Both the position numbers and the translations under genes were made by a program. This document shows positions 1 to 64,000 of a stretch of DNA of 64,000 bases, one piece after another. Within the stretch, counting starts at the first letter, position 1. Every line of letters begins with the position of its first letter. The stretch covers positions 17,467 through 81,466 of the forward strand of contig JAFGLO010000007.1 of NCBI GenBank assembly GCA_016927995.1, in the 5' to 3' direction. The stretch is from Candidatus Dojkabacteria bacterium (GTDB taxonomy: Bacteria > Patescibacteriota > Dojkabacteria > JAFGLO01). The notes under the pieces were generated by a model. The model had not been told where the DNA came from, searched no databases, and saw nothing but the letters and a program-made list of their open reading frames with translations.

Positions 1-986
1 CTATTTTCAAGAATTTTCTCGTATTCGCCACGTATCTTAAAATTCTGCCAAGGATCTGCAAGTGAAATGTTAAGCCCCAGTTGATCGGTTAAATAAAGTG
101 CAAGCCCGGGAAGCAGAGCCCCATCACCTACCAAATATACATCTTTGGGCGATGAAAACCCTGTTTGTGATTTGTAAAATTCAATGCCACGAACAACTTC
201 TCCTACAATGATTTTTACAATTGGTTCAAGTGAATTAAATATTTTCCCTTCAAGTTGTGAGGCTTCGAGTCCATATTTAATTTTGTATTCTTCAGCCTGT
301 GGATATTCAAGCGAAAAATCGTTCATAATGGATCTAGTAAGCGAATCCGACCCTGTAGAAATACTCTGAGAGAATACAAGATTACCTTGTTTCACAATAC
401 TCATGTCAGTAGTCTGAGAACCAAAATCAAGTACAATTGCTTCAGGAATCCCGGTTGTATGTTTTATCATTCGGGCAATAGCAACACCTTCGGTTTCTAT
501 TGCAATTGGTTCAAGCCCTGCACGTTCAAGTACATCAATGTAAGTTTGAATAATTTTTTTTGTAGCAGCAACCCTAAGTACAAGAAACTCCTGGGTTTCT
601 TTTTTCTCACCAAGTACGGTGTGATCAACTTGCATTTCCTCTATTGGGACAGGTAAAGACTGCTTAGCATCCCAGTATACTGCCTGAGCAAGCTCACTTT
701 CTTTTACACCTTTATATGTAGAGACTCGTGTTGAAACTACTGATTCAGGAACAGCAGCAACTACTTGCTTAACCCGTATTCCTGCATCGTTAATCATTTG
801 CCTAACAACAGAAGCAAGTCTGTCTTTGTGAACATCGTTTTCACTGTTTAAAACCCCAAATGGAGTTTTAATATTTCCTATTCCTGCAAGTTCCGGAGTT
901 TTGCTTGCAAAATTCTTTAGATAAACAGCTTTTACAGAATGATTTCCAAAATCTATTCCAAAATGATCGGGTAAACGCTCAGCCAT
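1..986 (-). CDS. pilM: Type IV pilus assembly ATPase-like protein PilM (actin-like), 3' end beyond window start
   Basis: Manual reverse translation from ATG (complement of 984-986) gives MAERLPDHFGIDFGNHSVKAVYLK...VLDFGSQTTDMSIVKQGNLVFSQSI...VYLVGDGALLPGL, the FtsA/PilM actin-like fold pattern. No stop in window, so not in ORF track. Confidence 0.6.
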   Translation of the reverse strand, partial: MAERLPDHFGIDFGNHSVKAVYLKNFASKTPELAGIGNIKTPFGVLNSENDVHKDRLASVVRQMINDAGIRVKQVVAAVPESVVSTRVSTYKGVKESELAQAVYWDAKQSLPVPIEEMQVDHTVLGEKKETQEFLVLRVAATKKIIQTYIDVLERAGLEPIAIETEGVAIARMIKHTTGIPEAIVLDFGSQTTDMSIVKQGNLVFSQSISTGSDSLTRSIMNDFSLEYPQAEEYKIKYGLEASQLEGKIFNSLEPIVKIIVGEVVRGIEFYKSQTGFSSPKDVYLVGDGALLPGLALYLTDQLGLNISLADPWQNFKIRGEYEKILEN

Positions 987-1074
987 ATTTTGGGCAGTAA
1001 AATTAACAGACTAATTGTTACTCTAATAGTAGAATATTAAGGAATCCGTGTCAACCGAAATATGACAAAACCAG

Positions 1075-2181
1075 CTACTCTTTAAGCGGATGGAATTTCT
1101 TATGAGTATCTTCCGCAAATTTATCGGATGCATGAACATATCTTGTAGTCGTATTTAGACTTGCATGCCCCAAAAGTACTTGAATTGCAGCAGGTGATGC
1201 TCCATTTTCGGCCAAATATGTTGCAAATCCATGTCGCAAACTATGAGGAGTAGTAGGCACAACAATTCCCAGAAGTTTTCGATAAGCCGATAATTTTTCT
1301 TCAATATAATTTGTAGAAATTCTGGCGTTTTTTTCACCCTGACGACCACCACGATATGGTATAAAAAGTGCGGGTTTATCATCTTCACGAATCTTTAAAT
1401 ACTCTTTAATCCAGGTAAGGGCCCGCGGAGTAAGATATACAAACCGACCCTTTTTCCCTTTACCGATAACATAAATCTTACCGTTTTCGTTAATCTGATC
1501 ACGATCCAAAGATACAAGTTCAGATACACGCAAACCTGTAGAGAAAAGCACTTCAAGTATGGCCCGGTTGCGAAGTGCAATTTTATCGTCTTTTTCAAAT
1601 TCCATTGGTGCCTCGATAAGCTTTAAAAGTTCGTCAAATTCGGCTACCTGCGACTTTTTGCGCTCAGTTTTAATAAGCTTTATGGCATCGGGTGGAATAG
1701 GGCAGTCGTAGTCAAAATCAACTAAATACTTTAAATACGACCTAAGCGATGATAAAAATCTGTTAATGCTTGAAGCCTGCAAACCCTTTTGCGGTGCCTT
1801 GCCGTATCCATAACGCCCACGATAGGTTGGTACATCAATGCGCTGCCTCGATTTTACTTCATTGTTCTGCTGTTTCACTGTGCCACTATCAAGGCAAGCT
1901 TTCAAAGCAGTCTCCCTTGTAATAGGATCCCCACCTTTTTCTGGATGTAGCCGCTGCAGTACCTTTAAATCTTTTAAATACTCTCCAGTTTGAAGATAGC
2001 TTTTATATAGCGTTATTGTTTTTTTTGAAATGTTTCCAAACTTTTCGCCTTCTTTATCAATAAAAAGTGCAAATACGGAAAGGTCGCGTTTATAATTTTT
2101 TGTGGTCTTGTCACTGTAGTTACTTGCGGTAAGTTCGAGTAGGTAATCGTCTTGTTTGGGTAGATAAAACAGCTTTAGCAT
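1075..2181 (-). CDS. Tyrosine site-specific recombinase, XerC/XerD family
   Basis: C-terminal HSLRHGFATYLAENGASPAAIQVLLGHASLNTTTRYVH (R..H..R..Y catalytic tetrad context), 368 aa. Confidence 0.85.
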   Translation of the reverse strand: MLKLFYLPKQDDYLLELTASNYSDKTTKNYKRDLSVFALFIDKEGEKFGNISKKTITLYKSYLQTGEYLKDLKVLQRLHPEKGGDPITRETALKACLDSGTVKQQNNEVKSRQRIDVPTYRGRYGYGKAPQKGLQASSINRFLSSLRSYLKYLVDFDYDCPIPPDAIKLIKTERKKSQVAEFDELLKLIEAPMEFEKDDKIALRNRAILEVLFSTGLRVSELVSLDRDQINENGKIYVIGKGKKGRFVYLTPRALTWIKEYLKIREDDKPALFIPYRGGRQGEKNARISTNYIEEKLSAYRKLLGIVVPTTPHSLRHGFATYLAENGASPAAIQVLLGHASLNTTTRYVHASDKFAEDTHKKFHPLKE

Positions 2182-2224
2182 GATATATCATTATATCAGA
2201 ACCTCTTATACCAAATACATTACG

Positions 2225-3514
2225 TTAATTATCGTTAAAGATTCCCACGAATAACATTGTATCAGTACTTTTGTCAACAATCATATACATAAATGTGTGA
2301 TCGGCCTTAAAGTAAAACTCATCAGTTTCCACAGACACAATATCAAACCCAACCGTTGTTACGGCAGCTGCTTCTGTTCCTTCTTCATCAACTTTTATGT
2401 ATGAATCATGCTTTACAAGATCTATTGCCAGTGAACAATCGTCTGTAATGCCGGAAAAGTCTGCAGAATCCGAAAAAGCCAGTTCCATACCCATATTATT
2501 CAAGAAATGATTCAGGAAAACACTATATTTCTGTTCAAATTTGGGAAATAGAACGGTCCCTTCATTAAGCTCCATAGCAGCTTCTAAGTCCGAAATGCTT
2601 TCAAACCTCCAAGTCTTCAAAAGACTTGAAACCGTATTTCCTTCTGTTGGCAATACAACATACATAACCAAATTTTCTTTCGCATAAGGAAGCTCAACTA
2701 TCTGCATTGTGTTGTCTTCGTAATAGTTAAGCTCCTGGTCGTAAAGAGCCATTAGATCAACGTAAAAAGGACCATACACATCGCCTACTGGATCAGAATC
2801 TATCATCCAATCCGGTGTAAACTTTTGATTTGGCAAAGTATTGTCGGGATTAAATTGGTATTGCCAATCCTGTTTAAAATAAACGGCATTCGCAAGAATC
2901 ATTCTAATATTAGAAAGCAGATTTGCAGTTACAACTTCCTTTATTTTGTCGTTGGTATTATCAGCAGCCCAGTTGTTAATGGCCAAAGCCGTTTCTAATG
3001 GATTTTCCGGATCAAAACCGTCAATTACAGATGTAAAATAGTTCTTTGCCACATTAACAAACTCATCCTTTAAATGGTATTCCTCACTAAGCCAAATTGC
3101 ATTTGCAGTATCTAAATACTCGGCATCGGTAAGATACTCTTGAAGAATCTTAAACTGCTCGTTTAGCTTGTTAATCTCTATATCATTAAGTCCAAGTGCC
3201 GAAAGCATCTGCTCCTGAGTTTCTCCATTGGCGCCGTTAGCCGCAAGTGCTAGAGCAATTTCAATACTTAACGGGGAAATAAATATAGAATATTTGTGGG
3301 CATCATGATGCGGTATAGGTGTGTATAGCGCAGTAAGCAGATCTAGTCCAAACTCATTAGAAGCCTCGACAACTTTCACACCATCTGTTGAATTAATTTC
3401 ATTAACCTTTGAATCATTTGATTTGCTTTTCCAGGCCAATATTATTGCAACTGTCAAAGTGGTCAAAAGCACTGACCCTGCGATAATTAAAAGTATTTTA
3501 CGCGTTTTGTCCAT
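2225..3514 (-). CDS. Serpin (serine protease inhibitor) with N-terminal membrane anchor/signal
   Basis: 429 aa; N-terminal TM; C-terminal serpin hinge/signature-like FKADHTFMYMIVDKSTDTMLFVGIFNDN; overall serpin-length. Confidence 0.75.
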   Translation of the reverse strand: MDKTRKILLIIAGSVLLTTLTVAIILAWKSKSNDSKVNEINSTDGVKVVEASNEFGLDLLTALYTPIPHHDAHKYSIFISPLSIEIALALAANGANGETQEQMLSALGLNDIEINKLNEQFKILQEYLTDAEYLDTANAIWLSEEYHLKDEFVNVAKNYFTSVIDGFDPENPLETALAINNWAADNTNDKIKEVVTANLLSNIRMILANAVYFKQDWQYQFNPDNTLPNQKFTPDWMIDSDPVGDVYGPFYVDLMALYDQELNYYEDNTMQIVELPYAKENLVMYVVLPTEGNTVSSLLKTWRFESISDLEAAMELNEGTVLFPKFEQKYSVFLNHFLNNMGMELAFSDSADFSGITDDCSLAIDLVKHDSYIKVDEEGTEAAAVTTVGFDIVSVETDEFYFKADHTFMYMIVDKSTDTMLFVGIFNDN

Positions 3515-3567
3515 TTCGTTTAAAACAAGTTAACTTAAACATATAGATATCCTAGGTTACACTCATT

Positions 3568-3873
3568 ATGATAAAATTGCACATGGCATATAAAAATAAT
3601 AACCAACCTTTCGTTTGCAAAAACTGCGGCAGGAAGGTCCCAAAACTTAAGGTAGGAAACCGAGACCACTGTCCTTTCTGTCTACACGGGCTACACGTAG
3701 ATATAGAACCCGGCGACAGAAATAATACCTGCCACGGTATACTAAAGCCGCTTAAAATCGTAACTCGCAAAGGCAAGCAGCAGATAGAATTTAAGTGTGA
3801 AAGCTGTGGCGATACCGTTTACTGTTTAATAGCTCCAGATGATAACCTTGAAGTGTTAAATAAAGCCTTATGA
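3568..3873 (+). CDS. RNHCP-domain zinc-ribbon protein
   Basis: CKNCGRKVPK...RDHCPFCLHGLHVD...CHG...CESCG: multiple CxxC pairs and R-N-H-C-P-like motif; 101 aa. Confidence 0.55.
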   Translation: MIKLHMAYKNNNQPFVCKNCGRKVPKLKVGNRDHCPFCLHGLHVDIEPGDRNNTCHGILKPLKIVTRKGKQQIEFKCESCGDTVYCLIAPDDNLEVLNKAL

Positions 3874-4892
3874 AAGAAATTATCGCACTCTCCCCAATGG
3901 ATGGAATAACCGATCTTCCGTTTCGACTTATGGTAGAACAGTTTTCTCCAATGATAAATACAGTCTATACCGAATTTGTTAATGTACAAGGGTTATACGA
4001 GAAACCCGATTTGCACGTAAAGCGCTTACTCTACCGACCAGAAGAACCCAAAATATTCGCTCAGTTTTTTGGGAATGGATCTCAGCTTAAGTACTTCGAA
4101 ATTGCAGCTTTTATTGCCAAGCAAATGGGATTTGACGGAATTGATTTAAACTTAGGCTGTCCGGAAAAGCGAGTTGTTCAAAGTGGCGCAGGTTCAGCAT
4201 TAATCGGAAATGAAAAGACGGTAAAATCAATTATTTCCGCTATCCGTACAGGATTAAAATCAGATTACAGCACCGATTCAAAGGTTAAAAAAATATTAGC
4301 AGAAGTAAATAAGACGAGGGCAGCAGGATTTTTGAGACCACAGAAAAAAACATTGACCATAAGTATAAAAACACGACTAGGAATCAAAGAAGTAATGCCC
4401 GATACGTGGTGGAAATTTCTTGATACGCTCAAAGTTGATCTTATTACAATTCACGGTAGAACCCAATCCCAAATGTATTCCGGATCGGCAAATTGGAAAC
4501 ATATTCAAAAAATAAATAAACTTATGCAAACCCCGATTTTAGGAAACGGTGATATAGGTAAAGCATTTTTTACAGACGAAAACTATAATGCTCAAAACGA
4601 GCTTTCAAGCAAGCTCAAGATTACCCCCGAGGGTATATTAATTGGCCGTGGATTCTTGGGAAATGTGGATCTACTTTCGCGGCATAAAGTAACTCGCACA
4701 TTGAAGGGTCAGTTAAGTTTTATAAAAAAACATATTGAACTTTATAAAGCTTTCGCCCCTGAGTATATTGATCCGCTTAAAAAACATATTGTCTGGTACC
4801 TTAAGGGGCTTCCCGATGTTAAAGATCTAAAGCAAAAATTTATGGAATGTGAAACATACGAGGATTGTGATACAATTTTATCGCAGGTTTAA
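3870..4892 (+). CDS. tRNA-dihydrouridine synthase (Dus family, TIM barrel)
   Basis: LSPMDGITDLPFRLMVEQ... N-terminus typical of Dus; GCPEKRVVQSGAGSALI catalytic Cys region; start overlaps upstream stop (ATGA). Confidence 0.75.
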   Translation: MKEIIALSPMDGITDLPFRLMVEQFSPMINTVYTEFVNVQGLYEKPDLHVKRLLYRPEEPKIFAQFFGNGSQLKYFEIAAFIAKQMGFDGIDLNLGCPEKRVVQSGAGSALIGNEKTVKSIISAIRTGLKSDYSTDSKVKKILAEVNKTRAAGFLRPQKKTLTISIKTRLGIKEVMPDTWWKFLDTLKVDLITIHGRTQSQMYSGSANWKHIQKINKLMQTPILGNGDIGKAFFTDENYNAQNELSSKLKITPEGILIGRGFLGNVDLLSRHKVTRTLKGQLSFIKKHIELYKAFAPEYIDPLKKHIVWYLKGLPDVKDLKQKFMECETYEDCDTILSQV

Positions 4893-4903
4893 AAAATATC
4901 CCC

Positions 4904-6217
4904 ATGAACATAACAATCGATCGTACTTGGAAATCTATTCTTTCAACACTTGAAAAGGATATTCCACCATTCACCTTAATCACAGGCAAAGCAGGAACAG
5001 GAAAATCCACACTACTTACACACTTTTTCGAGACCACATCTAAGAATTCCGTACTACTTGCACCAACAGGCGCAGCAGCAGTAAATATTGGCGGACAAAC
5101 AATCCACTCATTCTTTGGATTTACCCCAGCAACTACCATAAAAGATGTATTCGCCAAGGCGAAGAACAAATCCAACAACGTACACAAAGTAATAGAAAAA
5201 CTCGACTGCATTATCATTGATGAAATCTCTATGGTTAGAGCAGATCTTTTGGACTTTGTAGATACATTTCTTCGAATCTCAAAAGCATCAGATCAACCGT
5301 TTGGTGGGCTTCCAATAATTGCATTTGGCGACCTATACCAGCTTCCACCCATACTACAAAGAGACGAAATGGATGAATTTTCAATAATGTATGAAAGCCC
5401 ATACTTTTTTTCATCTCAAGTTATAAAACGAATCACAAAAGAAAGAGCTCTAAGTGCATTTACACTTGATACAATTTATCGTCAACGTGACGAAAAGTTT
5501 ATAAATATTCTTAATTCCATAAGAGAGGGCAACGCATCATTTCAAGGGTTAACATACCTAAATCAAAATTGCTTTAAGCTAACAAGTTCCGAAACAGACT
5601 CAATTTATTTAACAACCACAAATCAGAAGGCCGATATGGTAAATGAGCAGAGACTAGCGACTATTTCTAACCCGGTAAGAACATATACCGCGTATGTTTC
5701 CGGAGATTTTAAAGAAAACGCATTTCCAACACAAGAAATTCTAAAATTAAAAAAGGGTGCTCGAATAATGATGCTAAACAACGACAAAGACGGCAGATGG
5801 ATAAACGGAACACTCGGAAATATTACAGAACTCAAGGATGGATCTGTACTTGTACAGCTCGACGGACAAGCTGGACAAAATACAACTCATGAAATTTTCC
5901 CCAACGAATGGGAAATATTTAAAACAAGCTGGGACAATTTAACAAAATCTTTAAAAAAAGAGGTTGTTGGTTCATTTATTCAACTTCCTATAAGACTTGC
6001 CTGGGCAATTACAATCCACAAGAGCCAAGGTAAAACATTTGAAAAAGTTGTTATTGATCTTGAACGTGGTGCATTTAGCGAAGGGCAAACCTATGTTGCC
6101 CTAAGTAGGTGCACAAGTTTAGAAGGGTTAACCCTTTCACGACCTGTTAAACCGTCCGACATAAAAGTCGACCAACGAATTACAGATTTCTTGCAATCTG
6201 TTTCATCAATTGTTTAA
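4904..6217 (+). CDS. PIF1/RecD-like ATP-dependent DNA helicase (AAA_30/PIF1 family)
   Basis: Walker A GKAGTGKST, IIDEISMV (Walker B), C-terminal ITIHKSQGKTFEKVVIDL...TYVALSRCTSLEGL motif of PIF1-like helicases. Confidence 0.75.
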   Translation: MNITIDRTWKSILSTLEKDIPPFTLITGKAGTGKSTLLTHFFETTSKNSVLLAPTGAAAVNIGGQTIHSFFGFTPATTIKDVFAKAKNKSNNVHKVIEKLDCIIIDEISMVRADLLDFVDTFLRISKASDQPFGGLPIIAFGDLYQLPPILQRDEMDEFSIMYESPYFFSSQVIKRITKERALSAFTLDTIYRQRDEKFINILNSIREGNASFQGLTYLNQNCFKLTSSETDSIYLTTTNQKADMVNEQRLATISNPVRTYTAYVSGDFKENAFPTQEILKLKKGARIMMLNNDKDGRWINGTLGNITELKDGSVLVQLDGQAGQNTTHEIFPNEWEIFKTSWDNLTKSLKKEVVGSFIQLPIRLAWAITIHKSQGKTFEKVVIDLERGAFSEGQTYVALSRCTSLEGLTLSRPVKPSDIKVDQRITDFLQSVSSIV

Positions 6218-6280
6218 TCATCACCCGTTTCATCATTTATTCGTTCATCATCCGTTTCGTCATTTATTCGTTCATTATTG
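6218..6280. repeat. Tandem repeat, 2 x 27 bp (CATCAYCCGTTTCRTCATTTATTCGTT) immediately after helicase stop
   Basis: Direct reading of sequence. Confidence 0.7.
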
Positions 6281-6497
6281 TAGAGACAGGTCTAGACCGA
6301 CATGTGTGCATAAAATCCACGAAAGACTCTAACTTCCCAAACGATATGATTAGAGTCTAAATAATCCATATTTTACGGGGGTCCTGAAAGAAATAATAAG
6401 ATCCAACACAACTTTACACACACCCGCACCCCCAACTTACAGAATGATTACCTAATAACGAATCTACAACTGTGTGTCGGTCTAGACCTGTCCCTAC
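6280..6497. mobile_element. MITE-like non-coding element copy A (~218 bp) with palindromic terminal inverted repeats GTAGRGACAGGTCTAGACCGACA
   Basis: Terminal inverted repeats at 6280-6302 and 6475-6497. Internal motifs (CGAAAGACT, CCATATTTTACG, CACACCCGCACCCCCA) are shared with copy B at 23436-23658. No ORF. Confidence 0.55.
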
Positions 6498-6519
6498 CCA
6501 AAACGTATAATGGAATATT

Positions 6520-7500
6520 ATGATAATCGTTACGGGCGCATCGGGTCATCTTGGAAATGTGCTGGTTCGATACCTTTTAACCATGGAAAAAGAGGTTGGG
6601 GTAGTGGACTTGGATCCCCAAAACGATCCCGTACTAAAAGATCTTCCGGTAAAAATGTATAAAGGCGACGTTCGTGATCTTGATTTTCTTATAAAAACTT
6701 TTAGCCAGGCAGAATATGTCTTTCATTTAGCAGGAATTGTTGCAATATCGCCAGGTAAAGAAGATCTCATGTACGACGTGAATATAAATGGAACTAAAAA
6801 CGTTGTTGCCGCCTGCATGAAGACAGGTATAAAGCGACTAGTATATACAAGTTCAGTACACGCTTTACATGAACCACCCAAAGGAATTCCACTAACAGAA
6901 AAACTAGGCGATCCCGAAAAAGTTTTAGGCCCATATGCAAAAACAAAAATATTGGGAACCCGTGAAATATTCAAAGGAATAAAAGCGGGGCTTAATGCCG
7001 TAATTACCTATCCATCCGGAGTTATTGGTCCATATGATTTTAAAGGTTCAGAAATGGGGAACCTTATAAACGACTACATCAAGGGGAAATTTAGATTTTA
7101 TCTTGATGGTGCCTATAATTTTGTTGACGTACGTGATATTGCACGAGGACTTTGGCTGGCAAAGGAAAAAGGCAAATCCGGTGAAGACTATATTCTTTCC
7201 GGATATACAATAACCGTTAAAGAACTGTTCCGCAGCCTGTCTGAACTTACGGGAATAAAACAACCTAAATTTAGAATGCAGACCTGGTTTGCAAAATTTG
7301 TAGCACCGCTTGCTGTCTTGTACTATAGAACTACAAAAACTACTCCTGTATTTACACCATACTCCATAAACGTTTTGAACTCTAATGCCGAGATGAGTTT
7401 TAAAAAAGCAAGTGCCGACCTGGGTTATACAGTTAGACCGCTTATAGACACGCTTAGCGCAATTATCCGTTGGCGAAAAGGGCAGAATATTGAAATTTAA
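6520..7500 (+). CDS. NAD(P)-dependent epimerase/dehydratase (extended SDR) family oxidoreductase
   Basis: N-terminal Rossmann IIVTGASGHLGNVLVRYLL; YAKTK (YxxxK) catalytic motif. Confidence 0.8.
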   Translation: MIIVTGASGHLGNVLVRYLLTMEKEVGVVDLDPQNDPVLKDLPVKMYKGDVRDLDFLIKTFSQAEYVFHLAGIVAISPGKEDLMYDVNINGTKNVVAACMKTGIKRLVYTSSVHALHEPPKGIPLTEKLGDPEKVLGPYAKTKILGTREIFKGIKAGLNAVITYPSGVIGPYDFKGSEMGNLINDYIKGKFRFYLDGAYNFVDVRDIARGLWLAKEKGKSGEDYILSGYTITVKELFRSLSELTGIKQPKFRMQTWFAKFVAPLAVLYYRTTKTTPVFTPYSINVLNSNAEMSFKKASADLGYTVRPLIDTLSAIIRWRKGQNIEI

Positions 7501-7554
7501 AAACTTTTGGTATAATAGAAAATATCTAATTTATCCTTTGTTAAAAATAAGTCC

Positions 7555-7773
7555 ATGAGAACCAGTGCATACCAAATGAAAGCACGATCTAATCTTTCAA
7601 AATTTAAGCGCACCGTACCACAAAGTCTTGAACATATTGAAAGGTTACAGAACCTTCAAACCAAAGCAGCAGATATAAAAGCAAAGCTTGCCCAAAAATC
7701 CACAAAGGTCGATACTATACGCAAACTTCCTTCAAAATATGGAGAAAAGGTTCCAGCCAAACCCAAATCGTAA
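7555..7773 (+). CDS. Small basic hypothetical protein
   Basis: 72 aa ORF, Lys/Arg-rich; no recognizable family. Confidence 0.3.
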   Translation: MRTSAYQMKARSNLSKFKRTVPQSLEHIERLQNLQTKAADIKAKLAQKSTKVDTIRKLPSKYGEKVPAKPKS

Positions 7774-7814
7774 TAAAGAGAAGTTAAACGGCTCCCTAAA
7801 CAAACCCTGATTTT

Positions 7815-8678
7815 TTAAGTTTTTATTCTTAACAGCTCACTAAAGATATACTCATATATGTTTTCTATTAAATCTTCACCATTGTCTGTAGCAAAATGTG
7901 AGAACCCCGGAGAGCTATTAAGCTCAATCAGCCATAACTTGCCTACTTTATCCAAGGCAATATCAAACGCAAGATAATTTGCCGAAAGCTTTTCAAATAC
8001 ATAATCAACAATAGGTTGAAAGCTTGCAATTAAATTCACATCAGTCACTATTACCGCCTTTGAATTACTCCAATGAAGCGGACTTAGATTACCCTCAAAT
8101 GTAGCATTGGATATATCCTTTTTGTATGCTAAAAGTATCTTTTTTCTAAATACAATTACGCGATATTCAGACGCTACGTCCAAAAACTCTTGAACTACGG
8201 ATAAATAGTCATAGTCAGGAGTCTTCTCGAATATCACCCCAAGTGCGCTTTTAATTTCTTCACCATTTTCACATTTTTTTACATTGAGTCCTAGCGACCC
8301 TTTATTAGGCTTCACAATAACCGGGTATTTAAAGTATTTCTCGATATCAGTAATAATTTCATCCATGTTCTTAAACTTAACCCACATTTTATGCTCATCT
8401 TTAACATCAGGATCCAGATAGGCCCTCCACATTGGAATAAATTCCGGATCACAATCTGCGGTTAAAATACTATAGCTTAGATCTTTGTCTTTACAAATCT
8501 TTGAAATATCTACACTATCAAAGGCAGGGTGATGATGAATGAAAAAATAGGGTTTACCAATTGTTACCTTTAGACAGATACCATCTTTGTGTACAAAAGA
8601 GTAGGGTATGTTCAAAGTTTTGCATACTGTGATAATTGCACGCGTGTGAAGTGAGAGGTTTGAACTAATAGGTTCCAT
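7815..8678 (-). CDS. ATP-grasp fold ligase (RimK/glutathione-synthetase-like)
   Basis: VIVKPNKGSLGLNV (ATP-grasp Lys/Gly loop) and LAFDIALDKVGKLWLIELNSSPGF (Mg/ATP-binding E-N motif). Confidence 0.55.
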   Translation of the reverse strand: MEPISSNLSLHTRAIITVCKTLNIPYSFVHKDGICLKVTIGKPYFFIHHHPAFDSVDISKICKDKDLSYSILTADCDPEFIPMWRAYLDPDVKDEHKMWVKFKNMDEIITDIEKYFKYPVIVKPNKGSLGLNVKKCENGEEIKSALGVIFEKTPDYDYLSVVQEFLDVASEYRVIVFRKKILLAYKKDISNATFEGNLSPLHWSNSKAVIVTDVNLIASFQPIVDYVFEKLSANYLAFDIALDKVGKLWLIELNSSPGFSHFATDNGEDLIENIYEYIFSELLRIKT

Positions 8679-8839
8679 GCAATAGCGCTTAATCTTATGT
8701 AGTCAATACTATAATCTGAATATTAATAACTGTAAAGTATTTATCAAGGGTATTAATAAATATTGTGATGTTAATTCCAGGTCCGAATGTTTGCAAAATT
8801 TATTAAATTGCACTATTTTAATATTACGAAAATACGATT

Positions 8840-9460
8840 ATGAAGAAAACAACATTTGTATACACAATAGGCATTGTCTTATTCTGTGGAGTTATAGGGC
8901 TTACAATAAGGTCACTCAGAAGCAGCTTTCTTACCTTAACCCCCTTTGTTATTTCAGTGATTACGCTGTTAATCCTTTTTCTTGAAACCAAAGAAAACAA
9001 AAATCTTTTATTTCCAGTAGCTATTACATATTTAATTACCTTTATAAGTGAAGTCATTGGAGTAAATACGGGATTCATTTATGGAAACTATGAATACAGT
9101 ACCCGTCTCGGACCCAAAATCATTAGTACACCTCCTTTAATTGGCTTTTTGTGGGTTGTACTCTTGCTTGGGTCCTTAAATATTTTCAAGGACCAAAAGC
9201 ATCCAATTATTAAAAGCCTTTGTGTAGCAAGTCTAATGACAGCGATAGATATAATAATAGAACCTGTTGCCATTAAACTTGACTTCTGGAGCTGGTTTGG
9301 GAAAAATCCACCTTTATACAATTATATTTCATGGTTTTTAGTAAGCTTTATAGGAGCCTTAGTTCTCAATGGATATAAACCCAAAGATAATTTATCCAAG
9401 ACAGTATTTTGGTTAATTGCAATATTTTTCTTTTTACTTAACCTTACTTATATACAATGA
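8840..9460 (+). CDS. Carotenoid-biosynthesis-associated membrane protein (PF04240/DUF422, CruF-like hydratase family), tentative
   Basis: 206 aa, about 6 TM helices; motif EVIGVNTGFIYGNYEYSTRLGPKI...TPPLIGFLW resembles the GxxTGxPFGxYxY core of PF04240. Only one His, so it is not a Blh/Brp dioxygenase. 3' end overlaps the start of the next gene. Confidence 0.4.
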   Translation: MKKTTFVYTIGIVLFCGVIGLTIRSLRSSFLTLTPFVISVITLLILFLETKENKNLLFPVAITYLITFISEVIGVNTGFIYGNYEYSTRLGPKIISTPPLIGFLWVVLLLGSLNIFKDQKHPIIKSLCVASLMTAIDIIIEPVAIKLDFWSWFGKNPPLYNYISWFLVSFIGALVLNGYKPKDNLSKTVFWLIAIFFFLLNLTYIQ

Positions 9461-10914
9461 AAAAAATTATCGTAATCGGAGGAGGAATAAGCGGACTTGC
9501 AACTGCTGCACTTTTAGCAAAAGACAGTAATAACGTAACTATTTTGGAGAAAAACGAGATGCTAGGTGGCAGAGGTAGAATGTGGAAATCCAATGGCTTT
9601 TCTTTTGATATGGGACCATCTTGGTATATGATGCCCGAAGTGTTTGATGAATTTTTCGCAATATTTGGACACAAAGTTTCGGACTTTTATCACTTAGAGC
9701 AGCTTGATTCACACTACAAAGTATTTATATCAAACGGAAATTCCTACAATATAACCAAAGACATTAACGCAAACAAATCGCTTTTTGAGAGAGCCCAGCA
9801 GGGTGGAGGCAAAGCCTTAGAAAAATATCTAGACAAATCAAAAGATACTTATGAAATCGCAACAAAAAATCTAATGTATTTTGACTATGAAAATCTTACA
9901 GACATTTTAAAACCCGATGTTTTATACAAACTTACTCAATTAAATTTACTAAAAACTTTTCACAAATATATAACCAGGTTTTTCAAATCAAAAGATCTTC
10001 AAAAAATTATAGAGTTTACAACCGTTTTTCTTGGCGGATCACCATATAACACACCTGCATTTTATAATTTAATATCACATGCAGACTTTAACCTTGGAAT
10101 CTGGTATCCAATGGGTGGAATGTATGAAGTAGTAAAAGCGCTGGAATCACTTTGCAAAGAGCTTGGAGTAACTATCAAAACCAGTGAACCGGTCACCAAA
10201 GTCAATATAGAAAACGGTATTGCCCAAACCGTTGAAACAACAAAAGGTCACTACAATACCGATGCCGTAGTAAATACGGCTGATAGGCAATATTTTGAAA
10301 CAAGGGTGCTTTCCGACAAAACCCAAAGAACCAATTGGGACAAAGCAGTTATGTCACCCTCTGCATTTAATATTTACATAGGTATAAACAAAAGGCTAAA
10401 TGGAGTTGAACATCATAACTTATACTTTAATGACACGTGGGAAACTCATTTCAAAGAGGTATATAAAAACCCTGATTGGCCGGAAACACCATCATATTAC
10501 TTCCATGTACCATCTAAAACCGATCCTGGTGTAGCGCCACAGGGAAGTGAATCAATATTTATTTTGGTGCCTGTAGCACCGGGACTTAACGATTCAGAAG
10601 AAATAAGAGCGGCTTTCGCTACAAAGATGATAACTCACCTCGAGAAATTAACCGGTCAGTCAATAAGTCCACACATTGTTACTCAAAGGATTTTCTCACG
10701 CAGAGATTTTACTTCTGATTATAACAGCTTTAAGGGTTCGGCATTTGGACTTGCACATACTCTATTCCAAACGGCTCTTTTTAGACCTCTAAATAAAGAC
10801 AAACGGGTAGAAAATGTATTTTATGCCGGTCAATATACAAATCCCGGTGTAGGAGTCCCAACAGGTATAATTTCGTCCATGATTGTACGAAAACTAGTTG
10901 CTAATATGCCGTAA
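9457..10914 (+). CDS. CrtI/CrtD-family FAD-dependent carotenoid desaturase (phytoene desaturase family oxidoreductase)
   Basis: N-terminal FAD fold VIGGGISGLATAALLAK...LEKNEMLGGRGR; 485 aa; C-terminal YAGQYTNPGVGVPTGIISS typical of CrtI family. Confidence 0.75.
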   Translation: MKKIIVIGGGISGLATAALLAKDSNNVTILEKNEMLGGRGRMWKSNGFSFDMGPSWYMMPEVFDEFFAIFGHKVSDFYHLEQLDSHYKVFISNGNSYNITKDINANKSLFERAQQGGGKALEKYLDKSKDTYEIATKNLMYFDYENLTDILKPDVLYKLTQLNLLKTFHKYITRFFKSKDLQKIIEFTTVFLGGSPYNTPAFYNLISHADFNLGIWYPMGGMYEVVKALESLCKELGVTIKTSEPVTKVNIENGIAQTVETTKGHYNTDAVVNTADRQYFETRVLSDKTQRTNWDKAVMSPSAFNIYIGINKRLNGVEHHNLYFNDTWETHFKEVYKNPDWPETPSYYFHVPSKTDPGVAPQGSESIFILVPVAPGLNDSEEIRAAFATKMITHLEKLTGQSISPHIVTQRIFSRRDFTSDYNSFKGSAFGLAHTLFQTALFRPLNKDKRVENVFYAGQYTNPGVGVPTGIISSMIVRKLVANMP

Positions 10915-10954
10915 GGTTCACAAAACCATAGGACCCAAAAACTATACTAATTTA

Positions 10955-11716
10955 CTAGTTTGGCCTTAAGGTTCCGGCCCAGACTTGCCAAGCAAGCGCA
11001 GATTTAGCAAACAGGCTTAAGAAAATATAGACTTTTTCGCCAAAGGTATAATCTTTCCATTTGCCAATTTTTTTGTACTGAAGCACCATGTTTATGGCAA
11101 AACAGTTAAAGAAAACAAAGATTGAAACAAAGATCCAATATACAAAGTCGGGTGGGGAAGCTTCTTTTCCAATGTATGATCCCAAATAAAGTGCAATGTT
11201 TACCCACGGGAGAATTCCGGCTATCGATCCAAAGATAAATGAAAGCCAGTTTGTCTTTTTCGTAGTTTGGTTGTGAACCTCCATTATGAGTCCAAACAAA
11301 ATCATCATTGCATTAAGCCCAAACATGGAAATCAAGGAGCTAAACTCATAAATTCCGACAAGCATGGCAATAATCACTATCATTACCGAAGAGCTGAATG
11401 TATATTCTATCCATCGTGCATAGTTTATTCCTTTTTTAAGGTTTCGAACGTACCAGTCAAATACTCTGGGTAGGGTAAGAATAAAGTGTGCAGATGAAGA
11501 CATAAAAAGAAAAAGTGCCACAGCTGGGCCAATTGGTATCTCAAAAAGTGTTTTTATGTATGGTGATAAACTCTGAGTAGCCGGATTAAACTCTAAAAAA
11601 TTCCCAATCACAGGCAACGCAAAATCGGTGCTTAAGCTTAGCATCAAAATTCCTTGAATTAGGTGGAAAACACCCATCCAGAAGTTGTACGTGCGAAGTT
11701 TCGCAAATTTCCCCAT
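10955..11716 (-). CDS. Heliorhodopsin (7-TM retinal-binding protein)
   Basis: 253 aa, 7 predicted TM helices. N-terminal NFWMGVFHLIQGILMLSLSTDFALP matches the heliorhodopsin N-terminus pattern. His18, His77, Glu104 (WIEYTFSS) and Lys238 (LFAKSALAW, last helix) sit at a constant -3 offset from the H23/H80/E107/K241 residues described for heliorhodopsin 48C12. Aligned from memory, not computed. Confidence 0.7.
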   Translation of the reverse strand: MGKFAKLRTYNFWMGVFHLIQGILMLSLSTDFALPVIGNFLEFNPATQSLSPYIKTLFEIPIGPAVALFLFMSSSAHFILTLPRVFDWYVRNLKKGINYARWIEYTFSSSVMIVIIAMLVGIYEFSSLISMFGLNAMMILFGLIMEVHNQTTKKTNWLSFIFGSIAGILPWVNIALYLGSYIGKEASPPDFVYWIFVSIFVFFNCFAINMVLQYKKIGKWKDYTFGEKVYIFLSLFAKSALAWQVWAGTLRPN

Positions 11717-11779
11717 ATAAAAATCTGGTTAACTTAAGCTATCCTAGTATAGCAAATTAAAAGAATTTTTTGGGGGATT

Positions 11780-12280
11780 TTACCATTTCTCTTCGTGAAC
11801 CTTAGATTTATTATATTCATCCTCTGTATGCGGGCTAGGGGAGGCTGCAGCTTTTCCAATAGCAAGTGCACATAAAACCCTTCTATCATCTGGAATATTT
11901 AGAATTTTTCGAACAAGCGCCTCGCGGTCGCCGTCATCTTTTCTAACGTTAGCCCAACAGGACGAAAGCCCTTGGTTAACAGCCTCTAGCATCATATATC
12001 CAACCGCAAGTGAACAATCTTCTATCCAGAATCTACCTTCCGTAGACACTACAATAATTGCTGCGCTACAATCGGCTAGGAATGCTTGATACTGGCCAAG
12101 TCCACTAAGCTTTTTAAGGGTATCTTTATCTTTTACAACAACAAATTCATACTCTTTAAGGTTCATGCCAGAAGGCGCGACCATTCCTGCTGTAAGAATC
12201 TCTTTAACTTGGGAATCGGTAATTTGGAATTTCGGTTCAAAACTTCTAACACTTTTGCGGTTTTTAAAAAGATTGTGCAT
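11780..12280 (-). CDS. Nitroreductase family protein
   Basis: NRKSVRSF near N-terminus; 166 aa; nitroreductase fold pattern; same strand and 63 bp upstream of the heliorhodopsin gene. Confidence 0.75.
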   Translation of the reverse strand: MHNLFKNRKSVRSFEPKFQITDSQVKEILTAGMVAPSGMNLKEYEFVVVKDKDTLKKLSGLGQYQAFLADCSAAIIVVSTEGRFWIEDCSLAVGYMMLEAVNQGLSSCWANVRKDDGDREALVRKILNIPDDRRVLCALAIGKAAASPSPHTEDEYNKSKVHEEKW

Positions 12281-12327
12281 TATTAAAACCTAAAGTTAGC
12301 TGTATTCAGATTATACACAAACCATCA

Positions 12328-12789
12328 TTAAACAGAAAACTTGTCCTTGATTGAGGGACTTATCGACTGCAGGATGTTTATCAGCCTCGCAATATCCTTT
12401 TCATCAAAAAGTTTATATCCAAAAAATACCTTGGTTCTTTTGTTCTCAGAAATAAAAACAATTACCACGCTACCTTTACGACGCACGTGTTCCTCAATAA
12501 CAGATATGTCCGAGATTAAAATAGACTGGACCGAAACTAGCTGCTTCACCACCAGATAATCATTCTCTATGATAACTTTCGTTGTTATCATATATAGTCC
12601 AAAACTGATACCTATAATAATCATGCAAAATACAGACAGTGCAAAGGGAGTAATGACATCCAGTTGACCATCGAAAACAAGTATTGAGAGAAACAAAAAC
12701 ATAAAAATGAATCCACCTAACAGGCTATTCACAAATACGGCCTTTTTATAGCTTGGCCGAATGATTAATTTTGTTATTTTTTCTTCCAT
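12328..12789 (-). CDS. Membrane protein, possible bacterial PH (bPH/YdbT-like) domain protein
   Basis: The first 36 codons of the track ORF are Arg/Cys-rich and look non-coding, so the start is taken at Met37 (MEEKITKL). Two TM helices followed by a soluble domain. Confidence 0.4.
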   Translation of the reverse strand: MEEKITKLIIRPSYKKAVFVNSLLGGFIFMFLFLSILVFDGQLDVITPFALSVFCMIIIGISFGLYMITTKVIIENDYLVVKQLVSVQSILISDISVIEEHVRRKGSVVIVFISENKRTKVFFGYKLFDEKDIARLINILQSISPSIKDKFSV

Positions 12790-13011
12790 GTTTCTTGTAA
12801 GTATCAGACCTCCAAATCGGAGTGGTCGTCGCAATGACCTTGCTGCGACGAAACAAACATGTTGTGCTAAAGCACAACGACAAAGCCTCTTAAGCAAAGC
12901 TAATCCCAGCCCGCAAACCCTTAAGCGGGCTAACTTTCCCTAGAAAGGGAAAAATTTGATAAGAACGGTCGTGGAGTTCAATCACACTACTTCCATAATG
13001 TAAAGATCAAA

Positions 13012-13085
13012 TCGGAGTGGTGGGACTCGAACCCACGACCTCACGGTCCCAAACCGTGCATTCTAGCCAACTGAACTACACTCCG
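13012..13085 (-). tRNA. tRNA-Pro (anticodon TGG)
   Basis: Reverse complement CGGAGTGTAGTTCAGTTGGCTAGAATGCACGGTTTGGGACCGTGAGGTCGTGGGTTCGAGTCCCACCACTCCGA folds as a cloverleaf. Anticodon loop is TTTGGGA with a GTTCGAGTC T-loop. Confidence 0.85.
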
Positions 13086-13320
13086 CTTTTTGATAGAACT
13101 TGTCTCGCTTAAATCGGCTTCTTTTTATTTCAAGCTCGTACTTTCTTGCCTGCTCAATTGTATCAAATCTTTCATAATATATTAATCTCCATTGAGAAGA
13201 TCTTTTAGTATAATTACTTCTCTTACTATTATGCTCTTCCGTTCTTCTCTTCAAATTTGTTGTTGAACCAACATACCTTTCTCCAAACTCGTTTTCTAGC
13301 AAATATACAAAACCACTCAT
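13063..13320 (-). CDS. GIY-YIG nuclease superfamily protein (YhbQ/UPF0213-like)
   Basis: FVYLLENEFGERYVGSTTNLKRRTEEHN matches the GIY-YIG core (compare E. coli YhbQ [27 protein letters not shown]). The last 8 codons read into the tRNA-Pro 5' end and stop at the D-loop TAG. Confidence 0.7.
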   Translation of the reverse strand: MSGFVYLLENEFGERYVGSTTNLKRRTEEHNSKRSNYTKRSSQWRLIYYERFDTIEQARKYELEIKRSRFKRDKFYQKAECSSVG

Positions 13321-13336
13321 AACTTTAAATCACGGT

Positions 13337-13394
13337 CCTCTATCTGTCGATAGACAGGCAAACCGTGCATTCTAGCCAACTGAACTACACTCCG
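13337..13394 (-). pseudogene. Truncated duplicate of tRNA-Pro (positions 1 to about 44) with a 20-nt hairpin inserted in the anticodon loop
   Basis: 35 nt identical to tRNA-Pro 5' half (13360-13394 vs 13051-13085). TCTATCTGTCGATAGACAGG is inserted between anticodon-loop residues. The sequence continues GGACCGTGA and then diverges, with no T-arm. Confidence 0.6.
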
Positions 13395-13590
13395 TATATG
13401 CTATTATTATACAATAAACAAGCAGAAATAGTAACACTTATCTGATAAAATATACAGTATGAAAACACTCCTATTAGACATAGATGAAACACTTTTAGAC
13501 CATTCGATCTGGTCACCAGCACGAAATAATCATATTGCAGACATCTTGGGTAGGTCAACAAATTAATTCCTTAACTGAACTACTATACAT

Positions 13591-14019
13591 ATGAGACTCT
13601 GGTCAATACACCCCAAATATCTAGACGCCAAAGGACTTATAGCACTGTGGAGAGAATCACTTTTAGCAAAAGCCGTTTTGGAAGGAAAAACCAAGGGTTA
13701 TAAAAATCATCCACAACTTATAAGATTTAAAAACTCAAGTAATCCCAAGTCCCTGATCAATAACTACTTAGAGCACATTCACAAAGAAGCCAGTCGTAGG
13801 GGATATTCATTTTCAAAATATAAATACCGGGAAGTAGATCCCCAACCCAAGATAGCTATAACTAGGGGGCAGTTAGATTTTGAACTAAACCATTTACTCA
13901 AAAAATTGAGGAGTAGGGCACCACAATTCTATAAAGTCCTTAGAGCTACAGGGAAAATATATCCACACCCGATATTTAAGTTAATCAAGGGACCCATATC
14001 AGAGTGGGAGAAGTTTTGA
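13591..14019 (+). CDS. Pyrimidine-dimer DNA glycosylase-like protein (PF03013-like), tentative
   Basis: N-terminus MRLWSIHPKYLDAKGLIALWRE...KGYKNHPQL recalled as typical of this family; 142 aa. Confidence 0.4.
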   Translation: MRLWSIHPKYLDAKGLIALWRESLLAKAVLEGKTKGYKNHPQLIRFKNSSNPKSLINNYLEHIHKEASRRGYSFSKYKYREVDPQPKIAITRGQLDFELNHLLKKLRSRAPQFYKVLRATGKIYPHPIFKLIKGPISEWEKF

Positions 14020-14081
14020 TCCGATAAACTCTTGCTGTTATACTTCATATTAAACTAACTTAAACAAGCTACTAACAAAAA

Positions 14082-14579
14082 ATGAAAAAGCGAACCATAA
14101 AAATTGGACTTAGTTTGATTGGAATTATTGTCTTGGGAGTGTCTGTCTGGTGGATAATTAAAGATTCAAAATTTATACAAAACAGGGAAAATCATACAGC
14201 AGAGCAAACAGAGACAGGTATCTGGCACACCCTTCAAGATACAACATGGTCTATGGATGACGGTTGGGCAGGCACACTGTACATATTTTATAAAGACAAC
14301 GATGGGAACCCAAGGTGCATTCGCCAAGTAGAGGGAAGTGGCTTGTATGTAATAAACAGTAGTTTTGTAAATTTGGAAGTTACAGACGAAGATAGTATAA
14401 AAATAGGTTGGAAAGAATATAGGTTGGTAAACAACACCAAACTCGTTTCTCAAAACAACGAACTTAAGCTCTTGGCAAATGAGCCAATTGTATACTCACG
14501 ACTCTACAAGATTCCTATGGATATTGTACGAGACCCTGATTTTAATCCGGAAGAATACCTTGACTATAAATTAAAATAA
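14082..14579 (+). CDS. Hypothetical membrane-anchored/secreted protein
   Basis: N-terminal TM helix (IKIGLSLIGIIVLGVSVWWII); no recognizable domain. Confidence 0.4.
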   Translation: MKKRTIKIGLSLIGIIVLGVSVWWIIKDSKFIQNRENHTAEQTETGIWHTLQDTTWSMDDGWAGTLYIFYKDNDGNPRCIRQVEGSGLYVINSSFVNLEVTDEDSIKIGWKEYRLVNNTKLVSQNNELKLLANEPIVYSRLYKIPMDIVRDPDFNPEEYLDYKLK

Positions 14580-14598
14580 CAACCTGTTAAAATAGAGC

Positions 14599-15390
14599 GT
14601 GGGAGAACAAAAATCCCTGCCCAAGAATAGTAGTCCAATAAAACTTTCACTTGTTCTCAGTTTCTACAAAGATGATAACCGTGTAATACGTACAATTCGT
14701 GAGATCAATTCATTTTTAAATGATACACACATAAGCTACGAACTAATAATAATCCTAAATGGAGGATATCTAAAAACCACAATTAATCTTTTAAAAATTA
14801 AACATTATCCAAACACAAAAATCATTGCATATAGGAGCCACAAACCTTATGGCTTCTCGGTAAAATATGGAATGCTAAATGCAAAAGGCTTGTATATCGG
14901 ATTTGTAGACAACTCACTCTCAAATGATCAACTTGATGAAACAATGAATGCAATAGTACAACAGATTGTGCTTCGAAACAAGGATGTCTTAACAATAACC
15001 CAAAATGGCAGTAACAAAATTGCCGATTTTTGCCTGTCGCTCTTACAAAACATCTTTTTAGGATTTGGTCTTGAGAAACCTGTTCAAATAGCAACCATCT
15101 TCAACAAACACATATTATATGACGCACTTACAAGGTCCGCACTCGAAGAAACACATTGGGAAACTGAGCTTTTGGCAATAGCAAAATCACTTAACAAACT
15201 TAAACTATCAGAACAATCCATGAAATTTCACGGTAAGACTAATAAATTATCGTTAAGTCCACTGCTACGCATTCTTAAAAACATATACTTTAACGGATAT
15301 TATCAAAATCAAACGATAAACAAGTTTAACGAAATTACAGTTAAATATGCGCAACTTGAGATATCTGAAAAAATAACACCTTCACAATAA
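14599..15390 (+). CDS. Glycosyltransferase family 2-like protein with degenerate DxD motif, tentative
   Basis: LSLVLSFYKDD..., YELIIILNGG, and KGLYIGFVDNS follow the GT2 spacing (PTYNE / VVDDGS / DAD), but the catalytic acidic motifs are altered. Confidence 0.35.
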   Translation: MGEQKSLPKNSSPIKLSLVLSFYKDDNRVIRTIREINSFLNDTHISYELIIILNGGYLKTTINLLKIKHYPNTKIIAYRSHKPYGFSVKYGMLNAKGLYIGFVDNSLSNDQLDETMNAIVQQIVLRNKDVLTITQNGSNKIADFCLSLLQNIFLGFGLEKPVQIATIFNKHILYDALTRSALEETHWETELLAIAKSLNKLKLSEQSMKFHGKTNKLSLSPLLRILKNIYFNGYYQNQTINKFNEITVKYAQLEISEKITPSQ

Positions 15391-15439
15391 TATAAAAATA
15401 ATGTAGCCTATACAAATAACTAAATTTGTTAAGAAAAGG

Positions 15440-16090
15440 TTGGCAAAACTAGATTTCAAAAAACAGGAGAAACCTCTTTATATGCCTAAACCTGACGAAC
15501 CAATAACAATAGACGTTCCCAAAATGAACTTTCTTATGATTGATGGGATAGGGGCCCCCGAATCAAAACAGTTTGCACAATCAGTCGAAGCTCTTTATTC
15601 CGTTTCCTACACAATAAAATCAATGCCTAAAAAAGGCTTGGAAATCCCGGGTTATTATGACTATGTAATGGCGCCACTCGAGGGATTGTGGTGGTCAAAA
15701 GATATTAAAACAAAAGGATTTACGCCGGATAGAAACAAGTGGTTATGGACACTAATGATTCGTCAACCGGAATTTATTGACAGAATAATCTCTTTTGGCG
15801 CAATTCAACAGATAATCGATAAAAAGAAAAACCCAATTGCCGAAAACATAAAGTTCGTGGAATTTAAAGAAGGTCTAAGCGTCCAGATAATGCATATTGG
15901 TCCTTACAAAACCGAAGAAACAACTGTTGATAAACTTCACAAATTTATCAATGACAACAGATTCGAACTTAATGGAAAACATCATGAAATATATATTTCA
16001 GACCCACGAAAGGCAGATCCCTTAAAAATGAAGACGGTTATACGATATCCCATCCGTAGGGACTTATACAATCATGGGGTGTCGGTTTAA
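15440..16090 (+). CDS. GyrI-like small-molecule-binding domain protein
   Basis: PKMNFLMIDGIGAP...ALYSVSYTIK pattern typical of GyrI-like/effector-binding domain proteins; 216 aa. Confidence 0.6.
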   Translation: MAKLDFKKQEKPLYMPKPDEPITIDVPKMNFLMIDGIGAPESKQFAQSVEALYSVSYTIKSMPKKGLEIPGYYDYVMAPLEGLWWSKDIKTKGFTPDRNKWLWTLMIRQPEFIDRIISFGAIQQIIDKKKNPIAENIKFVEFKEGLSVQIMHIGPYKTEETTVDKLHKFINDNRFELNGKHHEIYISDPRKADPLKMKTVIRYPIRRDLYNHGVSV

Positions 16091-16103
16091 ACCCGCCCCT
16101 ACG
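16077..16103. other. Imperfect palindrome GGGGTGTCGGTTTAAACCCGCCCCTACG overlapping the stop codon of the GyrI-like gene
   Basis: The 20-mer GGTTTAAACCCGCCCCTACG is the exact reverse complement of 26763-26782. This is followed by 2 x 22-bp tandem AATTATTTACAACCCRGTTTC. Confidence 0.6.
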
Positions 16104-16123
16104 AATTATTTACAACCCAGTTT

Positions 16124-16930
16124 CTAATTATTTACAACCCGGTTTCGACCAAGCTCCTTAGCGCGATAAAGCCTTATATCCGCGATCTTTACAAGTTCCA
16201 CGGCATTTGCCGCATCACTGGGTAGAGTTGAAACACCTATACTAACAGTGATGTTTAAATCGAGAGCGGAAATAATCCCGGAGATTCTTCTTGCAACATT
16301 TGCAGCCGGAATATTTTCCGTATCGGGCAACAAAACAACAAACTCCTCACCTCCATATCGATAGGCTCTGTCCATGGGACGAATATTTCCCGATATATGT
16401 TTAGCAACGGTCGTAAGTAATTTATCACCGGCTTGATGACCGTAACTATCGTTGTATTTTTTAAAAAAGTCTATATCTATCATAAGGCAGGAAATATGCG
16501 TTTTATACTTTTGGGCATCTAAAACAAGTGTTTCTATGTCTTTATCAAAATGACCTCTATTATAAAGCCCGGTCAAAGCGTCACGATTTAATTTCTCAAT
16601 AACGTTTCTATACTTCATTCCTCTAACAAGAACCGGTCTTATCTCTTTTATAATCTCGTCAAAGAGCTGTTCATCCTGGGTTGTGAACTTCTCCCGTTCG
16701 GGAACAATTAAATCAATAACACCTTTTACATCCTTTAAAATATCAAAAGGGATTGCTTTCACAACAAAGCCCATATCCGCCTTAGCCGAGTAATTTGCAG
16801 ACAAGTCAGAATTTTTTATTGCGTTAATTCTTACAGTGGGTAAATCAAAAGAAACGCTTACATCTTCATTATGTTCATCCGTCGACTTACAACGCGCCGT
16901 TTTATCATAACAAACATGAGAAATAACCAA
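16124..16930 (-). CDS. Diguanylate cyclase (GGDEF domain) with N-terminal uncharacterized sensor region
   Basis: RYGGEEFVVLLPDT (GGEEF active site) and upstream RGHFD/ D-x-D context; 268 aa. Confidence 0.85.
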   Translation of the reverse strand: MVISHVCYDKTARCKSTDEHNEDVSVSFDLPTVRINAIKNSDLSANYSAKADMGFVVKAIPFDILKDVKGVIDLIVPEREKFTTQDEQLFDEIIKEIRPVLVRGMKYRNVIEKLNRDALTGLYNRGHFDKDIETLVLDAQKYKTHISCLMIDIDFFKKYNDSYGHQAGDKLLTTVAKHISGNIRPMDRAYRYGGEEFVVLLPDTENIPAANVARRISGIISALDLNITVSIGVSTLPSDAANAVELVKIADIRLYRAKELGRNRVVNN

Positions 16931-17222
16931 ATCGTTTTTAATAATGAGAATAGAGCAGGCAACAACTTTCTTTCTATCAACAATTGATCTAAGAATAATT
17001 CTATTTATAATCGAAAGATCAAGTTCAGATGAAAGTTTATGTACAAGACTATCAAGAAACCTTTTGTTCTTATTATTTGTTACAAAAGGGATATTTATAG
17101 CTGTTATCCCGTTATCTTATTTTGGAGGCTGTCCCCACATGCGCTCTAAATGATATTATACCACGGTAACATATCAGAAGTAAAGTTAGATTCATTTAAA
17201 ATTCAACTAAAATACGATATAC

Positions 17223-17885
17223 TTGGCAATGGTTAAGTATCATATACAATACGGTAAACGAAGAACAATTGCCGTTCATATAAACAATTCCGGAAAAGTA
17301 ATAATAAAGGCACCTTACAACATTCCCGAAAGAATAGTACTACAATTTGTGTCAGAAAAAAGAGATTGGATAAATAAAAATCTAGCTAGAATTAGCCGCA
17401 GTAAAAAATATGCTCATACATATAAGCCGGGTGACAAGTTTTATTATCTTGGGGAACTATTTCCAATAGATTTTAACGAATCAATAAGAAGTGTAACACT
17501 AAGTAACGGAAATCTTATAATTCCAAAGGGAGAAAAGAAAGCCAAAGATCTTCTTTCAGCTTGGTTTAGGAAAAAGGCCCGGTTCATTCTTAAGAAAAAA
17601 CTTAACAACTGGTCAGAAATAATGAATCTGTCGTTCAATTCTCTAAAAATTACAAGCGCTGAAACCCGATGGGGATCATGTACAAGTCAAGGAAATGTAA
17701 ACTTTCCCTTTAGAATTGTAATGCTTCCGCTGGAAATCATCGATTATGTCGTTGTTCATGAGCTTTCACACCTTAAAGAGCTTAACCACAGCAAAGTATT
17801 CTGGAAGATCGTAGAAGTCTATCGTCCAATGTTTAAGAATGAACGCAAATGGCTCAGAGAAAACTCATACAAGTTTGTAATATAA
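17223..17885 (+). CDS. YgjP-like metal-dependent hydrolase / M48-family peptidase (DUF45)
   Basis: HExxH motif VVHELSHLKELNH near C-terminus; 220 aa typical of DUF45. Confidence 0.65.
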   Translation: MAMVKYHIQYGKRRTIAVHINNSGKVIIKAPYNIPERIVLQFVSEKRDWINKNLARISRSKKYAHTYKPGDKFYYLGELFPIDFNESIRSVTLSNGNLIIPKGEKKAKDLLSAWFRKKARFILKKKLNNWSEIMNLSFNSLKITSAETRWGSCTSQGNVNFPFRIVMLPLEIIDYVVVHELSHLKELNHSKVFWKIVEVYRPMFKNERKWLRENSYKFVI

Positions 17886-17903
17886 AAATGTTATACTAGA
17901 CCC

Positions 17904-18605
17904 ATGAGCACAAAAGGTAAACTATTTTTAATCCCTAAAGACATAGGAGGAGATCCCATAACCTCAATTCCCGATCACACCAAGGAAAATATTAGAAATA
18001 TAAACACATTTATAGTCGAAGATATAAGAACCGCACGTAGATTTCTTGCTGCACTTTCTATAAAGGTTCAATCCAAAACATTTATCCCTTGGGGGAAACA
18101 TGCAGATAAATCAGATGCCAAGGGGCTTTTAAATCCACTATCTCTTGGAGAAAATATTGGAATAATATCGGAATCAGGTTGCCCCGCAATAGCGGATCCA
18201 GGGAAAAACATTGTATTGGAGGCTCATAGAGCAGGGTACCAGGTTGTTCCGCTTATTGGTCCATCATCAATATTTCTTGCACTTATGGCTTCGGGACTAA
18301 ACGGTCAGAATTTTTGCTTTAATGGATATATCCCCAAAGACCCGACTGCTCGAAAATCAAAAATAAAATTGCTGGAAAACTGTTCACAAAGAAATAACCA
18401 AACACAGATTTTTATGGAAACACCGTTTAGAACTCAGCATGTTTTAAATGATTTGCTGTCAGTATGCAGCAACAGTACAAAGCTTTGTTTAGCTGTTGAC
18501 ATTACAACATCTACGGAAGTTATAAAAACAATGCCGATAGGGGAATGGAAAAAGTTAATCCCTAACATCCACAAAAAGCTAGTAATCTATCTTATCGGCC
18601 AATAA
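17904..18605 (+). CDS. Tetrapyrrole-methylase-fold SAM-dependent methyltransferase (RsmI-like 16S rRNA 2'-O-methyltransferase family)
   Basis: LFLIPKDIGG..., ESGCPAIADPG, VVPLIGPSSIFLALMASGL, FCFNGYIP match the RsmI conserved blocks. Confidence 0.6.
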   Translation: MSTKGKLFLIPKDIGGDPITSIPDHTKENIRNINTFIVEDIRTARRFLAALSIKVQSKTFIPWGKHADKSDAKGLLNPLSLGENIGIISESGCPAIADPGKNIVLEAHRAGYQVVPLIGPSSIFLALMASGLNGQNFCFNGYIPKDPTARKSKIKLLENCSQRNNQTQIFMETPFRTQHVLNDLLSVCSNSTKLCLAVDITTSTEVIKTMPIGEWKKLIPNIHKKLVIYLIGQ

Positions 18606-18630
18606 ACCTCACTTAATAAAAAGCCTAAAA

Positions 18631-19359
18631 ATGTCAGAAAACTCCCAAAACAACAAAAGTATCACACGACTTTCAATCATCCTCTTACCGCTCTTGATTG
18701 CAACAGGCACGACTATTTTTATTCTCACAAGACCCAAGAATAACCCGAATACTGAAAACCAAGAAATTCAGGAAACGGAAGATCCGGAAAAAGATGAGTC
18801 CGAGACAATCACAAATATTCCGGAGGTCACATTTTTATCAAGTACCGAAGCATATGTAAAACTTCTCGAATCAGCAAAAGCCTGGGCACCCGACGCCCAA
18901 ATAAGCATGCTGCAGGCGGTAACTGAATCTGTTGAACAAGCAAATTCTAGAGAGTTTTATGGCGCAACCGCAGGTAAATATAACTTCTGGAGTGCAAATA
19001 TTTATTCTGCTAGCAAAGCCGAGATCAGTACAGTAATACTAAAAAACAATGTGATGGAGGTTCAAGCCGGCGTTTCGATATATGAAAGTCTTACAGCTAT
19101 CTACGAAGACCAGCCATATATAACAGATATTTCAGCCTTTGTCTCTTCTGAAACCGTTTATACTACGGCAAAAGCAGCAGGATTGGACAATGAAAATAAC
19201 ATATACGATATATACCTAATGTACGACAAGACAACGGAGAAGTGGGTGTTTAGGGTTGACGAAAAAAGTAAAACCGAACTAGACGAATATGATTGTCCCT
19301 TTTCGGTAAAATATTACTTTGTCGACGCCGTAAGCGGGAATCTAATAGAAGAAGATTAG
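18631..19359 (+). CDS. Hypothetical secreted/membrane-anchored protein
   Basis: N-terminal TM (LSIILLPLLIATGTTIFILT), acidic linker; no family recognized. Confidence 0.4.
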   Translation: MSENSQNNKSITRLSIILLPLLIATGTTIFILTRPKNNPNTENQEIQETEDPEKDESETITNIPEVTFLSSTEAYVKLLESAKAWAPDAQISMLQAVTESVEQANSREFYGATAGKYNFWSANIYSASKAEISTVILKNNVMEVQAGVSIYESLTAIYEDQPYITDISAFVSSETVYTTAKAAGLDNENNIYDIYLMYDKTTEKWVFRVDEKSKTELDEYDCPFSVKYYFVDAVSGNLIEED

Positions 19360-19368
19360 CGGACTTTA

Positions 19369-19752
19369 TTATTCAAGTCTATTATCAGTACAAATATCAA
19401 GATCATCAATTTCGTAATAGAAACAACCATCACGACGATTGCAATTATCCTTATTTAAAACATCACAAGGAACAGAGTCTCGTTCCCACATAAGGTTTCC
19501 AAGATTATCAAAGGTTAGCTCATTTAATTGATACCAAACATTGTATTTTGAAAAAATCTGTTTTTTTATCAACATATCAACTCCCCCAAGTATCGGGAAA
19601 AAGATAAGAATAATTACAAAACTCGAGATATAAATATGGATTCTTCTTGCATTTCGTTTAAGTAAAAATCGAACAACAATAAAAATTAAAAATCCTGACA
19701 GAAAAATTGTTATTGTAGTTGCCAGAACAACAACCGTTGTTGAGTAATCCAT
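19369..19752 (-). CDS. Hypothetical membrane protein
   Basis: Two N-terminal TM helices; 127 aa. Confidence 0.35.
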   Translation of the reverse strand: MDYSTTVVVLATTITIFLSGFLIFIVVRFLLKRNARRIHIYISSFVIILIFFPILGGVDMLIKKQIFSKYNVWYQLNELTFDNLGNLMWERDSVPCDVLNKDNCNRRDGCFYYEIDDLDICTDNRLE

Positions 19753-19833
19753 GCCGGTATTTTAACACCAATTAACTGGCGATAAAACCCAAACCGCTTT
19801 ATAATAGCCTGCTTAATATTTCACAATATACAA

Positions 19834-20631
19834 ATGACAATCATTCAAGCCATTGTCTTAGGAATTATCCAAGGAATCACCGAACTTCTACCAATATCAA
19901 GTTCAGGACATTTGGCACTTGTACCCAAACTTTTAGGCTGGGAAGTTCAAAGTATCGTGTTTGACGAATTTGTGCATATGGCAAGTTTCCTAGCCATTTT
20001 AATCTTCTTCTGGAAAGATCTTTGGAAAATAGCTACTGACACAATTAAATCACTCGGCAAATTGCCGAAATTTTTTAATTCGATGGGGTTTAAACTTGTA
20101 ATTGCCACAATTCCAACACTCATTGTAGGAGTTCTATTTAAAGACAAAATCGAAGAGCTAACCGGCAACCATGTTGTTATTGCCATATCACTTATCTCCC
20201 TTGGTATAGTCTTTTTGTTTATTGAAACCCTAGTAAAAAACAATAAAAAAATACTCGACCAGGTATCCGTAAAAGACTCACTAGTCGTTGGACTTGCACA
20301 ACCGATTGCACTTATTCGAGGTGTATCCAGATCAGGCGTAACAATAACTGCAGGACTTTTCAGTGGGCTCACAAAGGAGTCGGCAGCCAGATTCTCGTTT
20401 TACATGTCGGCGGTTGTTATGGCAGCATTATCGGTTAAAGGTGTTTACGATATTTTTACTCACCCAAATTCCGAGACCTTGCTAGTCATAATCGTCGGAT
20501 CTATTGCCTCGTTTTTATCAAGCCTTCTTGCGATAAAGCTTTTATTCGTAGCAATGAAAACCAACACATTTAAATGGTTTGGCATTTATCGAATAATTCT
20601 CGGGATTATTACATTACTCCTTCTTTCGTAG
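19834..20631 (+). CDS. uppP: Undecaprenyl-diphosphate phosphatase
   Basis: N-terminal AIVLGIIQGITELLPISSSGHL and later GVSRSGVTITAGL motifs diagnostic of UppP/BacA. Confidence 0.9.
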   Translation: MTIIQAIVLGIIQGITELLPISSSGHLALVPKLLGWEVQSIVFDEFVHMASFLAILIFFWKDLWKIATDTIKSLGKLPKFFNSMGFKLVIATIPTLIVGVLFKDKIEELTGNHVVIAISLISLGIVFLFIETLVKNNKKILDQVSVKDSLVVGLAQPIALIRGVSRSGVTITAGLFSGLTKESAARFSFYMSAVVMAALSVKGVYDIFTHPNSETLLVIIVGSIASFLSSLLAIKLLFVAMKTNTFKWFGIYRIILGIITLLLLS

Positions 20632-20655
20632 ACGGGTCTAGACCTGTCTCTACGG
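20628..20655. repeat. Solo palindrome GTAGACGGGTCTAGACCTGTCTCTAC (same core as the MITE terminal inverted repeats) overlapping the uppP stop codon
   Basis: Core GACGGGTCTAGACCTGTC is a near-perfect palindrome identical to the inverted-repeat core at 6286-6303 and 23447-23464. Confidence 0.6.
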
Positions 20656-20708
20656 ATTGTATATAATGACAACATAATTAGACGTCGTTTATTTTATTCC
20701 TGCTGCCC

Positions 20709-22793
20709 ATGTTAAGCTCACTCCTAAAACCCAAATCCGTTGCAATAATTGGGGCATCACGCAATCCATCAAAAATTGGCTCGCGCGTATTAAAAAACAT
20801 AATTTCCGGCGGGTTTGAGGGAGATGTATATCCTGTAAATCCTGAAGCAGAGACAATACAAGGAATAACAGCCTTTGCCTCAGTATCAGATATTCCAACC
20901 ATTCCGGATATTGCAGTAATCGTTATTCCGGCAGAATATGTGCCCACGGCAGTCGAGGAATGTGTAAAAAAACAAGTACCAAACATAATTGTTATAACCG
21001 CAGGTTTCTCTGAAACAGGAAAGCATGGTGCATTTTTGGAGGAACAGGTAAAAGAGCGGCTCAAAGACTCAAATACCCGGCTTCTTGGGGTGAACTGTCT
21101 TGGGCTTATTACTCAACGCTCAAAACTTAATGCCTCGTTTGCATCATTCATGCCAAATGATGGAAATGTAGCATTTTTGTCACAATCCGGAGCATTTGGA
21201 ACATCAATCCTTGATTGGACTGCAACTTTCAACGTTGGAGTAAAGTATTTTATCTCACTGGGAAATAAAACAGATCTTACAGAAACCGATTTTTTGGAAA
21301 ATTTTCGAGATGAAGAAGCAATAAAATGCATTGCACTATACCTAGAAGACATCGAAGACGGTCGGAGATTTGCCTCACTTGTACGAAGTATATCACCTTA
21401 TAAACCGATTATTCTTTTAAAGCCCGGAAAATCTAAGGAAAGTAAAAGTGCAATCTCTTCGCATACCGGAAGTATGGTAGGGGACATAGAAATTGCCAAA
21501 CAAGCCGCAAAGCAAAACGGTATAATCGAAGTTTCGACAATGCGTGAGCTTTTTAATATGGCCCGCTTTGTATCGTGGAACGAAATTACCGAAACCCAAA
21601 GAGTTGCAATTGTAACAAATGCCGGAGGACCGGCAGCACATACTACCGATGTTTTAGTAGAAGCTTCACTTACCCTTGCCAAACTTTCAGAAGAAACAAA
21701 AAAGAACCTAAAAAAGATTTTACCAACCGCCGCAAGCGTGAAAAATCCTGTAGATCTTTTGGGTGATGCACCTGCCAAACGGTATGAAGATGCCCTTAAC
21801 CTTGTATTTAAAGATCCGAATGTTGATTCAATCATTGTTGTCCTAACTCCTCAGGCAATGACTCAAATTCCCGAAACGGCCAACGCCATAAGCAAAATAA
21901 TTGAGCAAACCACAAAACCGATTCTTACTTCATTTATTGGCGGAGCCCAGGTAATAAAAGGCTTAAACGTCCTTGAAAAGCGAAACATTCCCTGTTTTGA
22001 ATTTCCAGAAGATGCAGTTTCAGTACTTACACACATTAATAACTACCAAATCCAAAAAAATAAAATACTTGCCTCAAATTATCCGTCGGACAAAAAAGAA
22101 AATCAGGAGAAATACTTAAAGATCCGTGCTATTCTACAAAAAGTGGCTGTAGTCTCCCATGTAGTTCCGGTAACTATATCAAATGAAATCTTTAAAACCC
22201 TAGGAATAAAAATTCCCGATTACATAACGGTAAACTCTTCCGAAGAAGCAATCTCTTTTGGAAGCACACATAAATCAATCGTACTTAAGCTTGATTCTCC
22301 TCAGATTGTACATAAGACAGAGTTCTCCGCAGTCAAAATAGGGCTGGATACCCCCGAAAAAATTGCTACTGCATTTTCAGAATTAACAAATACAGCTAAC
22401 TCCGAAATGATTTCAAACCATACAATAATGGCTCAGAAGCAGATTTTAAACGGTCTTGAAACAATTCTGGGCGTAAAGATCGACACAAACTTTGGTCCTA
22501 CAATAATGTTCGGATCAGGTGGAGTTACAACAGAGTTATTCCACGATATATCACAAAGTGTAGCTCCGGTATCAAACAAAGATATTTTGGATATGGTAAC
22601 TTCACCAAAAGTTTACAAACTAATAAAAGGCTTTAGAGGAAAACCCGGGTACGATATAAAAGAGCTTTTAAAAACAATAATAATCCTCAACAACCTTGTC
22701 CTAAATGTTCCGGAAATAAAAGAAATCGAGATTAACCCAATGATCCTAACCAGAGAAAGCGGGTATGCAGTCGATATACGATGTATTGTATAA
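20709..22793 (+). CDS. Acetate--CoA ligase (ADP-forming), fused alpha/beta (NDP-forming acyl-CoA synthetase)
   Basis: N-terminal CoA-binding SVAIIGASRNPSKIGSRVL...VYPVNP, succinyl-CoA-synthetase-like flavodoxin domain, C-terminal ATP-grasp; 694 aa. Confidence 0.85.
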   Translation: MLSSLLKPKSVAIIGASRNPSKIGSRVLKNIISGGFEGDVYPVNPEAETIQGITAFASVSDIPTIPDIAVIVIPAEYVPTAVEECVKKQVPNIIVITAGFSETGKHGAFLEEQVKERLKDSNTRLLGVNCLGLITQRSKLNASFASFMPNDGNVAFLSQSGAFGTSILDWTATFNVGVKYFISLGNKTDLTETDFLENFRDEEAIKCIALYLEDIEDGRRFASLVRSISPYKPIILLKPGKSKESKSAISSHTGSMVGDIEIAKQAAKQNGIIEVSTMRELFNMARFVSWNEITETQRVAIVTNAGGPAAHTTDVLVEASLTLAKLSEETKKNLKKILPTAASVKNPVDLLGDAPAKRYEDALNLVFKDPNVDSIIVVLTPQAMTQIPETANAISKIIEQTTKPILTSFIGGAQVIKGLNVLEKRNIPCFEFPEDAVSVLTHINNYQIQKNKILASNYPSDKKENQEKYLKIRAILQKVAVVSHVVPVTISNEIFKTLGIKIPDYITVNSSEEAISFGSTHKSIVLKLDSPQIVHKTEFSAVKIGLDTPEKIATAFSELTNTANSEMISNHTIMAQKQILNGLETILGVKIDTNFGPTIMFGSGGVTTELFHDISQSVAPVSNKDILDMVTSPKVYKLIKGFRGKPGYDIKELLKTIIILNNLVLNVPEIKEIEINPMILTRESGYAVDIRCIV

Positions 22794-22802
22794 TACAGGA
22801 TA

Positions 22803-23375
22803 ATGAAAAAGTTTTTTGATAGAATTACAGATAGATACATTAAATTTTATTATCCCGTTGCCAAAGTATTTATATCAATCTTAATTGTTTTGTTCTCTAT
22901 TGTCGTTTTTGTTCAGTTAGCAATAATTATCACAAAAGATAAATATCTGTTTGGAGTAAAAATATATGCAGTAGAATCGGAAAGTATGCTACCAACAATT
23001 AAAAAAGGCGACCTTGTAATAATTGATGAAGTATATACATACCACAAAGACGACATAATCACATATACCGATCCAAACGACGAAAATCAAACAATAACTC
23101 ATAGGATCATCAACATTTTCCAGAAAACAAGTGGAGATGAAACCTTTGTAACGAAGGGCGATAATAACGAAATTCAAGACCCGTTTCAGGTTACAAAAGA
23201 GATGATTCAAGGAAAGGTGATAAAAATTATTCCGGCAATAGGTAATTGGGCACTTTTTAGCAGAAGCGTCATTGGAATAATTCTTTTACTAATAATTCCT
23301 GCCACAATGCTTCTTACGCTTAACGCAGTAAGTATTTTTTCCTGGATAAAAGCCAGATATGTAAATAATACGTAA
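22803..23375 (+). CDS. Signal peptidase I (SipW/archaeal-eukaryotic type S26B)
   Basis: N-terminal TM then ESMLPTIKKGDLVII (catalytic Ser box) and ITHRII (His box); 190 aa. Confidence 0.75.
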   Translation: MKKFFDRITDRYIKFYYPVAKVFISILIVLFSIVVFVQLAIIITKDKYLFGVKIYAVESESMLPTIKKGDLVIIDEVYTYHKDDIITYTDPNDENQTITHRIINIFQKTSGDETFVTKGDNNEIQDPFQVTKEMIQGKVIKIIPAIGNWALFSRSVIGIILLLIIPATMLLTLNAVSIFSWIKARYVNNT

Positions 23376-23382
23376 CCTCTTA

Positions 23383-23436
23383 TAACCCCCGTAAACCCCA
23401 TAACCCCCGTAAACCCCGTAACCCCCGTAAACCCCG
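23383..23436. repeat. Tandem repeat 3 x 18 bp (TAACCCCCGTAAACCCCR) between signal peptidase stop and MITE copy B
   Basis: Direct reading. Confidence 0.8.
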
Positions 23437-23658
23437 TAGTAGGGACAGGTCTAGACCGACACCCATGTATAGAAGTTGGTAATAGTATCCACTTTTGATT
23501 AACACGACGAAAGTCTAGATAACCCATATTCTACGTATGACTACAAAAAAAATGATTCGATAGAAACACAGCTTGCGCACACCCGCACCCCCATTCGCCA
23601 AAACTCTCATTCACCAGCATGTCTACGCAACCGTGTCGGTCTAGACCTGTCCCTACGG
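23436..23658. mobile_element. MITE-like non-coding element copy B (~223 bp) with palindromic terminal inverted repeats
   Basis: Terminal inverted repeats TAGGGACAGGTCTAGACCGACA (23440-23461) and TGTCGGTCTAGACCTGTCCCTA (23634-23655). It shares CGAAAGTCTAGATAACCCATATTCTACG and CACACCCGCACCCCCA blocks with copy A. Confidence 0.55.
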
Positions 23659-23705
23659 AAAATGATACGGAAAATGGCACGGAAAATGGCACGGAAAACG
23701 ATACC
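23659..23705. repeat. Tandem repeat 4 x ~12 bp (AAAATGRYACGG) after MITE copy B
   Basis: Direct reading. Confidence 0.75.
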
Positions 23706-23781
23706 AAAAAATCTTGTTACTTTTGGTATAACCCAACGTATTCCTATATGTAAGAGTTATCTAATTTAAATAAAATAATTA

Positions 23782-24438
23782 ATGAAAAAACTCTTTACCG
23801 TCCTAACAACCATGGGGCTTTTAGCCTCGTTGGTATTTGGGACAACTAAGGCCGCCAGCGGGGATTATACTTGGGGTACTGGCTCCATTGTAATAAGTGA
23901 GAATGGACCAGCACTAGTTAATTCAAATCTCCAAGTGGCAGTAAGTGATACTTCAAATTACGAGTACTACAGGCAAGGTGACGCTATTGGTTACCAAAAA
24001 ACAGGTTTAAATCTTGGCTCAAAGGAGCTTATTCCTGGTGGGCAAACAGAATTTTACGTGTACTTGCGAAATGCACCTGATGTTACAGGCGAATGGCAAG
24101 CTCCTGTAGAAGTTGCCACACTCATTTCCCCAATTGGAGCAGGTGAATACGCTGAACACATCCACATAAGAATTGAGCAAACAGCTACAACTCCAGGTGG
24201 CTTTTCTCAGATTATTTATGAAGGAGCTCTGGATGATGCAGTAAATACGCCAAAGCCTAAAAGCTATGTTGGATTCAGTCAGTATGGTGATAATACCGTA
24301 GAATATAAAGTCACATTGAGCATGATTGCAATTAACGGAATTTTTCCACCTACTGATACAGTTGTAAATTATCAAATAGCTTTTTCAAGCACAAACAGTG
24401 CATACAATAATAGTACTCCGGAAATTACCGCTCAGTAA
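23782..24438 (+). CDS. Hypothetical secreted protein (signal peptide; possible cognate substrate of adjacent SipW-like peptidase)
   Basis: MKKLFTVLTTMGLLASLVFGTTKAAS signal peptide; 218 aa; followed by strong terminator. Confidence 0.45.
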   Translation: MKKLFTVLTTMGLLASLVFGTTKAASGDYTWGTGSIVISENGPALVNSNLQVAVSDTSNYEYYRQGDAIGYQKTGLNLGSKELIPGGQTEFYVYLRNAPDVTGEWQAPVEVATLISPIGAGEYAEHIHIRIEQTATTPGGFSQIIYEGALDDAVNTPKPKSYVGFSQYGDNTVEYKVTLSMIAINGIFPPTDTVVNYQIAFSSTNSAYNNSTPEITAQ

Positions 24439-24487
24439 ATTAGGGTAGGGCATTTACCTCCTTTCATACCCTCTAAAAGCTAAACTT

Positions 24488-24527
24488 TAAGGGTGCGGTC
24501 CGCCTCTGGTGGACCGCACCCTTTTTT
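24488..24527 (+). terminator. Rho-independent terminator
   Basis: GGGTGCGGTCCGCCTCTGGTGGACCGCACCC stem-loop followed by TTTTTTT. Confidence 0.65.
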
Positions 24528-24711
24528 TATTACCTTTGTTTAAAATTTAGGGTTTAGGACTAATATCCCGTAATCGCTAATAGCAGCCAGGAAATTACAA
24601 GCCCCAAAGGCGCCGAAGCCAAATTTGCAACCAATGAAATTATTAAAGCTTGCTTGATCTTTATATTTAATAAAAATTTGTACGATAAAGCCTCAGAGAA
24701 GAGCCAAAGTA

Positions 24712-25167
24712 TTAGCTAAAAATCCAATAGAGAAAAGTAGCCGATGGCCCTATAACATACCATATGGGTGCGGATACCAAGTTTGCTAAAATAGAAAAGC
24801 CGAATGCTTTATACCATTCAGCCTTCATCATGATTTTGTAAATTATAGCCTCAGTAACAACAACAAAAATTTCTCCCAGAAGTACGATCTCAAAAAATTT
24901 AAAAAACCAAAGGTATTCCGAAGACATTTCAACATATGTTAAAAAAATAGAGTAAGTTGCAAAATTCATAATTGTAAACAATGTTATAAGTTGAAATGTA
25001 CTATATTCTGTTTTGGTTTTAGAAAAGCGTGTAATAAACAAATAGATAGGGACCTCTATGGTCGCATTTATAAGAATATACAACCAGAACGTAGACAATT
25101 GAGAAAAGAAAAGCCCCATAGAATCCAAAGGTGGCGGAACCATATTACTCACTATTAATTCCCACAT
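24712..25167 (-). CDS. Hypothetical membrane protein
   Basis: 4-5 TM helices; 151 aa. Confidence 0.35.
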   Translation of the reverse strand: MWELIVSNMVPPPLDSMGLFFSQLSTFWLYILINATIEVPIYLFITRFSKTKTEYSTFQLITLFTIMNFATYSIFLTYVEMSSEYLWFFKFFEIVLLGEIFVVVTEAIIYKIMMKAEWYKAFGFSILANLVSAPIWYVIGPSATFLYWIFS

Positions 25168-25220
25168 ATCGGTAGATGTGCTAAAATTAGCTATTCTAAA
25201 TAATATACTTTAATCTATAG

Positions 25221-26753
25221 ATGAGCAAGGTTACAACAGGCGATCTAATTGGACAACGAAATCAGCGACTTGCCAAGATTAAAAAGCTAAGAGAATTGGG
25301 AATTAACCCATATCCTGCACGCTCAAATAAAGAGTATAGTAATAATGAAATTGTTGAAAATTACAAAGACTTCGAGGGCAAAACTGTTACATTAACTGGT
25401 CGCATAATGACAAAGCGCGAAATGGGAAAGCTTGCATTTGCAACGATTCAGGACGCATCAGGCAGAATTCAGTTATATATAAAAAAAGATGAAATCAAAC
25501 CACTAGATATTAAAACTCAAACACTTGGATTTTCCGAACTTAAGCTTTTAGATATTGGTGACATTGTAGAAGCCACTGGCGAAGTTACCAAAACACAAAC
25601 AGGCGAAATCTCAATATTAGTTGACACCATTAAGCTTCTAACAAAGGCTATTCGACCCTTACCCGAAAAATGGGCAGGTTTGTCCGATCAGGAAGAAAGA
25701 TTTCGAAGGCGATATCTTGACATGACAATGAATCCTGAAGTTCGCAACCGATTTGTTAAACGTTCCATTTTCTGGCAGGCAGTGCGTGATTTTATGATTC
25801 AAACAGGGTTTGTTGAGATAAATATCCCCATATTAGAGGCTGTAACCGGTGGCGCAGACGCAAAGCCGTTTGTCACCCACTATGATGCATTAGATCAGGC
25901 TTTTTACCTACGAATATCTCACGAGCTTCCTTTAAAGCGGCTACTTGGTGGCGGATATGAAAAGGTATTTGATATTGGTCCTCGATTTAGAAATGAAGGA
26001 ATAGATGCAGAGCATTTACCCGAGCATATTGCAATGGAATTTTACTGGGCTTATGCAGATTTCAAAGAGGGAATGAAGTTTACAAAAGAGCTTTTTAGAT
26101 ACGTTATTAAAAAAACTTTTGGAACCCTAAAGTTTAAAATTCGTGGATTTGACGTTGATTTAAGCAAAGAGTGGGAGGAAAAGGATTTTGGAACACTTCT
26201 AAAAGACCGATTTAACGTTGACATTTACAATGATTCTGTAGAGTCCCTAAAGATTGTACTTAAAAAATCCGGGGGACACGTAGAAAAAGACATGAACAGA
26301 AGCAGGGTAGTGGACAATTTATGGAAAGTAATCCGAAAAGACATTGCCGGTCCCATATTTGTTACTGGAATTCCTAAGTTTTTGTCGCCACTTTCTAAGT
26401 CTGATCCTGAAAGGACTAACATTGTTGAACGATTTTTCCCAATTATTGCAGGAAGTGAGCTTGCTAACGCATTTTCAGAACTCAATGATCCAATAGATCA
26501 GTTCGAACGATTTAAAGAGCAGCAAGACATGCGTGAAGCAGGGGATTCTGAAGCTCAAATGATGGATATTGATTTTGTGGAAATGCTTGAGTACGGAATG
26601 CCTCCTGCATTCGGTTATGGCATGAGCGAGCGAGTCTTTTGGTTCTTCGAAGATGTTACTGCTCGTGAAGGAGTGCCTTTTCCGCAAATGCGAAACGACG
26701 TGGACGAAACCACAAAGAAGATTTACGGGAAGAAATATGTGCTTGCAAAATAA
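25221..26753 (+). CDS. lysS: Lysine--tRNA ligase (class II)
   Basis: OB-fold anticodon-binding N-domain (TLTGRIMTKREMGKLAFATIQD), class II motifs FRNEGIDAEHLPEH, MEFYWAY, and C-terminal GMPPAFGYGMSERV. Confidence 0.9.
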   Translation: MSKVTTGDLIGQRNQRLAKIKKLRELGINPYPARSNKEYSNNEIVENYKDFEGKTVTLTGRIMTKREMGKLAFATIQDASGRIQLYIKKDEIKPLDIKTQTLGFSELKLLDIGDIVEATGEVTKTQTGEISILVDTIKLLTKAIRPLPEKWAGLSDQEERFRRRYLDMTMNPEVRNRFVKRSIFWQAVRDFMIQTGFVEINIPILEAVTGGADAKPFVTHYDALDQAFYLRISHELPLKRLLGGGYEKVFDIGPRFRNEGIDAEHLPEHIAMEFYWAYADFKEGMKFTKELFRYVIKKTFGTLKFKIRGFDVDLSKEWEEKDFGTLLKDRFNVDIYNDSVESLKIVLKKSGGHVEKDMNRSRVVDNLWKVIRKDIAGPIFVTGIPKFLSPLSKSDPERTNIVERFFPIIAGSELANAFSELNDPIDQFERFKEQQDMREAGDSEAQMMDIDFVEMLEYGMPPAFGYGMSERVFWFFEDVTAREGVPFPQMRNDVDETTKKIYGKKYVLAK

Positions 26754-26759
26754 TGATTT

Positions 26760-26790
26760 CCGTAGGGGCGGGTTTAAACCGGCATAGGGT
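26760..26790. other. Imperfect palindrome CGTAGGGGCGGGTTTAAACCGGCATAGGG just after lysS stop
   Basis: Shares exact 20-mer (inverted) with 16084-16103; core GGGGCGGGTTTAAACCCGCCCC would be a perfect 22-bp palindrome. Confidence 0.6.
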
Positions 26791-26870
26791 TACAACAAGG
26801 AAAAATCCATGTCATTTTACCCACAACCATTTTCGATATATAATGGATTGTTAATCTTAATAAATCACTT

Positions 26871-28616
26871 ATGAATAGATTTTCCATAAAGATCGGCGGA
26901 CCAGCAGGCGCAGGAATTAAATCAATAGGGCTACTTTTGCAAAAAACCCTTCAAACCCTAGGCTTTTACACATTTGGATATACAGAATACCCCTCCCTAA
27001 TCCGTGGTGGACATAATACCTTCCAGGTTGACTTCTCTGTAGAACCGATTGCCTCGTCAACCCAGAAAATCGACATACTTTTAGCACTCGACGAAGAGAC
27101 CCTCGAAATCCACATCCCAGAGCTTTCCCCAAACGGGGTAATCATATACGATAAAACTCTACAATTCCCAGAAACAGATAGAAAAGACCTACAGATTCTT
27201 GCACTCCCTATAAAAGAAACCTTAGAGCAAAACAAATATCCTGCCATAATGCAAAATAGCGTTCAAATGGGTGTAATTATGGCGACTTGTGATTATCCAA
27301 TAGATGCCCTTAACAAAACCTTGTCAAAGATTTTTGCCCATAAGTCGGAAGATATTATTAAATCTAATCAAGCTGCAGCAAAACTAGGCTTTGACTTAGT
27401 AGAAGGTACAAAATTAGATATAAAAACAGGGCTTAAGCTTCCGGAAAATCCCCACGAATCGCTTGTTCTCACAGCAAACGAAGCATGTGCGTTAAGTTTT
27501 ATATCTTCCGGTGGTAAGTTTTACAGTGCATATCCAATGACACCTGCTACAAACATATTGCATTACTTAGCAAAACACGGACCCCAAAAGGGTGTAGTAG
27601 TACGCCAATCCGCAACGGAAATAGAAGCAATTGGAGTGGCCTTAGGCGCCAGTTTTGGAGGTTTACGCTCAATGGTAGGAACATCGGGCGGTGGATACGA
27701 TCTTATGACGGAATTTGTAAGCGTGCTTGGAATTTCGGAAATCCCTATGGTAATTATTAACGCACAACGAACAGGACCCGCTACAGGGTTACCAACCTGG
27801 CAGGAACAGTCCGACCTTAACATGGTTAAGTTTTCAAGCCACGGCGAATTCCCACGTATTGTAATTGCCCCGGGAGATCCCGAAGAAGCATATGAATTAA
27901 CTGCAGAGGCGCTTAACATGGCCGACAAATACCAATGTCCAGTAATAATTCTTACAGACAAGCACGTCGCAGAAAGCTTTTATGATACTCCTGAATTTAA
28001 GCCTGTAAAAGTTGATCGTGGCAAACTTATCACTTCCGAAAAAGATATTCCCAAGAACTTTTTACGATACACTACAGATACCCACGACGGTATAACATCC
28101 CGCACAATACCAGGACTAAAAGATGGAATTTATGTTGCAAATAGTGATGAGCACTCAGAAGAGGGTTACTCAACAGAAGATATGGAGATGCGCATAAAGC
28201 AGCAAGACAAACGCATGAAAAAGGTCGCAGCAATTAAATCCGATTTGCCACAACCCGAAATTACCGGACCAAAGAATGCTAAAACGCTAATCATAGGGTG
28301 GGGTAGTACAAAGGGAGCCATAGAAGATGCAATTAAGCAATTGAACAATGGAGCATCAGAGCAATCAGGCAACGAGGCCGTTGGGCAATTTGCTTTTTTG
28401 CAACTTAAATACTTATATCCGCTTGACCATGAAAAGCTGGGCAATCTCCTAAGACCTTACAAAAAGCTCATTCTTATAGAAAACAACTCAACTGGTCAAC
28501 TAAAAGACGATCTTGCCCTTGCCGGCAGAAAGCCCGATCACGTTATCCTTCGTTACGATGGCAAGCCATTTTTTGTGGACGAATTAGTAGAACAGCTAAC
28601 TAATCTTATCAAATAA
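26871..28616 (+). CDS. 2-oxoacid (pyruvate/2-oxoglutarate):ferredoxin oxidoreductase, fused gamma-alpha subunit
   Basis: N-terminal gamma-like domain (IKIGGPAGAGIKSIG), then the alpha domain with a YPMTPAT-type motif (AYPMTPATNILHYLA); 581 aa. Confidence 0.8.
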   Translation: MNRFSIKIGGPAGAGIKSIGLLLQKTLQTLGFYTFGYTEYPSLIRGGHNTFQVDFSVEPIASSTQKIDILLALDEETLEIHIPELSPNGVIIYDKTLQFPETDRKDLQILALPIKETLEQNKYPAIMQNSVQMGVIMATCDYPIDALNKTLSKIFAHKSEDIIKSNQAAAKLGFDLVEGTKLDIKTGLKLPENPHESLVLTANEACALSFISSGGKFYSAYPMTPATNILHYLAKHGPQKGVVVRQSATEIEAIGVALGASFGGLRSMVGTSGGGYDLMTEFVSVLGISEIPMVIINAQRTGPATGLPTWQEQSDLNMVKFSSHGEFPRIVIAPGDPEEAYELTAEALNMADKYQCPVIILTDKHVAESFYDTPEFKPVKVDRGKLITSEKDIPKNFLRYTTDTHDGITSRTIPGLKDGIYVANSDEHSEEGYSTEDMEMRIKQQDKRMKKVAAIKSDLPQPEITGPKNAKTLIIGWGSTKGAIEDAIKQLNNGASEQSGNEAVGQFAFLQLKYLYPLDHEKLGNLLRPYKKLILIENNSTGQLKDDLALAGRKPDHVILRYDGKPFFVDELVEQLTNLIK

Positions 28617-28620
28617 ATCC

Positions 28621-29538
28621 ATGACAACAGTAACAAATGATGACTACAAAACGGGAATAGAACCAACCTGGTGCCCAGGTTGCGGCGCGTTCACAATAAA
28701 AGCACTTCTGACACAGCTTTTGGTCCAAATGGGGATCGCACCTCACGAGGTTGTTATCACCTACGACATCGGCTGTAACGGAAATGGAGCCGACAAAGTT
28801 CGGTCCTACGCAGTAAAATCATTACATGGGAGATCTTTATTACCAGCCGTTGGCGCAAAGTACGCAAACCACAAGCTACCTGTTATCTCAATAATAGGTG
28901 ATGGTGGAATGTTTTGGGAGGGCGCAGCACACTTTCTTTCCTTAGCCCAAAGAAACGAAGATATAACCGTATTGGTATATGATAATCAGATTTATGGATT
29001 AACCACAGGCCAGACCTCACCCACAACACCAAAAGGAGTTCAAACCGTTTCCACACCATACGGAGCTGTAGACGAACCATTAAATCCCGTTTCCACGGCA
29101 ATCGCAGTAGGAGCAACATTTGTTGCCCGTGGGTGGGTGGGTCAGCCACAACATCTAAAACAGATTATTAAAAAGGCAATTCTTCATAAAGGGTTCGCAA
29201 TTGTAGACATTCTTACCCAATGCGTAACTTGGAGTAAAATTGATATGCTTGAATATTACAAAGACATGGTTTACGGTTTAGAAACACAAGATCCATACCG
29301 ATCGGAAGTTGATATTGACGAATCAATGGTAAGAAATATGAACATAGAAGCACACGACAGTGCAAACAAACTTAAGGCAATGGAGCTTGCACTCCGTGAG
29401 GACAAAATACCACTTGGGGTATTCTACAGGCAAGAAAAAGACACACTGGTTGATAAGTTTGAGCCGCTTAAGAAAGGTTCACTAGTTAGCCAGACGCAAG
29501 TCCCCAATATTGATGATTTAATGGAGGAGTTTAAGTAG
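28621..29538 (+). CDS. 2-oxoacid:ferredoxin oxidoreductase beta subunit (TPP-binding)
   Basis: WCPGCGAFTI and TPP-binding IGDGGMFWEGAAHF...YDNQIYGLTTGQ motifs. Confidence 0.85.
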   Translation: MTTVTNDDYKTGIEPTWCPGCGAFTIKALLTQLLVQMGIAPHEVVITYDIGCNGNGADKVRSYAVKSLHGRSLLPAVGAKYANHKLPVISIIGDGGMFWEGAAHFLSLAQRNEDITVLVYDNQIYGLTTGQTSPTTPKGVQTVSTPYGAVDEPLNPVSTAIAVGATFVARGWVGQPQHLKQIIKKAILHKGFAIVDILTQCVTWSKIDMLEYYKDMVYGLETQDPYRSEVDIDESMVRNMNIEAHDSANKLKAMELALREDKIPLGVFYRQEKDTLVDKFEPLKKGSLVSQTQVPNIDDLMEEFK

Positions 29539-29586
29539 ACGAGCCTTATACCACGGATAAAAAACAACGCCTTGGGATCAACATTA

Positions 29587-31299
29587 TTAAGGAGAAGGAC
29601 TTAATACAACACCCTTCTTTTCCACCATCCACTCCTTGTCCACCACCTGGTCAGCTAAATACTTATCGTGTGAAATAATCAAGATACTTCCCTGATACCG
29701 CCTTAAAAATTCGGTGACAATTTCACGAGACTCAATATCCAAGTGGTTAACAGGTTCATCGAGAAGCAGAAAATTGGGAGAATCTATCATTATTTTCATA
29801 AGCTGAAGGCGCGATTTTTCACCACCAGATAAATCCCTAATAAGCTTGTGCTCGTCGTCGCGCTCAAACGAAAAGCGCCTTAGCATCGAGTAAACCTGAC
29901 CACGTTTTTCCAAACCCAAGGAGTGTAAAAACTGATTCACCTTAAGCTTCTCGGGCAGGTTAGATTGACTTTGAGAGTAATATCCAATTGAAACACTGGG
30001 ACCAATATAAATATCGGAGGACTCAATAACCTTTGAATATTCAGCAAAAAACTTACTTATACCAAACTCTTCCGGGACAGGTTTCAAACCCATTCCTACA
30101 GAATTTCTGTCCAAACAATACTTCGTAAGAATAATCTTTAAAAGAGTGGTTTTACCACTTCCATTATTCCCAGCCAGTCTTCTCTTTTGACCGTTGTTAA
30201 GTTCAATATTTACATTTTCAAAAAGCGGCTTACCTTTAAACCCAAAGCTAAAATCTCTAAACCTAACCGTAATCTGACCGGAGCGTTCGACCTTCCCGGA
30301 GGTCAACTCAAAAATCTTTTCAAAATCACGCGGGTCGGGTGGAGGATTTTCCTTAAGTTCAGTAACCTCACGTTTAAGTTTTTTATAAAGCGTAACTGCA
30401 CCGCCTTCGTATCCGGCTGCACGCATCCATTCAGCAGCCCGTATAAGCTTCTTTTGTTTATCTTTAAGTTCTCTCTGATACAAATCCCAATTATGTTTTA
30501 TGGAATCAATTTCGGAACCTCTAACAGCCTTATACTTACTATAATTTCCCTTCATCTCTCTAAACTTTTTCTGTTCAAAGGTCCAAACCGTATCCACAAG
30601 TTCATCTAAAACATATCTATCATGAGAAACAATAATCACAGCACCCTTAAAGCCTTTTATAAACTCAATAAACCATTCTCGGGCATGCATATCAAGGTGA
30701 GTTAATGGTTCATCAAGAATCATAACGTCAAAGCCCTTGCCCACAAGAATTGTTGCCAATTCTACGATTTTACGCTCACCACCTGAGAGATCCATAAGCC
30801 TGCTGTCCCAACGAATATTCCGAAACCCTGAACCATCTTGCCTTATTCCTAATCCTTCTAACGTACTCTCAACCCGATCAATAAGTGAGTAGCCTTCGCG
30901 ACGTTCATATTCTGCCTGCGCAACAGCAAGTTTCTGCATATTCTTAGGGGAGGAGTCATTGGAAATTGTTTTTAAAGCTTCATAATACTTGGTTTCTATA
31001 TCCAAGAGAGCCTTTTGTGACTCAACAACGTAGTCATAAACAGTTTTATTAAGCTCAGAAGTTTCGTAATCTCTATACAACTGACGAAAGTAAGCAACTT
31101 CACACCCCGGCTTCTGCCAAACACTACCTGCAATTTCAGTATCAATACCGGCAATAATATTACAAAATGTACTTTTCCCTATACCATTGGCACCCAGAAG
31201 CCCAATTCTTGATCGATCTAGCACAGTAGCATTTACATCTTCAAAAATCAGCGTAGTGCCGTAATATTTTTGTATATTTTCAAGTTTAATAAGTTCCAT
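29587..31299 (-). CDS. ABC-F family ATPase (two tandem ABC domains, no TM; translation-factor type)
   Basis: Two Walker A (GANGIGKST; GNNGSGKTT) and two LSGGE signature motifs separated by linker; 570 aa. Confidence 0.85.
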   Translation of the reverse strand: MELIKLENIQKYYGTTLIFEDVNATVLDRSRIGLLGANGIGKSTFCNIIAGIDTEIAGSVWQKPGCEVAYFRQLYRDYETSELNKTVYDYVVESQKALLDIETKYYEALKTISNDSSPKNMQKLAVAQAEYERREGYSLIDRVESTLEGLGIRQDGSGFRNIRWDSRLMDLSGGERKIVELATILVGKGFDVMILDEPLTHLDMHAREWFIEFIKGFKGAVIIVSHDRYVLDELVDTVWTFEQKKFREMKGNYSKYKAVRGSEIDSIKHNWDLYQRELKDKQKKLIRAAEWMRAAGYEGGAVTLYKKLKREVTELKENPPPDPRDFEKIFELTSGKVERSGQITVRFRDFSFGFKGKPLFENVNIELNNGQKRRLAGNNGSGKTTLLKIILTKYCLDRNSVGMGLKPVPEEFGISKFFAEYSKVIESSDIYIGPSVSIGYYSQSQSNLPEKLKVNQFLHSLGLEKRGQVYSMLRRFSFERDDEHKLIRDLSGGEKSRLQLMKIMIDSPNFLLLDEPVNHLDIESREIVTEFLRRYQGSILIISHDKYLADQVVDKEWMVEKKGVVLSPSP

Positions 31300-31436
31300 A
31301 GTTAATAGGTTTCTGCCAAAGGCGGATCAGCCGTTGGCTGAGGTAAGCTAGAAAGTTGATGAATACGTGAGTCAGATAACCAATGAGAAATACTTAAGTG
31401 AACCCCAAAACAGTTACTGCTTACTATTTTACCGGA

Positions 31437-31486
31437 CAAGTCAGAGACACGTCCTAACTATTTTACTGCTTCACTATTTCACTTCT
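31437..31486 (+). repeat. Intergenic repeat family member S1 (CAAGTCAGAGACACGTCCTAACTATTTTACTGCTTCACTATTTCACT)
   Basis: Shares CAAGTC-NN-RGACAYGTC-N-CTAMTA...TTCACT with 35947-35993, 63297-63335 and minus strand of 37549-37600. Confidence 0.6.
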
Positions 31487-31494
31487 TTTCTGTT

Positions 31495-33111
31495 CTAATT
31501 CCAATACCCGATTTCTTCGTAGGTTTGATCCTCGGTAATTTCAATACAACCGGTACTTGATCCTATCGGACACTTCTTCCCGGAAATAAAGTCGTATGTA
31601 TCTAAATCATAGGTTAATGTGTAGACATAATCAGCTGTTGTATAATACTCGTAATATCGGTTTGCATCATCGTCGTAATCATAATCATAAATGTAGCCCC
31701 TAGCAGCATCCAACATGTCATAGTACTCATCGTAATCCGACAACACACAATCATCGTTTAAACATTTGTATATTGTTGAGTTAAATTCTTCGTCATACTC
31801 AAATTTAAAAGTATAATTACCAACGTCTTCCTCGTAGTTGTAATATGACAGATCATAAGAAACATCAAGACCACTTACAGGAAGGGATAACATACCGGGA
31901 AATCCACCACGCTCAAGTTCGTCAAAAACTTCTTCCCAGTCAATATTTTCATCAATTATTGGACCCAGATCTTTTGCTTCTTTAGGAAGGGAAATGTCAA
32001 GGTATTTTCCGTATCCGTCCACGGCAATTGAAAAATTCATCTTAATGGTATTATTCCAGCCGGAGTACGAGGTTTCAATGGTCATTCCAAATTCAATCTC
32101 ATAAAGTTTCATTGTAACTCTATCAGTACAAAATGAAACGTGCATCTCTTTAAGATCATCAAAATCTGAAAAATCACCCTCGGAATCTATTTCCTTCTCA
32201 AGATAATCAACAAAATCTGAAATCTTTTTCTCATCCCAGTACCACATATAGCAACGAGCACGCCCGTCATCAAATGTCTTACCGGGCAAGTCAACAATCT
32301 CAGGCTGAATTTCATCACTTGTTAGAATTTTCTCAATAAGCTTGTACTCTTCGTCAGTAAGCTCGAAAGCCGTTGGTTCATTTATTGTTTCAATCTGATC
32401 GCTATATCGTTCATTGTAGATTTCAATAATCTCGGATATATCATAATAAACCCACTTGTTAACATACTCTAAAGCTTCGGAGTCCATATTCTCTTTCACA
32501 TAATCTTCATCTATTGTGACCTTTCCAAATATAATTTCGTCTGTTGTAATATACCCATATTCAAGATTCATTTCGTTTATTGCATCGTATTCTTCTTCTT
32601 CTGTGTCATCCCATTCAGAAGACTTCACATTAACGGTTAAATCACCTTTTATATCCTGGGTTCTTATGTCGGTTAGCATATTCATTGTCATCGAAAAACT
32701 TTCAAGAGAGGTTTCTCGAGTATCGAGATCTTTCTCCTCTGATGAAAAGGAAAATTCATATGTTGCCTTCGATGGGCGATCTTTCTCCGGAATACTACTT
32801 ATATCTTTATTGTTAAGTCCGATTTCTTTCAGAAGCTCTTCAAGGGTATATCCACCTTCCTCCGTAGCTTTTTTAAGTTCAGGAAGTAAAGACTCGGTAA
32901 TATCGGTAAACTCATATGGATATGGAACAAATGAAGAAACATTTAAAAGCCCTTCGGTATAATCAATAACGGGGGATGCTAACGGGACTTCAATATTTGT
33001 AAGTGCTGCAAATCCCACAAGCCCTGTAAATCCCAAGGCTAAAGAACTAAATACAGACAAGAAAAGTCCGGTCAAAACACCGGCAAGAACCTTTATATTG
33101 AATTTCTTCAT
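31495..33111 (-). CDS. Hypothetical membrane-anchored extracellular protein, highly acidic, Asp/Tyr-rich C-terminus
   Basis: N-terminal TM/signal, 538 aa, very low pI composition (runs like DYDYDDDANRYYEYY, YDLDTYDF). Confidence 0.45.
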   Translation of the reverse strand: MKKFNIKVLAGVLTGLFLSVFSSLALGFTGLVGFAALTNIEVPLASPVIDYTEGLLNVSSFVPYPYEFTDITESLLPELKKATEEGGYTLEELLKEIGLNNKDISSIPEKDRPSKATYEFSFSSEEKDLDTRETSLESFSMTMNMLTDIRTQDIKGDLTVNVKSSEWDDTEEEEYDAINEMNLEYGYITTDEIIFGKVTIDEDYVKENMDSEALEYVNKWVYYDISEIIEIYNERYSDQIETINEPTAFELTDEEYKLIEKILTSDEIQPEIVDLPGKTFDDGRARCYMWYWDEKKISDFVDYLEKEIDSEGDFSDFDDLKEMHVSFCTDRVTMKLYEIEFGMTIETSYSGWNNTIKMNFSIAVDGYGKYLDISLPKEAKDLGPIIDENIDWEEVFDELERGGFPGMLSLPVSGLDVSYDLSYYNYEEDVGNYTFKFEYDEEFNSTIYKCLNDDCVLSDYDEYYDMLDAARGYIYDYDYDDDANRYYEYYTTADYVYTLTYDLDTYDFISGKKCPIGSSTGCIEITEDQTYEEIGYWN

Positions 33112-33180
33112 TTATGAATGAATAAAGTTAATGATAACATTATATCAGTTAGTGACAAAAAAGTGAACTATGGGCTCTAG

Positions 33181-33336
33181 GGTGTGTTAGCCCTGGGGCC
33201 TGGGGAGCAAAATTAGATGTTCCCGTGTGTACAAACTCTGACAATTTTAAGATACGTGTCATTATATCTCTCTGTGAAATCGACGAGTACTGTCATTTAG
33301 CTAATTTTGCTCCCCAGGCCCCAGGGCTAACACACA
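33181..33336. repeat. 36-bp perfect inverted repeat (GGTGTGTTAGCCCTGGGGCCTGGGGAGCAAAATTAG / CTAATTTTGCTCCCCAGGCCCCAGGGCTAACACAC) flanking an 84-bp AT-rich spacer
   Basis: Direct reading; its arms are GC-rich compared with the surrounding sequence; lies in divergent intergenic region. Confidence 0.7.
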
Positions 33337-33418
33337 CTAACTATCCACCAAGCACTGTTTACTCATTTTAATAAACAATGTATACTTACAGGTTTTGTAA
33401 GTTAATCTACCTCAATAA

Positions 33419-34180
33419 ATGAAAAGCGAAAAAATTATAGAAGTAAAAAACCTTTTTAAGCGGTACGGAAATCTAGTCGCAGTAAATGACATAAGCTTTG
33501 ATGTTTATAAAGGCGAAATTTTTGGACTTTTAGGTCCTAACGGTGCAGGAAAAACTACAACCCTTGAAATAATGGAAACACTCCGGGATGAAACAGATGG
33601 CGACGTAACCATTGCCGGGTATTCAATAAACAAAGATCCAAACAAAATAAAAAGACTTATTGGAATTCAGCTTCAACAGTCAGGATTTTATCCCAAACTC
33701 AATTTAACTCAACTTATCCAACTCTTTGAAGGACTTTATGGTGTAAAGGTTGATACAAAAGAAGTTCTTGACTCTGTTGGACTGGGCGACAAGGCCAAGG
33801 TCGAATTTTCTAAAATGTCAGGCGGACAAAAGCAACGGTTTTCTCTTGCAGTAACGCTCATAAACCGTCCCAGGATAATATTTCTAGACGAGCCAACAAC
33901 AGGTCTTGATCCGCAAACTCGCGTAAACATTTGGGATTTAATACGATCTATTCGTGATACAGGAGTAACAATAATTATGACTACCCACTACATGGAAGAA
34001 GCTGAAGAGCTGTGCGATAGGGTAGGAATTATGGATAATGGTAAGCTTGTAGCCATTGACACACCCCAAAATCTTGTTCAGGAGCTTCTGGACCGTGGAT
34101 TCAAATCTAAAAAGGTAATAAAACCTGCAAGTTTGGCCGATGTTTTTCTTGACTTAACAGGTAAAGAACTTAGAGAATAA
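33419..34180 (+). CDS. ABC transporter ATP-binding protein (ABC-2/DrrA-like exporter)
   Basis: Walker A GPNGAGKTT, signature SGGQKQR, Walker B IIFLDEPTTGLD. Confidence 0.85.
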   Translation: MKSEKIIEVKNLFKRYGNLVAVNDISFDVYKGEIFGLLGPNGAGKTTTLEIMETLRDETDGDVTIAGYSINKDPNKIKRLIGIQLQQSGFYPKLNLTQLIQLFEGLYGVKVDTKEVLDSVGLGDKAKVEFSKMSGGQKQRFSLAVTLINRPRIIFLDEPTTGLDPQTRVNIWDLIRSIRDTGVTIIMTTHYMEEAEELCDRVGIMDNGKLVAIDTPQNLVQELLDRGFKSKKVIKPASLADVFLDLTGKELRE

Positions 34181-34243
34181 GATCTTCGTAAGGATAGGTT
34201 AAAAACCTGTCCGAAAGTTAACAATAACTTAAAAAAAAACTAA

Positions 34244-35383
34244 ATGGCAAAAAGCACAAAGCAAGACAAAAAAACAAAACCGGTTCCTAGAAAATATAAT
34301 CAACTAAAAGCACTCCTTGCAATTACAAAGGCTAGCATGATCTCAACATTGCGAAGCCCAAGCAGTCTAATTTTTGGACTTATCTTCCCGATAATTTTTG
34401 TAAGCATCTTTGGACTTTTGGATGATCAGGGACTTTCATTTGACGTAGCACTTCGCAAAGGATCAGATACAACAAACCCAATATTCGAAAGCCTTAGTGA
34501 GTCAGAAAGCGTAACCTTTGAATATGACCTTTCAGATACAGAGATCTTGGAAAAGCTTGAGAAGGGAAAACTCGATGCGGAAATTTTCATCGAGCGAAGA
34601 GACTATCAATTGCCGATGTACGAAATTACGGTCACCGTAAGTAACGCCTCCCAAATGTCTGGACAGTTCTTACATGTTGTTTCAGGAATTTCAGACAAAA
34701 TAAATCTTGCTGCAGCTCCGGTAGACGGATTCCTAACATCACTTTCAGTATCGGAGGTCGAGGGTAGAAAATACAAAGCAATAGACTTTATCCTGCCAGG
34801 ACAATTAGGCTTTTCACTACTTAACATGGGTGTTTTTGCAACTGCGTTTGTATTCCTAAGACTACGAGAAACCCTTGTTCTAAAGCGTTTTTTTGCAACA
34901 CCTGTTAAAAAACTTTATGTTATAGTTGGTGAAGCATTTAGTAGACTCAGCATTTCGTTACTTCAGGCAATGCTTGTAATTTTACTTGGATATTTCTTCC
35001 TTGGATTTACTCTGAGTAATGGAGTGGAGACATTTATAAGCATGGTACTTTTATCGGCTATAGGACTTATAATCTTCATGGGATTCGGCTTTATGATATC
35101 CGGAATTGCAAAGACAGATGCAGCAATTTCACCTTTTGCAAACATTATCACTTTACCTCAAATGCTTTTGTCGGGCACATTTTTTGAAATGGAATTCTTT
35201 CCGACTTGGCTACAATCAATTGGGAAAGCATTGCCACTTACATATTTTAATGATGCTATGAGGAAAATCGCATTTGAAGGCTTAAGCCTTGTCGACGTAT
35301 GGCCCGAACTTTTAGCCTTATCCGTATGGGGAATTGGTATATATTTCGTTGCCATCAGAGTTTTTAAATGGGAAGCAGACTAA
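34244..35383 (+). CDS. ABC-2 family transporter permease
   Basis: N-terminal TM, large extracytoplasmic loop, then 5 C-terminal TM helices; adjacent to ABC ATPase. Confidence 0.7.
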   Translation: MAKSTKQDKKTKPVPRKYNQLKALLAITKASMISTLRSPSSLIFGLIFPIIFVSIFGLLDDQGLSFDVALRKGSDTTNPIFESLSESESVTFEYDLSDTEILEKLEKGKLDAEIFIERRDYQLPMYEITVTVSNASQMSGQFLHVVSGISDKINLAAAPVDGFLTSLSVSEVEGRKYKAIDFILPGQLGFSLLNMGVFATAFVFLRLRETLVLKRFFATPVKKLYVIVGEAFSRLSISLLQAMLVILLGYFFLGFTLSNGVETFISMVLLSAIGLIIFMGFGFMISGIAKTDAAISPFANIITLPQMLLSGTFFEMEFFPTWLQSIGKALPLTYFNDAMRKIAFEGLSLVDVWPELLALSVWGIGIYFVAIRVFKWEAD

Positions 35384-35928
35384 CAATCATGACAGAAAAA
35401 AACAAAGCAAAAGGCACCACTGGAGGAGTTATTGCAACCGTTGGATCTATTATTCTTGTAAATGCACTCACCGCCGCCTGTCCGCTTTGTTTGGTCGCCG
35501 TTTCCGCAAGTGCAGGCTTGTCAAAATACCTTGGAGTTGACGACACAATTACAGGAACATGGTTAGGTGCAATTGCCGTTACAATTATTTTTATGATTAT
35601 TTCGGCATTCGATAAAAAAGGAAAACAGTTCCCAGGAAGAAATCTGTTAATAACTCTGTCTGTTTTTACTGCGTTTTTAATTCCGCTTACCCTAACTGGA
35701 CTTGTAGGTAATCCACAAAATGTTATCTCTTACTCTATACCTTGGGGTATTGATAAGCTTCTTTTTGGAATGGCTGTAGGTTCAATCACTTTTGTAATTT
35801 TTAGCAACATTCACAATCTGTTAAAACAAAAAAACAATGGTAAAAGCTTTTTTCCGTTTCAGAAGGTCGTTTTACCGGTTGCGGGATTACTTTTAACAAG
35901 CATCATTCTTTATTTCATTTATAAATAG
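35368..35928 (+). CDS. Hypothetical membrane protein
   Basis: 5-6 TM helices; start overlaps permease end. Confidence 0.4.
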   Translation: MGSRLTIMTEKNKAKGTTGGVIATVGSIILVNALTAACPLCLVAVSASAGLSKYLGVDDTITGTWLGAIAVTIIFMIISAFDKKGKQFPGRNLLITLSVFTAFLIPLTLTGLVGNPQNVISYSIPWGIDKLLFGMAVGSITFVIFSNIHNLLKQKNNGKSFFPFQKVVLPVAGLLLTSIILYFIYK

Positions 35929-35946
35929 TTTCACTTCTTTACTAGG

Positions 35947-35993
35947 CAAGTCATAGACATGTCTCTACTACTTCACTGTTTCACTGTTTCACT
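35947..35993 (+). repeat. Intergenic repeat family member S2 (CAAGTCATAGACATGTCTCTACTACTTCACTGTTTCACTGTTTCACTG)
   Basis: See S1; includes 3 x TTTCACTG tandem. Confidence 0.6.
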
Positions 35994-36022
35994 GTATAAT
36001 CCAACACTTAAACTAAAATTCA

Positions 36023-36481
36023 ATGCAAATGAAAGAATCCGACGTAAAAATTAAAGATGTAGAAGAACTTGTCGAAAAATATGACAGTCTTAAAAAGAAA
36101 AACAAGCTGGATTTATCAGCAGATCAGGACTTGTCTATTGCAATTATGAACTTAATCAGTATTGAAGAACATCTTTTCTTTAGCGGAGCCAAGACGGGTG
36201 ATTCAGCTTACTACGAACTGTTAGATCAAATTCGTGAGATGCGAAAAGAACTTCTTAAAAAGATTATTAAGGCTTATGAAGGCGAAGTCTGGTGTATTTC
36301 TAAGCATCTTTTGGCCGCAAGTTATCGCCTAATGGAAGTTGGAACCAAAAAATTGTCCCAGGGAGATTCTCAGGAAGCAACGGATCTATTTGATAAAGCT
36401 TATGGTTTATACTCACTCTTTTGGGCATTAAATATGGGAGTAATCAAAGTAACTGACATTAAAACAACCTCTAAATCCTAA
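36023..36481 (+). CDS. Hypothetical protein
   Basis: 152 aa, helical; no family recognized. Confidence 0.35.
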   Translation: MQMKESDVKIKDVEELVEKYDSLKKKNKLDLSADQDLSIAIMNLISIEEHLFFSGAKTGDSAYYELLDQIREMRKELLKKIIKAYEGEVWCISKHLLAASYRLMEVGTKKLSQGDSQEATDLFDKAYGLYSLFWALNMGVIKVTDIKTTSKS

Positions 36482-36882
36482 TGAAAAATGCTATTACCTT
36501 ATTTCTTGAAGCACTCAGCCGTGCTAATATCTCCTTTTCTGTTATAAAAAAAGAACCAAACGGTTCGTTAAAACTTTCAGTAAACCCTGGTGATTTTAAA
36601 AAAACTGCAAAACTTCTGCGTGAAACATTTCCGGACTATACAGAACTCGAACATACAAGACTTAATAACAAAGAATATATTGAATCGGTTGAATTAGAGA
36701 TAGGCGATATCGAAATTACAATCTACTCAAAAAAGAACTTAGCATCGGATTCCACCCCGATAACTTTGTCAAAAAACACCGAGTCCCAAACAAAAGCTAC
36801 CGAATCTTCGAAGAAATCATCAAATTTTTGGTCAAAACTTGGCAAAATGGTAAAAGAAGCAGTAGATTGTTGCATAGAGTAA
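36481..36882 (+). CDS. Hypothetical protein (start overlaps upstream stop, ATGA)
   Basis: 133 aa; Ser/Thr/Lys-rich tail. Confidence 0.35.
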   Translation: MKNAITLFLEALSRANISFSVIKKEPNGSLKLSVNPGDFKKTAKLLRETFPDYTELEHTRLNNKEYIESVELEIGDIEITIYSKKNLASDSTPITLSKNTESQTKATESSKKSSNFWSKLGKMVKEAVDCCIE

Positions 36883-36962
36883 AAAATATTCTTGTAAAAT
36901 CCTTTACTGTTTCAATGATTAAACCGTGGAACCACGTAAAATGTATTTGAATTATAAAAATA

Positions 36963-37562
36963 TTGAGTCTTTACACTGTACTAATAACAATTAGACTACT
37001 CTGCCAACTATTATTTATATTAATTGTAATAAGAGTTGTATATTTAATTGTTTCATTTAGGGTGGGAGACAAAGTCCCATTTGTTCCATCAGGGAAGCTT
37101 GCAATTCAAAAGATTCTAGAGCATAAAATTATTCCTCGTGCCTCGATTATTTACGATCTAGGTTGTGGAGACGCAAAAGTTCTAGCCTGTCTTATAAAAA
37201 AGATACCTGGAGTCAAGGGAGTTGGCGTGGAAAAAGACCCAATTGTGTTTCCACTCGCCTGGATTAGAAAGCTGTTTTTACTTAATAGATCAAAAGATTT
37301 AAAGCTAATCCTCGGTGATATAAGAAATGTTGATATAAGCAAGGCCGATGTTTTATATGTTTTCTTAATGCCTGAATTTATGAAACAGATAATAATCCCT
37401 AAAATCGAAAAAGAACTTAAACCTGGTGTTTTGGTAATTAGCAATATGTTCGAAATACCCAAAACCAAAAACCTAAGGCTTTACAAAAAGCTACTTTTAA
37501 AGGAATATCGTTTTCCAACTCGTCACAATGAGTATTTATGGATTTATAGAGTAGTGAAATAG
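36963..37562 (+). CDS. Class I SAM-dependent methyltransferase with N-terminal TM helix
   Basis: Motif I IIYDLGCGDAKVL; post-I acidic GVEKD; 199 aa. Confidence 0.55.
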   Translation: MSLYTVLITIRLLCQLLFILIVIRVVYLIVSFRVGDKVPFVPSGKLAIQKILEHKIIPRASIIYDLGCGDAKVLACLIKKIPGVKGVGVEKDPIVFPLAWIRKLFLLNRSKDLKLILGDIRNVDISKADVLYVFLMPEFMKQIIIPKIEKELKPGVLVISNMFEIPKTKNLRLYKKLLLKEYRFPTRHNEYLWIYRVVK

Positions 37563-37600
37563 TAGGGACATGTCCGCGACTTGTCCTGCGTAGCAGGGAC
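37549..37600 (-). repeat. Intergenic repeat family member S4 (minus strand CAAGTCGCGGACATGTCCCTACTATTTCACTACTC) plus adjacent hairpin; convergent-gene terminator region
   Basis: Plus strand GGGACATGTCCC palindrome and GTCCTGCGTAGCAGGGAC hairpin between convergent MTase and HD genes. Confidence 0.55.
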
Positions 37601-37604
37601 GTTT

Positions 37605-38162
37605 CTAAAATAATTTATCCTTTATTCCTCGCATAGCAATAATAACCGTTTGAATATGCTCTTCTATTGAAACACCTATCTCCGCAGCCCCTTTGGAAAT
37701 CACATCCCGATCAACGTTTGAGGCAAAACTTTTCTCTTTAAACCGTTTAAGAACCGATTTAACCTCTAATCCATCAATTTTGTCAGGCCGAACAAGTGAG
37801 CAAGCAATAATAAATCCAGTAAGTTCATCGACAGCCCAAAGCGTTTTAGCCATTAAACTTTCGGGCTTTTCTCCGCCACGCTTATCCCAGTCTTTATATC
37901 CGTATCCGTGAGAATTAACAGCATGAGCAAGGTCAGTTTCGCCCATTTCCCTTAACTTCTTTACAATAATTGCAGGATGTTCATCCGGATATTTCTCCCA
38001 ATCAGCATCATGTAAAAGTCCGGCAATTCCCCAAAGCTCAGGATTTTCGTTAAATCTTTTGGCATAAGCTATCATAGCTGCTTCTACAGCAAGCATATGC
38101 TTTTTAAGATTGGGTTTGTCGATAAGCTCATCGACAATTTGCATTGCAGCTTCACGTGTCAT
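37605..38162 (-). CDS. HD-domain phosphohydrolase
   Basis: GLLHDADWEKYPDEHP (H-D motif) ; 185 aa. Confidence 0.75.
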   Translation of the reverse strand: MTREAAMQIVDELIDKPNLKKHMLAVEAAMIAYAKRFNENPELWGIAGLLHDADWEKYPDEHPAIIVKKLREMGETDLAHAVNSHGYGYKDWDKRGGEKPESLMAKTLWAVDELTGFIIACSLVRPDKIDGLEVKSVLKRFKEKSFASNVDRDVISKGAAEIGVSIEEHIQTVIIAMRGIKDKLF

Positions 38163-38271
38163 ATGTATCGCCTGTTTATATTATCTGCTCAAGCTAGTAT
38201 ACCAGACTTTACTTAATATTACGTATTAACTATAATCAAAAATTCGACTTAAACTCATCAACTGCTCAACT

Positions 38272-39291
38272 GTGGATAAACAATTAAAAGATGTCCTTTC
38301 ATCTGCAAGGAAGATTGCAATCACTGCACATATTTCCCCTGACCCTGACGCAATTGGTTCCCTTTCCTTTTTATATCAGATATTAAAATCCAACTATCCT
38401 GACAAGAAGATTATTATGTCGGTAGACGATGGGTTTGCAAAAAATCTATCGTTTATAAAATTTTCCGATAAAATAAAACTACAGCCCTTAGTAAAAACAA
38501 TTGCGGATCAAAAGCCTGATTTATTAATTTTCCTTGACGGAAATGAGTTTAAACGATTTGCCAAGGAAGATCCGGAGAAGCTAAAAGCCAAGATAACAAA
38601 AGCTAAAATTAAAACAGTGATTATTGACCACCATCCAATTATTAATAAAATGGGTGTTGACCTATACATTCAGAAAGAGACCTCTTCAACAGCCGAATTG
38701 ATCTACGAAATACTCAACGACATAATAACACTTGATCGAGATTCCGCAGAAGCACTACTTACTTCAATTGTCGCCGATACCGGGCGATTTCTATACCCCC
38801 TAAGGTATCCAAAGTCAACATTTGCATTGGTAACAGAATGTTTTAAACACGGAATTCTAATTGAAGAACTATCAAACAAAATGGTGCGATATACACGGTC
38901 TCAACTACTTATTATTGCAGAACTCTTAAAAAATACTGTAGTTACATCTGATTATACATACAGTTTTTATAGTCGTGAATTTTTAAATAATTGGTTTAAG
39001 GAAACAAAGGGCACAAAATATGAGGCAGGGGAGGCAAATCATTCATATGTTCATACATATTTACGTGCCGCAAATGGAAATAAATGGGGATTTACTATTA
39101 CTCCACATACTGATAATAAAAAAACTTTTAGAGTTTCGTTTAGGGCTGATAACGCTGCCGGCATTGATACCTCAATATTTTCAAAAGCACTTGGTGGAGG
39201 AGGACATAAACCAGCATCAGGAGCAGAGTTTGAGGCAAAAGATATAAAAGAGGCTATAAAAAAAGTTAAACAGATAATTAAAAATTGTTAA
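38272..39291 (+). CDS. DHH-family phosphoesterase (NrnA-like nanoRNase/pAp phosphatase)
   Basis: IAITAHISPDPDAIGS (DHH motif I), DHHPI, DHHA1-like C-terminal GGGGHKPASG. Confidence 0.75.
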   Translation: MDKQLKDVLSSARKIAITAHISPDPDAIGSLSFLYQILKSNYPDKKIIMSVDDGFAKNLSFIKFSDKIKLQPLVKTIADQKPDLLIFLDGNEFKRFAKEDPEKLKAKITKAKIKTVIIDHHPIINKMGVDLYIQKETSSTAELIYEILNDIITLDRDSAEALLTSIVADTGRFLYPLRYPKSTFALVTECFKHGILIEELSNKMVRYTRSQLLIIAELLKNTVVTSDYTYSFYSREFLNNWFKETKGTKYEAGEANHSYVHTYLRAANGNKWGFTITPHTDNKKTFRVSFRADNAAGIDTSIFSKALGGGGHKPASGAEFEAKDIKEAIKKVKQIIKNC

Positions 39292-39314
39292 TACAGTTAC
39301 GGTTGAGCTTGAAC

Positions 39315-39929
39315 TTAGCCTTTTTTCCCGGATATTTTCCCAAACATAGGAATCACTGCGATATTTCCATACCGCTTGTCGTCGACTACAGTATTATCTA
39401 ATGGCACTAGATCGCCGTACCGATTTACTATTTCAAGTGCAACCATAGCATCGTCAAGCCCGCGGTGGGATCTAAACTTAAGTCCCATATAATCTTTTAA
39501 AAAGCCAAGCTTATATGAGGGGAGGTATGGCATGCCTTTACGAGCAACCCTTACGCTGCAAAGCCTAGGTGCAACAACAATTGGTTGATCATATCTATAA
39601 AATTCCGAGTTAACAAAGTCAAAATCAAAATAAACATTGTGCGCAATAAACACAAAATCTTCAATAAAATCACGAAACTCCTTAATAGCCTTAACGGGAT
39701 CCTTGGCATTTTGGTCAAATTCCTCCTGAGTAATACCGGTTAAAAGTGTTGTGCCCAAAGAAATATCGTCAACCGTTTTTATCAATTTATCAAATTTAGC
39801 TGTTACGTTGCCATGTTCAACTTTTACTGCACCAATCTCAATTACACGTGCGTCTGAATACGAAAGACCAGTGGTTTCCACGTCAACAACCACAAAATTG
39901 TCTGTTCCATCAAAAAGTCTCATACACAA
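39315..39929 (-). CDS. 3'-5' exonuclease, DnaQ/DEDDh family (Pol III epsilon-like)
   Basis: VVVDVETTGL (Exo I), FIAHNVYFDFDF (Exo II), HRGLDDAMV (Exo III with His). Confidence 0.8.
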   Translation of the reverse strand: MCMRLFDGTDNFVVVDVETTGLSYSDARVIEIGAVKVEHGNVTAKFDKLIKTVDDISLGTTLLTGITQEEFDQNAKDPVKAIKEFRDFIEDFVFIAHNVYFDFDFVNSEFYRYDQPIVVAPRLCSVRVARKGMPYLPSYKLGFLKDYMGLKFRSHRGLDDAMVALEIVNRYGDLVPLDNTVVDDKRYGNIAVIPMFGKISGKKG

Positions 39930-40057
39930 TTATACAGTAATTTAGTTTATTACCTTACCCCCTGTGTGATTAAATCTTGCTGGATGTCAACTTTAGTCAT
40001 TGTTAAAAGTTTAAACTACTGATAATATCTATGTATAGATAAGTTAAAATAAAGGTC

Positions 40058-40501
40058 ATGCCTAATACCCAGAATTCAATCTTAAATCGGTCACTGGTCC
40101 GTGTTTTTATTTATGCAATAGTCTTTTTTCTAATCCAGTTCTTTAGTTCTCAATATGAAGGGCCCACATGGCTCGAAACCGTCGGAATAATAATGTTTTT
40201 CCTTGGAATTACAATGTATACCATTGGCTTAAATAATCTTTCAATTCAAACTGCTTTTTTTGAAAGTTCCAAAACCCTTGTTACCACCGGAATTTACTCA
40301 ATTGTAAGACATCCGTTATACACAGCTGTTGCCATAACCTATCTCGGAGCAGGAATTTGGAATCAATCAATTGCCGGAATCCTGACCACCTTATTTATTC
40401 TAATTCCGGTGTTATTTTACTTTGCAAGAGAAGAAGAAAAAGACCTTATTACCCGTTTTGGTGAGGACTACATTAATTATAAAAAGAAAACACTTTTTTA
40501 A
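40058..40501 (+). CDS. Isoprenylcysteine carboxyl methyltransferase (ICMT)/phospholipid methyltransferase family membrane protein
   Basis: TTGIYSIVRHPLYTAVAITYLG and C-terminal EE..L...FGEDY motif typical of ICMT/PEMT family. Confidence 0.65.
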   Translation: MPNTQNSILNRSLVRVFIYAIVFFLIQFFSSQYEGPTWLETVGIIMFFLGITMYTIGLNNLSIQTAFFESSKTLVTTGIYSIVRHPLYTAVAITYLGAGIWNQSIAGILTTLFILIPVLFYFAREEEKDLITRFGEDYINYKKKTLF

Positions 40502-41815
40502 ATGAACATAGAAACTCTTGTTATTATAATAATTGCGCTTCAAGTGTTAGTTCTTGCTTTATTATTATTTGGGAAAAAACACTCGACTGATTCCCTTGAA
40601 AACGAAATCAATACAAATGTTAAACGTCTGGAACCACTATTCAAGGAAGAAATGGCTCAGAGTCGCCGCGAAAATGCCGACAACCAGCGTGCCACCCGCG
40701 AAGAGCTTGGAAAAAACGTTAAAGACTTTGGTGATTCACTCGATAAACGAATAAGCTCGTTTGCACTTCTACAAAACAAAAACTTTTCACAATTTTCCGA
40801 TAGCCTATCAAAAGTTAATCAAAATACTCAAAAACAAATGGAAGATGTAAGGCTGACAATCGAAAAGAAGCTTGATTCAATTCGTGAAGATAACACCATT
40901 CAGCTTGATAAAATGCGTTCTACAGTCGATGAGAAACTTACTGAAACCCTTGACAAACGCCTCGGTGAAAAATTTAAGCTTGTAAATGACAGGCTGGAAC
41001 AAGTTTATAAAGGACTGGGTGAAATGCAAAATCTTGCTCAAGGCGTAGGTGACCTTAAAAAGGTATTATCAGGTGTAAAAGTTAGAGGTACCTGGGGTGA
41101 GGTTCAGCTTGGAAGCCTTTTAGAACAAATCTTAACACCAGAACAGTACGACACTAACGTATCAACCAAACAAGGAAGTCACGAAGTTGTCGAATTTGCA
41201 ATCAAAATTCCAGATAAAAAAGAGAAAGGCTCATTCCTTTATCTCCCTATCGATGTTAAATTCCCAATGGAGGATTACGAGCGGCTTATAAAAGCTCAGG
41301 AAACCGCCGAAAAAGAAACAATCTTACTTGCACAAAAAGCAATTCAACTTAGAATTAAATCGGAGGCTAAAGATATTTTTGACAAATATATTGATCCCCC
41401 AAACACAACTGACTTTGGAATCCTGTACCTTCCAATCGAAGGGTTATACGCCGAAGTCACCCAACAGATCGGGCTTTGTGAGCAGCTTCAGCGTGAATTT
41501 CACATCGTGGTAATGGGTCCAAATACTGTTGCTGCTTTTCTAAACAGTCTACAAATTGGATTTAGAACCCTTGCAATTGAAAAGCGTACAAGTGAAGTAT
41601 GGAATCTTTTAACCACAATCAAAGAAGAGTTCGGTAAATTTGGAATTATTCTTACAAAGGCTGAAAGTCAGCTTGCTACCGTACAAAATACTCTTAAGCA
41701 AGCCAACTCCAAAACCACAACAATATCCAGAAAACTTACAAAGGTCGAGCAATTACCAATTGGAACCAACAAAGAACCAGAAGAAACCGAAAATATACCA
41801 CTCCTTGAGGAATAA
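40502..41815 (+). CDS. rmuC: DNA recombination protein RmuC
   Basis: N-terminal TM, long coiled coil, C-terminal RmuC nuclease-like domain (GTWGEVQLGSLLEQ...FAIKIPD...YLPIDVKFP). Confidence 0.85.
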   Translation: MNIETLVIIIIALQVLVLALLLFGKKHSTDSLENEINTNVKRLEPLFKEEMAQSRRENADNQRATREELGKNVKDFGDSLDKRISSFALLQNKNFSQFSDSLSKVNQNTQKQMEDVRLTIEKKLDSIREDNTIQLDKMRSTVDEKLTETLDKRLGEKFKLVNDRLEQVYKGLGEMQNLAQGVGDLKKVLSGVKVRGTWGEVQLGSLLEQILTPEQYDTNVSTKQGSHEVVEFAIKIPDKKEKGSFLYLPIDVKFPMEDYERLIKAQETAEKETILLAQKAIQLRIKSEAKDIFDKYIDPPNTTDFGILYLPIEGLYAEVTQQIGLCEQLQREFHIVVMGPNTVAAFLNSLQIGFRTLAIEKRTSEVWNLLTTIKEEFGKFGIILTKAESQLATVQNTLKQANSKTTTISRKLTKVEQLPIGTNKEPEETENIPLLEE

Positions 41816-41836
41816 ATATCTCTTTAGACTACTTGC

Positions 41837-43183
41837 ATGAAAGCACAATTTTACTACATTAAAACCTACGGTTGCCAGATGAATATTACTGACAGCAATC
41901 GAATTCGTACTATATTAGATAATGCCGGATTTACCGAAACAAAATCCGTAGAAGATACTGACATATTTATTGCAGTCAGCTGTAGTGTCAGGGAAAGGGC
42001 CGAGGCCAAAACACTTAACCACATTAGAGACTTAAAGCGAAGTAGGGGGAAAAATAAACCCGTTTTAACCGTTCTAACCGGATGTATGGTGCGCCGCGAT
42101 CATAAAAATTCCGTATGCAAAAATACACAGGAAAATGTAAGAAATCTTAAACAAAAGTCCGGAAATTCTATTGATATCTACATCGATTTACGAGATATTA
42201 AACGGCTTCCGCAAAAATTAAGCAAATTAGGGAAGGGGAGTGACTCCCCTATTACAATAAATGAACGTACGCCTTCCTCCTATCTTCAACTCCAGCAAAA
42301 ACATACCCCCGACGGTATAGAGGCATATATCCCAATAATGACAGGATGCAGTCAGTTTTGTACCTACTGTATTGTACCGTTTTCACGCGGTGAAGAATTT
42401 TGCAGAACAAAAAAAGCTATTATTGCCGACGTGGAAACAGCCCTAAGCTCCGGAAAAAAGATAATTGTACTGCTTGGACAAATAGTTGATAAATGGAGCC
42501 AAGACGGCAAAACCTTTCTTGATCTGCTTAAGTCAGTCTGTCGAATAGATGGCGAATTTTTTGTAACATTCTTAAGCCCGCACCCAAGTTTTATAACAAA
42601 TGAAATTATTGATTATATCTTCAAAGAACCCAAAATGCTTAAATACCTTGGACTTCCATTGCAAGCCGGCAGCAATAGAATTCTTAAAAAGATGAATCGG
42701 ACCTATACTACCCGGAAGTATCTCAAGCTAATTGACTATATTAGATCAAAAGAAATGAATACCGGCAAACTTTTATATCTTACTACCGATATTATTGTTG
42801 GATTTCCGAGCGAAACAAAAAATGAGTTTAATGAGACTGTCGAAATACTAAACCAAATTCAGTTTAATAAAGTTTTTCTTGCCTACTATTCGGAACGTCC
42901 GTTTTCGATTGCCGCAAAGGTTTTCCCGGATGATATTCCCTTAGCCGAAAAGAAGAAGCGAAAGCAAATACTTATCGAGGTTACCGACAAAATTTTTGAA
43001 AGCAAAAACAAAGCCCTTTTAGGTAAAGAAGTTACTGTAATTGCCAAAACTCAAAAGATTGGCTTTATGGACACCTACCAATTTGTCGAGATACTAAATT
43101 TACCCCCTAATTCGATCGGCAAAGTTCTAAAAGGAAAAATAACATACGGTGGGAGGTATGGAATTAGGGTAAAAGTGTTTTAG
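41837..43183 (+). CDS. Radical-SAM methylthiotransferase, MiaB/RimO family
   Basis: N-terminal MTTase domain YIKTYGCQMNITDS, radical SAM CSQFCTYC, C-terminal TRAM-like domain. Confidence 0.8.
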   Translation: MKAQFYYIKTYGCQMNITDSNRIRTILDNAGFTETKSVEDTDIFIAVSCSVRERAEAKTLNHIRDLKRSRGKNKPVLTVLTGCMVRRDHKNSVCKNTQENVRNLKQKSGNSIDIYIDLRDIKRLPQKLSKLGKGSDSPITINERTPSSYLQLQQKHTPDGIEAYIPIMTGCSQFCTYCIVPFSRGEEFCRTKKAIIADVETALSSGKKIIVLLGQIVDKWSQDGKTFLDLLKSVCRIDGEFFVTFLSPHPSFITNEIIDYIFKEPKMLKYLGLPLQAGSNRILKKMNRTYTTRKYLKLIDYIRSKEMNTGKLLYLTTDIIVGFPSETKNEFNETVEILNQIQFNKVFLAYYSERPFSIAAKVFPDDIPLAEKKKRKQILIEVTDKIFESKNKALLGKEVTVIAKTQKIGFMDTYQFVEILNLPPNSIGKVLKGKITYGGRYGIRVKVF

Positions 43184-43273
43184 GGGTCAAATTGAGGCTC
43201 TGGGGAGCTTTTCTTTATCCATTCTTAATTCTCGCCGTGGTTTTTATCATCTATTACACGTCATTACACCGTT

Positions 43274-43915
43274 TTACTCCTTGTTTCCATTACCAAGCCT
43301 GGCAAGCCCCAGCCTTACCGCCTGTGAAGCTTCACTAAGAACATTTAAGACCCGTAACTGATCGTTAACGTCGGTAATATGACAAAAGGATGCTGGATAA
43401 AGCTCATTTACAAAAGTAACCAAATTTATAAGTCCTGAATAAATTAATGCCCCGGGATAAAATTCTTTGTAACTTGTCCTGTTACGTTTAACTTGCTCTA
43501 TATCTACTAACACAATTGGTACTCTTTTGGTCTCTCCATATTCGTTAAAATCATATTCAAATTTATATCCAGGTAATTCAATTGCTTCTTTAGTTAGACT
43601 ACCAGAAGGATCTTCTACATTAAAAAATATACCCCAATAACGACGTCCTAATATTGAATCAACTTTATCAGAAATCTTAATTCTCAGCTTTTCGGAACTG
43701 TCCGATGGTAATCCTATTGAATAATTAGGAGAAAACGGATTTTGGGGGTCATTAACCTCTAGATTATAAGTTTTTAAGCGTTCGTTAAGCTGTTCCAGTT
43801 CCCAAACCGCAATGCCATGCAAATATTCAACACGTTCACCTGGGGTCTTTATTTCTTCAAACTCACGGCTTAATCTTCTATTGACAACGATTCCTTCTGG
43901 TGACTTAGGTGACAT
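43274..43915 (-). CDS. Hypothetical protein
   Basis: 213 aa; no family recognized; followed by ~630 bp AT-rich non-coding stretch. Confidence 0.35.
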   Translation of the reverse strand: MSPKSPEGIVVNRRLSREFEEIKTPGERVEYLHGIAVWELEQLNERLKTYNLEVNDPQNPFSPNYSIGLPSDSSEKLRIKISDKVDSILGRRYWGIFFNVEDPSGSLTKEAIELPGYKFEYDFNEYGETKRVPIVLVDIEQVKRNRTSYKEFYPGALIYSGLINLVTFVNELYPASFCHITDVNDQLRVLNVLSEASQAVRLGLARLGNGNKE

Positions 43916-44549
43916 ACAACATTTCTTATGTAAGAAATTATTGAATTTACTGCAATATTATAGCAATAAATGCCAAGGAGTAGGGTAATTTAGAGGCAGA
44001 ACACCCTAAACTACCAACGAATCTAGAGTTTTGAGACAACTAAACCACTAAACAGAAAATTCCCGGAAAATTCATGAAAATTAGCTTAAAATCTAGACCA
44101 ATGCAGGCGAATAAACGTTAATTTTTAGTGCTATTTTCTAAATAAATCAAGAAAAATTCAAAACATGTATTTCGCCAAATTCATACCGCCTTCCGAGTAT
44201 AAGGGTGATTATACTCAGTTTCGATATTCCCTATTTTACGTTTTTTGAGCGGCTTTTTTCAAAAAGGAGAAGACCGTCAGAAAAATATATATAATTCTCC
44301 TGTAATGCTTCGAGCCGTTCTTGTGACAAAGAGCTTAAATCCATTATTTCTCGTATATTTTGAAGCCCCCGGTTAAATAGCATTAGACAAATGCTACTAG
44401 ACGAAGTGTACAGTTCGTCCATTATGTCCAAGTTATCCACACCAAAATATTACAGGATACATTTTCACACCCAGGCTTGACTCGATTATTATGGGACACT
44501 CCCCTTCTCTACGTTCAATCATTCCCTCAAAAACGTTATCCGATAAGGA

Positions 44550-45569
44550 TTAAAAATAAGTTGCACTCGAATAAATGATAACGATAACGGCCATAATTAT
44601 TAGATAATACTCAATAATTATGGAAAGATTAAGCTTCTGTCTAAACGAACTCATAAGCGTTCCGGTCGCAGCAGCAAAAACCATTGCAGGATAAATGGAA
44701 GCAATCTTGTAATTTATTGGCCATATAAAAAGCACTATCATTGCAATAAAAGATACAAGTCCAATTCCTACGGAAAGTGCTAAATTAACACGAATTGCGC
44801 CTCCAAATGTAAAAATAATAGGATACGCAATAACTGTATAAACAAGAAACAGAACAGTATAGTAGTACCAGGGAAATGAGAACGTTAGAAGTCCCAATGT
44901 AAAGAAATATACTGAAATAATCCCAACAATATATACAACGGTCTGAGCAACTTGCAGCAAAGGTACTGTTCTTACTTGTGAAACGTTAACAATATTTGCA
45001 GATAAAAATACAACTTCAGAAAATCCAAACAGAAATATCAGAATAACTGCAAAAGATAAAATCTCATCGAATCTCGAGAGTTGCCCCAAAAAGAAGAGTT
45101 GAACAAACAAGGTTATTCCAAAAAGAGATGATCCTACAAACATTGCGAGCACCTGAAAGGTAATCATTGTAAGTTCGCCCCAGAAAATCCATAACAAAAG
45201 TAAAACGCCAACGGCAGCAAAAACAATTGCATCAAGGAAAATATCCTGAATTTCAATATTTTGACTTCGAAAGAATCTTAAGGCAATAAAAATTCCAACA
45301 ATTATTACGGACCCCAAAAACATTCTTCTTCGCTTCCACTTATCCACAACAGCAACGGATTCTTTGGACGCAAAGCGCTTGGGACGAATACTTTTAACAA
45401 GCCCCAACCTATTTATTAATCTTCGCTGAACTTTTTTAATGAACAATTTGAACTTTGACTGATTAACGGCATAAGGAGCGTTTTTAAATAGCTTTAAAGA
45501 AGAATCATCTTCAACCAGTTTCGCTAAAGCCTTTTTGTACCCTTCCCGCTCATTGGTAATTGTGCTCAC
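44550..45569 (-). CDS. Hypothetical polytopic membrane protein
   Basis: ~8 TM helices; overlaps ruvB stop by 4 nt (operon-coupled). Confidence 0.4.
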   Translation of the reverse strand: MSTITNEREGYKKALAKLVEDDSSLKLFKNAPYAVNQSKFKLFIKKVQRRLINRLGLVKSIRPKRFASKESVAVVDKWKRRRMFLGSVIIVGIFIALRFFRSQNIEIQDIFLDAIVFAAVGVLLLLWIFWGELTMITFQVLAMFVGSSLFGITLFVQLFFLGQLSRFDEILSFAVILIFLFGFSEVVFLSANIVNVSQVRTVPLLQVAQTVVYIVGIISVYFFTLGLLTFSFPWYYYTVLFLVYTVIAYPIIFTFGGAIRVNLALSVGIGLVSFIAMIVLFIWPINYKIASIYPAMVFAAATGTLMSSFRQKLNLSIIIEYYLIIMAVIVIIYSSATYF

Positions 45570-46570
45570 AATAACCTCCCTTCTTGCTGAAATTTAACCC
45601 CTAGTGATTCGTAACCTGCCTTGGTAACAACCCTACCCTTCTTGGTTCTATCAATCAATCCTCTTTTAATTAAGTATGGTTCTATTACTTCTGCAATTGT
45701 TTCTTTATCCTCGGAAATTGCTGTTGCTAACGTAGAAAGGCCTACCGGACCACCGTTAAATTTGTCAACCATCAAACGAAGAATCAATCGATCTGTTTTA
45801 TCAAGCCCGTATTCATCAATTCCCAGCAAATCAAGAGCCTTTTCGACAATGTCTGCAGTTATTTGATCGGAGTTAAATTCAACCCTTGCATGATCTCGCA
45901 CCCGCTTTAGTAATCGAAGCGCTAATCTTGCCGTTCCACGGGCTCTCTTGGCAATAGCTAATGCAGATTCTTTATCGATTTTAATTGCCAAAACATCCGC
46001 GGCCCTTATTATAATACTAGTGAGATCGGAATCATCAAAGAAGTCTAGCCTTATTAAAAGCCCAAAACGATCTCTTAATGGAGACGATAGCAGACTTAGT
46101 CGTGTGGTTGCACCTATTAGGGTAAATTGAGGTAATGCAAGCCTCATAGCCTTTGCTCCGGGACCCTTACCCACAATAATATCAAGTCCAAAATCTTCCA
46201 TGGCAGGATAAAGCACTTCCTCAACGCTTTTGTTAAGCCGATGAATCTCATCAATAAATAAAATGTCACCCCTTTTTAGGTTTGTTAGAATTGCGGCTAA
46301 ATCACCCTGGCGTTCAATTGCAGGACCTGAAGTGATTTTAATATTAACACCCAATTCCTTTGCAATTATATTGGCAAACAATGTTTTACCAAGCCCCGGC
46401 GGACCGTGAAATAATACATGATCTAATGCTTCATTTCGACCACGAGCAGCATTTATTGCCATGCTTATAAGTCTTTTCTCAGAATTACGTCCAATAAGCT
46501 CATTTAGGCTATTAGGTCGCAACTTGGGATCTACAACATTATCTTTTGAAACGGTAACCTTTTTATTCAT
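45566..46570 (-). CDS. ruvB: Holliday junction branch-migration helicase RuvB
   Basis: LFHGPPGLGKTLFANIIAKELG (Walker A), ILFIDEIHRL (Walker B), RuvB C-terminal winged helix. Confidence 0.95.
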   Translation of the reverse strand: MNKKVTVSKDNVVDPKLRPNSLNELIGRNSEKRLISMAINAARGRNEALDHVLFHGPPGLGKTLFANIIAKELGVNIKITSGPAIERQGDLAAILTNLKRGDILFIDEIHRLNKSVEEVLYPAMEDFGLDIIVGKGPGAKAMRLALPQFTLIGATTRLSLLSSPLRDRFGLLIRLDFFDDSDLTSIIIRAADVLAIKIDKESALAIAKRARGTARLALRLLKRVRDHARVEFNSDQITADIVEKALDLLGIDEYGLDKTDRLILRLMVDKFNGGPVGLSTLATAISEDKETIAEVIEPYLIKRGLIDRTKKGRVVTKAGYESLGVKFQQEGRLL

Positions 46571-47150
46571 GATCCTTAAGACAAATATAAACTAAACTCT
46601 CGGTGGACTCCCCTTCTATTTCAGTTTTACTAAGCTTTGAGATCATTGCTTCGACTTCCTTCGAAGAAAATGCTAGTGACTTAAGTGCCGAACTTACCTT
46701 AGAAAGTTTATCAAGGGATTTGGGATCTAATGCCTTTTTAGTATCATCTGTAACCAATTTCTCGGCAAGTTCCAAGACTATTCTTCTAGCTGTTTTATTA
46801 CCGAGACCCTTGATTGTGCAGATTTTCTTGACATCTTTCTCATCGAGTAATTTCGCAAATTCTGTTACAGAGAACTGAGATAATATATCAATTGCTGTTG
46901 CCGGACCAACCCCACTTATTGAAATCAATTTTTCAAAAAAAAGCTTATCTTCAAGATTTGAAAACCCAAAAAGGTCTTCTCTGTTTTCCCTTATGTAGTG
47001 ATAAATGAGAAGTGTTGTAGTTTCTGACTCGGAAAGATTGTCCAGATCCCTTTGGGAAACGAAAATATTAAATCCAAGCCCGGAAGCAGTCAATAAATCT
47101 ATACTCGAGGATTCCTTTCGAATAATTTTGCCGTTTAAAACACTTATCAT
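46563..47150 (-). CDS. ruvA: Holliday junction DNA-binding protein RuvA
   Basis: N-terminal OB (MISVLNGKII), HhH motifs LISISGVGPATA / IKGLGNKTARRI, domain III. Confidence 0.85.
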   Translation of the reverse strand: MISVLNGKIIRKESSSIDLLTASGLGFNIFVSQRDLDNLSESETTTLLIYHYIRENREDLFGFSNLEDKLFFEKLISISGVGPATAIDILSQFSVTEFAKLLDEKDVKKICTIKGLGNKTARRIVLELAEKLVTDDTKKALDPKSLDKLSKVSSALKSLAFSSKEVEAMISKLSKTEIEGESTESLVYICLKDHE

Positions 47151-47176
47151 GCGTGTATATTATCATTGCAGAAAGA

Positions 47177-47668
47177 TTATTCCAACCTATCCTTAAGCTC
47201 AAATTTTATTGCAGTGCAATAAGCAATTCCGAGTGCATCTGCAAAATCATCGGGTGTTGGCAAAAAATCAATATTCAGTATTGTCTGAATCATTTTTTGC
47301 ACCTGTGCCTTTGATGCATTACCATAACTAGTCAAACTTTGCTTTATCTCATTAGGAGTAAACTCATAAAGCGGTAATTTATACTTTCCGCAAAGTGCAT
47401 AGATAAGTCCCCTACATTCGCCAACAGTAATTGCAGTTTTAACATTTTTCGAAAAAAATATATTTTCCATTCCTACACCGGAAATTTCAAACTGTTTAAT
47501 TGTTTTTTCAAGAGACCTTAACAATTTGTATATTCGGTCAACTTTAAGACTGTCTGCAGCCGTTTCGAATACCCCCCCACCTATGTAAGTAATTGTGCCG
47601 GATGAGTCTAATTCGACAACACCCCAACCCATTCTGGCAATTCCCGGATCTATACCCAATAATCTCAT
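47177..47668 (-). CDS. ruvC: Crossover junction endodeoxyribonuclease RuvC
   Basis: MRLLGIDPGIARMGWGVVE... RNase H-like fold with catalytic D7, E, D, D positions. Confidence 0.9.
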   Translation of the reverse strand: MRLLGIDPGIARMGWGVVELDSSGTITYIGGGVFETAADSLKVDRIYKLLRSLEKTIKQFEISGVGMENIFFSKNVKTAITVGECRGLIYALCGKYKLPLYEFTPNEIKQSLTSYGNASKAQVQKMIQTILNIDFLPTPDDFADALGIAYCTAIKFELKDRLE

Positions 47669-48384
47669 TTCTTTTGCATATTATGCCAAACATTAATTAC
47701 GTCATCATCATCCATAAGAAGATCTATCAATTCGTTGATCTGTGCAGAGTTCAGAGATTTTACAATATTCTTGGGAAGATACTCAATACTCGAAGTTTTT
47801 ACTATATATCCTATGTTTATCAATGCAGTTTTTATGGCAAAAAGAGAAGAACTTACACCAATTAACAGAAAATTATCCTTGTCTTCGGTAACATCGACAA
47901 CACCTTCAATCCCGGAAACTGTGTCAAAAAAATCTTCAAAGGCGGCAGTCTTCTCACACTTTATAAGTGCCACACGATTAAACTGCCACATTACTGCACC
48001 CTTGTCTGCAATATTTCCACCATTCATATTTAAAATGTTTCTCAAAGTAGAAATTGTCCTGTTTTTATTATCTGTCAAAGTTTCAATTATTAGTGCAACT
48101 CCAAAAGGTCCATATGCTTCATAAAAAACTCGCTCCAACTTTGCACCTTCTTCCCCTCCAGCTGCCTTATTTATTGCCCGTTCGATATTAGCATTAGGCA
48201 TACTAGCTTGCTTTGCTTTATCTATTGCAATCTTTAACAACGAGTTACTTTCAGGATTTACGGAATCACCTTCCGCTATTGCAATAAAAATTTCCCGAGA
48301 AATTTTTGAGAACAGTTTTCCTTTTTTAGAATCTGCAAGCCCTTTCTTATGTTGAATTTTGGACCATTTATTATGCCCGGACAT
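47665..48384 (-). CDS. yebC: YebC/PmpR-family transcriptional regulator
   Basis: MSGHNKWSKIQHKKG...NANIERAINKA...YEAYGPFGVAL signature of YebC family. Confidence 0.9.
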   Translation of the reverse strand: MSGHNKWSKIQHKKGLADSKKGKLFSKISREIFIAIAEGDSVNPESNSLLKIAIDKAKQASMPNANIERAINKAAGGEEGAKLERVFYEAYGPFGVALIIETLTDNKNRTISTLRNILNMNGGNIADKGAVMWQFNRVALIKCEKTAAFEDFFDTVSGIEGVVDVTEDKDNFLLIGVSSSLFAIKTALINIGYIVKTSSIEYLPKNIVKSLNSAQINELIDLLMDDDDVINVWHNMQKK

Positions 48385-48401
48385 AATTATTAAGACGAAT
48401 T

Positions 48402-49568
48402 TTATTTATTCTCCGATGTAGTAACATCCAAAGGACTACAAATTATAACAATTATATCACCTGTATATATAAAAGGCGGAGGGCCCTCAATGATTTCGGG
48501 AAATTGTCCCTGTGTTGCAAAAAGCATAAACTCGATAACGTCACAGCTTTCCTCAAATTTATTTTTGGTTTTAGTTACATATATTTTACTCCTACCACAC
48601 TCGTCGTATACCCCACCGGGTATATTGTCCGTTCTGATTACGTTTAATCCGTAGTGGTTGAACGATCTACTGAAAAATCCGGCATAACCTGCAATATCAG
48701 TTGTATTAAATACTTCGACCTGAGTTTGCTCAAGTTTTATTGGTGTTCCAGCTGAAATCTCGCGAAACATCTTATCCCAAGATTCATAAGTGATTCCAAC
48801 AAGCGTTGAGCCATCCTGTTGAGTAACTGAATTCGCAAAAGTCATCAATTCAAAACTTTTTAAAGTATACTCTTTAAGTTGGCTCCTAAAGGCCGTAAGA
48901 TCGTTTTTTGAGGGGTTACCGTAGGAACATGATACTAAAGCCTCAATTTGTGATTGATTCTGTGCAAGATCCCAAAAGCCAAGGTCTAAAACATTTACTA
49001 TATCAGGGAAAGAAGACTCTTCACCTAAAAGATTGCTAGAATCACACTCAAGGGGAACTATTACGACATTATCAAATCGATAAGCCAGGCTACCTTCTAA
49101 AATACCTAAGAACCCGTTAACTATATTAGGTTCTGCAAGCATTGCCGCCCTTACTAGAAGCGAAGAAACCTTTGCCATTGAACCTGAATTATCAATTTGC
49201 ATATACCCATCCCCATCAAGACAAAAGCTATTAATTGTTCTAGTATTCTCCCAAGGAAAATACCCACAGATCTTTATAATAGTAGTATGATACAAATCTT
49301 TTGAGTCAACATACACCCAAAGCCATGAATTAGTGTTTTTTTCAGATCTGTTAATGACAAAATCTTGAGAATACGATACCTTTATCGATGACACTTCGAT
49401 TTGTGTTTTTATAAACAAATATCCAACGCCTAATCCTCCCAAAAGCAAAAGTAACAACAAAAGTCGAAAAACAACACCGCCAAATCCGAAATTGGCACGT
49501 GCTTTTCCCTTATTCTTGCCTTTAATTTTTTTTGCAAAATCACCTCTCACAATAATTGATATTACCAC
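48402..49568 (-). CDS. Membrane-anchored LytR/CpsA/Psr (LCP)-like protein with LytR_C-like C-terminal domain, tentative
   Basis: N-terminal TM; central region with LCP-like spacing; C-terminal VEVFNTTDIAGYAGFFSRSFNHYGLNVI resembles LytR_C. Confidence 0.4.
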   Translation of the reverse strand: MVISIIVRGDFAKKIKGKNKGKARANFGFGGVVFRLLLLLLLLGGLGVGYLFIKTQIEVSSIKVSYSQDFVINRSEKNTNSWLWVYVDSKDLYHTTIIKICGYFPWENTRTINSFCLDGDGYMQIDNSGSMAKVSSLLVRAAMLAEPNIVNGFLGILEGSLAYRFDNVVIVPLECDSSNLLGEESSFPDIVNVLDLGFWDLAQNQSQIEALVSCSYGNPSKNDLTAFRSQLKEYTLKSFELMTFANSVTQQDGSTLVGITYESWDKMFREISAGTPIKLEQTQVEVFNTTDIAGYAGFFSRSFNHYGLNVIRTDNIPGGVYDECGRSKIYVTKTKNKFEESCDVIEFMLFATQGQFPEIIEGPPPFIYTGDIIVIICSPLDVTTSENK

Positions 49569-49985
49569 AAACTATCGACACGCACACAAGATAAACACAT
49601 TATGAGACCTGCCTACATTAATAATTATCTTTTTAAAACTACACGTCCTATACATTACTGCAAAGTGAACAAACCGGAAGTTACAAAAATGTTACCGTGA
49701 AAATCACAACAATCCTTTCTGGAGAAGAATTCTAAACCCTTAGTCCATTTATACGCATATTATCAAAACAAACAAAATGTGATTATAATCCGATCGCGTA
49801 CACCGTTTGTGTACATGCAGCGTGGTTCGTGTCTAATACCAGGTAAATTAAGGCGTGTTTTCATTATTATTGTTCACAAAACATGTTGATGCGCGCTGGT
49901 TAACACTAATCTGAATACCCACTAACCCCTGTTATCCACAATGAGTATCGGTTGAATTTACGAGCAATAAAAATGCGATATAGTT

Positions 49986-51152
49986 TTATTGAAAGTCGGC
50001 CAGAACCGAGAAGGCTATACGGTCTTTTTCGTAAATCTGTTTATACGAACCCAGATTCGACGACTTTTCTGCCCTTTCAGTCCCCAAATTACTTAACTGT
50101 TGAGAAAAGGGAGCTGTAATCAAAAATTTGATATAAAAGGCATGAAGCATCATCCTTGTAACTCCAAGAGCCCTTTTGAGGCTTTTAGAGCCTTTAGAAT
50201 TGTATTTGTTATCGCCAACAATTGGCGCATTTAAAAACTTCATCACTGTACGAATCTGATGAGTCCTCCCTGTTAATATTCTAATTAACCAAATTAATGA
50301 ATTATCTGCTTCTGCTATGGGAAAAAGTAATGTAACCGTAGACTTGGGTATACTTATATGCGTCTTAGGGTACTCCAAAGAAAAGGTATATCTCTGTCTG
50401 TCTTCACGATAAACCCAGCCCCCTATTCCCCAACCACGAGTAAGCTTAACCACCCTCCCCAACTTTCCACAAAAATAATTTGACAGCGACAGAACATCGT
50501 TCGAATCAAGCGTATCACTCTCAATTTCTTCTAGAGACTTAATCATTTCATTGTTTATAAAGCTGGTCACCTTATCAAAAGACATTGATTGTTTAGGTCT
50601 CAAAAATCCCTCCAAAATATTTTTTTCGTTAAGGTTTGGTGTTACTGCAACGTAATACTTTGTAACTCTACGTTTTTGAAACTGTTGAGCCAAATACGAC
50701 GCAAAATTTACATCCTTCGCAAGGATCAAGCAACCGCTTGTTTCTTTGTCCAGACGATGGATTATTCCACTATTTACCTTGTTTTTTATATCAAAAGACG
50801 GTGAAAGTTCAAATCTGCTATATATTGTATCTGTTTCCTTACCTGCTCCAGGATGAACAGAAATAGATACCGGCTTATTTATACACAAGAATAAAGGATT
50901 CTCACAAATAACAAGTTCATTTCTTAATAAATTATCAGATAAATCTTTTATGTCACTTTGCTTGGGTTCTACAATATCAATTTTGTCGAACTTGATCCGA
51001 AATTTTCTTGACGGCTGCAAAATAACAGAGCCATTAACACTTACACATCCCTGCTTAATTAACTGGATTGCCTTTTCCCTGCTTACCCCAAATATCGAAT
51101 TTCGAGATTTAAGATATGAAAAAACCAAAATGTCTAATCTTTTTACTTCCAA
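49986..51152 (-). CDS. RluA-family 23S rRNA/tRNA pseudouridine synthase with N-terminal S4 domain
   Basis: S4 domain (RLDILVFSYL...SREKAIQLIKQGCVSVNG), catalytic HRLDKETSGCLILAKD, GRTHQIR motif. Confidence 0.75.
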   Translation of the reverse strand: MEVKRLDILVFSYLKSRNSIFGVSREKAIQLIKQGCVSVNGSVILQPSRKFRIKFDKIDIVEPKQSDIKDLSDNLLRNELVICENPLFLCINKPVSISVHPGAGKETDTIYSRFELSPSFDIKNKVNSGIIHRLDKETSGCLILAKDVNFASYLAQQFQKRRVTKYYVAVTPNLNEKNILEGFLRPKQSMSFDKVTSFINNEMIKSLEEIESDTLDSNDVLSLSNYFCGKLGRVVKLTRGWGIGGWVYREDRQRYTFSLEYPKTHISIPKSTVTLLFPIAEADNSLIWLIRILTGRTHQIRTVMKFLNAPIVGDNKYNSKGSKSLKRALGVTRMMLHAFYIKFLITAPFSQQLSNLGTERAEKSSNLGSYKQIYEKDRIAFSVLADFQ

Positions 51153-51913
51153 TCTTTCATTACTACTTCTATTTTAGGTTTTTTTGAAACACTCTTTCCT
51201 TTTGTTCCCAAAACAAAAAGTATTATTCCCGCAATCACAAGCAGTATAAAACCGATGAACCAAACAATACTTTTAAATCCACCAATTATAATATTATCAA
51301 CAACAATCATAATACTAACTATTGCTAGAAAGGAAAAATAAGCATAGTTTATTACAGTCTGATTGGGGCTATCAAGAAGTTTTAATAAAAACCCTGACAA
51401 GTAAACAACAAAGACAACACTTAAAAGAATAACTACTAATGTTGGAGTTTCATTCGAAAGAAATAGATAACTTGCAACCTGAAAACACAGATAAACCAAT
51501 GAAATATTTAATAATGTTTTTGCCATCCGCACTTTGGGCAACTTATACTTTTTGGTGGCTACGCTTATTCCCACAATCAGGAAGGTAAAAATTAATGCTA
51601 TTACATCGAGTCCATTCCAAAACTCTAATAGAACATACGGCAAAACTCTAACGTACGTACAGCTCTCATAACACGTAATTGGTAAATAGGAAAACGAGAA
51701 CTGTCTGAAGATATCAATGTTGAACAAAACATATGATAACCTCCCGATAATAACCCCGGTTATTAATGAAATAAAAAAAACGTTGAAATATGAGAATACT
51801 TCGTTTCTATCGGTAACTTTAAATACACCCCTTAAGTAAAATCCCAAAACTATAAAGATTGCAGCCCAAGTCAGCAATGCAATAATCGCAAAATTCTCAG
51901 TCAAAAAAATCAT
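51143..51913 (-). CDS. Hypothetical polytopic membrane protein
   Basis: ~7 TM helices; 256 aa. Confidence 0.35.
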   Translation of the reverse strand: MIFLTENFAIIALLTWAAIFIVLGFYLRGVFKVTDRNEVFSYFNVFFISLITGVIIGRLSYVLFNIDIFRQFSFSYLPITCYESCTYVRVLPYVLLEFWNGLDVIALIFTFLIVGISVATKKYKLPKVRMAKTLLNISLVYLCFQVASYLFLSNETPTLVVILLSVVFVVYLSGFLLKLLDSPNQTVINYAYFSFLAIVSIMIVVDNIIIGGFKSIVWFIGFILLVIAGIILFVLGTKGKSVSKKPKIEVVMKDWK

Positions 51914-52644
51914 TTTTTCTTTCCTTTTAAGTTTGACTTTGACTTCACGGACCCTTTATTCTTGGTTGCCTTTGGTTTCATCGGCTCTTTCTTTAAGTTT
52001 GATTTTGATTCCACAGGTTTATTCCTTGTGTTTTTAAAAAATTTTCGAAGAAAATCCCCCAGCTGCTTTAATAAGTTGTTAACAATATTTTTAATTACGT
52101 CTTGAAAACGTTTCATTTTTTCAGCGAGTTTAAACCTAGGTTTTATTAGATCCGGTTCCTGAATAGATTCCACAGGCTGTTTAGTTCCACAGTTTTTACA
52201 AAATGCACTTCTGACTGAAAGTTCTTTACCGCACTTTTCACATTTTTTCTTTAATTGGGCTCCGCAAACCTGACAATATTTATCATTTTTTGTTGAAACA
52301 TCACCACATTTTTCACAAACACTGATTGAGTCAACCTCCGCAAGAAGAAACTTATGCTCCAAATCAGAAAAGTAGTTTTCCTGCAGAGTTCTTCGAGGTC
52401 GGATTATTAGATAGATCAAAAGTCCAACAACCGGAACAAATACAACAAGAAACCCCATAACAAGCTGAATTACGGAATTACTGTATCTGGAGACAGAGTC
52501 AAGCCAGAACCACCAAAGCATTACAAGCCAAAGAGCAATAAGTCCCAAAACAAGAACTCTCATTGCAAATTCAACGTTGATACTCATTAGCCATTGGATA
52601 AAACCCGTTATCGGATCTTTTGAAGCTATATTATCCGGAAACAT
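51910..52644 (-). CDS. Membrane protein with double zinc-ribbon and Lys-rich C-terminus
   Basis: Two TM helices then CEKCGD...CQVCGA...CEKCGK...CKNCG; C-terminal KKxK repeats. Confidence 0.4.
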   Translation of the reverse strand: MFPDNIASKDPITGFIQWLMSINVEFAMRVLVLGLIALWLVMLWWFWLDSVSRYSNSVIQLVMGFLVVFVPVVGLLIYLIIRPRRTLQENYFSDLEHKFLLAEVDSISVCEKCGDVSTKNDKYCQVCGAQLKKKCEKCGKELSVRSAFCKNCGTKQPVESIQEPDLIKPRFKLAEKMKRFQDVIKNIVNNLLKQLGDFLRKFFKNTRNKPVESKSNLKKEPMKPKATKNKGSVKSKSNLKGKKK

Positions 52645-52770
52645 TTTGTATATAATTTATTTTATTTTTTGTTTACAATGAACTGCCAGCGGAAGCCGAG
52701 ATCTTTCCCTACTCGGCTTAGATCAATGGAACCAGTTACTATTCCCACTGCTGACCAAATGTCAATGAAC

Positions 52771-52854
52771 TGCCAGCGGTGGGAATCGAACCCACACCTT
52801 CTTGCGAAGACGGGATTTTGAGTCCCGCGTGTCTACCAATTCCACCACGCTGGC
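52771..52854 (-). tRNA. tRNA-Leu (anticodon CAA), long variable arm
   Basis: Reverse complement GCCAGCGTGGTGGAATTGGTAGACACGCGGGACTCAAAATCCCGTCTTCGCAAGAAGGTGTGGGTTCGATTCCCACCGCTGGCA; anticodon loop CTCAAAA. Confidence 0.85.
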
Positions 52855-52932
52855 AAAAAGTCTTTGTACATACTATAAACAAAAACTTCCGTCCAACTTG
52901 TAATTTTATCACAGAACCTACTTAGGATAAAG

Positions 52933-54282
52933 TTATTTCTGGAGATTACGAAAACTAGCAAGTTCTTTGACAAAAGCAAGCTCAACTCTTCCAACCGGCC
53001 CATTTCGATGTTTTGCAATGATTATGTCGGCAACACCTTTACGCTCGGTCTCCTGATTATATTGTTCCTCTCTATGAATAAACATAACCACATCGGCATC
53101 TTGTTCAATAGATCCGGAGTCCCTAAGATCAGACAGCTGTGGAGTTCGATCGGTTCGTGATTCTACTCCTCGAGACAACTGCGAAAGTGCAACTACAGGA
53201 ACTTTAAGCTCTCGAGCTAAATTTTTAAGCCCCATTGAGACTTCCGATATTTCCTGCACGCGATTCTCTAATCCTCTACTTTTTGCCAACTGAAGATAGT
53301 CCAGAAAGATAATATCTATTCCAACCTCCGACTTAAGTCGCCTTGCCTTGGCCCTAAGCTCCATAACGGACTGACCAGGTTTATCATCAATATAAATATT
53401 TGAATCGGCAAGTACACCATAAGCTTCACCAAGTTTTTGAAACATTTCATCGGTTAATTTTCCTGTTCTTAACTCCCAAATATTTACACCCGATTGCATT
53501 CCAACCAACCTATCCATAATCTGAATCTCTGACATTTCAAGCGAAAAGAATGCTACCGTCTTTTTCTCGTGTACAGCGGCATATTTCGCCATATCAAGTG
53601 CCAATGATGATTTTCCAACAGAAGGTCTTGCGGCAAGAATAATAAGATCCGAAGGTTGAAATCCGCCTAAGAGATTGTCAATCCTTGAAAACCCGCTTTT
53701 GATTCCCGGTGCCGACTTACCCTGATCAAGAAGTTCTGCCCGTTCATAGGCATCTTTTAAAAGATCCTTAATATGCCTAAATCGATCGGTAATACGTTGT
53801 TGAGAAACAGCAAAAACCGCTTGCTCCGATTGGTCAAGCACTTCCGAAAGTTCTTTACTTTCGTCAAAAGCTAATTCCCCAATCTTTGAGGAAACGGATA
53901 TAAGTCCGCGTCGAACACTCAAATCTTGAACAATCTTAGCATATTCTTCAGCATGAGCTGCGGTTGGTACTGCACTGGCAAGTTCACTAAGATATTCAAC
54001 TCCCCCAATATATTTTAGTTTCTTCTTTTTTCTAAGCTTGTCTCCAAGTGTCATAAGATCAATTGGTTTTCCTTCATCAAGAAGTTCCAGAAGACTTGAG
54101 TAGATCGCTTTATTGCGGTCATCATAAAAATGATCGGGAAGCAGAAATTCTGCCGCGGCAAGCAGAGTATTTTTATCAAGTAAGAAAGCCCCTATTAATG
54201 ATGACTCTACCTCCGGGTTTTTAGGGATAACTCTATCCATTTTACTCCAGAACAAAAAAGAATTTATTGTCTCTGATACCAT
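52933..54282 (-). CDS. dnaB: Replicative DNA helicase DnaB
   Basis: N-terminal domain (SLIGAFLLDKN), Walker A ARPSVGKSSLAL, IIFLDYLQL, arginine finger region. True start may be Met15 (MDRVIPKNPEVE), which would give 52933..54240. Confidence 0.9.
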   Translation of the reverse strand: MVSETINSFLFWSKMDRVIPKNPEVESSLIGAFLLDKNTLLAAAEFLLPDHFYDDRNKAIYSSLLELLDEGKPIDLMTLGDKLRKKKKLKYIGGVEYLSELASAVPTAAHAEEYAKIVQDLSVRRGLISVSSKIGELAFDESKELSEVLDQSEQAVFAVSQQRITDRFRHIKDLLKDAYERAELLDQGKSAPGIKSGFSRIDNLLGGFQPSDLIILAARPSVGKSSLALDMAKYAAVHEKKTVAFFSLEMSEIQIMDRLVGMQSGVNIWELRTGKLTDEMFQKLGEAYGVLADSNIYIDDKPGQSVMELRAKARRLKSEVGIDIIFLDYLQLAKSRGLENRVQEISEVSMGLKNLARELKVPVVALSQLSRGVESRTDRTPQLSDLRDSGSIEQDADVVMFIHREEQYNQETERKGVADIIIAKHRNGPVGRVELAFVKELASFRNLQK

Positions 54283-54790
54283 TATCTAGTTTGAATTTAT
54301 TCTCACGTTTAATCTCGACAACCCCTATATAATCTTTTAACTTTTGAACTGATTGGTCGGATGGACTCTCACCCTTGGGCCAATAAAAAACAATGTTTCC
54401 GGTGTCAATAGCGCCGATATCTTTTTTTATTCTATCCGATAATAGAAATTCTTCATTAAACGGAATTACATACATATCAATGTCAAACGGAATCGTTTTA
54501 TTTGCAAGGTCAAGATCAAGGAAATCTTGGACAAATAAAACATTTGTATTGTCAGCAATTGCAAGATAATAGAACTTTGAAGTACCTTTGTAACCATAAA
54601 TGAATATCTCGGAAAATTCCCACTCTCCCGACCCCGAAATTATAAATGTTTCGTCTGAAATAGTCTTGTCGTTAGAAATTACTGCGGAAATCTTTTCGTC
54701 GGATTTTGAAACGTTTCCCTCCGGAAACACAAGAATTTGAGACCCATTCTTTTCTAGGATTAACTGGCCTGCCTTCTTTTTTATTATCAT
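54242..54790 (-). CDS. Hypothetical protein upstream of dnaB
   Basis: 182 aa; no family recognized. Confidence 0.35.
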   Translation of the reverse strand: MIIKKKAGQLILEKNGSQILVFPEGNVSKSDEKISAVISNDKTISDETFIISGSGEWEFSEIFIYGYKGTSKFYYLAIADNTNVLFVQDFLDLDLANKTIPFDIDMYVIPFNEEFLLSDRIKKDIGAIDTGNIVFYWPKGESPSDQSVQKLKDYIGVVEIKRENKFKLDNGIRDNKFFFVLE

Positions 54791-54890
54791 TTGGAATTGT
54801 TTGGAAAACTAAGAGTAAGTGATTATACACAAAAAGATCTCTATATCAAAATAGCACAATGTGAAGTTCAATTAATTACCTGTTAAGAAT

Positions 54891-55514
54891 TTGTTCGTCA
54901 TAGCACGGTATCATAACAACAACATGAAAAATAGACTTACGCTTAATCTGCTTACCCAACTTGTACTCATTATCATTTTAGGTGTTTGTGTCTACATAAT
55001 TTTATACCCTGTAGCACTTGAAGTTATTTCCCCAATCGAAAGTGCACTAGAAATAACGATTTTGCCGGTCAGATTTATCGCAAAACCCTTAGATTCCGAA
55101 GAAACCGTTTGCAAAGGTACAAATAACTTGTTTATACCTACAGCAAGAATCAAAGGAAATATTATAACCTCGGAAGATAGCCAAGCTTTAAATCAGGGAT
55201 TCTGGCATTTGGCCGGTACCGGTAATCCTGAAACCGGTGGAAATATGGTAATTACCGGACATAGGTTCTTATATTTACCTCCGGTTGAAAAGACTTTTTA
55301 TAACCTTGATTTAGTTAAACCCGGTAATAAGATATATATTTGCTATGAAAACGTTTATTATGAATATCTGGTTACTCAGGTAGTCATTACGTCACCTGAC
55401 GACCTCACAATTCACTCAAACACATATTCACCAACGCTAACTCTTTACACATGCACTCCCAAATGGAGTAACAAACAAAGGCTTGTAGTTAGGGCGGAAA
55501 AATTAAATTACTAA
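54891..55514 (+). CDS. Sortase (cysteine transpeptidase), membrane-anchored
   Basis: N-terminal TM; catalytic triad context MVITGHR (His), LTLYTCTP (TLxTC Cys), LVVRAE (Arg). Confidence 0.65.
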   Translation: MFVIARYHNNNMKNRLTLNLLTQLVLIIILGVCVYIILYPVALEVISPIESALEITILPVRFIAKPLDSEETVCKGTNNLFIPTARIKGNIITSEDSQALNQGFWHLAGTGNPETGGNMVITGHRFLYLPPVEKTFYNLDLVKPGNKIYICYENVYYEYLVTQVVITSPDDLTIHSNTYSPTLTLYTCTPKWSNKQRLVVRAEKLNY

Positions 55515-55560
55515 ACAATCTTCTCTTACAAAAACTTCTATAGATTGTGCTAAATAGACT

Positions 55561-55839
55561 TTATTTCAGAACCTTCATCATAGATGAAAGTTCTGTGAGA
55601 ATCTTGGTTTTTAATTTGACCTGGATTAGTTCAAGTCGAACACTTTCCATTGCGGAAATTATTGCCTGAAGTTGAATCATATTTTTTTTAAAATCGGTCT
55701 CTGGTTTTATCATTCCTTCTACAGCAGTTAACTGTCCTTGAATTCGATGAATTCTGTTTAACAGCTTTTCTACGTCACGCTCATCGATTTTTAGAACAAT
55801 GTCTGCATCGGAGTTGTTGTTCATATTGCCAACCATCAT
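55561..55839 (-). CDS. CsoR/RcnR/FrmR-like (DUF156) metal-sensing-type transcriptional regulator lacking the canonical Cys
   Basis: LLNRIHRIQGQLTAVEGMIKPE...IQLQAIISAMESV parallels LKRIEGQxRGIxRMIEE...QISAVRAAL of CsoR family; 92 aa. Confidence 0.5.
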   Translation of the reverse strand: MMVGNMNNNSDADIVLKIDERDVEKLLNRIHRIQGQLTAVEGMIKPETDFKKNMIQLQAIISAMESVRLELIQVKLKTKILTELSSMMKVLK

Positions 55840-55992
55840 ATAATTTATATACCCCGGGCAGTATGTAAGGGATGATACATTGAAACAAATGTGTTGTCAA
55901 TTTAAGGTTGTGTTTTAATGTAGATTGTGCAATAATTGCGCTACTTTCGTACAAATTCTTTCAAACGGACAATAAATTTTAATAATAAGTAA

Positions 55993-56280
55993 ATGAAAAA
56001 AAATATCCATCCCACATGGAATAAAACCAAAGTCACTTGTAACTGCGGCGCCGTGTTCACAATCGGAACAACAATCTCCGAGTTTACTGCAGATATCTGC
56101 AGTAAATGTCATCCTGCGTTTAAAAAAGGTGGTGCCAATGAATATGTTGTCGATCGAGATAACAGAATCGAACAATTTAAGGCACGAATGGAAAAATCCG
56201 CAACACTTATAGCCGAACGTGAAAAAGCCAAGAAGGTTTCCAAAACTAAATCATCCGAGCCTAAGTCAGTAGAAAAATAG
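55993..56280 (+). CDS. rpmE: 50S ribosomal protein L31 (Zn-ribbon type)
   Basis: MKKNIHPTWNKTKVTCNCGAVFTIGTT...CSKCHPAFK. Confidence 0.85.
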   Translation: MKKNIHPTWNKTKVTCNCGAVFTIGTTISEFTADICSKCHPAFKKGGANEYVVDRDNRIEQFKARMEKSATLIAEREKAKKVSKTKSSEPKSVEK

Positions 56281-57071
56281 TGACCCATTCGCTTTCCTCA
56301 TTTGAACTTGTAAGTAATTCATCCCTTACTATTTTTGAGAAGAATCTACTTTCTGAGTACCTGACCCTAAACGTCCCTACCACCAAAAAGCTTAACGCCA
56401 TTAAAACAAAGTTATCCAAAGGTTATCCGGTTGAATATATAACCGGTTACACATATTTCTATGGAAAAAAGATAAATATTACACCAGATGTATTAATTCC
56501 AAGGGAAGAAACTGAAATCCTTGTGTCACTTGTTATTAACATAATCAAATCCATACCCCAATTTACACTGATAGATATTGGCACAGGCTCGGGGGCAATA
56601 ATGCATTCAATCGGCTCTGCTCTTGACGGCAAAAACTCCATAGTCGCGATAGGAGTTGACACAAGTAAACCGGCGATCAGAGTTGCAAAAGCAAACACTC
56701 CACCCTCCTCCACTGTTAAATATAAATATATTCACGGAGATTTATTCCCAAAGGCTCTTACAAACATTAAAGGAAATCTTATTATTACCGCCAATTTACC
56801 TTATTTAGATCCTTTAACCGCAAAAGTGTCACCCAAAACCTTAAAATTTGAACCCCATTTGGCACTTTTTAGCAAACACGGTTATTCACATATTGTTAAG
56901 CTATTAAAACTCCTGCACAAATACAACGTACACTTTAGACTCTTAGCTCTTGAAATTGAACCTGGAATTGCAAAAAACGTAATATGTGCTGCGCAAAAGT
57001 TTTTCCCCGACAAAATGATCGTAAAGGAAACTGATACTAACCGGTTAGACCGATTTATATTAATACAGTAG
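56280..57071 (+). CDS. N5-glutamine methyltransferase, PrmC/HemK family (release-factor methyltransferase-like)
   Basis: Motif I DIGTGSGAI and N(L)PY motif ITANLPYLD; 263 aa; GTG start overlapping rpmE stop. Confidence 0.55.
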   Translation: MTHSLSSFELVSNSSLTIFEKNLLSEYLTLNVPTTKKLNAIKTKLSKGYPVEYITGYTYFYGKKINITPDVLIPREETEILVSLVINIIKSIPQFTLIDIGTGSGAIMHSIGSALDGKNSIVAIGVDTSKPAIRVAKANTPPSSTVKYKYIHGDLFPKALTNIKGNLIITANLPYLDPLTAKVSPKTLKFEPHLALFSKHGYSHIVKLLKLLHKYNVHFRLLALEIEPGIAKNVICAAQKFFPDKMIVKETDTNRLDRFILIQ

Positions 57072-57096
57072 AAAAGTCTTTAAATCTAAGGCTTAC

Positions 57097-57582
57097 CTAG
57101 GACTGTACATCAAGTACAAATTCGCCAACAACCTCTTTGTCAAAATTAAAACCCTTTGTTGAAACCACAGCAAAGGTTATTACATGTTTACCAATTTCTT
57201 TAATGTGATATTTGGCCGAAAACTTTAAGGTTACACCCTCTCGTTTCCCGGTTTTTTTCTCGACCACATTAAGAATCTCGGTGTCCTTTATTGGGGATTT
57301 AAGCTTACTCCCTCTAGTGTTTGCAACCTTATGAACAATGCTCTGATTGTTTATAGATCTTAAAAGCTCCATTGCTTCTCTTTGATTTTTTGCACGATCC
57401 TCTGATATTTTTCTTTTTTGAGAACTTGCATGTGCAAGGTTCTCGGAAGACCCTAAGATAGCTATCTTATTCGGAATAAGGTAATTTGTTGCATATCCCT
57501 CTTTGACCTCACAAATATCTCCTGCCCTACCAAGTCCCTTAACGTCAACTAATAGAACAACTTTCATAAGAACATTAATCAA
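57097..57582 (-). CDS. rplI: 50S ribosomal protein L9
   Basis: [37 protein letters not shown]-domain signature. Confidence 0.85.
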
Positions 57583-57591
57583 CTTATTTAT

Positions 57592-58872
57592 TTATAAGTT
57601 TTTAAGGTATTCGTAAGCTCTATCAAGCTGAGGATCCTCCCCTGCATCATCTTGCTCCTTTGTAATTTCAATAATTTCATTGGGGTTTATGGGGTTATTT
57701 CTGTCAATTATCTGCCCATTCGGTAATACCCACTGTTCAATAGTAATGTGCATACTTGAACCGTCAACAAAATCGGTAATTGGCATCCACACACTACCTT
57801 TTCCATAGGTTGGCTGCCCAATAATATAAGCCCTGTTGTTTTGAAGCAATGCTCCTGCAAAAATCTCGGAGGCCGAAGCACTATATGAATCAACCAGGAC
57901 TACAATCGGAACATCAGTAAATTTCCCCGTGCGAGAAACCTTGTAATTTCTGTTTATTTGACCATTTCTACCTTGTACTTTCATTAAAAGTGCCCCATCG
58001 GGAATAAGATCCTGTAATGCAAACAAGACCGAATCAAGATAACCACCGCTGTTACTTCTTATGTCAAAAATTATTCCACTTGGATTGTCTTTTTCTACTT
58101 CAACAAGAATTTGAGACCATAATGCATTCCATGCAACGGAAGACTTGTCGGTAAATCGACTAATTCTTATATAGGCAATTCCATCGGTAACACCCTCATA
58201 GGTCATGGCAGGTTGTTTGATTTCATCCCTTACAATGGATACATCAAACTCGTCATCGATTGACGGCCTATATATACCAAGGACAACGGTAGTACCTTTA
58301 TCGCCTTTGATTTTCGAGATAACTTCCCAAATTGTTTGTCCATAAATGTCTTCACCATCCACGTATAAAATAATATCACCTGACTGCAACCCGGCTGCTT
58401 GTGCAGGTGATCCATCGAATGGACTTTCTATCGTAACGTAACCGTTTATCATATCAAGCGTAGCCCCGATACCTTCGTATTTTCCCTCGGTTAACGAGTT
58501 ATATAATTCGGTTTCCTCGGGTGTGAGAAATTCGGTGTAGGCGTCGGTACTGGCGGCCACCATACCCTTAATTGCACCATAAACCATTTCCTGACCGTCT
58601 AAATCTTCGGGGAAAATATAATAATCTTTAAGATTCTTCCAAGCATCCCAGAAAATACTGAAGTCAACCTCAATTATTTCCGGGGGTGGTTCTACTGAAC
58701 CTGTTAAAATATATTGCTTAGCACGTTGTAACGGCTCACAGATTTTTTTGTCTAAAGAAGACCTTCCCAAAATAAATCCACCTATACCTACCCCTGTTAT
58801 TAGCAGTATCCCCAAAACAGATGCTCCTAAAACTGTAAGTGCTTTGTTAGGTGGGTTCTTTTTAATCTCCAT
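57592..58872 (-). CDS. S41-family C-terminal processing peptidase (Ctp/tail-specific protease) with PDZ domain
   Basis: PDZ (GLQSGDIILYVDG), catalytic Ser region IVVLVDSYSASASEIFAGAL and Lys (PTYGKGSV). Confidence 0.8.
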   Translation of the reverse strand: MEIKKNPPNKALTVLGASVLGILLITGVGIGGFILGRSSLDKKICEPLQRAKQYILTGSVEPPPEIIEVDFSIFWDAWKNLKDYYIFPEDLDGQEMVYGAIKGMVAASTDAYTEFLTPEETELYNSLTEGKYEGIGATLDMINGYVTIESPFDGSPAQAAGLQSGDIILYVDGEDIYGQTIWEVISKIKGDKGTTVVLGIYRPSIDDEFDVSIVRDEIKQPAMTYEGVTDGIAYIRISRFTDKSSVAWNALWSQILVEVEKDNPSGIIFDIRSNSGGYLDSVLFALQDLIPDGALLMKVQGRNGQINRNYKVSRTGKFTDVPIVVLVDSYSASASEIFAGALLQNNRAYIIGQPTYGKGSVWMPITDFVDGSSMHITIEQWVLPNGQIIDRNNPINPNEIIEITKEQDDAGEDPQLDRAYEYLKNL

Positions 58873-58876
58873 TTTT

Positions 58877-59881
58877 TTATCCTAATATAATATCGGTATA
58901 CGAAACATTCCTGTAGTCTAGCATAATTTCTTTTCCACTACCAAGTTCAACTAAAAGCTGCTCTTCGTTAATAATGTCTTTAATTATTCCGGTAGAACCG
59001 GTATATGGATAAATGTTTATGCAAACATTCATTCCTAACCTTGCCTCCACAATGGAATATGCACCACCGTCCGGATTGTGTAAAACCGAGTAATTTACAT
59101 GAATTCCGTTACTGTCAATGTGAATGTATTTTGATTTTTCTTGTGCTGATAGGACTAAATCATAGCTTTCGTTAAGCTGATGTAAGCCCCATGAATTGGT
59201 AACCACAATTGGTACGGGTATTGAACCATAAATTGATTTTATTTCCATGTAATCGGAAAACCTTATTCCCGGTGTGATAATAAGGCAAACTCCTGCCTCT
59301 ACCAACTTTTGGTATAAGGAAACAAAAATAGAGATTGCTGTGACAACAGCCTTGCCTTTAATCATATGATCCTCCATTTCCTTAGACAGACAGACAAATT
59401 CCATTGAGAATCCAGGCAATTTCCCAAGAAAAAAATTATATCCTAACTTTGTTGAATTCGCCAAAATTTCGTAATAAGTATTGTCTATTGTATAGAACTT
59501 ACCTTCTAAAGGAATTATCTCCCTGCGGAACTCTTTTCCTTTCGTAATTATTAATTCATCGTTTGGGAAATCGACTACACCATTTACAGGAGAAATTATT
59601 CTTACAATTTTGTGTCCTTTTGCACCCTCACAAATCAACTGACCCTCGTGCACCACTTCACCCTTTAACGTAAGAATAAATTTGCTATAATCTGTAGTTC
59701 CAAATTCATCTTTTAGGTTAATCCTGAATACAACCCTATCAACGTCGCCAGCTGCAAGCAAACTTCCCGATCTTACAAAAGCACCCTCTTCTAATGAAAG
59801 TTTTGTTGCAGGAAACAATCGTAAAACAGGAAACCTATGGTTTACTGATGTGCTTATATAGTTTGTATTCCAAAGTTTCAT
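58877..59881 (-). CDS. Hypothetical protein (lineage-restricted?) inserted between rpsR and rplI
   Basis: 334 aa; no confident family. Confidence 0.35.
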   Translation of the reverse strand: MKLWNTNYISTSVNHRFPVLRLFPATKLSLEEGAFVRSGSLLAAGDVDRVVFRINLKDEFGTTDYSKFILTLKGEVVHEGQLICEGAKGHKIVRIISPVNGVVDFPNDELIITKGKEFRREIIPLEGKFYTIDNTYYEILANSTKLGYNFFLGKLPGFSMEFVCLSKEMEDHMIKGKAVVTAISIFVSLYQKLVEAGVCLIITPGIRFSDYMEIKSIYGSIPVPIVVTNSWGLHQLNESYDLVLSAQEKSKYIHIDSNGIHVNYSVLHNPDGGAYSIVEARLGMNVCINIYPYTGSTGIIKDIINEEQLLVELGSGKEIMLDYRNVSYTDIILG

Positions 59882-61041
59882 ATAAGTTGATTAACCCAGT
59901 TTATGACCTTTTCCTGATTTTTTGAGTAATCCGGGCCGTAAACAACCGGCTGCTTCCTAGTGTCAAGAATCAAATTCCCATCACACTCGAGCTCAACCTT
60001 TCTCTTGGTTAGACCCGTCAAAGATACACCCTCGGATATTTCAAGTGTTATCACACTTCCCAGAACTCCGGTTACTTTTGCGATTTCGTTAACCATAACA
60101 AAAAACTGTTCTGTCCCGCCGGAAGGTAATAATTTTCTGCCCAGTACTGCCGGACCACTCTTCTTAAGAGGATCAATAGTAAAGTTTAGATACCTTGACC
60201 TTTCGAAAGCCAGACCTTCGTGCTTGGACAACCAATCAAGGGAAAGCGTAATTCCCGAAGCAATTACATACTTGGTATCAAACCAAACCTCGGTTTCGTC
60301 TGAAAGTTGCAATCCATCAATAATTGCCAAATTTCTGTGTCCCGAGTCGATATAAGAAAACAGATCACCTGTAAAAATTATTAAGAGTTTACTTCCACTA
60401 ATCCCAATGTTCGATAATTTTATAAGTTTACTTGTGACATAAGCACGCAAAAGATCCTGATTTAAAGACACGTCTCGTACAACAGGCGGGTTAACATAAA
60501 GTTGTGCAAAGAAATCCGGAAAATCATAAATATCTATGGGTTCTGCCATAAATGGCTTTACACCTTCAACTGCAACATCCGTAACAAAGTCATAGACACT
60601 TTCAAATTTCCGGTTATATATTTCAAGTTCCTTTTCTTTAAATTTTCCCCAGATCCTAATACCTTTCAAGGAAAAATCTATACATAGAATCTCCGATCGA
60701 TGGGTTTGTTGTCCTATTTCAGATAATCGATCCCAGATCCAGCTTCCAATTTGTGAATCAGAGATACTTTCCACTCCAATTTCCTTTAGGTCGGCAAGCT
60801 CATCTGGAGTCGCTGAATATCCACTCAGTTGTATGCTAGATTTTAATGTATTAAGTGTAGGAGGAAGATCATATTTCGAAGAAAAATCGCTCCATATTGG
60901 GCCTAAAAAAAGTGAAGTCAAAGATCCTTTAAGAGGATATGTATCCTCTTCCAACGAAACAGGATCTTTATACAGTACACGCACACTAGTAGGAGTAACC
61001 AAGAAAACAACCTCGTTTTTAGAAGCTCTATTGTTATTCAC
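59878..61041 (-). CDS. Hypothetical protein inserted between rpsR and rplI
   Basis: 387 aa; 4-nt overlap with downstream gene; no confident family. Confidence 0.35.
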   Translation of the reverse strand: MNNNRASKNEVVFLVTPTSVRVLYKDPVSLEEDTYPLKGSLTSLFLGPIWSDFSSKYDLPPTLNTLKSSIQLSGYSATPDELADLKEIGVESISDSQIGSWIWDRLSEIGQQTHRSEILCIDFSLKGIRIWGKFKEKELEIYNRKFESVYDFVTDVAVEGVKPFMAEPIDIYDFPDFFAQLYVNPPVVRDVSLNQDLLRAYVTSKLIKLSNIGISGSKLLIIFTGDLFSYIDSGHRNLAIIDGLQLSDETEVWFDTKYVIASGITLSLDWLSKHEGLAFERSRYLNFTIDPLKKSGPAVLGRKLLPSGGTEQFFVMVNEIAKVTGVLGSVITLEISEGVSLTGLTKRKVELECDGNLILDTRKQPVVYGPDYSKNQEKVINWVNQLI

Positions 61042-61045
61042 AGGT

Positions 61046-61348
61046 TTATTCTATATTGGAGTAAGGCAGTAATGCAGCCTGACGTGCACGTTTGACCGCT
61101 TTTGCCAATTGGCGTTGATGTTTCGCACAAACACCCGACTTTGCTCTACCAATAATTTTACCCCTTACTGATATAAAACGCTTAAGCTGATAAACATCTT
61201 TATAACTTAAGGTTTTTATTTTTCCTTCACACAAGGGACATACTGTATTTGCCGGAAGTTTTTTATTGGGTCGCTTTCCCCTTTTAGGTGTTGTTGCAAC
61301 CGCATCTTTTGTCCACTCAAGGTTTCGTTCTCTTGCAAGATCTACCAT
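61046..61348 (-). CDS. rpsR: 30S ribosomal protein S18
   Basis: CPLCEGKIKTLSYKDVYQLKRFISVRGKIIGRAKSGVCAKHQRQLAKAVKRAR. Confidence 0.85.
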   Translation of the reverse strand: MVDLARERNLEWTKDAVATTPKRGKRPNKKLPANTVCPLCEGKIKTLSYKDVYQLKRFISVRGKIIGRAKSGVCAKHQRQLAKAVKRARQAALLPYSNIE

Positions 61349-61364
61349 AGTTCTCTATTTAAAC

Positions 61365-61910
61365 TTAAAAAACCAATGCATCATCGAGAGGATCATCCAT
61401 TTCTTCTTCCTTTTCTTTGGGAGATTCCTTCTTTACTTTATTATCAGGTTTTGCACTTTTCTCAGACTTACTATTGTCTTCAGGTGATTCGAAACTGTCA
61501 TTATCCTTTTCCTTCTTTTCATCGGCTGAAGTATCATTTGTTGCCGACGCCCCACCCTTACCCCGTTTACCTTTGTCATTTAATAATTGCATGTCATTAA
61601 CGTGAATTTCGGTTCTATATACCGTTTGTCCATCACTATTTTCATAAGACCTTGTTCTCATTTCTCCTTCTACAAAAACAAGCATCCCCTTGGCCAAAAG
61701 ATTGTACGAAATTTCAGCAAGTTTATTCCACGCAACGAGATTAATAAATTCGGTATCCTCTTTAACATCACCCGTTGTTGAATCTTTCCATGACCTGTTG
61801 GTTGCAATACCAAACACGCATACGGGTGTTCCGTTTGCAGTATATCGAAGCTCCGGATCCCTTGTTAGGTTTCCAATAAGCATGACCTTGTTTAACGACC
61901 TACTAGCCAT
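61365..61910 (-). CDS. ssb: Single-stranded DNA-binding protein
   Basis: OB-fold MASRSLNKVMLIGNLTRDPELRYT..., acidic C-terminal tail DDPLDDALVF. Confidence 0.9.
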   Translation of the reverse strand: MASRSLNKVMLIGNLTRDPELRYTANGTPVCVFGIATNRSWKDSTTGDVKEDTEFINLVAWNKLAEISYNLLAKGMLVFVEGEMRTRSYENSDGQTVYRTEIHVNDMQLLNDKGKRGKGGASATNDTSADEKKEKDNDSFESPEDNSKSEKSAKPDNKVKKESPKEKEEEMDDPLDDALVF

Positions 61911-61935
61911 TTCTTAACACAAATAAATTTAAATA

Positions 61936-62301
61936 CTACTTTTTATTCTTGGGTTTTGCTGTATCTATCTCTTCTATGGATTTTTTGCCATATGCAACTC
62001 CCAACTCCGAATCCTCTTTTACTAAGGAAACGATATATCTGATTATTTCCGACCTACTACCAAGCTCTTTTTTAAGTTTTGTCATTCCTGAGGGCTTCAT
62101 TTTAAGCTGATAAACCACATAATAGCCTTCCTTCTGGCCATTTATTTTGTAAGCCATGTACCGCTTGCCCCAAACATCTTTAAGGATAATTTCACCTTTT
62201 GCTTCGGCAATTTTCCCGTTAATAAAGTCATAAACTTCATTTCTAACATTGTCGGGCAGATAAGCTCTAATCACAAACATGAGTTCATAAACACGATCCA
62301 T
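61936..62301 (-). CDS. rpsF: 30S ribosomal protein S6
   Basis: MDRVYELMFVIRAYLPD...WGKRYMAYKINGQKEGYYVVYQLK. Confidence 0.85.
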   Translation of the reverse strand: MDRVYELMFVIRAYLPDNVRNEVYDFINGKIAEAKGEIILKDVWGKRYMAYKINGQKEGYYVVYQLKMKPSGMTKLKKELGSRSEIIRYIVSLVKEDSELGVAYGKKSIEEIDTAKPKNKK

Positions 62302-62431
62302 TATACGTTTAACCTGTCAAATAATAAGCTTAAGGATACTAACACAAGTAATATCAAAAAACAAGATTTATTGACTTAAGTACAAACCCTATGTAAACTT
62401 AGATGGTACTTAACTTAAATAAACAAAAAAA

Positions 62432-63274
62432 ATGAAAAATCCCACAAAAATATTCGGGATTGCCATCGCAATTATGCTTGCACTTTTTGTCCTTGTAGTT
62501 GCAGTTGAGTCAGTTTTTACAGTTAAAGGCGGAACCGTTGGTGTAGTAAGAAGATTTGGGAAAGTAGAGTCAATTATGGAACCCGGGCTTAATTTTAAAA
62601 TTCCTTTCGTAGATGATGTTATTATTTATAATACCCAAATGGTAATTTATGAAACAAGCGATTATCCTTCCGATTCTCTGGCCGACTACACTGACTATTC
62701 AGTTGATACTACAACCGAGGACGGTCAATCTATCAGTATAAAATACTCAATCAGGTTTAGCGTAAATCCCGAAAAGGTTATGTGGATTGCCAATAACCTG
62801 GGAAGGGAACAAGATATTGTAGAAAAGATTGTAAAGACTGATTCAAGAATTCACGTAAGAGGATATGCCCGAAATTATGCTGCTGCAGACCTTTACACAG
62901 GCAATATTCGACAACTGGAAGAAGAAATTACAAACGTACTGCTACCTGCTTTCGAACAAAATGGACTTATTCTGGACGAATTTGGAATTCGAAATATTGT
63001 TTTTGGTGCCGAATATATTGAGGCTATCGAGCAAAAACAAATAGAAAAAGAAAAGGTTACAACCGAAAAATACATTGCAGAACAAGAGCAATATAAAAAA
63101 GAGGCCGCGATCACAAGAGCAGAAGCCGAGGCTGAAACTCAAAGACTTGTTCAACAAACAATTACATCGACCCTACTACAAAAAATGTGGATTGAAAAGT
63201 GGAACGGACAGTTACCAGGCGTTATGACCGGAGACAGTCAAGGAATTATTATTGACTTAGGAAATTTACAATAG
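62432..63274 (+). CDS. SPFH/Band 7 (stomatin/prohibitin/HflC-like) membrane protein
   Basis: N-terminal TM, SPFH core FTVKGGTVGVVRRFGKV...GLNFKIPFVDDV, C-terminal coiled coil. Confidence 0.8.
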   Translation: MKNPTKIFGIAIAIMLALFVLVVAVESVFTVKGGTVGVVRRFGKVESIMEPGLNFKIPFVDDVIIYNTQMVIYETSDYPSDSLADYTDYSVDTTTEDGQSISIKYSIRFSVNPEKVMWIANNLGREQDIVEKIVKTDSRIHVRGYARNYAAADLYTGNIRQLEEEITNVLLPAFEQNGLILDEFGIRNIVFGAEYIEAIEQKQIEKEKVTTEKYIAEQEQYKKEAAITRAEAEAETQRLVQQTITSTLLQKMWIEKWNGQLPGVMTGDSQGIIIDLGNLQ

Positions 63275-63282
63275 TTGATACT

Positions 63283-63335
63283 GTTTCACCACCTGACAAG
63301 TCCGAGACATGTCACTACTACTTACTGGTGAAACA
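63283..63335 (+). repeat. Intergenic repeat family member S3 (GTTTCACCA...CAAGTCCGAGACATGTCACTACTACTTACTGGTGAAAC) between convergent genes
   Basis: See S1; flanked by 9-bp inverted repeat GTTTCACCA/TGGTGAAAC. Confidence 0.6.
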
Positions 63336-64000
63336 CGTACATGAGGTCACCGTCTTCCATAACGTATTCCTTGCCAACGCTTTTGACGACGCCCTTTTCT
63401 TTCGATTCTTTCCAGCCACCAGCCTTAACAAAATCGTCAAAATGAATTATGTCGGCGCGAATGAACCCTTCGGAAAGGTCGGAATGGATTGCACCGGCGG
63501 CTTCCCTTGATTTAGAACCCGCTTTTATTTGCCATGCATTTAGAATCTGCTCATTACCGGTGTAAAATGTAATAAACCCTAAAAGACTATAACATTTACG
63601 AATTATCTGAGGTAATCCAATATAACTAAGTCCAAGCTCTTTTATATATTCAGTGCGCTCGGTATCAGAAAGCCGGGATAGCTCATATTCTAGCTTAGCA
63701 TTAACGGTTAAAATTTCTGATGTGTCCAAAGTAATTCCCTGGCCGGTTCGAAAATCAATAAGTTGTTTTCGGTATTCGGCTATTTTAGCTTCAGAAGTTT
63801 TGTCGGACACATTTAGAGTAATTAAATACTTTTTATTTGTAAGTAGGAAAAGATTATCTATAAAGCCAATCACATCTTCATCCGTTAGCCCTTTGATAAA
63901 GGCAATCGCAGGAAGCCCCTTATCAAGAAAAGCTTTAAGCTCTTGTACAGCTGAGCTTACCTTGTGAATAGGATCGTTAGGCGGCTTCCCTTTCGAATCT
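63322..64000 (-). CDS. ychF: Ribosome-binding ATPase YchF (Obg-family GTPase), C-terminal portion; 5' end beyond window
   Basis: C-terminal TGS domain IHSDLSEGFIRADIIHFDDFVKAGG...GKEYVMEDGDLMYVF. Frame stays open through position 64000, so the track's Met at 63873 is internal. Confidence 0.7.
   Translation of the reverse strand, partial: DSKGKPPNDPIHKVSSAVQELKAFLDKGLPAIAFIKGLTDEDVIGFIDNLFLLTNKKYLITLNVSDKTSEAKIAEYRKQLIDFRTGQGITLDTSEILTVNAKLEYELSRLSDTERTEYIKELGLSYIGLPQIIRKCYSLLGFITFYTGNEQILNAWQIKAGSKSREAAGAIHSDLSEGFIRADIIHFDDFVKAGGWKESKEKGVVKSVGKEYVMEDGDLMYVFHQ

Follow-up and report, generated by a model that had tools for sequence, protein, structure and literature searches.

Double-foot palindromes at gene ends in a Dojkabacteria genome, probably of the TnpA_REP/RAYT-associated class and loop-expanded in two copies

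A 64-kb stretch of DNA from a Dojkabacteria (CPR) MAG, hereafter referred to as the window, carries two similar non-coding elements with inverted repeats at their ends, each lying downstream of a gene and bordered by short tandem repeats. A sequence-only reading of the window likened them to miniature transposons (MITEs) and to palindrome-associated elements derived from IS200/IS605. What kind of element are they, and how did they come to lie at gene ends? Here we report the sequence anatomy of these repeats, their relationship to a palindrome family present in other genomes, and the link of that family to RAYT transposase genes in those genomes. Collectively, the evidence indicates that the repeats probably belong to a GTAG-tagged double-foot REP family associated with TnpA_REP/RAYT subclass 2.4, the 218-bp forms being a version of the hairpin with an expanded loop.

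Anatomy of the repeats in the window

Four copies of the 23-nt sequence GTAGRGACAGGTCTAGACCGACA are present in the 64-kb window (6280-6302 and 23439-23461 on the plus strand, 6475-6497 and 23634-23656 on the minus strand), against an expectation of 0. These occurrences make up two inverted pairs and therefore delimit two non-coding elements of exactly 218 bp each (Table 1), which bears out the proposed family of non-coding repeats with inverted ends at the 3′ ends of genes. The second element had been placed at 23436-23658, limits that are 3 and 2 nt too wide. Element 1 is intact in an independent Logan assembly of run SRR13394437 (contig L078), and in contig L077 of the same run the assembly stops within the left end of element 2, as is usual at a repeat. 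The conserved internal blocks noticed earlier are borne out by the alignment (blocks A and B in Table 1). Both are confined to elements 1 and 2, with no third copy in the window or the loci searched. Outside them, the interiors are only ~41% identical in an ungapped comparison, and the two elements are nevertheless equal in length, orientation and block positions despite this ~59% divergence. We rejected a hidden open reading frame in the elements, as there are stops in all six frames, no codon-position pattern and no shared frame.

Table 1 Coordinates of the repeats and adjoining tandem arrays in the window
Feature	Position	Strand	Description
Element 1, 218 bp	6280..6497	+	Left end GTAGAGACAGGTCTAGACCGACA, right end TGTCGGTCTAGACCTGTCCCTAC, 172-bp interior
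Element 2, 218 bp	23439..23656	+	Orientation as element 1; 23-nt ends perfectly complementary
Block A, 26 nt	6352-6377 and 23510-23535		21 of 26 positions identical between elements 1 and 2
Block B, CACACCCGCACCCCCA	6419-6434 and 23578-23593		16 of 16 positions identical between elements 1 and 2
Solo palindrome GTAGACGGGTCTAGACCTGTCTCTAC	20628..20653	.	Imperfect double-foot palindrome
Sister variant, truncated	16056..16102	+	GTAGGGAC, 16 nt, then TGTCGGTTTAAACCCGCCCCTAC
Sister variant, lone left end	26762..26784	+	GTAGGGGCGGGTTTAAACCGGCA; partial copy
Array, period 27	6200..6279	+	~3 units (2.8 copies over 6200-6275); score 103; reaches the GTAG of element 1
Array (TAAMCCCCG)x6, period 9/18	23383..23438	+	18 bp x3; score 105; ends at the GTAG of element 2
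Array, period 12	23654..23704	+	4.2 units; score 67
Array, 2 x 22 bp	16104..16146	+	Score 79; directly after the CTAC foot of the variant copy

The terminal repeat had been described as a near-perfect palindrome, which is correct for its 10-bp core GGTCTAGACC; beyond the core, the single repeat is not palindromic, and the 18-bp palindrome is found only in a solo copy or with the left and right ends joined. When the outer halves of the terminal repeat are joined, they give the 28-bp palindrome GTAGGGACAGGTCTAGACCTGTCCCTAC. The basic unit is thus a 28-bp hairpin, GTAG-GGACAGGTC-TA-GACCTGTCC-CTAC, of which the 218-bp elements keep the feet and the lower stem (GTAGGGACAGG and CCTGTCCCTAC). In both elements the 10-bp centre lies on each side of ~180 bp (GACA...TGTC), giving the layout GTAGGGACAGG-TCTAGACC / GACA...TGTC / GGTCTAGA-CCTGTCCCTAC.

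Folding predictions agree with this anatomy. The consensus 28-mer forms a 12-bp stem (−12.2 kcal/mol as DNA, z −5.9) and the solo copy a DNA hairpin of −6.7 kcal/mol. Single terminal repeats have no stable fold alone (z about 0), contrary to the earlier description of hairpin-forming ends. As single strands, element 1 folds with −62.8 kcal/mol (z −7.0), the terminal stem dominating, and element 2 with −74.3 kcal/mol (z −8.7) and a 24-bp terminal stem. Nearly all of this predicted stability comes from the 23–24-bp pairing of the two ends of each element; in their interiors the two elements are predicted to fold differently, and the 172-bp spacer is not self-complementary. Since single ends remain unfolded and paired ends form a long stem, the 218-bp elements can be described as a double-foot hairpin with an expanded loop.

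Such stable folds (z −7 and −8.7), together with the equal length, orientation and block positions of otherwise diverged copies and their location between co-directional genes, might also point to a structured non-coding RNA gene or a part of one, with the terminal repeats as closing helix, blocks A and B as functional parts and the likeness to REPs secondary. The folding energy, however, comes almost wholly from the terminal stem, the interior folds are not shared, and the blocks are absent elsewhere in the searched sequence. At Rfam gathering thresholds the whole window yields only two tRNAs, and nothing relevant appears around element 1 even at E<=1. Element 1 and the solo copy each have a −35-like TAGACC followed after 17 nt by TATAAT; other genomes show no enrichment at that spacing, and a general −35/−10 hybrid promoter was rejected for this reason. 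We found no terminator-like sites, and promoter signals are inconsistent. The feet, moreover, belong to a DNA-level REP family. We therefore regard an RNA gene as very unlikely. The suggestion that the conserved interior is functional cargo likewise found no backing in an Rfam match, a consistent promoter or terminator, or a third copy of the blocks.

The window holds three further sites, and each of the five is located at the 3′ end of an ORF or just beyond it. The solo palindrome overlaps the stop codon of uppP/BacA, as had been seen from the sequence: the TAG of its GTAG (20629-20631) is that stop codon. Elements 1 and 2 begin 62 and 63 nt downstream of stop codons, with tandem arrays intervening, and the claim that every copy abuts a stop codon accordingly holds for the solo copy and not for the full ones. 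The ADP-forming acetyl-CoA synthetase (ACS) of the window is identical to an NCBI protein of a Candidatus Dojkabacteria MAG, encoded on a 95-kb contig. In the next relative, at 49% identity, the uppP–ACS order is kept and the palindrome is absent from the spacer, which is consistent with a gain in the lineage of the window, although this closest available relative is too diverged to set empty-site boundaries.

A sister variant, GTAGGGGCGGGTTTAAACCGRCA, which the sequence-only reading did not include, has the centre GGTTTAAACC in place of GGTCTAGACC and is palindromic too. It is represented by two partial copies. In the truncated one, a GyrI-like ORF (15440-16090) takes its stop codon from the centre, TTTAAA, the TAA of which lies at 16088-16090, and two copies in the window, this one and the solo palindrome, thus supply stop codons to genes. 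The lone left end lies 8 nt past the stop of a class II aaRS-like ORF (25221-26753), and its right partner was not found. The GACA/TGTC junction is common to both palindrome variants. The 218-bp form rests on these two full and two partial copies; 14 kb of additional flank contained no more.

The short tandem repeats said to bracket the full copies are present, and the four top-scoring tandem arrays of the window each adjoin a GTAG or a CTAC foot (Table 1). The first unit of the array at 6200 contains the last codons and the stop (6215-6217) of a PIF1-like helicase gene, for whose product an exact-protein look-up returned no record, and the distal unit of the array at 16104 overlaps the 3′ end of a minus-strand GGDEF gene. 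Both arrays take in final codons of the adjacent gene and are therefore duplications of the local flank. The first nucleotides of the array at 23654 are the TAC in the right foot of element 2, and YAC heads every unit; repeat units frequently start or finish with the foot trinucleotide. In other genomes, an adjacent array is found at 10 of 76 palindromes (13%), compared with 4.7% of random positions, an enrichment of only ~3-fold. We interpret the arrays as probable traces of stalling at the hairpin base, or of nicking there followed by slipped re-synthesis, which would have duplicated the adjoining gene-end sequence.

The palindrome in other genomes and its link to RAYT genes

We scanned GTAGRGACAGGTCTAGACC across ~185,000 species-level genomes and obtained 76 loci, almost all with the perfect 28-bp palindrome, starting with GTAG and ending with CTAC. 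The hosts include Patescibacteria of several classes, Omnitrophota, Lutibacter, a Caldilineaceae MAG, MAGs labelled Gammaproteobacteria and others, and one MAG has up to ~15 loci. The sequence-only reading had made a search for copies its deciding point, and the outcome is divided: of the 218-bp composite, the searches gave only the copies of the window, whereas the palindrome is widespread. Palindromes are depleted in long ORFs, which contain 38% of them as against 73% of random positions. Among 109 distinct flanks following CTAC, there is a mild purine bias at +1 and +2 and no strongly conserved motif, and we therefore rejected a target-site preference after CTAC. Phage were rejected as a vector, since neither palindrome variant had a hit in viral contigs.

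Clustering of the ORFs of the 76 loci gave one dominant family, from 11 loci, the ORF of which spans the palindrome. The ORF is that of an IS200-like Y1 transposase, and in all 11 loci the palindrome is part of its reading frame, placed between the HuH and Tyr motifs. The 11 ORFs are homologous, encode ~170–245 aa and read the palindrome as VGTGLDLSL or RDRSRPVPT. Characteristic of them are MPNH.HGI and WQRSFYD, together with YI..NP in most. NH.H is present in 10 of 11 (the ORF of L061 is cut off at the start of the locus), WQ in all 11 and Y..NP in 10, L001 reading YIKNNS. The ORFs match Y1_Tnp (PF01797) in Pfam above the cutoff. Their best NCBIfam match is the REP-associated tyrosine transposase, at 57–59 bits and under the equivalog cutoff of 80, and their only match in the PDB, a weak one, is E. 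coli TnpA_REP (4ER8).

The family is large. There are >1,600 homologues in the database, from Patescibacteria, Omnitrophota, Cloacimonadota and Bacteroidota, several of them named RayT by JGI. Among the best 120 homologues, NH.H is found in 115, WQ in 118, Y[IV]xxNP in 106 and YIxNNP in 61. Of these 120, 98 fit our patterns for a peptide encoded by the palindrome at the corresponding position, and most of the remainder have similar variant peptides there, as judged by eye. VGTGRDLSL is the commonest peptide in this set, with VGTGLDLSL in 11 and RDRSRPVPT in 8. Some homologues (for example P0240 and P0158) have tandemly repeated arm units. The occurrence of one 28-mer verbatim across distant phyla, inside a transposase gene, suggests that the gene may carry its own substrate copy between hosts, which would explain the sharing. 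In practical terms, the repeat can be recognized in predicted proteins by peptides like VGTGLDLSL or RDRSRPVPT, and in assemblies by contig breaks at such sites.

These observations also bear on tyrosine-recombinase integration, in which the two ends would be attL/attR-like hybrids left by a small circle (GTGTCGG-TCTAGA-CCGACAC) inserted at a dif-like 11+6+11 site, GTAGGGACAGG-TCTAGA-CCTGTCCCTAC. The palindrome does have the 11-6-11 layout, the elements end exactly as a crossover in the shared centre would yield, and a tyrosine recombinase gene is present at 1075-2181. Yet the palindrome is multi-copy per genome and often lies within ORFs, RAYT genes included; its fully symmetric core confers no directionality; a circle of ~190 bp would be very small; and the REP model accounts for the GTAG/CTAC feet and the RAYT link without extra assumptions. 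Integration of this kind is thus highly improbable, more so than any other explanation considered here.

Neither the 64-kb window nor 14 kb of extra flank contains a RAYT gene, and the window is free of transposase genes altogether, in line with the earlier statement. A decayed REPtron, that is, a degenerate RAYT between two palindromes, was rejected, as tblastn with nine RAYTs against the window matched only palindrome-encoded residues.

Possible origin and mobility of the 218-bp form

The split form was looked for through its junctions. The junction 20-mer GRGACAGGTCTAGACCGACA had 0 hits in 241 million metagenome records, and the ...ACCGACA junction of the window was present at 0 of the 76 genome loci. 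A degenerate junction pattern retrieved 34 loci, mostly an unrelated GC-rich coding motif, together with three or four short-loop double-foot hairpins such as L097 (71 nt, of which 29 nt form the loop above a 21-bp stem). Hairpins with loops of intermediate size thus occur outside the window.

The main rival to the loop-expanded REP hairpin is an insertion: the ~180-bp interior (GACA...TGTC) would be a miniature transposon of a DDE-type IS that targets the loop of REP hairpins and landed in the middle of an existing 28-bp palindrome, with GGTCTAGACC as a 10-bp target-site duplication. There is precedent for REPs as targets, as IS1397 and ISKpn1 insert into them in enterobacteria. An insertion would fit with the GGTCTAGACC that borders the interior left and right in each element, with a GACA/TGTC junction also on the GGTTTAAACC-centred variant, as independent insertions would give, and with a simple palindrome that is widespread and a split form that is found only in the genome of the window. 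The inner inverted repeats, however, amount to just 4–5 nt, plus ~7–11 matches over the next 16–17 positions, and the sole strongly conserved inverted repeat is the outer one of 23 bp, which stops exactly at the GTAG/CTAC feet. There is no transposase, and no copy of the interior outside the palindrome, in the window or the loci, and no target-site duplication outside the feet (the flanks read ...CATTATT, element 1, CCAAAAC and ...CCCCGTA, element 2, GGAAAAT). On balance, we consider the insertion unlikely.

The double-foot REP reading suggests how the elements may move. Characterized Y1 HUH enzymes and E. coli TnpA_REP recognize the foot of a hairpin on single-stranded DNA; by analogy, the transposase would recognize the hairpin foot at the replication fork, where the DNA is single-stranded, and nick there. 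When a 218-bp element becomes single-stranded in replication, its ends could pair into the 23–24-bp stem and present the same foot as the simple palindrome does. As the elements keep exactly this foot and the lower stem, they are plausible substrates for a RAYT acting in trans, and might be nicked and mobilized by one whose gene lies in another part of the genome or has been lost from it. The 218-bp elements are thus probably non-autonomous and mobilized in trans. GGTCTAGACC is its own reverse complement, and its two copies are therefore also direct repeats; slippage between them might collapse a 218-bp element to a solo palindrome like that at 20628. We infer both the mobilization and the direction of change between the 218-bp form and the palindrome. 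For the host, the repeats are mainly passengers in 3′ regions.

In a bolder form of the hypothesis, the REP would have evolved, in this CPR lineage, into a larger mobile unit moved by a RAYT, in which the blocks would be functional cargo (for example a protein-binding site or a small RNA) and RAYT nicking at the feet would duplicate gene ends. We consider this distinctly doubtful, less probable than the insertion; if true, the REP/RAYT system would drive the diversification of gene 3′ ends in minimal genomes. The loop-expanded form and the gene-end duplications provide small, concrete leads on how hairpins remodel their surroundings. The peculiarities of the window (the 172-bp loop, the two blocks and the flanking duplications) rest on very few copies.

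Comparison with known systems

Classical MITEs, such as Correia elements, are non-coding, ~100–250 bp long and intergenic, have terminal inverted repeats and can make hybrid promoters. The elements of the window differ from them in having REP feet and no target-site duplication outside, and no parental DDE IS is known. Classification as a classical MITE is thus not upheld, and a DDE-derived MITE was rejected: there is no direct repeat in the flanks and no transposase in the window, and the 10-bp duplication is internal only, at the palindrome centre.

IS200/IS605 elements have distinct subterminal hairpins and no terminal inverted repeats, and insert 3′ of a specific tetra- or pentanucleotide. 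A palindrome-associated element of this group was rejected, since the window ends are 23-nt inverted repeats that do not fold singly and there is no strong flank motif. What stands of the proposed likeness is the shared Y1 HUH transposase superfamily (PF01797), to which the repeats are linked through RAYT genes elsewhere; as for the specific class, REP/RAYT fits instead.

REPINs, REP dimers and BIMEs (Bertels & Rainey 2011, PMC3116915; Di Nocera 2013, PMC3733652) resemble the window elements more closely. They have inverted GTAG-tagged ends that form one long hairpin, REPINs are presumed to be non-autonomous and reliant on a single-copy RAYT, and the heads-outward ends correspond to a tail-to-tail dimer. 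GTAG REPs occur downstream of ORFs, within genes and as inverted dimers with spacers of 20–100 bp (PMC3733652), whereas the spacer here is 172 bp. In contrast to the units of a REPIN, the ends of the window elements are not foldable REPs singly (z about 0), and the spacer is not self-complementary, so that a REPIN was rejected.

The closest match is TnpA_REP subclass 2.4, which corresponds to RAYT group 4 of Bertels (Quentin et al. 2018, PMC6006769). Its proteins have the motifs NH[IFV]H, WQ and YIxNNP, a median length of 194 aa and a variable insertion between β3 and αC that holds short repeats, and its REPs are double-foot (5′ GT[AG]G, 3′ C[TC]AC) and found in frame within tnpA_REP; the subclass is patchy across phyla, suggestive of horizontal transfer (PMC6006769). 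The repeats of the window are alike in their feet, long perfect stem, adjoining short repeats, patchy distribution across phyla and location at gene ends or within genes. All full and solo copies of the window start with GTAG and end with CTAC, the family has five sites there, each at or shortly after the 3′ end of an ORF, and in-frame placement within tnpA_REP was found in other genomes (11 of 76 loci). The short repeats within the insertion domain of subclass 2.4 are the same phenomenon as the arrays at the feet, inside a gene. This match to the published description places the palindrome family of the window in a known class. It differs in that two copies have the hairpin split by ~180 bp containing two conserved blocks, and in that no RAYT gene lies in the window or its 14 kb of flank. 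The host differs as well, being a member of the Dojkabacteria, whereas the published survey of subclass 2.4 stresses Cyanobacteria and Bacteroidetes (PMC6006769). The REP/RAYT system, mostly studied in Proteobacteria and Cyanobacteria, is thus present also in the ultra-small genomes of Patescibacteria (CPR).

Larger repeat units and compound palindromes

In Magasanikbacteria MNVC01 (L039, L042, L014, L072 and L033), the perfect 28-bp form of the GTAG palindrome, the 28-mer, is flanked by a few recurring modules of ~30 bp, the combinations of which vary. At positions 830–917 of L039, the modules and the 28-mer together form a perfect 88-bp nested palindrome, which once more begins with GTAGGAG and finishes with CTCCTAC. 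One module pair is the same as the insertion within the MNVC01 gene for the REP-associated tyrosine transposase (RAYT; L072). These observations suggest that the copied entity comprises larger units centred on the palindrome.

In Patescibacteria JAMDAY01 (L010, L020, L027, L034, L035, L046 and L051), the palindrome is embedded in a longer repeated sequence whose conserved flanks are CCATTGCCAAGCTGGTCATTGATGTCAAAGAC to one side and AAGGACAGGGGCGGAGCAAACAAAGGAAGTAG to the other; of these two flanks, only AAGGACAGGGGCGGAGCAAACAAAGGAAGTAG is present in L034 and L051. Overlapping open reading frames (ORFs) on the two strands fall into clusters shared by some of the seven loci. Fused and tandem variants of the palindrome also occur: two different hairpins share a single pair of feet in L018 (~2640–2700; GTAGGGACAGGTCTAGACCTGTCC-TCCAAGGA-GGGAGGGTCAAGACCCTCCCCTAC), and two 29-bp palindrome units form a direct tandem in L037 (2286–2344).

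Promoter-like motifs and other features of the window

At two sites, a TAGACC supplied by the palindrome is followed by TATAAT (Table), and these pairs may constitute hybrid promoters. The first is located just 5′ of the gene for the epimerase, whose ATG is at 6520; the second is just 5′ of the ADP-forming acetyl-CoA synthetase gene (ATG at 20709). The same spacing is not enriched beside the palindrome in other genomes.

Table. Positions of features in the window
Feature	Position	Strand	Details
Promoter-like motif	6483–6511		TAGACC-17 nt-TATAAT
Promoter-like motif	20639–20666		TAGACC-17 nt-TATAAT
Heliorhodopsin gene	10955–11716	minus	PF18761
tRNA-Pro	13012–13085	minus	contains first repeat copy, adjoining its 5′ end
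Exact direct repeat	13050–13085; 13359–13394		36 nt; copies 309 bp apart
Hairpin element	33178–33339		162 bp; arms 39 nt, TAGGGTGTGTTAGCCCTGGGGCCTGGGGAGCAAAATTAG..., 97% complementary

The hairpin element, located between divergent genes, has a predicted RNA fold of −83.9 kcal/mol (z −9.9). It shows no sequence kinship with the GTAG family and is a separate element, and no further copies were found in any of the fetched loci. The duplicated tRNA-Pro segment looks like an integration-site remnant, and it also marks the start of Logan contig L077. Within 8840–11716 of this Dojkabacteria (CPR) contig, the heliorhodopsin gene neighbours a gene of the amine-oxidase/FAD-oxidoreductase family (PF01593/PF01266) as well as a Caroten_synth gene (PF04240).

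Palindromes within long open reading frames

Since ~38% of the palindromes in the 76 loci (L001–L076) lie within stop-free stretches of at least 200 amino acids, some of them inside ORFs of 800–1000 amino acids, many seem to have been inserted in frame into ordinary genes. This situation is reminiscent of REPs found within genes and of the palindromic elements of Rickettsia.

Follow-up and report, generated by a model that had tools for sequence, protein, structure and literature searches.

The heliorhodopsin (HeR) gene and the neighbouring cruF-crtI gene pair of a Candidatus Dojkabacteria bacterium are best explained as two independent units sharing only a theme, within a loose, lineage-specific light and photo-oxidative-stress neighbourhood in which the HeR does not obtain its chromophore from the pair (probability about 0.55). 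The window, i.e., the whole stretch of 64,000 nucleotides analysed, derives from a MAG of this CPR bacterium, in which the HeR, CruF-like and CrtI genes had already been annotated by NCBI. Likewise, earlier publications have described Dojkabacteria HeRs, CPR crtD/cruF genes and, for other lineages, the adjacency of HeR and carotenoid genes.

Gene layout of the locus

All the ORFs proposed in an earlier description of this DNA, made without database searches (the sequence-only reading), were found at their coordinates. The HMM searches it had suggested were run and matched PF18761, PF04240 and the CrtI family, and all of its family assignments were upheld by profile searches. The features considered here are:

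6280..6497, no strand: MITE-like element, 218 bp, in the SDR promoter region, with 23-nt TIRs and a second copy
6520..7500, plus strand: extended SDR, HpnA/3-beta-HSD-like, 326 aa (PF01370, PF01073, TIGR03466)
7815..8678, minus strand: RimK-like ATP-grasp ligase (PF08443)
8840..9460, plus strand: PF04240 CruF-like membrane protein, putative carotenoid 1,2-hydratase, 206 aa (MBN1374062.1)
9457..10914, plus strand: CrtI-family FAD desaturase, putatively of the 'CrtID' clade, 485 aa (MBN1374063.1)
10955..11716, minus strand: heliorhodopsin, 253 aa (PF18761, NF038020; MBN1374064.1)
11780..12280, minus strand: nitroreductase-family flavoprotein (PF00881, E=4e-23)
12328..12897, minus strand: small hydrophobic ORF upstream of the nitroreductase, 189 aa from TTG, with hydrophobic segments
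13012..13085, minus strand: tRNA-Pro(TGG) (ARAGORN and Rfam)
13591..14019, plus strand: pyrimidine-dimer DNA glycosylase (Pyr_excise, UV repair; PF03013, E=1.5e-22)

The CrtI and HeR genes had been described as divergent, but they are convergent: the stop codons of crtI (plus strand, 10914) and HeR (minus strand, 10955) lie tail to tail, 40 bp apart. This arrangement makes a common promoter region impossible and places the two genes in separate transcription units. On the plus strand, the end of cruF overlaps the start of crtI, as had been noticed before; the shared 4 nt are ATGA (9457-9460), and the pair would represent a translationally coupled operon. The nitroreductase gene lies, again as previously reported, 63 bp upstream of the HeR gene on the same strand, and the minus-strand run of small ORF, nitroreductase and HeR is bounded by tRNA-Pro(TGG). 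TGnTATAAT-like extended -10 elements were recognised by eye upstream of both nitroreductase and HeR, whose transcription from the minus strand might start at its own promoter or result from read-through from the nitroreductase.

The heliorhodopsin

Profile searches and alignments identify the product of 10955..11716 as a genuine heliorhodopsin. The protein covers PF18761 completely (model positions 1-242 of 242; E=1.4e-99, 332.8 bits, cutoff 26.7) and scores 345.8 bits against NF038020 (cutoff 100), its nearest database relative being only 70% identical. TaHeR (6is6) was the closest solved structure (E=1e-82), and a full-length alignment was also obtained with 48C12 (6SU3; E=1e-63). The hallmark residues H18, H77, E104 and K238 align, as the sequence-only reading had predicted, to H23, H80, E107 and K241 of 48C12; the constant 3-residue offset claimed for them does not hold, since H18 and H23 differ by 5 and an offset of 3 is reached only beyond a 2-residue indel. 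The Schiff-base Lys motif SxxxK, as defined for helix 7 (PMC9166423), is present, S234-L-F-A-K238 being aligned to S237-L-V-A-K241 of 6su3.

A carotenoid-binding HeR motif has been proposed (10.1101/2025.11.27.691015) that comprises, in 48C12 numbering, opposed aromatics at 162 and 206, Gly169, Asn207 and, at 166 and 210, small residues. All these residues occur in the fenestration of the window HeR, with F160/S164/G167/F203/N204/A207 corresponding in the alignment to 48C12 F162/C166/G169/F206/N207/A210; the motif is however non-discriminating, since it is carried by about 91% of HeRs according to the same study. The Schiff-base Lys, the Glu counterion, both His, SxxxK and the fenestration residues are thus conserved with respect to TaHeR (6IS6) and 48C12 (6SU3), from which the window HeR differs in having a CPR bacterium as host and in being known here from sequence alone. 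By homology to these two proteins it would be a retinal-binding, non-pumping photoreceptor. From the full-length TaHeR alignment, an inverted topology (N-terminus inside) and a long photocycle may be expected.

The cruF-crtI pair

The CruF-like protein matches PF04240 (E=2e-26, 93.6 bits, cutoff 25) but lies under the equivalog cutoffs of TIGR03460 (77.6 vs 154.7), NF041333 (53.4 vs 300) and NF045693 (19.8 vs 400). Its best homolog (45% identity) is encoded in a crtD-cruF...crtI-crtB-cyclase cluster of the Bacteroidota type. CrtI scores 444.1 bits against TIGR02734 (cutoff 238.1), matches PF13450 and PF01593, and shows the N-terminal FAD Rossmann motif IVIGGGISG at residues 5-13. Against the CrtID equivalog NF058655 it reaches 628.4 bits, under the cutoff of 640, which is passed by its CPR and archaeal relatives L082, L083, L085 and L061 (646-716 bits); identity with the CPR CrtIs passing this cutoff is 53-56%. 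By these comparisons the window CrtI belongs to the CrtID clade as a slightly divergent member. As the scores stay under the CrtID and CruF equivalog cutoffs, the exact activities of the two enzymes are uncertain.

Gene order indicates that cruF-crtI is a real unit and a recurrent carotenoid pairing, which is repeated in the same order, PF04240 followed by CrtI, in another Dojkabacteria genome (L082) and is known from Bacteroidota-type crtD-cruF clusters. Of 80 PF04240 loci, 38 have a CrtI-family gene no more than 10 kb away. In L172-L174, crtD is followed by cruF. Like the Bacteroidota-type crtD-cruF (myxol) clusters, the window would combine a CruF 1,2-hydratase with a CrtI-family 3,4-desaturase. 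Unlike in these clusters, cruF precedes crtI, a single CrtID-type desaturase replaces separate CrtI and CrtD, and no crtB, crtY, crtZ or crtA-OH lies near the pair. The CPR crtI-crtB-(crtE)-lycopene cyclase operons (L084 Roizmanbacteria, L085, L086) encode CrtIs of the same CrtID clade (53-55% identical), but they are complete beta-carotene pathways, whereas the window has CruF instead of crtB and the cyclase.

A flavobacterial CruF was experimentally shown to be a 1,2-hydratase converting lycopene to hydroxy- and dihydroxylycopene (PMC11855829). A CruF-type 1,2-hydratase and a CrtID-clade desaturase would turn phytoene or lycopene into hydroxylated, possibly 3,4-didehydro, acyclic carotenoids, and candidate products such as hydroxy- and dihydroxylycopene would serve as membrane and photoprotective pigments.

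The absence of crtB, crtE and blh from the window, already noted in the sequence-only reading, was confirmed: none of the PF00494, PF00348, lycopene cyclase, UbiA or Blh families was found by profiles among the window genes scanned, and CPR CrtB, CrtE and cyclase queries gave no tblastn match in the window. Overall, no crtB, crtE, crtY/cyclase, lyeJ or blh was found in ≈79 kb (the 64-kb window plus ≈15 kb of flanks). The lack of crtB in the window had been the sole basis for proposing that the pair modifies carotenoids rather than taking part in de novo synthesis; since the closest CPR CrtI homologs adjoin crtB, a crtB elsewhere in this Dojkabacteria genome is plausible.

Recurrence across related loci

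Gene contexts were compared in 83 HeR loci (1.19 Mb) and 80 PF04240 metagenome loci (≈160 in total). A CrtI-family gene was present in two of the 83 HeR loci, both non-CPR, while CruF, nitroreductase and ATP-grasp were found in none of them; conversely, neither a HeR nor a nitroreductase homolog occurred in the 80 PF04240 loci. Adjacency of HeR to cruF/crtI was seen in no other CPR HeR locus among the 83, and the closest HeR relatives lie in unrelated gene contexts. The earlier proposal of a role for the pair in providing the HeR with its chromophore or an antenna is therefore unsupported, given no recurrence in ≈160 loci, convergent genes and no cyclase or Blh in ≈79 kb. The lack of recurrence suggests an ordinary lineage-specific light-protection neighbourhood and no dedicated pigment-supply system. 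The sequence-only reading had also likened the pair to a haloarchaeal one next to bop and brp; the Halobacterium lyeJ-cruF-crtD genes are not known to lie beside bop/brp.

HeR loci with crtI/crtB/cyclase and UvdE were found in Thermoplasmatota, one of them (L061) in the order UbiA-cyclase-CrtI-CrtB-UvdE-HeR, and Thermoplasmatota HeR loci with carotenoid and UV-repair genes were described by Bulzu et al. 2021 (PMC8612252). The window shares with these Znf-HeR loci a HeR within a few kb of CrtI-family genes and of a UV-damage repair enzyme. It differs in that its HeR has no N-terminal Zn-finger extension, CruF and CrtI occur without crtB or cyclase, Pyr_excise takes the place of UvdE, and the arrangement is convergent. 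The Pyr_excise gene lies 1.9 kb from the HeR gene; in Dojkabacteria L008 a 52% homolog is located 610 bp upstream of HeR, and L072 has one of 47% near its HeR. Pyr_excise and the nitroreductase would join the HeR and the operon in a light/photo-oxidative-stress neighbourhood of a kind already described around other HeRs, possibly under common light regulation.

Alternative explanations

Several points weigh against the two-unit explanation. Its common theme is post hoc, and L008 is the only CPR locus in which some part of it recurs; no crtB is present in ≈79 kb as a substrate source; the complete fenestration residues leave room for a direct pigment-protein link; and chance adjacency fits almost as well.

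Pure chance, i.e., a HeR and a cruF-crtI pair functionally and regulatorily unrelated and brought together by shuffling of a small MITE- and integrase-bearing genome, is a less probable explanation that deserves serious weight. It agrees with the absence of recurrence in the 83 HeR and 80 PF04240 loci, with the convergent genes, with the GC3 of HeR (0.41, where cruF and crtI have 0.30 and reference genes 0.33+/-0.03) and with the integrase, MITE copies and GIY-YIG insertion at the tRNA nearby. On the other hand, three light-related functions lie within 5 kb. Three other lineages also have sporadic cases of carotenoid and UV-repair genes close to a HeR (L061, L045, L068, L008, L072), more than the ≈0.3 loci expected by chance on a rough estimate.

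An antenna or second-pigment role, whereby a hydroxylated carotenoid made by CruF and CrtI would dock at the lateral fenestration and transfer energy to retinal or stabilise the oligomer, is unlikely. The HeR holds every residue of the proposed site and the carotenoid pair immediately adjoins it. Bacterioruberin, a CruF product, binds to archaerhodopsin-2 and pharaonis halorhodopsin trimers. Flavobacteria make myxol via CruF and CrtD, and the preprint proposing the motif (10.1101/2025.11.27.691015) cites a cryo-EM structure in which the type-1 rhodopsin NM-R3 binds myxol. The same preprint, however, favours exogenous xanthophylls, and its HeR carotenoid site has so far been proposed from docking and sequence, with a motif too common to discriminate. 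In characterised antennae it is a ring that enters the fenestration, whereas the products of a locus without cyclase would be acyclic, and no HeR-carotenoid linkage is conserved in the 83 and 80 loci. Even less probable is a more specific version, in which a host-dependent CPR bacterium without phytoene synthase would take up host or environmental carotenoid precursors, CrtID and CruF would tailor them, and the hydroxylated pigment would dock at the HeR fenestration as a second chromophore; if true, no genetically encoded and endogenously tailored HeR antenna would have preceded it.

In Lake Baikal Patescibacteria, crtD, cruF and lyeJ have been reported, sometimes dispersed over the genome, and read as membrane adaptation (PMC9948471). 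As in the window, carotenoid-tailoring genes occur there in CPR genomes with other pathway genes unclustered; lyeJ was however not detected in the window or flanks, and HeR adjacency is not reported in that study. A corresponding bacterioruberin-like C50 pathway (lyeJ-crtD-cruF) for membrane rigidity or cold adaptation, unrelated to light sensing, appears very improbable for our locus: the bisanhydrobacterioruberin hydratase model is indeed the best NCBIfam match of the CruF-like protein, but the score is under the equivalog cutoff, no UbiA-family (PF01040) LyeJ is encoded in the window or flanks, and the nearest CruF homologs belong to Bacteroidota-type myxol clusters, not to bacterioruberin clusters.

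HeR requires retinal, and retinal synthesis requires a lycopene cyclase and Blh/Brp; with no cyclase or blh within ≈79 kb, the pair cannot supply it. A pathway for retinal or a retinal analogue that includes the pair and feeds the HeR is hardly credible, having only physical adjacency and the rhodopsin-bearing Saccharibacteria (CPR) without blh (PMC9296517) in its favour, while CruF hydrates the psi-end needed by the cyclase and exogenous retinal is rapidly taken up by TaHeR-type HeRs.

Other neighbouring genes and mobile elements

Profile searches confirmed 6520..7500 as an extended SDR (227 bits against TIGR03466, under cutoff) and 7815..8678 as a RimK-like ATP-grasp. An extended SDR is directly upstream of PF04240 in a quarter of the metagenome loci (20/80), at only 24-32% identity to that of the window, and a 47% full-length ortholog opens the run SDR, steroid-reductase-like gene, HeR in L051; the SDR is a possible member of an isoprenoid module. 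Membership of the ATP-grasp in the cluster, as previously claimed, found no support: it is absent from the 83 HeR and 80 PF04240 loci, is only 24% identical to the RimK-like gene next to crtI in L083, and is probably unrelated to the carotenoid pair. The small ORF 12328..12897 matched no Pfam family; in the Logan assembly its gene call spans 12328-12591 (87 aa).

Signs of mobile elements near the locus are the MITE copies, an integrase and the GIY-YIG insertion at the tRNA. The MITE-like element described in the sequence-only reading at 6280..6497 was confirmed as a short non-coding element whose 23-nt TIRs are 96% complementary and which occurs twice in the 64 kb. The second copy, at 23439-23656, has the same size; the two align with an overall identity of 80%, their TIRs being almost identical, and 0 matches would be expected by chance. 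No obvious flanking target-site duplication was seen in the alignment of the two copies. In the best promoter-like site preceding the SDR, the -35-like hexamer TAGACC is contributed by the right TIR.

Organization of the HeR Locus

ORF listing of the window recovered all the ORFs named in the sequence-only reading at identical coordinates, and the family proposed for each of the following was confirmed:

6520–7500, extended SDR of the HpnA/3-beta-HSD type
7815–8678, RimK-like ATP-grasp protein
8840–9460 (+), cruF, PF04240 protein (93.6 bits against 25)
9457–10914 (+), crtI, CrtI-family desaturase (TIGR02734, 444 bits against 238)
10955–11716 (−), heliorhodopsin (HeR), 253 aa, end-to-end PF18761 match (E = 1.4e-99; NCBIfam HeR model, 346 bits, cutoff 100)
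11780–12280 (−), nitroreductase-family protein, 63 bp upstream of HeR on the same strand

Three of these genes are already annotated at NCBI on the 95,241-bp contig of this Candidatus Dojkabacteria MAG, namely MBN1374064.1 (heliorhodopsin HeR), MBN1374063.1 (phytoene desaturase) and MBN1374062.1 (carotenoid biosynthesis protein). The product of cruF scored under all three NCBIfam CruF equivalog cutoffs. The best model for the crtI product was NF058655, "bifunctional phytoene desaturase/3,4-desaturase CrtID", with 628.4 bits, slightly below the cutoff of 640, which is passed by its CPR relatives; nothing relevant on a characterised enzyme behind this model was found in the literature searched.

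The start of crtI overlaps the end of cruF by 4 nt (ATGA), and the two genes therefore form one translationally coupled operon. The genes crtI and HeR, previously described as divergent, are convergent, their stop codons lying 40 bp apart, and no intrinsic terminator was detected between them. TGnTATAAT-like elements were read by eye ahead of both the nitroreductase gene and HeR, which may thus be transcribed either separately or together. An Rfam scan of the window retrieved nothing beyond two tRNAs.

Conservation of HeR Residues

A phmmer search against PDB matched the HeR protein to the structurally solved TaHeR (6is6, E = 1e-82) and 48C12 (6su3, E = 1e-63). The proposed hallmark residues were all found to align, H18, H77, E104 and K238 corresponding to H23, H80, E107 and K241 of 48C12, with a helix-7 motif S234-LFA-K238; only the supposed constant 3-residue offset did not hold, since it is 5 for H18 and drops to 3 past a two-residue indel. 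The protein is a bona fide HeR and by homology would be a photoreceptor. The GC3 of HeR is 0.41, as compared with 0.30–0.32 in the neighbouring genes and 0.33 ± 0.03 in 14 reference genes, which points weakly to a separate origin or to a constraint on codons.

Gene Neighbourhoods of HeRs

HeRs from Dojkabacteria are known, with seven occurrences (PMC9166423). We compared 80 HeR loci from GTDB species representatives (CPR, Chloroflexota, Thermoplasmatota and Actinomycetota; flanks up to 10 kb), enlarged by the three closest HeR relatives (67–70% identity) to 83 loci and 1.19 Mb. By tblastn with the window proteins, no homolog of CruF, nitroreductase or ATP-grasp was found in any of the 83 loci. 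A CrtI-family gene was present in two, L061 (Thermoplasmatota) and L068 (Chloroflexia), neither from CPR. The gene order in L061, UbiA–cyclase–CrtI–CrtB–DUF1722–UvdE…HeR, is the context published for Zn-finger HeRs, which are flanked by carotenoid and UV-repair genes (PMC8612252), and a further HeR locus, L045, carries crtB and UvdE. Among the closest relatives, HeR neighbours a sigma-factor-like gene in L168 and L169, and lies in the order DUF1295–DUF2177–HeR–MgtC in L167. Overall, carotenoid genes occur within 10 kb of HeR in 3 of the 83 loci against ~0.3 expected by chance, as roughly estimated, in line with the loose link between HeRs and photoprotection genes known from the literature.

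Two further genes lie close to HeR in the window:

13591–14019, pyrimidine-dimer DNA glycosylase (PF03013), 1.9 kb from HeR
16124–16930, GGDEF diguanylate cyclase, 4.4 kb from HeR, its N-terminal 114 residues without domain assignment

Homologs of the glycosylase were detected near HeR in an Anaerolineales locus (L072, 6066–6488) and in another Dojkabacteria locus (L008, 1124–1549), in the latter 610 bp upstream of HeR in the order Pyr_excise–DUF2177–HeR. This pairing is not named by Bulzu et al. (PMC8612252), who report GGDEF genes as occasional neighbours of HeRs.

A Dehalococcoidales locus (L051, 8121–10759) shows an overlapping same-strand run of SDR, steroid-5-alpha-reductase-like protein (PF02544) and HeR, the SDR being 47% identical to that of the window. 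Homologs of the L167 DUF1295 protein lie within 10 kb of HeR in 5 of 83 loci (L167, 6751–8723; L034; L014; L079; L072), or six with the L051 PF02544/DUF1295 protein, and DUF2177 is directly upstream of HeR in L167 and L008. The DUF1295 proximity has no mention in Bulzu et al. (PMC8612252), and these SDR, PF02544, DUF1295 and DUF2177 genes may represent an unreported isoprenoid-redox association of HeRs.

The cruF–crtI Pair

The nearest CrtI homologs (53–56% identity) are from CPR. In one Dojkabacteria locus (L082) the order PF04240–CrtI is found with no HeR within 10 kb; in another (L083) CrtI is followed by a lycopene cyclase, and HeR lies elsewhere on the same 598-kb contig. Compact crtI–crtB–(crtE)–lycopene cyclase operons, amounting to a complete beta-carotene pathway in CPR, were observed in L084 (Roizmanbacteria) and in the metagenome contigs L085 and L086; no description of such operons was found in the literature searched. 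The L086 operon includes a 168-aa protein without Pfam family (12980–13486), whose 76%-identical homolog in a WS2 locus (L019, 1374–1874) is encoded 63 bp upstream of HeR on the same strand; the window has no homolog.

In 80 metagenome loci with PF04240 relatives (31–41% identity), HeR, nitroreductase and ATP-grasp were all absent, and a CrtI-family gene was found within 10 kb in 38. The closest CruF homolog (45% identity) belongs to crtD–cruF…crtI–crtB–cyclase clusters beside a T9SS-tail protein, and is thus probably from Bacteroidota. Flavobacterial CruF is an experimentally demonstrated 1,2-hydratase, converting lycopene to hydroxy- and dihydroxylycopene (PMC11855829). This experimental activity and the recurrence with CrtI-type desaturases indicate that CruF and the desaturase are a genuine functional pair, with HeR outside it. 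The putative products of the operon would be hydroxylated acyclic carotenoids.

As for the other genes of the cluster, the SDR is a possible member of the carotenoid module: an extended SDR immediately precedes PF04240 in 20 of the 80 loci, mostly as SDR–PF04240–cyclase (GC 0.37–0.43; e.g., L115, 8944–11696), but its identity of 24–32% is at the extended-SDR background. ATP-grasp as a conserved crtI partner was rejected, since the product of the RimK-like gene that is likewise divergent from crtI in L083 is just 24% identical and no ATP-grasp gene occurs in the HeR and PF04240 loci.

The absence of crtB, crtE and blh from the window was confirmed, Pfam scans of essentially all its genes giving no PF00494, PF00348, lycopene cyclase, UbiA or Blh family, and tblastn with CPR CrtB, CrtE and cyclase queries giving no match. 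None of these pathway families was among the precomputed Pfam calls of the flanks (~10 kb right, ~5 kb left). Tailoring of a precursor without de novo synthesis is a possibility, not a finding, as it rests on ~79 kb, with ~1 Mb of genome remaining.

Relationship between HeR and the Carotenoid Operon

The best-supported reading, to which we assign a probability of about 0.55, is that HeR and the cruF–crtI operon are two independent units sharing a light and photo-oxidative-stress theme. Their linkage, earlier proposed to be functional, is unconserved on both sides of the comparison (CruF in 0/83 HeR loci, HeR in 0/80 PF04240 loci). Adjacency by pure chance is a possible but less probable explanation. 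It is unlikely that the carotenoid serves HeR as antenna or second pigment: in its favour, the fenestration motif proposed for carotenoid binding, defined at F162/C166/G169/F206/N207/A210 of 48C12 and present in 91.3% of HeRs (10.1101/2025.11.27.691015), is complete in our HeR (F160/S164/G167/F203/N204/A207), but it is non-discriminating because almost all HeRs have it, and the unconserved linkage and the lack of a ring-forming enzyme in the ~79 kb speak against this role. The genes crtD, cruF and lyeJ are known in Patescibacteria (PMC9948471), and a bacterioruberin-type membrane pathway is very improbable here, no lyeJ having been found in the ~79 kb. Least probable of all is retinal supply, the chromophore role once envisaged for the pair, which cannot give retinal because neither a cyclase nor a cleavage dioxygenase is present in the ~79 kb and the psi-end on which a cyclase would act is hydrated by CruF.

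The physiological role of HeRs has yet to be settled. According to a recent preprint, they are carotenoid-binding "two-antenna" proteins, a claim that a conserved HeR–carotenoid gene linkage would have backed genetically. The outcome is mostly negative: with a one-off linkage in this Dojkabacteria genome and no retinal from the operon, the locus is one more example of the published sporadic HeR/carotenoid/UV-repair neighbourhoods. Each element has published precedent and the genes were already annotated; what is new is their particular arrangement in this Dojkabacteria genome, which is not conserved. The locus is nevertheless a handy test case, its three small genes being co-expressible. It also shows that carotenoid enzymes have been retained in part of the CPR, other lineages of the group having full crtEBIY operons, which is relevant to the chromophore source of CPR rhodopsins.

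Possible Mobile Elements around the Cluster

The MITE-like element previously noticed at 6280–6497 was verified; it is 218 bp long, carries near-identical terminal inverted repeats of 23 nt, and has a second copy at 23439–23656. The interior of the copies is moderately conserved save for the CACACCCGCACCCCCA block, and a 19-nt piece of it is also present at 932–950. Directly upstream of the cluster (1075–6217), a tyrosine integrase, a serpin, an RNHCP-domain ORF, Dus and a PIF1-type helicase are encoded, and a 27-nt tandem repeat (6200–6253) lies across the 3′ terminus of the PIF1 gene; all of these are possibly left over from mobile elements.

A genomic island from the integrase (1075–2181) to tRNA-Pro (13012–13085) was considered and rejected for want of evidence, since the tRNA 3′ end has no att-like copy near the integrase. 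The only repeats seen were a copy of the 14-nt tRNA-Pro 3′ end (13008–13021), 195 bp away inside a small membrane ORF (12813–12826), and a perfect 36-nt direct repeat (13050–13085 and 13359–13394) corresponding to the 5′ half of tRNA-Pro. The latter brackets an 85-aa GIY-YIG endonuclease ORF (13063–13320), an arrangement that resembles the insertion of a homing endonuclease at the tRNA gene.

Follow-up and report, generated by a model that had tools for sequence, protein, structure and literature searches.

How did a gene for a small GIY-YIG nuclease come to lie inside a tRNA-Pro locus, between a truncated copy of the tRNA gene and the intact one? The locus is in a 64-kb stretch of a Dojkabacteria genome; the whole stretch is referred to here as the window. 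A sequence-only reading had offered three possible origins: an att-like scar of integration or excision, an intron-like insertion, or a mobile nuclease gene that disrupted a tandem duplication of the tRNA.

Anatomy of the tRNA-Pro locus

Read along the minus strand, the locus contains the following features.

13406..13434, minus: promoter-like TTACTA-17 nt-TATAAT, read from the sequence and under the -35 threshold of the promoter tool
13394..13359, minus: 5' pseudo-copy, tRNA-Pro nt 1-36, with 36/36 identity to 13050-13085
13358..13339, minus: 20-nt palindromic module CCTGTCTATCGACAGATAGA, between anticodon bases 2 and 3 of the pseudo-copy
13338..13330, minus: tRNA-Pro nt 37-45 of the pseudo-copy (GGACCGTGA), resuming after the 20-nt insert
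13320..13063, minus: gene for the 85-aa GIY-YIG nuclease (Pfam PF01541, E = 9.5e-15)
13085..13012, minus: intact tRNA-Pro(TGG) (ARAGORN; Rfam RF00005, 67.9 bits)

The intact tRNA-Pro(TGG), which lies where it was first reported, is the functional copy; it has no encoded CCA. ARAGORN and Rfam both call this copy, and neither calls the truncated one upstream. The pseudo-copy consists of tRNA nt 1-45 in total and is missing the T-arm. Its first part (nt 1-36) spans the acceptor 5' strand and the D-arm and continues through the anticodon stem into the loop, as far as anticodon base 2. Its second part (nt 37-45) closes the anticodon stem and folds with the 20-nt module as a single extended hairpin, and tRNA homology stops at 13330, just past the anticodon stem. 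The sequence-only reading had recognized the partial copy and its lack of a T-arm; it gave the identity as 35 nt and the end as 13337, and both values need a small correction (36/36 and 13330). It had also described a perfect 20-nt hairpin in the anticodon loop. The insert and its position are as described, but the hairpin is not fully perfect: CCTGTCTATCGACAGATAGA holds two interleaved hairpins of 5-6 bp (CTGTC/GACAG and TCTATC/GATAGA).

The ORF was said to run into the tRNA, and it does, with an overlap of 23 nt: its final 23 nt are nt 1-23 of the tRNA, and its stop codon, TAG, is within the D-loop. The ORF lies between the 5' fragment and the complete tRNA-Pro, and one working tRNA is therefore preserved. 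The -10 hexamer TATAAT of the promoter-like sequence ends 11 nt 5' of the truncated tRNA copy, and no comparable -10 is found directly 5' of the intact tRNA. Judging from this layout, the promoter-like sequence is probably the original tRNA promoter, which would now serve the fragment, the ORF and the tRNA.

The predicted nuclease

The 85-aa protein matches PF01541 with 55.1 bits (cut-off 22.6). It has the Tyr...Tyr-x-Gly, the Arg and the catalytic Glu of the GIY-YIG superfamily, and residues Y6, Y16, G18, R26, H30 and E62 are invariant in an alignment of the family. A profile search of the PDB gave 1zg2 (3e-16) and 1ywl (2e-13), which are UPF0213 structures, with SLX1 next. The top Foldseek matches of the AF2 model (pLDDT 86.8) came in the same order, UPF0213 and then SLX1. 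With the size of a stand-alone core (80-100 aa) and with UPF0213 and Slx1 as its closest structures, the protein is predicted to be a minimal UPF0213/Slx1-like nuclease that comprises the catalytic core only.

The protein is catalytic core plus C-terminal helix throughout, without a separate DNA-binding domain. It lacks the type of DNA-binding domain found in the homing endonucleases I-TevI and Seg, and a match to the NCBIfam model grpIintron_endo covers residues 3-37 only and is far under the cut-off. With no DNA-binding domain, the predicted nuclease has no evident basis for its choice of target. Thousands of homologues were found by protein search. A word-index protein search with the 85-aa protein matched the query alone, and an exact-sequence look-up of the window's protein matched no contig.

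The best sequence and structure matches are UPF0213 or prokaryotic Slx1-like proteins (BH0048, EF2693 and E. coli YhbQ), which match the 85-aa protein in size and in the conserved residues Y, Y-G, R, H and E. The UPF0213 cluster has been grouped with Slx1, and a fusion to a tRNA methyltransferase has been noted [Dunin-Horkawicz et al. 2006, PMC1564403]. In contrast to what is proposed here, linkage to tRNA genes or mobility has not been reported for UPF0213 proteins.

Related loci

Related loci (designated L001 and so on) were found in a search seeded by a 4-sequence protein alignment. They come from MAGs or metagenome contigs throughout, and some of their taxonomic labels are doubtful (e.g., L033). 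Comparison with related genomes, a step that the sequence-only reading had proposed, revealed the same cassette in three other Dojkabacteria-like assemblies (L001, L042/L043 and L044), each with tRNA-Pro(TGG) fragments, the 20-mer, a homologous ORF and an intact tRNA. The ORFs are 51-58% identical to that of the window, and the tRNA stems differ. Window positions 13023-13371 are colinear with L042 at 73% nucleotide identity.

About 20 further loci share this layout: a fragment from the 5' part of the tRNA, interrupted in its D- or anticodon loop by a GC-rich palindrome, together with an ORF of ~80 aa and an intact tRNA. The tRNA genes involved are those for Pro, Glu, Gln, Ser, Ala, Tyr, Cys and Leu, and many of these loci also have a hairpin and a repeat of the tRNA 3' end. 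Of 35 genome loci that were retrieved with the protein, 17 have a tRNA on the same strand. The ORF is no more than 100 nt away from it in 16 of them and 123 nt away in L007; in 11 of the 17 the tRNA is tRNA-Pro. Partial copies of the linked tRNA are present in 14 of these 17 loci and in L042, L044, L045, L047 and L050. The break is between anticodon bases 2 and 3, exactly so in tRNA-Pro, Glu and Gln and within 2 nt in Cys and Leu, and other breaks fall in the D-arm.

The inserts at these breaks are GC-rich hairpins, and the type of palindrome tracks the ORF clade, not the tRNA. Near-identical inserts are present in L032, which is labeled Doudnabacteria, and in L021 and L026, which are labeled Gammaproteobacteria, and the insert of L027 is the reverse complement of that in L035. 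In most loci the palindromic plug lies 10-35 nt from the start of the ORF. At the other end, the ORF and tRNA overlap by 10-26 nt in 12 loci, and many family members end in tRNA-encoded tails (e.g., ..SSVG or GVAQLA..). Members that are not linked to tRNA genes include L048, L052, and a subfamily of 94-111 aa in Bacteroidota/Alphaproteobacteria. Rfam searches of 11 related loci (gathering threshold) and of the window region (E <= 10) returned only tRNAs.

Some observations on individual loci are recorded here in their own right. At L047, ARAGORN reports the fragment plus palindrome as 'tRNA-Val'. In a viral relative, L054, the ORF lies within a phage tRNA array. The ORFs labeled archaeal (L033) and Pseudomonadales (L031) are 73% identical. 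We do not claim a transfer across domains: the tRNA-Pro of L033 has the bacterial C1-G72 pair, and the label of that bin is doubtful for this reason.

Might the gene be a domesticated, vertically inherited member of a tRNA operon, such as a repair or processing nuclease, with the fragment and hairpin acting as leader or operator and nothing mobile today? Every sampled Dojkabacteria-like relative has an ORF at tRNA-Pro, and purifying selection is suggested by how strictly the 20-mer and the catalytic residues of the ORF are conserved. I-TevI uses a mimic of its homing site as an operator, which also counts for a domesticated gene. However, the arrangement is variable. The ORF is 5' of the tRNA in the window, L042 and L044, 3' of it in L001 and L028, and in a Leu-Pro spacer in L045; degenerate or decayed copies are found in L003, L028 and L030; and within a single ORF clade the host tRNA switches among Gln, Tyr and three Ser isoacceptors. 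We therefore regard domestication as improbable. Among the loci examined, no two closely related genomes were found of which one has a filled site and the other an empty one, so the history might be one of ancient vertical inheritance combined with concerted evolution. Among the Dojkabacteria-like genomes sampled, no strictly empty tRNA-Pro site was recovered.

The 20-nt palindromic module

The module occurs once in the window (0 copies expected), at the cassette. The identical 20-mer is in the identical anticodon position in L001 (twice), L042/L043 and L044, and L001 has an additional copy inside the D-loop of a tRNA fragment. All seven tRNA-embedded copies (7/7) are identical. The tRNA-Pro genes that host them have a mean column identity of 91%, with differences in the anticodon, acceptor and T stems. 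L045 carries a variant of the 20-mer in which compensatory changes retain the hairpin. The 20-nt hairpin is the best-conserved component of the arrangement across genomes.

An insert that is extremely conserved and at a fixed position in an anticodon loop could suggest a working tRNA that is split or contains an intron, with the 20 nt removed from the RNA of the interrupted copy. However, the copy ends at nt 45, and the variable region, T-arm and acceptor 3' strand do not adjoin it; the tRNA finders, as noted, do not call it; an intact copy adjoins in every locus; and the D-loop of the L001 fragment contains the 20-mer as well. To our knowledge, 20 nt is too short for a group I core, and the archaeal splicing endonuclease is absent from bacteria. 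Cis-splicing of the interrupted copy is thus refuted by its anatomy. A group I intron was rejected (no Rfam intron match even at E <= 10, and an 'exon 2' of only 9 nt), as was an archaeal-type (BHB) intron or split tRNA, given the missing T-arm and the adjoining intact copy. With a 20-nt insert that holds no ribozyme, the intron-like origin proposed initially is not supported, and we give a functional interrupted tRNA almost no chance of being correct.

In the metagenome collection the 20-mer is present in six stretches. It occurs at five distinct non-tRNA sites. In the metagenome contigs L038 and L039 it is within the loops of unrelated hairpins, which fits with an insertion that is directed by structure. 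Only one of the contigs with the five non-tRNA sites has a GIY-YIG gene, which belongs to another subfamily and is 6.5 kb away. Because most of these sites are without a GIY-YIG gene, the palindromes may be moved by something else. The 20-mer had 0 matches in viral sequences, and Rfam had no match to it or to the 87-nt insert of L002. We considered and rejected the 20-mer as a promoter for the ORF. Its TCGACA and a downstream TAAAGT/TATAAT were flagged, but both in the window and in L042 the -10 directly adjoins the first codon of the ORF.

These findings bear on an explanation by two superimposed processes. The palindromes would be an independent family of miniature mobile or repair-filler sequences (similar to REPs, MITEs or mitochondrial 'GC clusters') that enter any DNA hairpin loop, and the GIY-YIG gene would merely occupy spacers between tRNA genes, as phage seg genes do. 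The five sites outside tRNA genes, including two that clearly lie in loops of other hairpins, are consistent with this explanation, as are the window's tRNA-Leu, where a hairpin and a 3'-end repeat occur without an ORF, and L045, where nested tRNA-Cys fragments and a palindrome have no ORF between them. Two independent processes are difficult to reconcile with a palindrome type that follows the ORF clade across tRNAs and phylum labels, and with a plug so close to the start of the ORF in most loci. Moreover, a genome-wide repeat family would look different: the 64 kb contain a single 20-mer, and it is located precisely at the cassette. We consider it unlikely, but worth keeping in mind, that two processes were superimposed.

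The 14-nt repeat and the stem-loops downstream

The sequence-only reading had also pointed to a direct repeat and a hairpin-rich stretch downstream of the intact tRNA, which correspond to the following features.

13021..13008, minus: proximal copy of the 14-nt direct repeat ACCACTCCGATTTG (repeat search)
12826..12813, minus: distal copy of the 14-nt direct repeat, with a hairpin directly before it
12827..13007, minus: 181-nt stem-loop spacer (fold z = -4.24 vs shuffles; hairpin census)
12967..12996, plus: inverted, degenerate match (21/30) to the tRNA's T-arm and 3' acceptor region, just 3' of the tRNA

The repeat is real, and ACCACTCCGATTTG is present exactly twice in the window. The proximal copy spans the final 2 T-stem nt and the acceptor 3' strand with the discriminator, followed by TTTG. 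The distal copy may be the 3' end of a displaced or duplicated copy of the tRNA. The stretch between the repeats is both hairpin-rich and GC-rich, as had been claimed, with a GC content of about 0.44-0.47 compared to 0.37 for the window. Its stem-loops are at 12935-12952, 12908-12931, 12861-12878 (terminator-like, with a T-rich tail after it) and 12826-12851 (abutting the distal repeat). Of the 53 perfect hairpins in the window with stems of at least 7 bp, four are in the spacer, within 127 nt. The Rfam search that had been suggested for this stretch gave no match (E <= 10), and no relative of it turned up when 12700-13450 was compared by BLAST with all of the retrieved loci; by these comparisons the 181-nt stretch is lineage-specific. 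The inverted copy at 12967..12996 is of marginal significance and is a possible trace of fold-back repair. Elsewhere in the window, a hairpin at 24489-24523 was considered as a further module and rejected; it is an ordinary terminator between convergent genes.

The att sites of tyrosine integrases are typically direct repeats of 14-17 nt that contain the tRNA 3' end and a few flanking bases. Both window tRNAs have 3'-end repeats, and their size is typical of att sites. The repeats could then be attL and attR of a decayed integrase-mediated island, with the 5' fragment as an unrelated duplication. However, only 181 nt (tRNA-Pro) and 70 nt (tRNA-Leu) separate the repeats, with no integrase or other ORF remnant there, and the 5' fragment, the plug and the fusion of ORF and tRNA are left unaccounted for. 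The 181 nt contain hairpins and no credible coding region, and an integrase-mediated island at this tRNA was rejected. In addition, a hairpin combined with a tRNA 3'-end repeat is found in L044 (twice), L050, L007 and the window's tRNA-Leu. The repeat in L007 flanks the GIY-YIG ORF itself, and in L044 and L050 it comes after the cassette and is directly preceded by a hairpin typical of the clade. Because this combination recurs at other GIY-YIG loci, the 14-nt repeat belongs to the cassette phenomenon and is not a separate island scar. The case for an att scar is therefore weak, and we consider it very improbable.

A selfish cassette nested in tRNA genes: proposed explanation

Based on these comparisons, we think that the locus is probably one case of a recurrent selfish cassette, a minimal Slx1/UPF0213-like GIY-YIG gene nested in a tRNA gene. 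Of the three origins offered at first, the closest is the one in which a mobile nuclease gene disrupted tandem tRNA duplicates, provided that it is restated as a recurrent cassette flanked by partial tRNA copies. The cassette would be tolerated because one intact tRNA copy is kept. Our search of the literature found no description of small GIY-YIG genes nested in tRNA genes, and the family appears to be undescribed so far.

The footprints at these loci suggest how such a cassette might work. We postulate that the nuclease is structure-specific, like Slx1, and that it cuts tRNA-gene DNA that has folded into stem-loops. The preferred cut would be in the anticodon loop (35|36); the D-loop and a region close to the T-stem's 3' side would be cut as well. 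When the break is repaired, the cassette would be copied in, with the tRNA-derived flanks serving as portable homology arms, and the same repair could also yield partial tandem duplications. The palindromic modules would travel with the ORF as the cis-acting site of the element and would abolish the cut site in the leftover fragments. The fragment, ORF and tRNA would be co-transcribed from the old tRNA promoter, and processing of the tRNA by RNase P would remove the stop codon of the ORF and thereby keep expression of the nuclease low. Several points count against the cassette. Besides those given above (no DNA-binding domain, no pair of filled and empty sites, 20-mers at non-tRNA sites, relatives away from tRNA genes, and loci from MAGs or metagenome contigs throughout), the intact tRNA beside the ORF is identical in sequence to the target that we presume, and no mechanism of immunity is evident.

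We also entertain, tentatively, a broader possibility. The cassettes might represent an unrecognized class of mobile elements, widespread in CPR/Patescibacteria and present in other bacteria, whose nuclease reads folded tRNA-gene DNA and moves cognate palindromes into hairpin loops. Such a nuclease might recognize the DNA by its fold (cloverleaf or hairpin) and not by sequence, and its cuts might fall at set places in the loops, namely anticodon 35|36 and the D-loop. The element might persist by nesting in a tRNA gene that the cell cannot do without, with an intact copy always regenerated or carried along. A cell that lost the element would then be in danger of losing the tRNA.

Comparison with known systems

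Several known systems share features with the selfish cassette. Seg proteins are larger than 200 aa and have a DNA-binding domain, whereas the protein described here belongs to the Slx1/UPF0213 branch and comprises a catalytic core of 80-85 aa. SegB of phage T4 is reported to cut a related phage within its tRNA gene region and to drive the inheritance of its own gene together with the flanking DNA [PMC2330249, PMC8421152]. Free-standing genes of the SegB type are thus similar in being GIY-YIG genes among or beside tRNA genes. However, the gene here is fused to the tRNA, flanked by partial tRNA duplications, and the fragments are plugged by palindromes at fixed loop positions, none of which is known for seg genes.

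In fungal mitochondria, mobile endonuclease ORFs duplicate part of the host gene, for example atp6 of Allomyces. As in the cassette, a selfish ORF is at the end of an essential gene, and the duplication leaves a functional copy and a pseudo-fragment. Mitochondria also contain GC-rich palindromes and double-hairpin elements, such as the PstI palindromes of Neurospora and the GC clusters of yeast, that are often near tRNA genes and are thought to be mobile. Like the modules described here, the GC clusters are short GC-rich palindromes dispersed in an AT-rich genome. In contrast to the mitochondrial elements, the cassettes are in bacterial chromosomes, target tRNA genes, and encode a nuclease of another subfamily, and their palindromes are at defined positions in tRNA loops and co-vary with the ORF clade.

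Islands inserted by tyrosine integrases also keep the tRNA by partial duplication and leave direct repeats of the tRNA end. The cassette differs from these in that there is no integrase, the 5' part of the tRNA is duplicated besides the 3' end, and the repeats enclose hairpins or the nuclease gene. Lastly, REP/RAYT and IS200/IS605 systems resemble the 20-mer in that short palindromes are recognized and moved as folded DNA, beside or into hairpins. These systems use HUH/Y1 transposases, whereas the enzyme here is a GIY-YIG nuclease, and the copy number of the palindrome is very low (one in 64 kb).

Implications

If the proposed explanation is true, then the abundant UPF0213/Slx1-like proteins of bacteria would gain a first biological role. 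It would also reveal a new strategy of invasion, in which a selfish gene enters essential tRNA genes without an intron, by means of partial target duplication and palindromic plugs. The protein is a candidate for a structure-directed nuclease, with an apparent cut site that is set by tRNA architecture (anticodon bases 2/3) in at least five different tRNAs. The cassettes would account for pieces of tRNA genes, erroneous tRNA calls and unusual C-terminal tails in the annotation of CPR genomes; for example, the ..SSVG-like tails of many family members would be tRNA sequence read as protein. Together, these loci indicate that tRNA genes may be hotspots of rearrangement in the reduced genomes of the CPR.

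Anatomy of the tRNA-Pro locus

The tRNA-Pro cassette of the window is composed of the following features.

Features of the tRNA-Pro cassette in the window, in reading order
11 nt upstream of the fragment, minus strand: promoter-like TTACTA-17-TATAAT, read in the window sequence
13394..13359, minus strand: 5' tRNA-Pro fragment (nt 1-36), zero mismatches to the intact copy
13358..13339, minus strand: palindromic 20-mer CCTGTCTATCGACAGATAGA, single occurrence in the 64-kb window (0 expected by chance)
13338..13330, minus strand: tRNA-Pro nt 37-45; homology to the tRNA ends here, right after the anticodon stem
13320..13063, minus strand: 85-codon GIY-YIG ORF, starting nine bases past the fragment
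13085..13012, minus strand: intact tRNA-Pro(TGG) (ARAGORN and Rfam)
12826..12813, minus strand: distal copy of a direct repeat (last 10 nt of tRNA-Pro plus TTTG), exact match

The order of nt 1-36, 20-mer and nt 37-45 places the insert between anticodon bases 2 and 3, and folding of the window sequence joins the 20-mer and the anticodon stem into one extended hairpin. The fragment starts 309 nt upstream of the intact tRNA-Pro, and the ORF overlaps the intact gene by 23 nt, with the D-loop TAG as its stop codon. A sequence-only reading had placed the intact gene at the same coordinates and had described an ORF running into its 5' end, a 14-bp direct repeat and a hairpin-rich stretch between the repeats, all of which we recovered. 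It had also reported a partial copy with an insert in the anticodon loop; this copy is present, but it is identical over 36 nt rather than 35 and ends at 13330 rather than 13337. ARAGORN and Rfam call just one tRNA-Pro, the intact one. An intron-like insertion had been among the options raised. That the interrupted copy is an intron-containing or split tRNA is excluded by this anatomy, and we give the idea almost no credence.

The 181 nt separating the repeats fold far better than shuffled sequence (z = -4.2) and hold four of the 53 perfect hairpins that the window has at a stem length of 7 bp or more; one of the four resembles an intrinsic terminator. One possible origin of the 14-nt repeat is an outer tRNA copy that was displaced and left its 3' end; another is a separate insertion of a hairpin that duplicated its target. 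The repeat could also be a scar left by an integrase, and integration or excision had been proposed from the sequence. However, there is no integrase at the locus and a scar would account for the 3' repeat only, making this explanation very improbable.

The window's only other tRNA, tRNA-Leu(CAA) (52855..52770, minus strand), has a repeat of the same layout. A 17-nt sequence (CCGCTGGCAGTTCATTG) made up of its 3' end and 8 flanking bases is repeated 87 nt downstream (52763-52779 and 52676-52692), with an 8-bp hairpin (52693-52719) directly before the distal copy. There is no ORF or 5' tRNA fragment at this tRNA-Leu. A gene for a pyrimidine-dimer DNA glycosylase (Pfam Pyr_excise, E = 1.5e-22; 13591-14019, plus strand) is the divergent neighbor immediately upstream of the cassette; this is probably coincidence, since it does not adjoin the cassette in relatives.

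The nuclease

By Pfam, the ORF encodes a GIY-YIG domain (E = 9.5e-15). It keeps all the conserved residues (Tyr, Tyr-x-Gly, Arg, His and Glu) and consists of the catalytic core only. The record from which it comes assigns the organism to Candidatus Dojkabacteria, within the CPR. By sequence profile and predicted fold (pLDDT 86.8), the nearest solved structures are UPF0213 BH0048 and EF2693, followed by the structure-specific nuclease Slx1. I-TevI is marginal in the profile search (E = 0.0033) and absent from the fold matches. The protein fails as an I-TevI/Seg-type enzyme because it lacks the DNA-binding domain that those enzymes carry. It belongs to the uncharacterized UPF0213/Slx1 branch, for which the sole tRNA-related mention in a 2006 superfamily survey is a tRNA methyltransferase fusion (PMC1564403). 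An exhaustive HMMER search returned 2,284 relatives, only 12 of them below 1e-10. Several end in residues translated from the 5' end of a tRNA (..SSVG, GVAQLASA..), a first hint that the ORF-tRNA fusion recurs.

Recurrence of the cassette

Comparison with related genomes found the cassette at tRNA-Pro(TGG) in three further independent assemblies, which excludes an assembly artefact. Their ORFs are 51-58% identical to that of the window.

Cassettes at tRNA-Pro(TGG) in close relatives
L042/L043 (microbial mat): in L042, 5' fragment, 20-mer, GGACCGAG, ORF with ..SSVG end, intact tRNA
L044 (marine sediment): order as L042, plus two tRNA 3'-end copies downstream, a hairpin directly before each
L001 (Dojkabacteria MAG): 5' fragment, intact tRNA, ORF, 3' fragment (nt 27-74)

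L042 and the window align colinearly across 13023-13371, at 73% nucleotide identity. In L001, the 5' fragment has the 20-mer twice (D-loop and anticodon loop) and the 3' fragment has it in the anticodon loop. In two other comparison loci, a tRNA is followed by a truncated ORF (L028) and the ORF lies in a tRNA-Leu/tRNA-Pro spacer (L045). No strictly empty tRNA-Pro site was recovered among the loci compared. In L042, the closest relative, a Transposase_mut (IS256-like) gene (656-1540, opposite strand) lies 40 nt downstream of the cassette's tRNA-Pro, whose flanks there appear to receive insertions generally.

A genome-collection scan with the protein gave 35 loci; here and throughout, the loci compared come from MAGs or metagenome contigs, and for some of them the taxon label is doubtful. 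A subfamily of 94-111 aa (Bacteroidota, Alphaproteobacteria) is not tRNA-linked. In the 80-90 aa subfamily, 17 loci have a same-strand tRNA near the ORF (at most 100 nt away in 16; at 123 nt in L007), and 11 of the 17 are tRNA-Pro. Partial copies of the linked tRNA flank the ORF in 14 of the 17 loci, and also in L042, L044, L045, L047 and L050. The shared order begins with the 5' part of the tRNA, interrupted in the D-loop or anticodon loop by a GC-rich palindrome; then come the remainder of that arm, an AT-rich ORF and the intact tRNA, often followed by a hairpin and 3'-end repeat or by a 3' fragment with the same palindrome.

Cassettes at other tRNAs or loop positions
L002, tRNA-Glu: nt 1-35, 87-nt insert, nt 36-44, ORF, intact tRNA; downstream, nt 20-35, same 87-nt insert, nt 36-73
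L023, tRNA-Gln: nt 1-34, 31-nt insert, nt 35-48, ORF, tRNA
L027, L035, L032, tRNA-Pro: D-loop palindrome, 27-30 nt
L047, tRNA-Ala: nt 1-26 plus 20-nt hairpin
L050, tRNA-Ser(GCT), second of two GIY-YIG ORFs: entire window layout, hairpin directly before a 15-nt 3'-end repeat

In tRNA-Pro, Glu and Gln, the anticodon-loop break separates anticodon base 2 from base 3 exactly; in L045 tRNA-Cys and Leu(TAA) it lies within 2 nt of that position. By a rough estimate of about (1/7)^4, five independent tRNAs (two within 2 nt) are unlikely to share one of seven loop positions by chance. In 12 loci, ORF and tRNA share 10-26 nt, and in about half of these, where the overlap was read, the stop is the D-loop TAG. 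One could argue that the ORF is a domesticated gene of a tRNA operon. However, arrangements vary among loci, the tRNA host switches and decayed copies exist, and we consider domestication unlikely.

Small GIY-YIG genes appear to accumulate in tRNA clusters. L050/L051 (1501-2510, Veblenbacteria) has two different ones, each preceding a tRNA-Ser, and L045 (2170-2840) has one before tRNA-Leu (in-frame stop) and one after. The ORFs of L033 (labeled Bathyarchaeia) and L031 (labeled Pseudomonadales) are 73% identical and both at tRNA-Pro(GGG). The L033 tRNA-Pro has a bacterial C1-G72 pair and AT-rich flanks; the locus was probably binned wrongly as archaeal, and we do not claim cross-domain transfer.

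Palindromic inserts

The seven copies of the 20-mer that are embedded in tRNA sequence do not differ at any base, whereas the tRNA-Pro genes hosting them have a mean column identity of 91% and vary in the acceptor, anticodon and T stems. Conservation of the plug thus exceeds that of the tRNA. L045 has a variant, CCTGTCTACCGATAGGTAGA, in which a pair of compensatory changes preserves the 6-bp stem; in L045/L046 this variant lies, in opposite orientation, in the D-loop of an outer tRNA-Cys 5' fragment. Clustering of 21 tRNA-linked ORFs gave five groups, and insert type tracks the ORF group, not the tRNA.

Inserts by ORF group
Dojkabacteria group: 20-mer
L021, L026, L032, L027, L035: CCTG.../GCCTGG... 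palindromes, D-loop of tRNA-Pro
L023, L009, L005, L007, L050: at Gln, Tyr and three Ser tRNAs; identified inserts (L023, L009, L050) are a double hairpin, (T/C)CNGCC-NNN-GGNNGG

Near-identical inserts of the second group occur in L032 (labeled Doudnabacteria) and in L021 and L026 (labeled Gammaproteobacteria), and the L035 insert is the reverse complement of that in L027. The motif CGAAGCTTTAGCGAAG is common to L032 and L044.

In metagenome contigs, the exact 20-mer also occurs at five distinct intergenic sites outside tRNAs. In two of these (L038 and L039) it sits in the loop of a pre-existing hairpin, so the module is able to sit in hairpin loops generally. With one copy in the 64-kb window, it is not a genome-wide repeat. 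The strongest hairpin of the window (24489-24523; loop region CCGCCTCTGGTGG, 13-bp stem, GC 0.69) is similar to motifs close to the 20-mer in L038 and L040; it sits between convergent genes with a T7 run after it, and we rejected it as a further module in favor of an ordinary intrinsic terminator.

The non-tRNA copies and the ORF-free repeats at the window tRNA-Leu would fit the strongest alternative, that the palindromes are independent elements and the GIY-YIG gene an unrelated neighbor. The match between palindrome type and ORF clade argues against it, and we regard it as improbable, though worth keeping in mind.

Probable mechanism and relation to known systems

The anatomy of the cassette, its recurrence, the conserved plug and the fixed breakpoints, together with the Slx1-like predicted fold, lead us to infer, as the likeliest reading, a nuclease that is structure-specific and would cut stem-loop-folded tRNA-gene DNA at loop positions. 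Break repair could then copy the cassette into cognate tRNA genes, with the tRNA-derived flanks as homology arms, and the same repair could make partial tandem duplications. A clean example may be the tRNA-Cys in L045 (1740-1960; same in L046). A second complete tRNA-Cys, with an unusual T-loop, interrupts this gene after anticodon base 2 (junction at 36|37); the interrupted gene has a canonical T-arm, and upstream and downstream flanks are duplicated. Only products keeping one intact tRNA would survive. The palindromic module might be the element's cis site and would also destroy the cut site in leftover fragments.

The promoter-like site before the fragment, with no comparable site seen directly before the intact tRNA-Pro in the window, suggests that fragment, ORF and tRNA could be co-transcribed, with the hairpin at 12878-12861 as the probable end of the transcript. 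RNase P processing would then leave a non-stop mRNA, given that the stop codon lies within the tRNA. We speculate that this could hold nuclease levels low.

By analogy, the cassette might work most like a free-standing homing endonuclease gene. The nearest case is T4 SegB, whose gene is likewise in a tRNA cluster. Fungal mitochondrial ORFs similarly preserve the host gene by partial duplication, and mitochondrial GC-rich palindromes resemble those of the cassette. Full-text literature searches gave no account of small GIY-YIG genes nested in tRNA genes, nor of their partial tRNA duplications or loop-specific palindromic plugs.

Reminiscent of T4 segB, a relative in the IMG/VR contig L054 (ORF 1501-1737) lies within an array of phage tRNA genes (Val, Pro, Leu, Ala ... 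Met, Arg); horizontal spread by this route is possible. In L047 (1439-1512), ARAGORN miscalls as 'tRNA-Val(TAC)' the tRNA-Ala nt 1-26 plus a 20-nt hairpin that mimics an anticodon arm, entering the GIY-YIG start. Such cassettes can yield false tRNA calls in CPR annotations.
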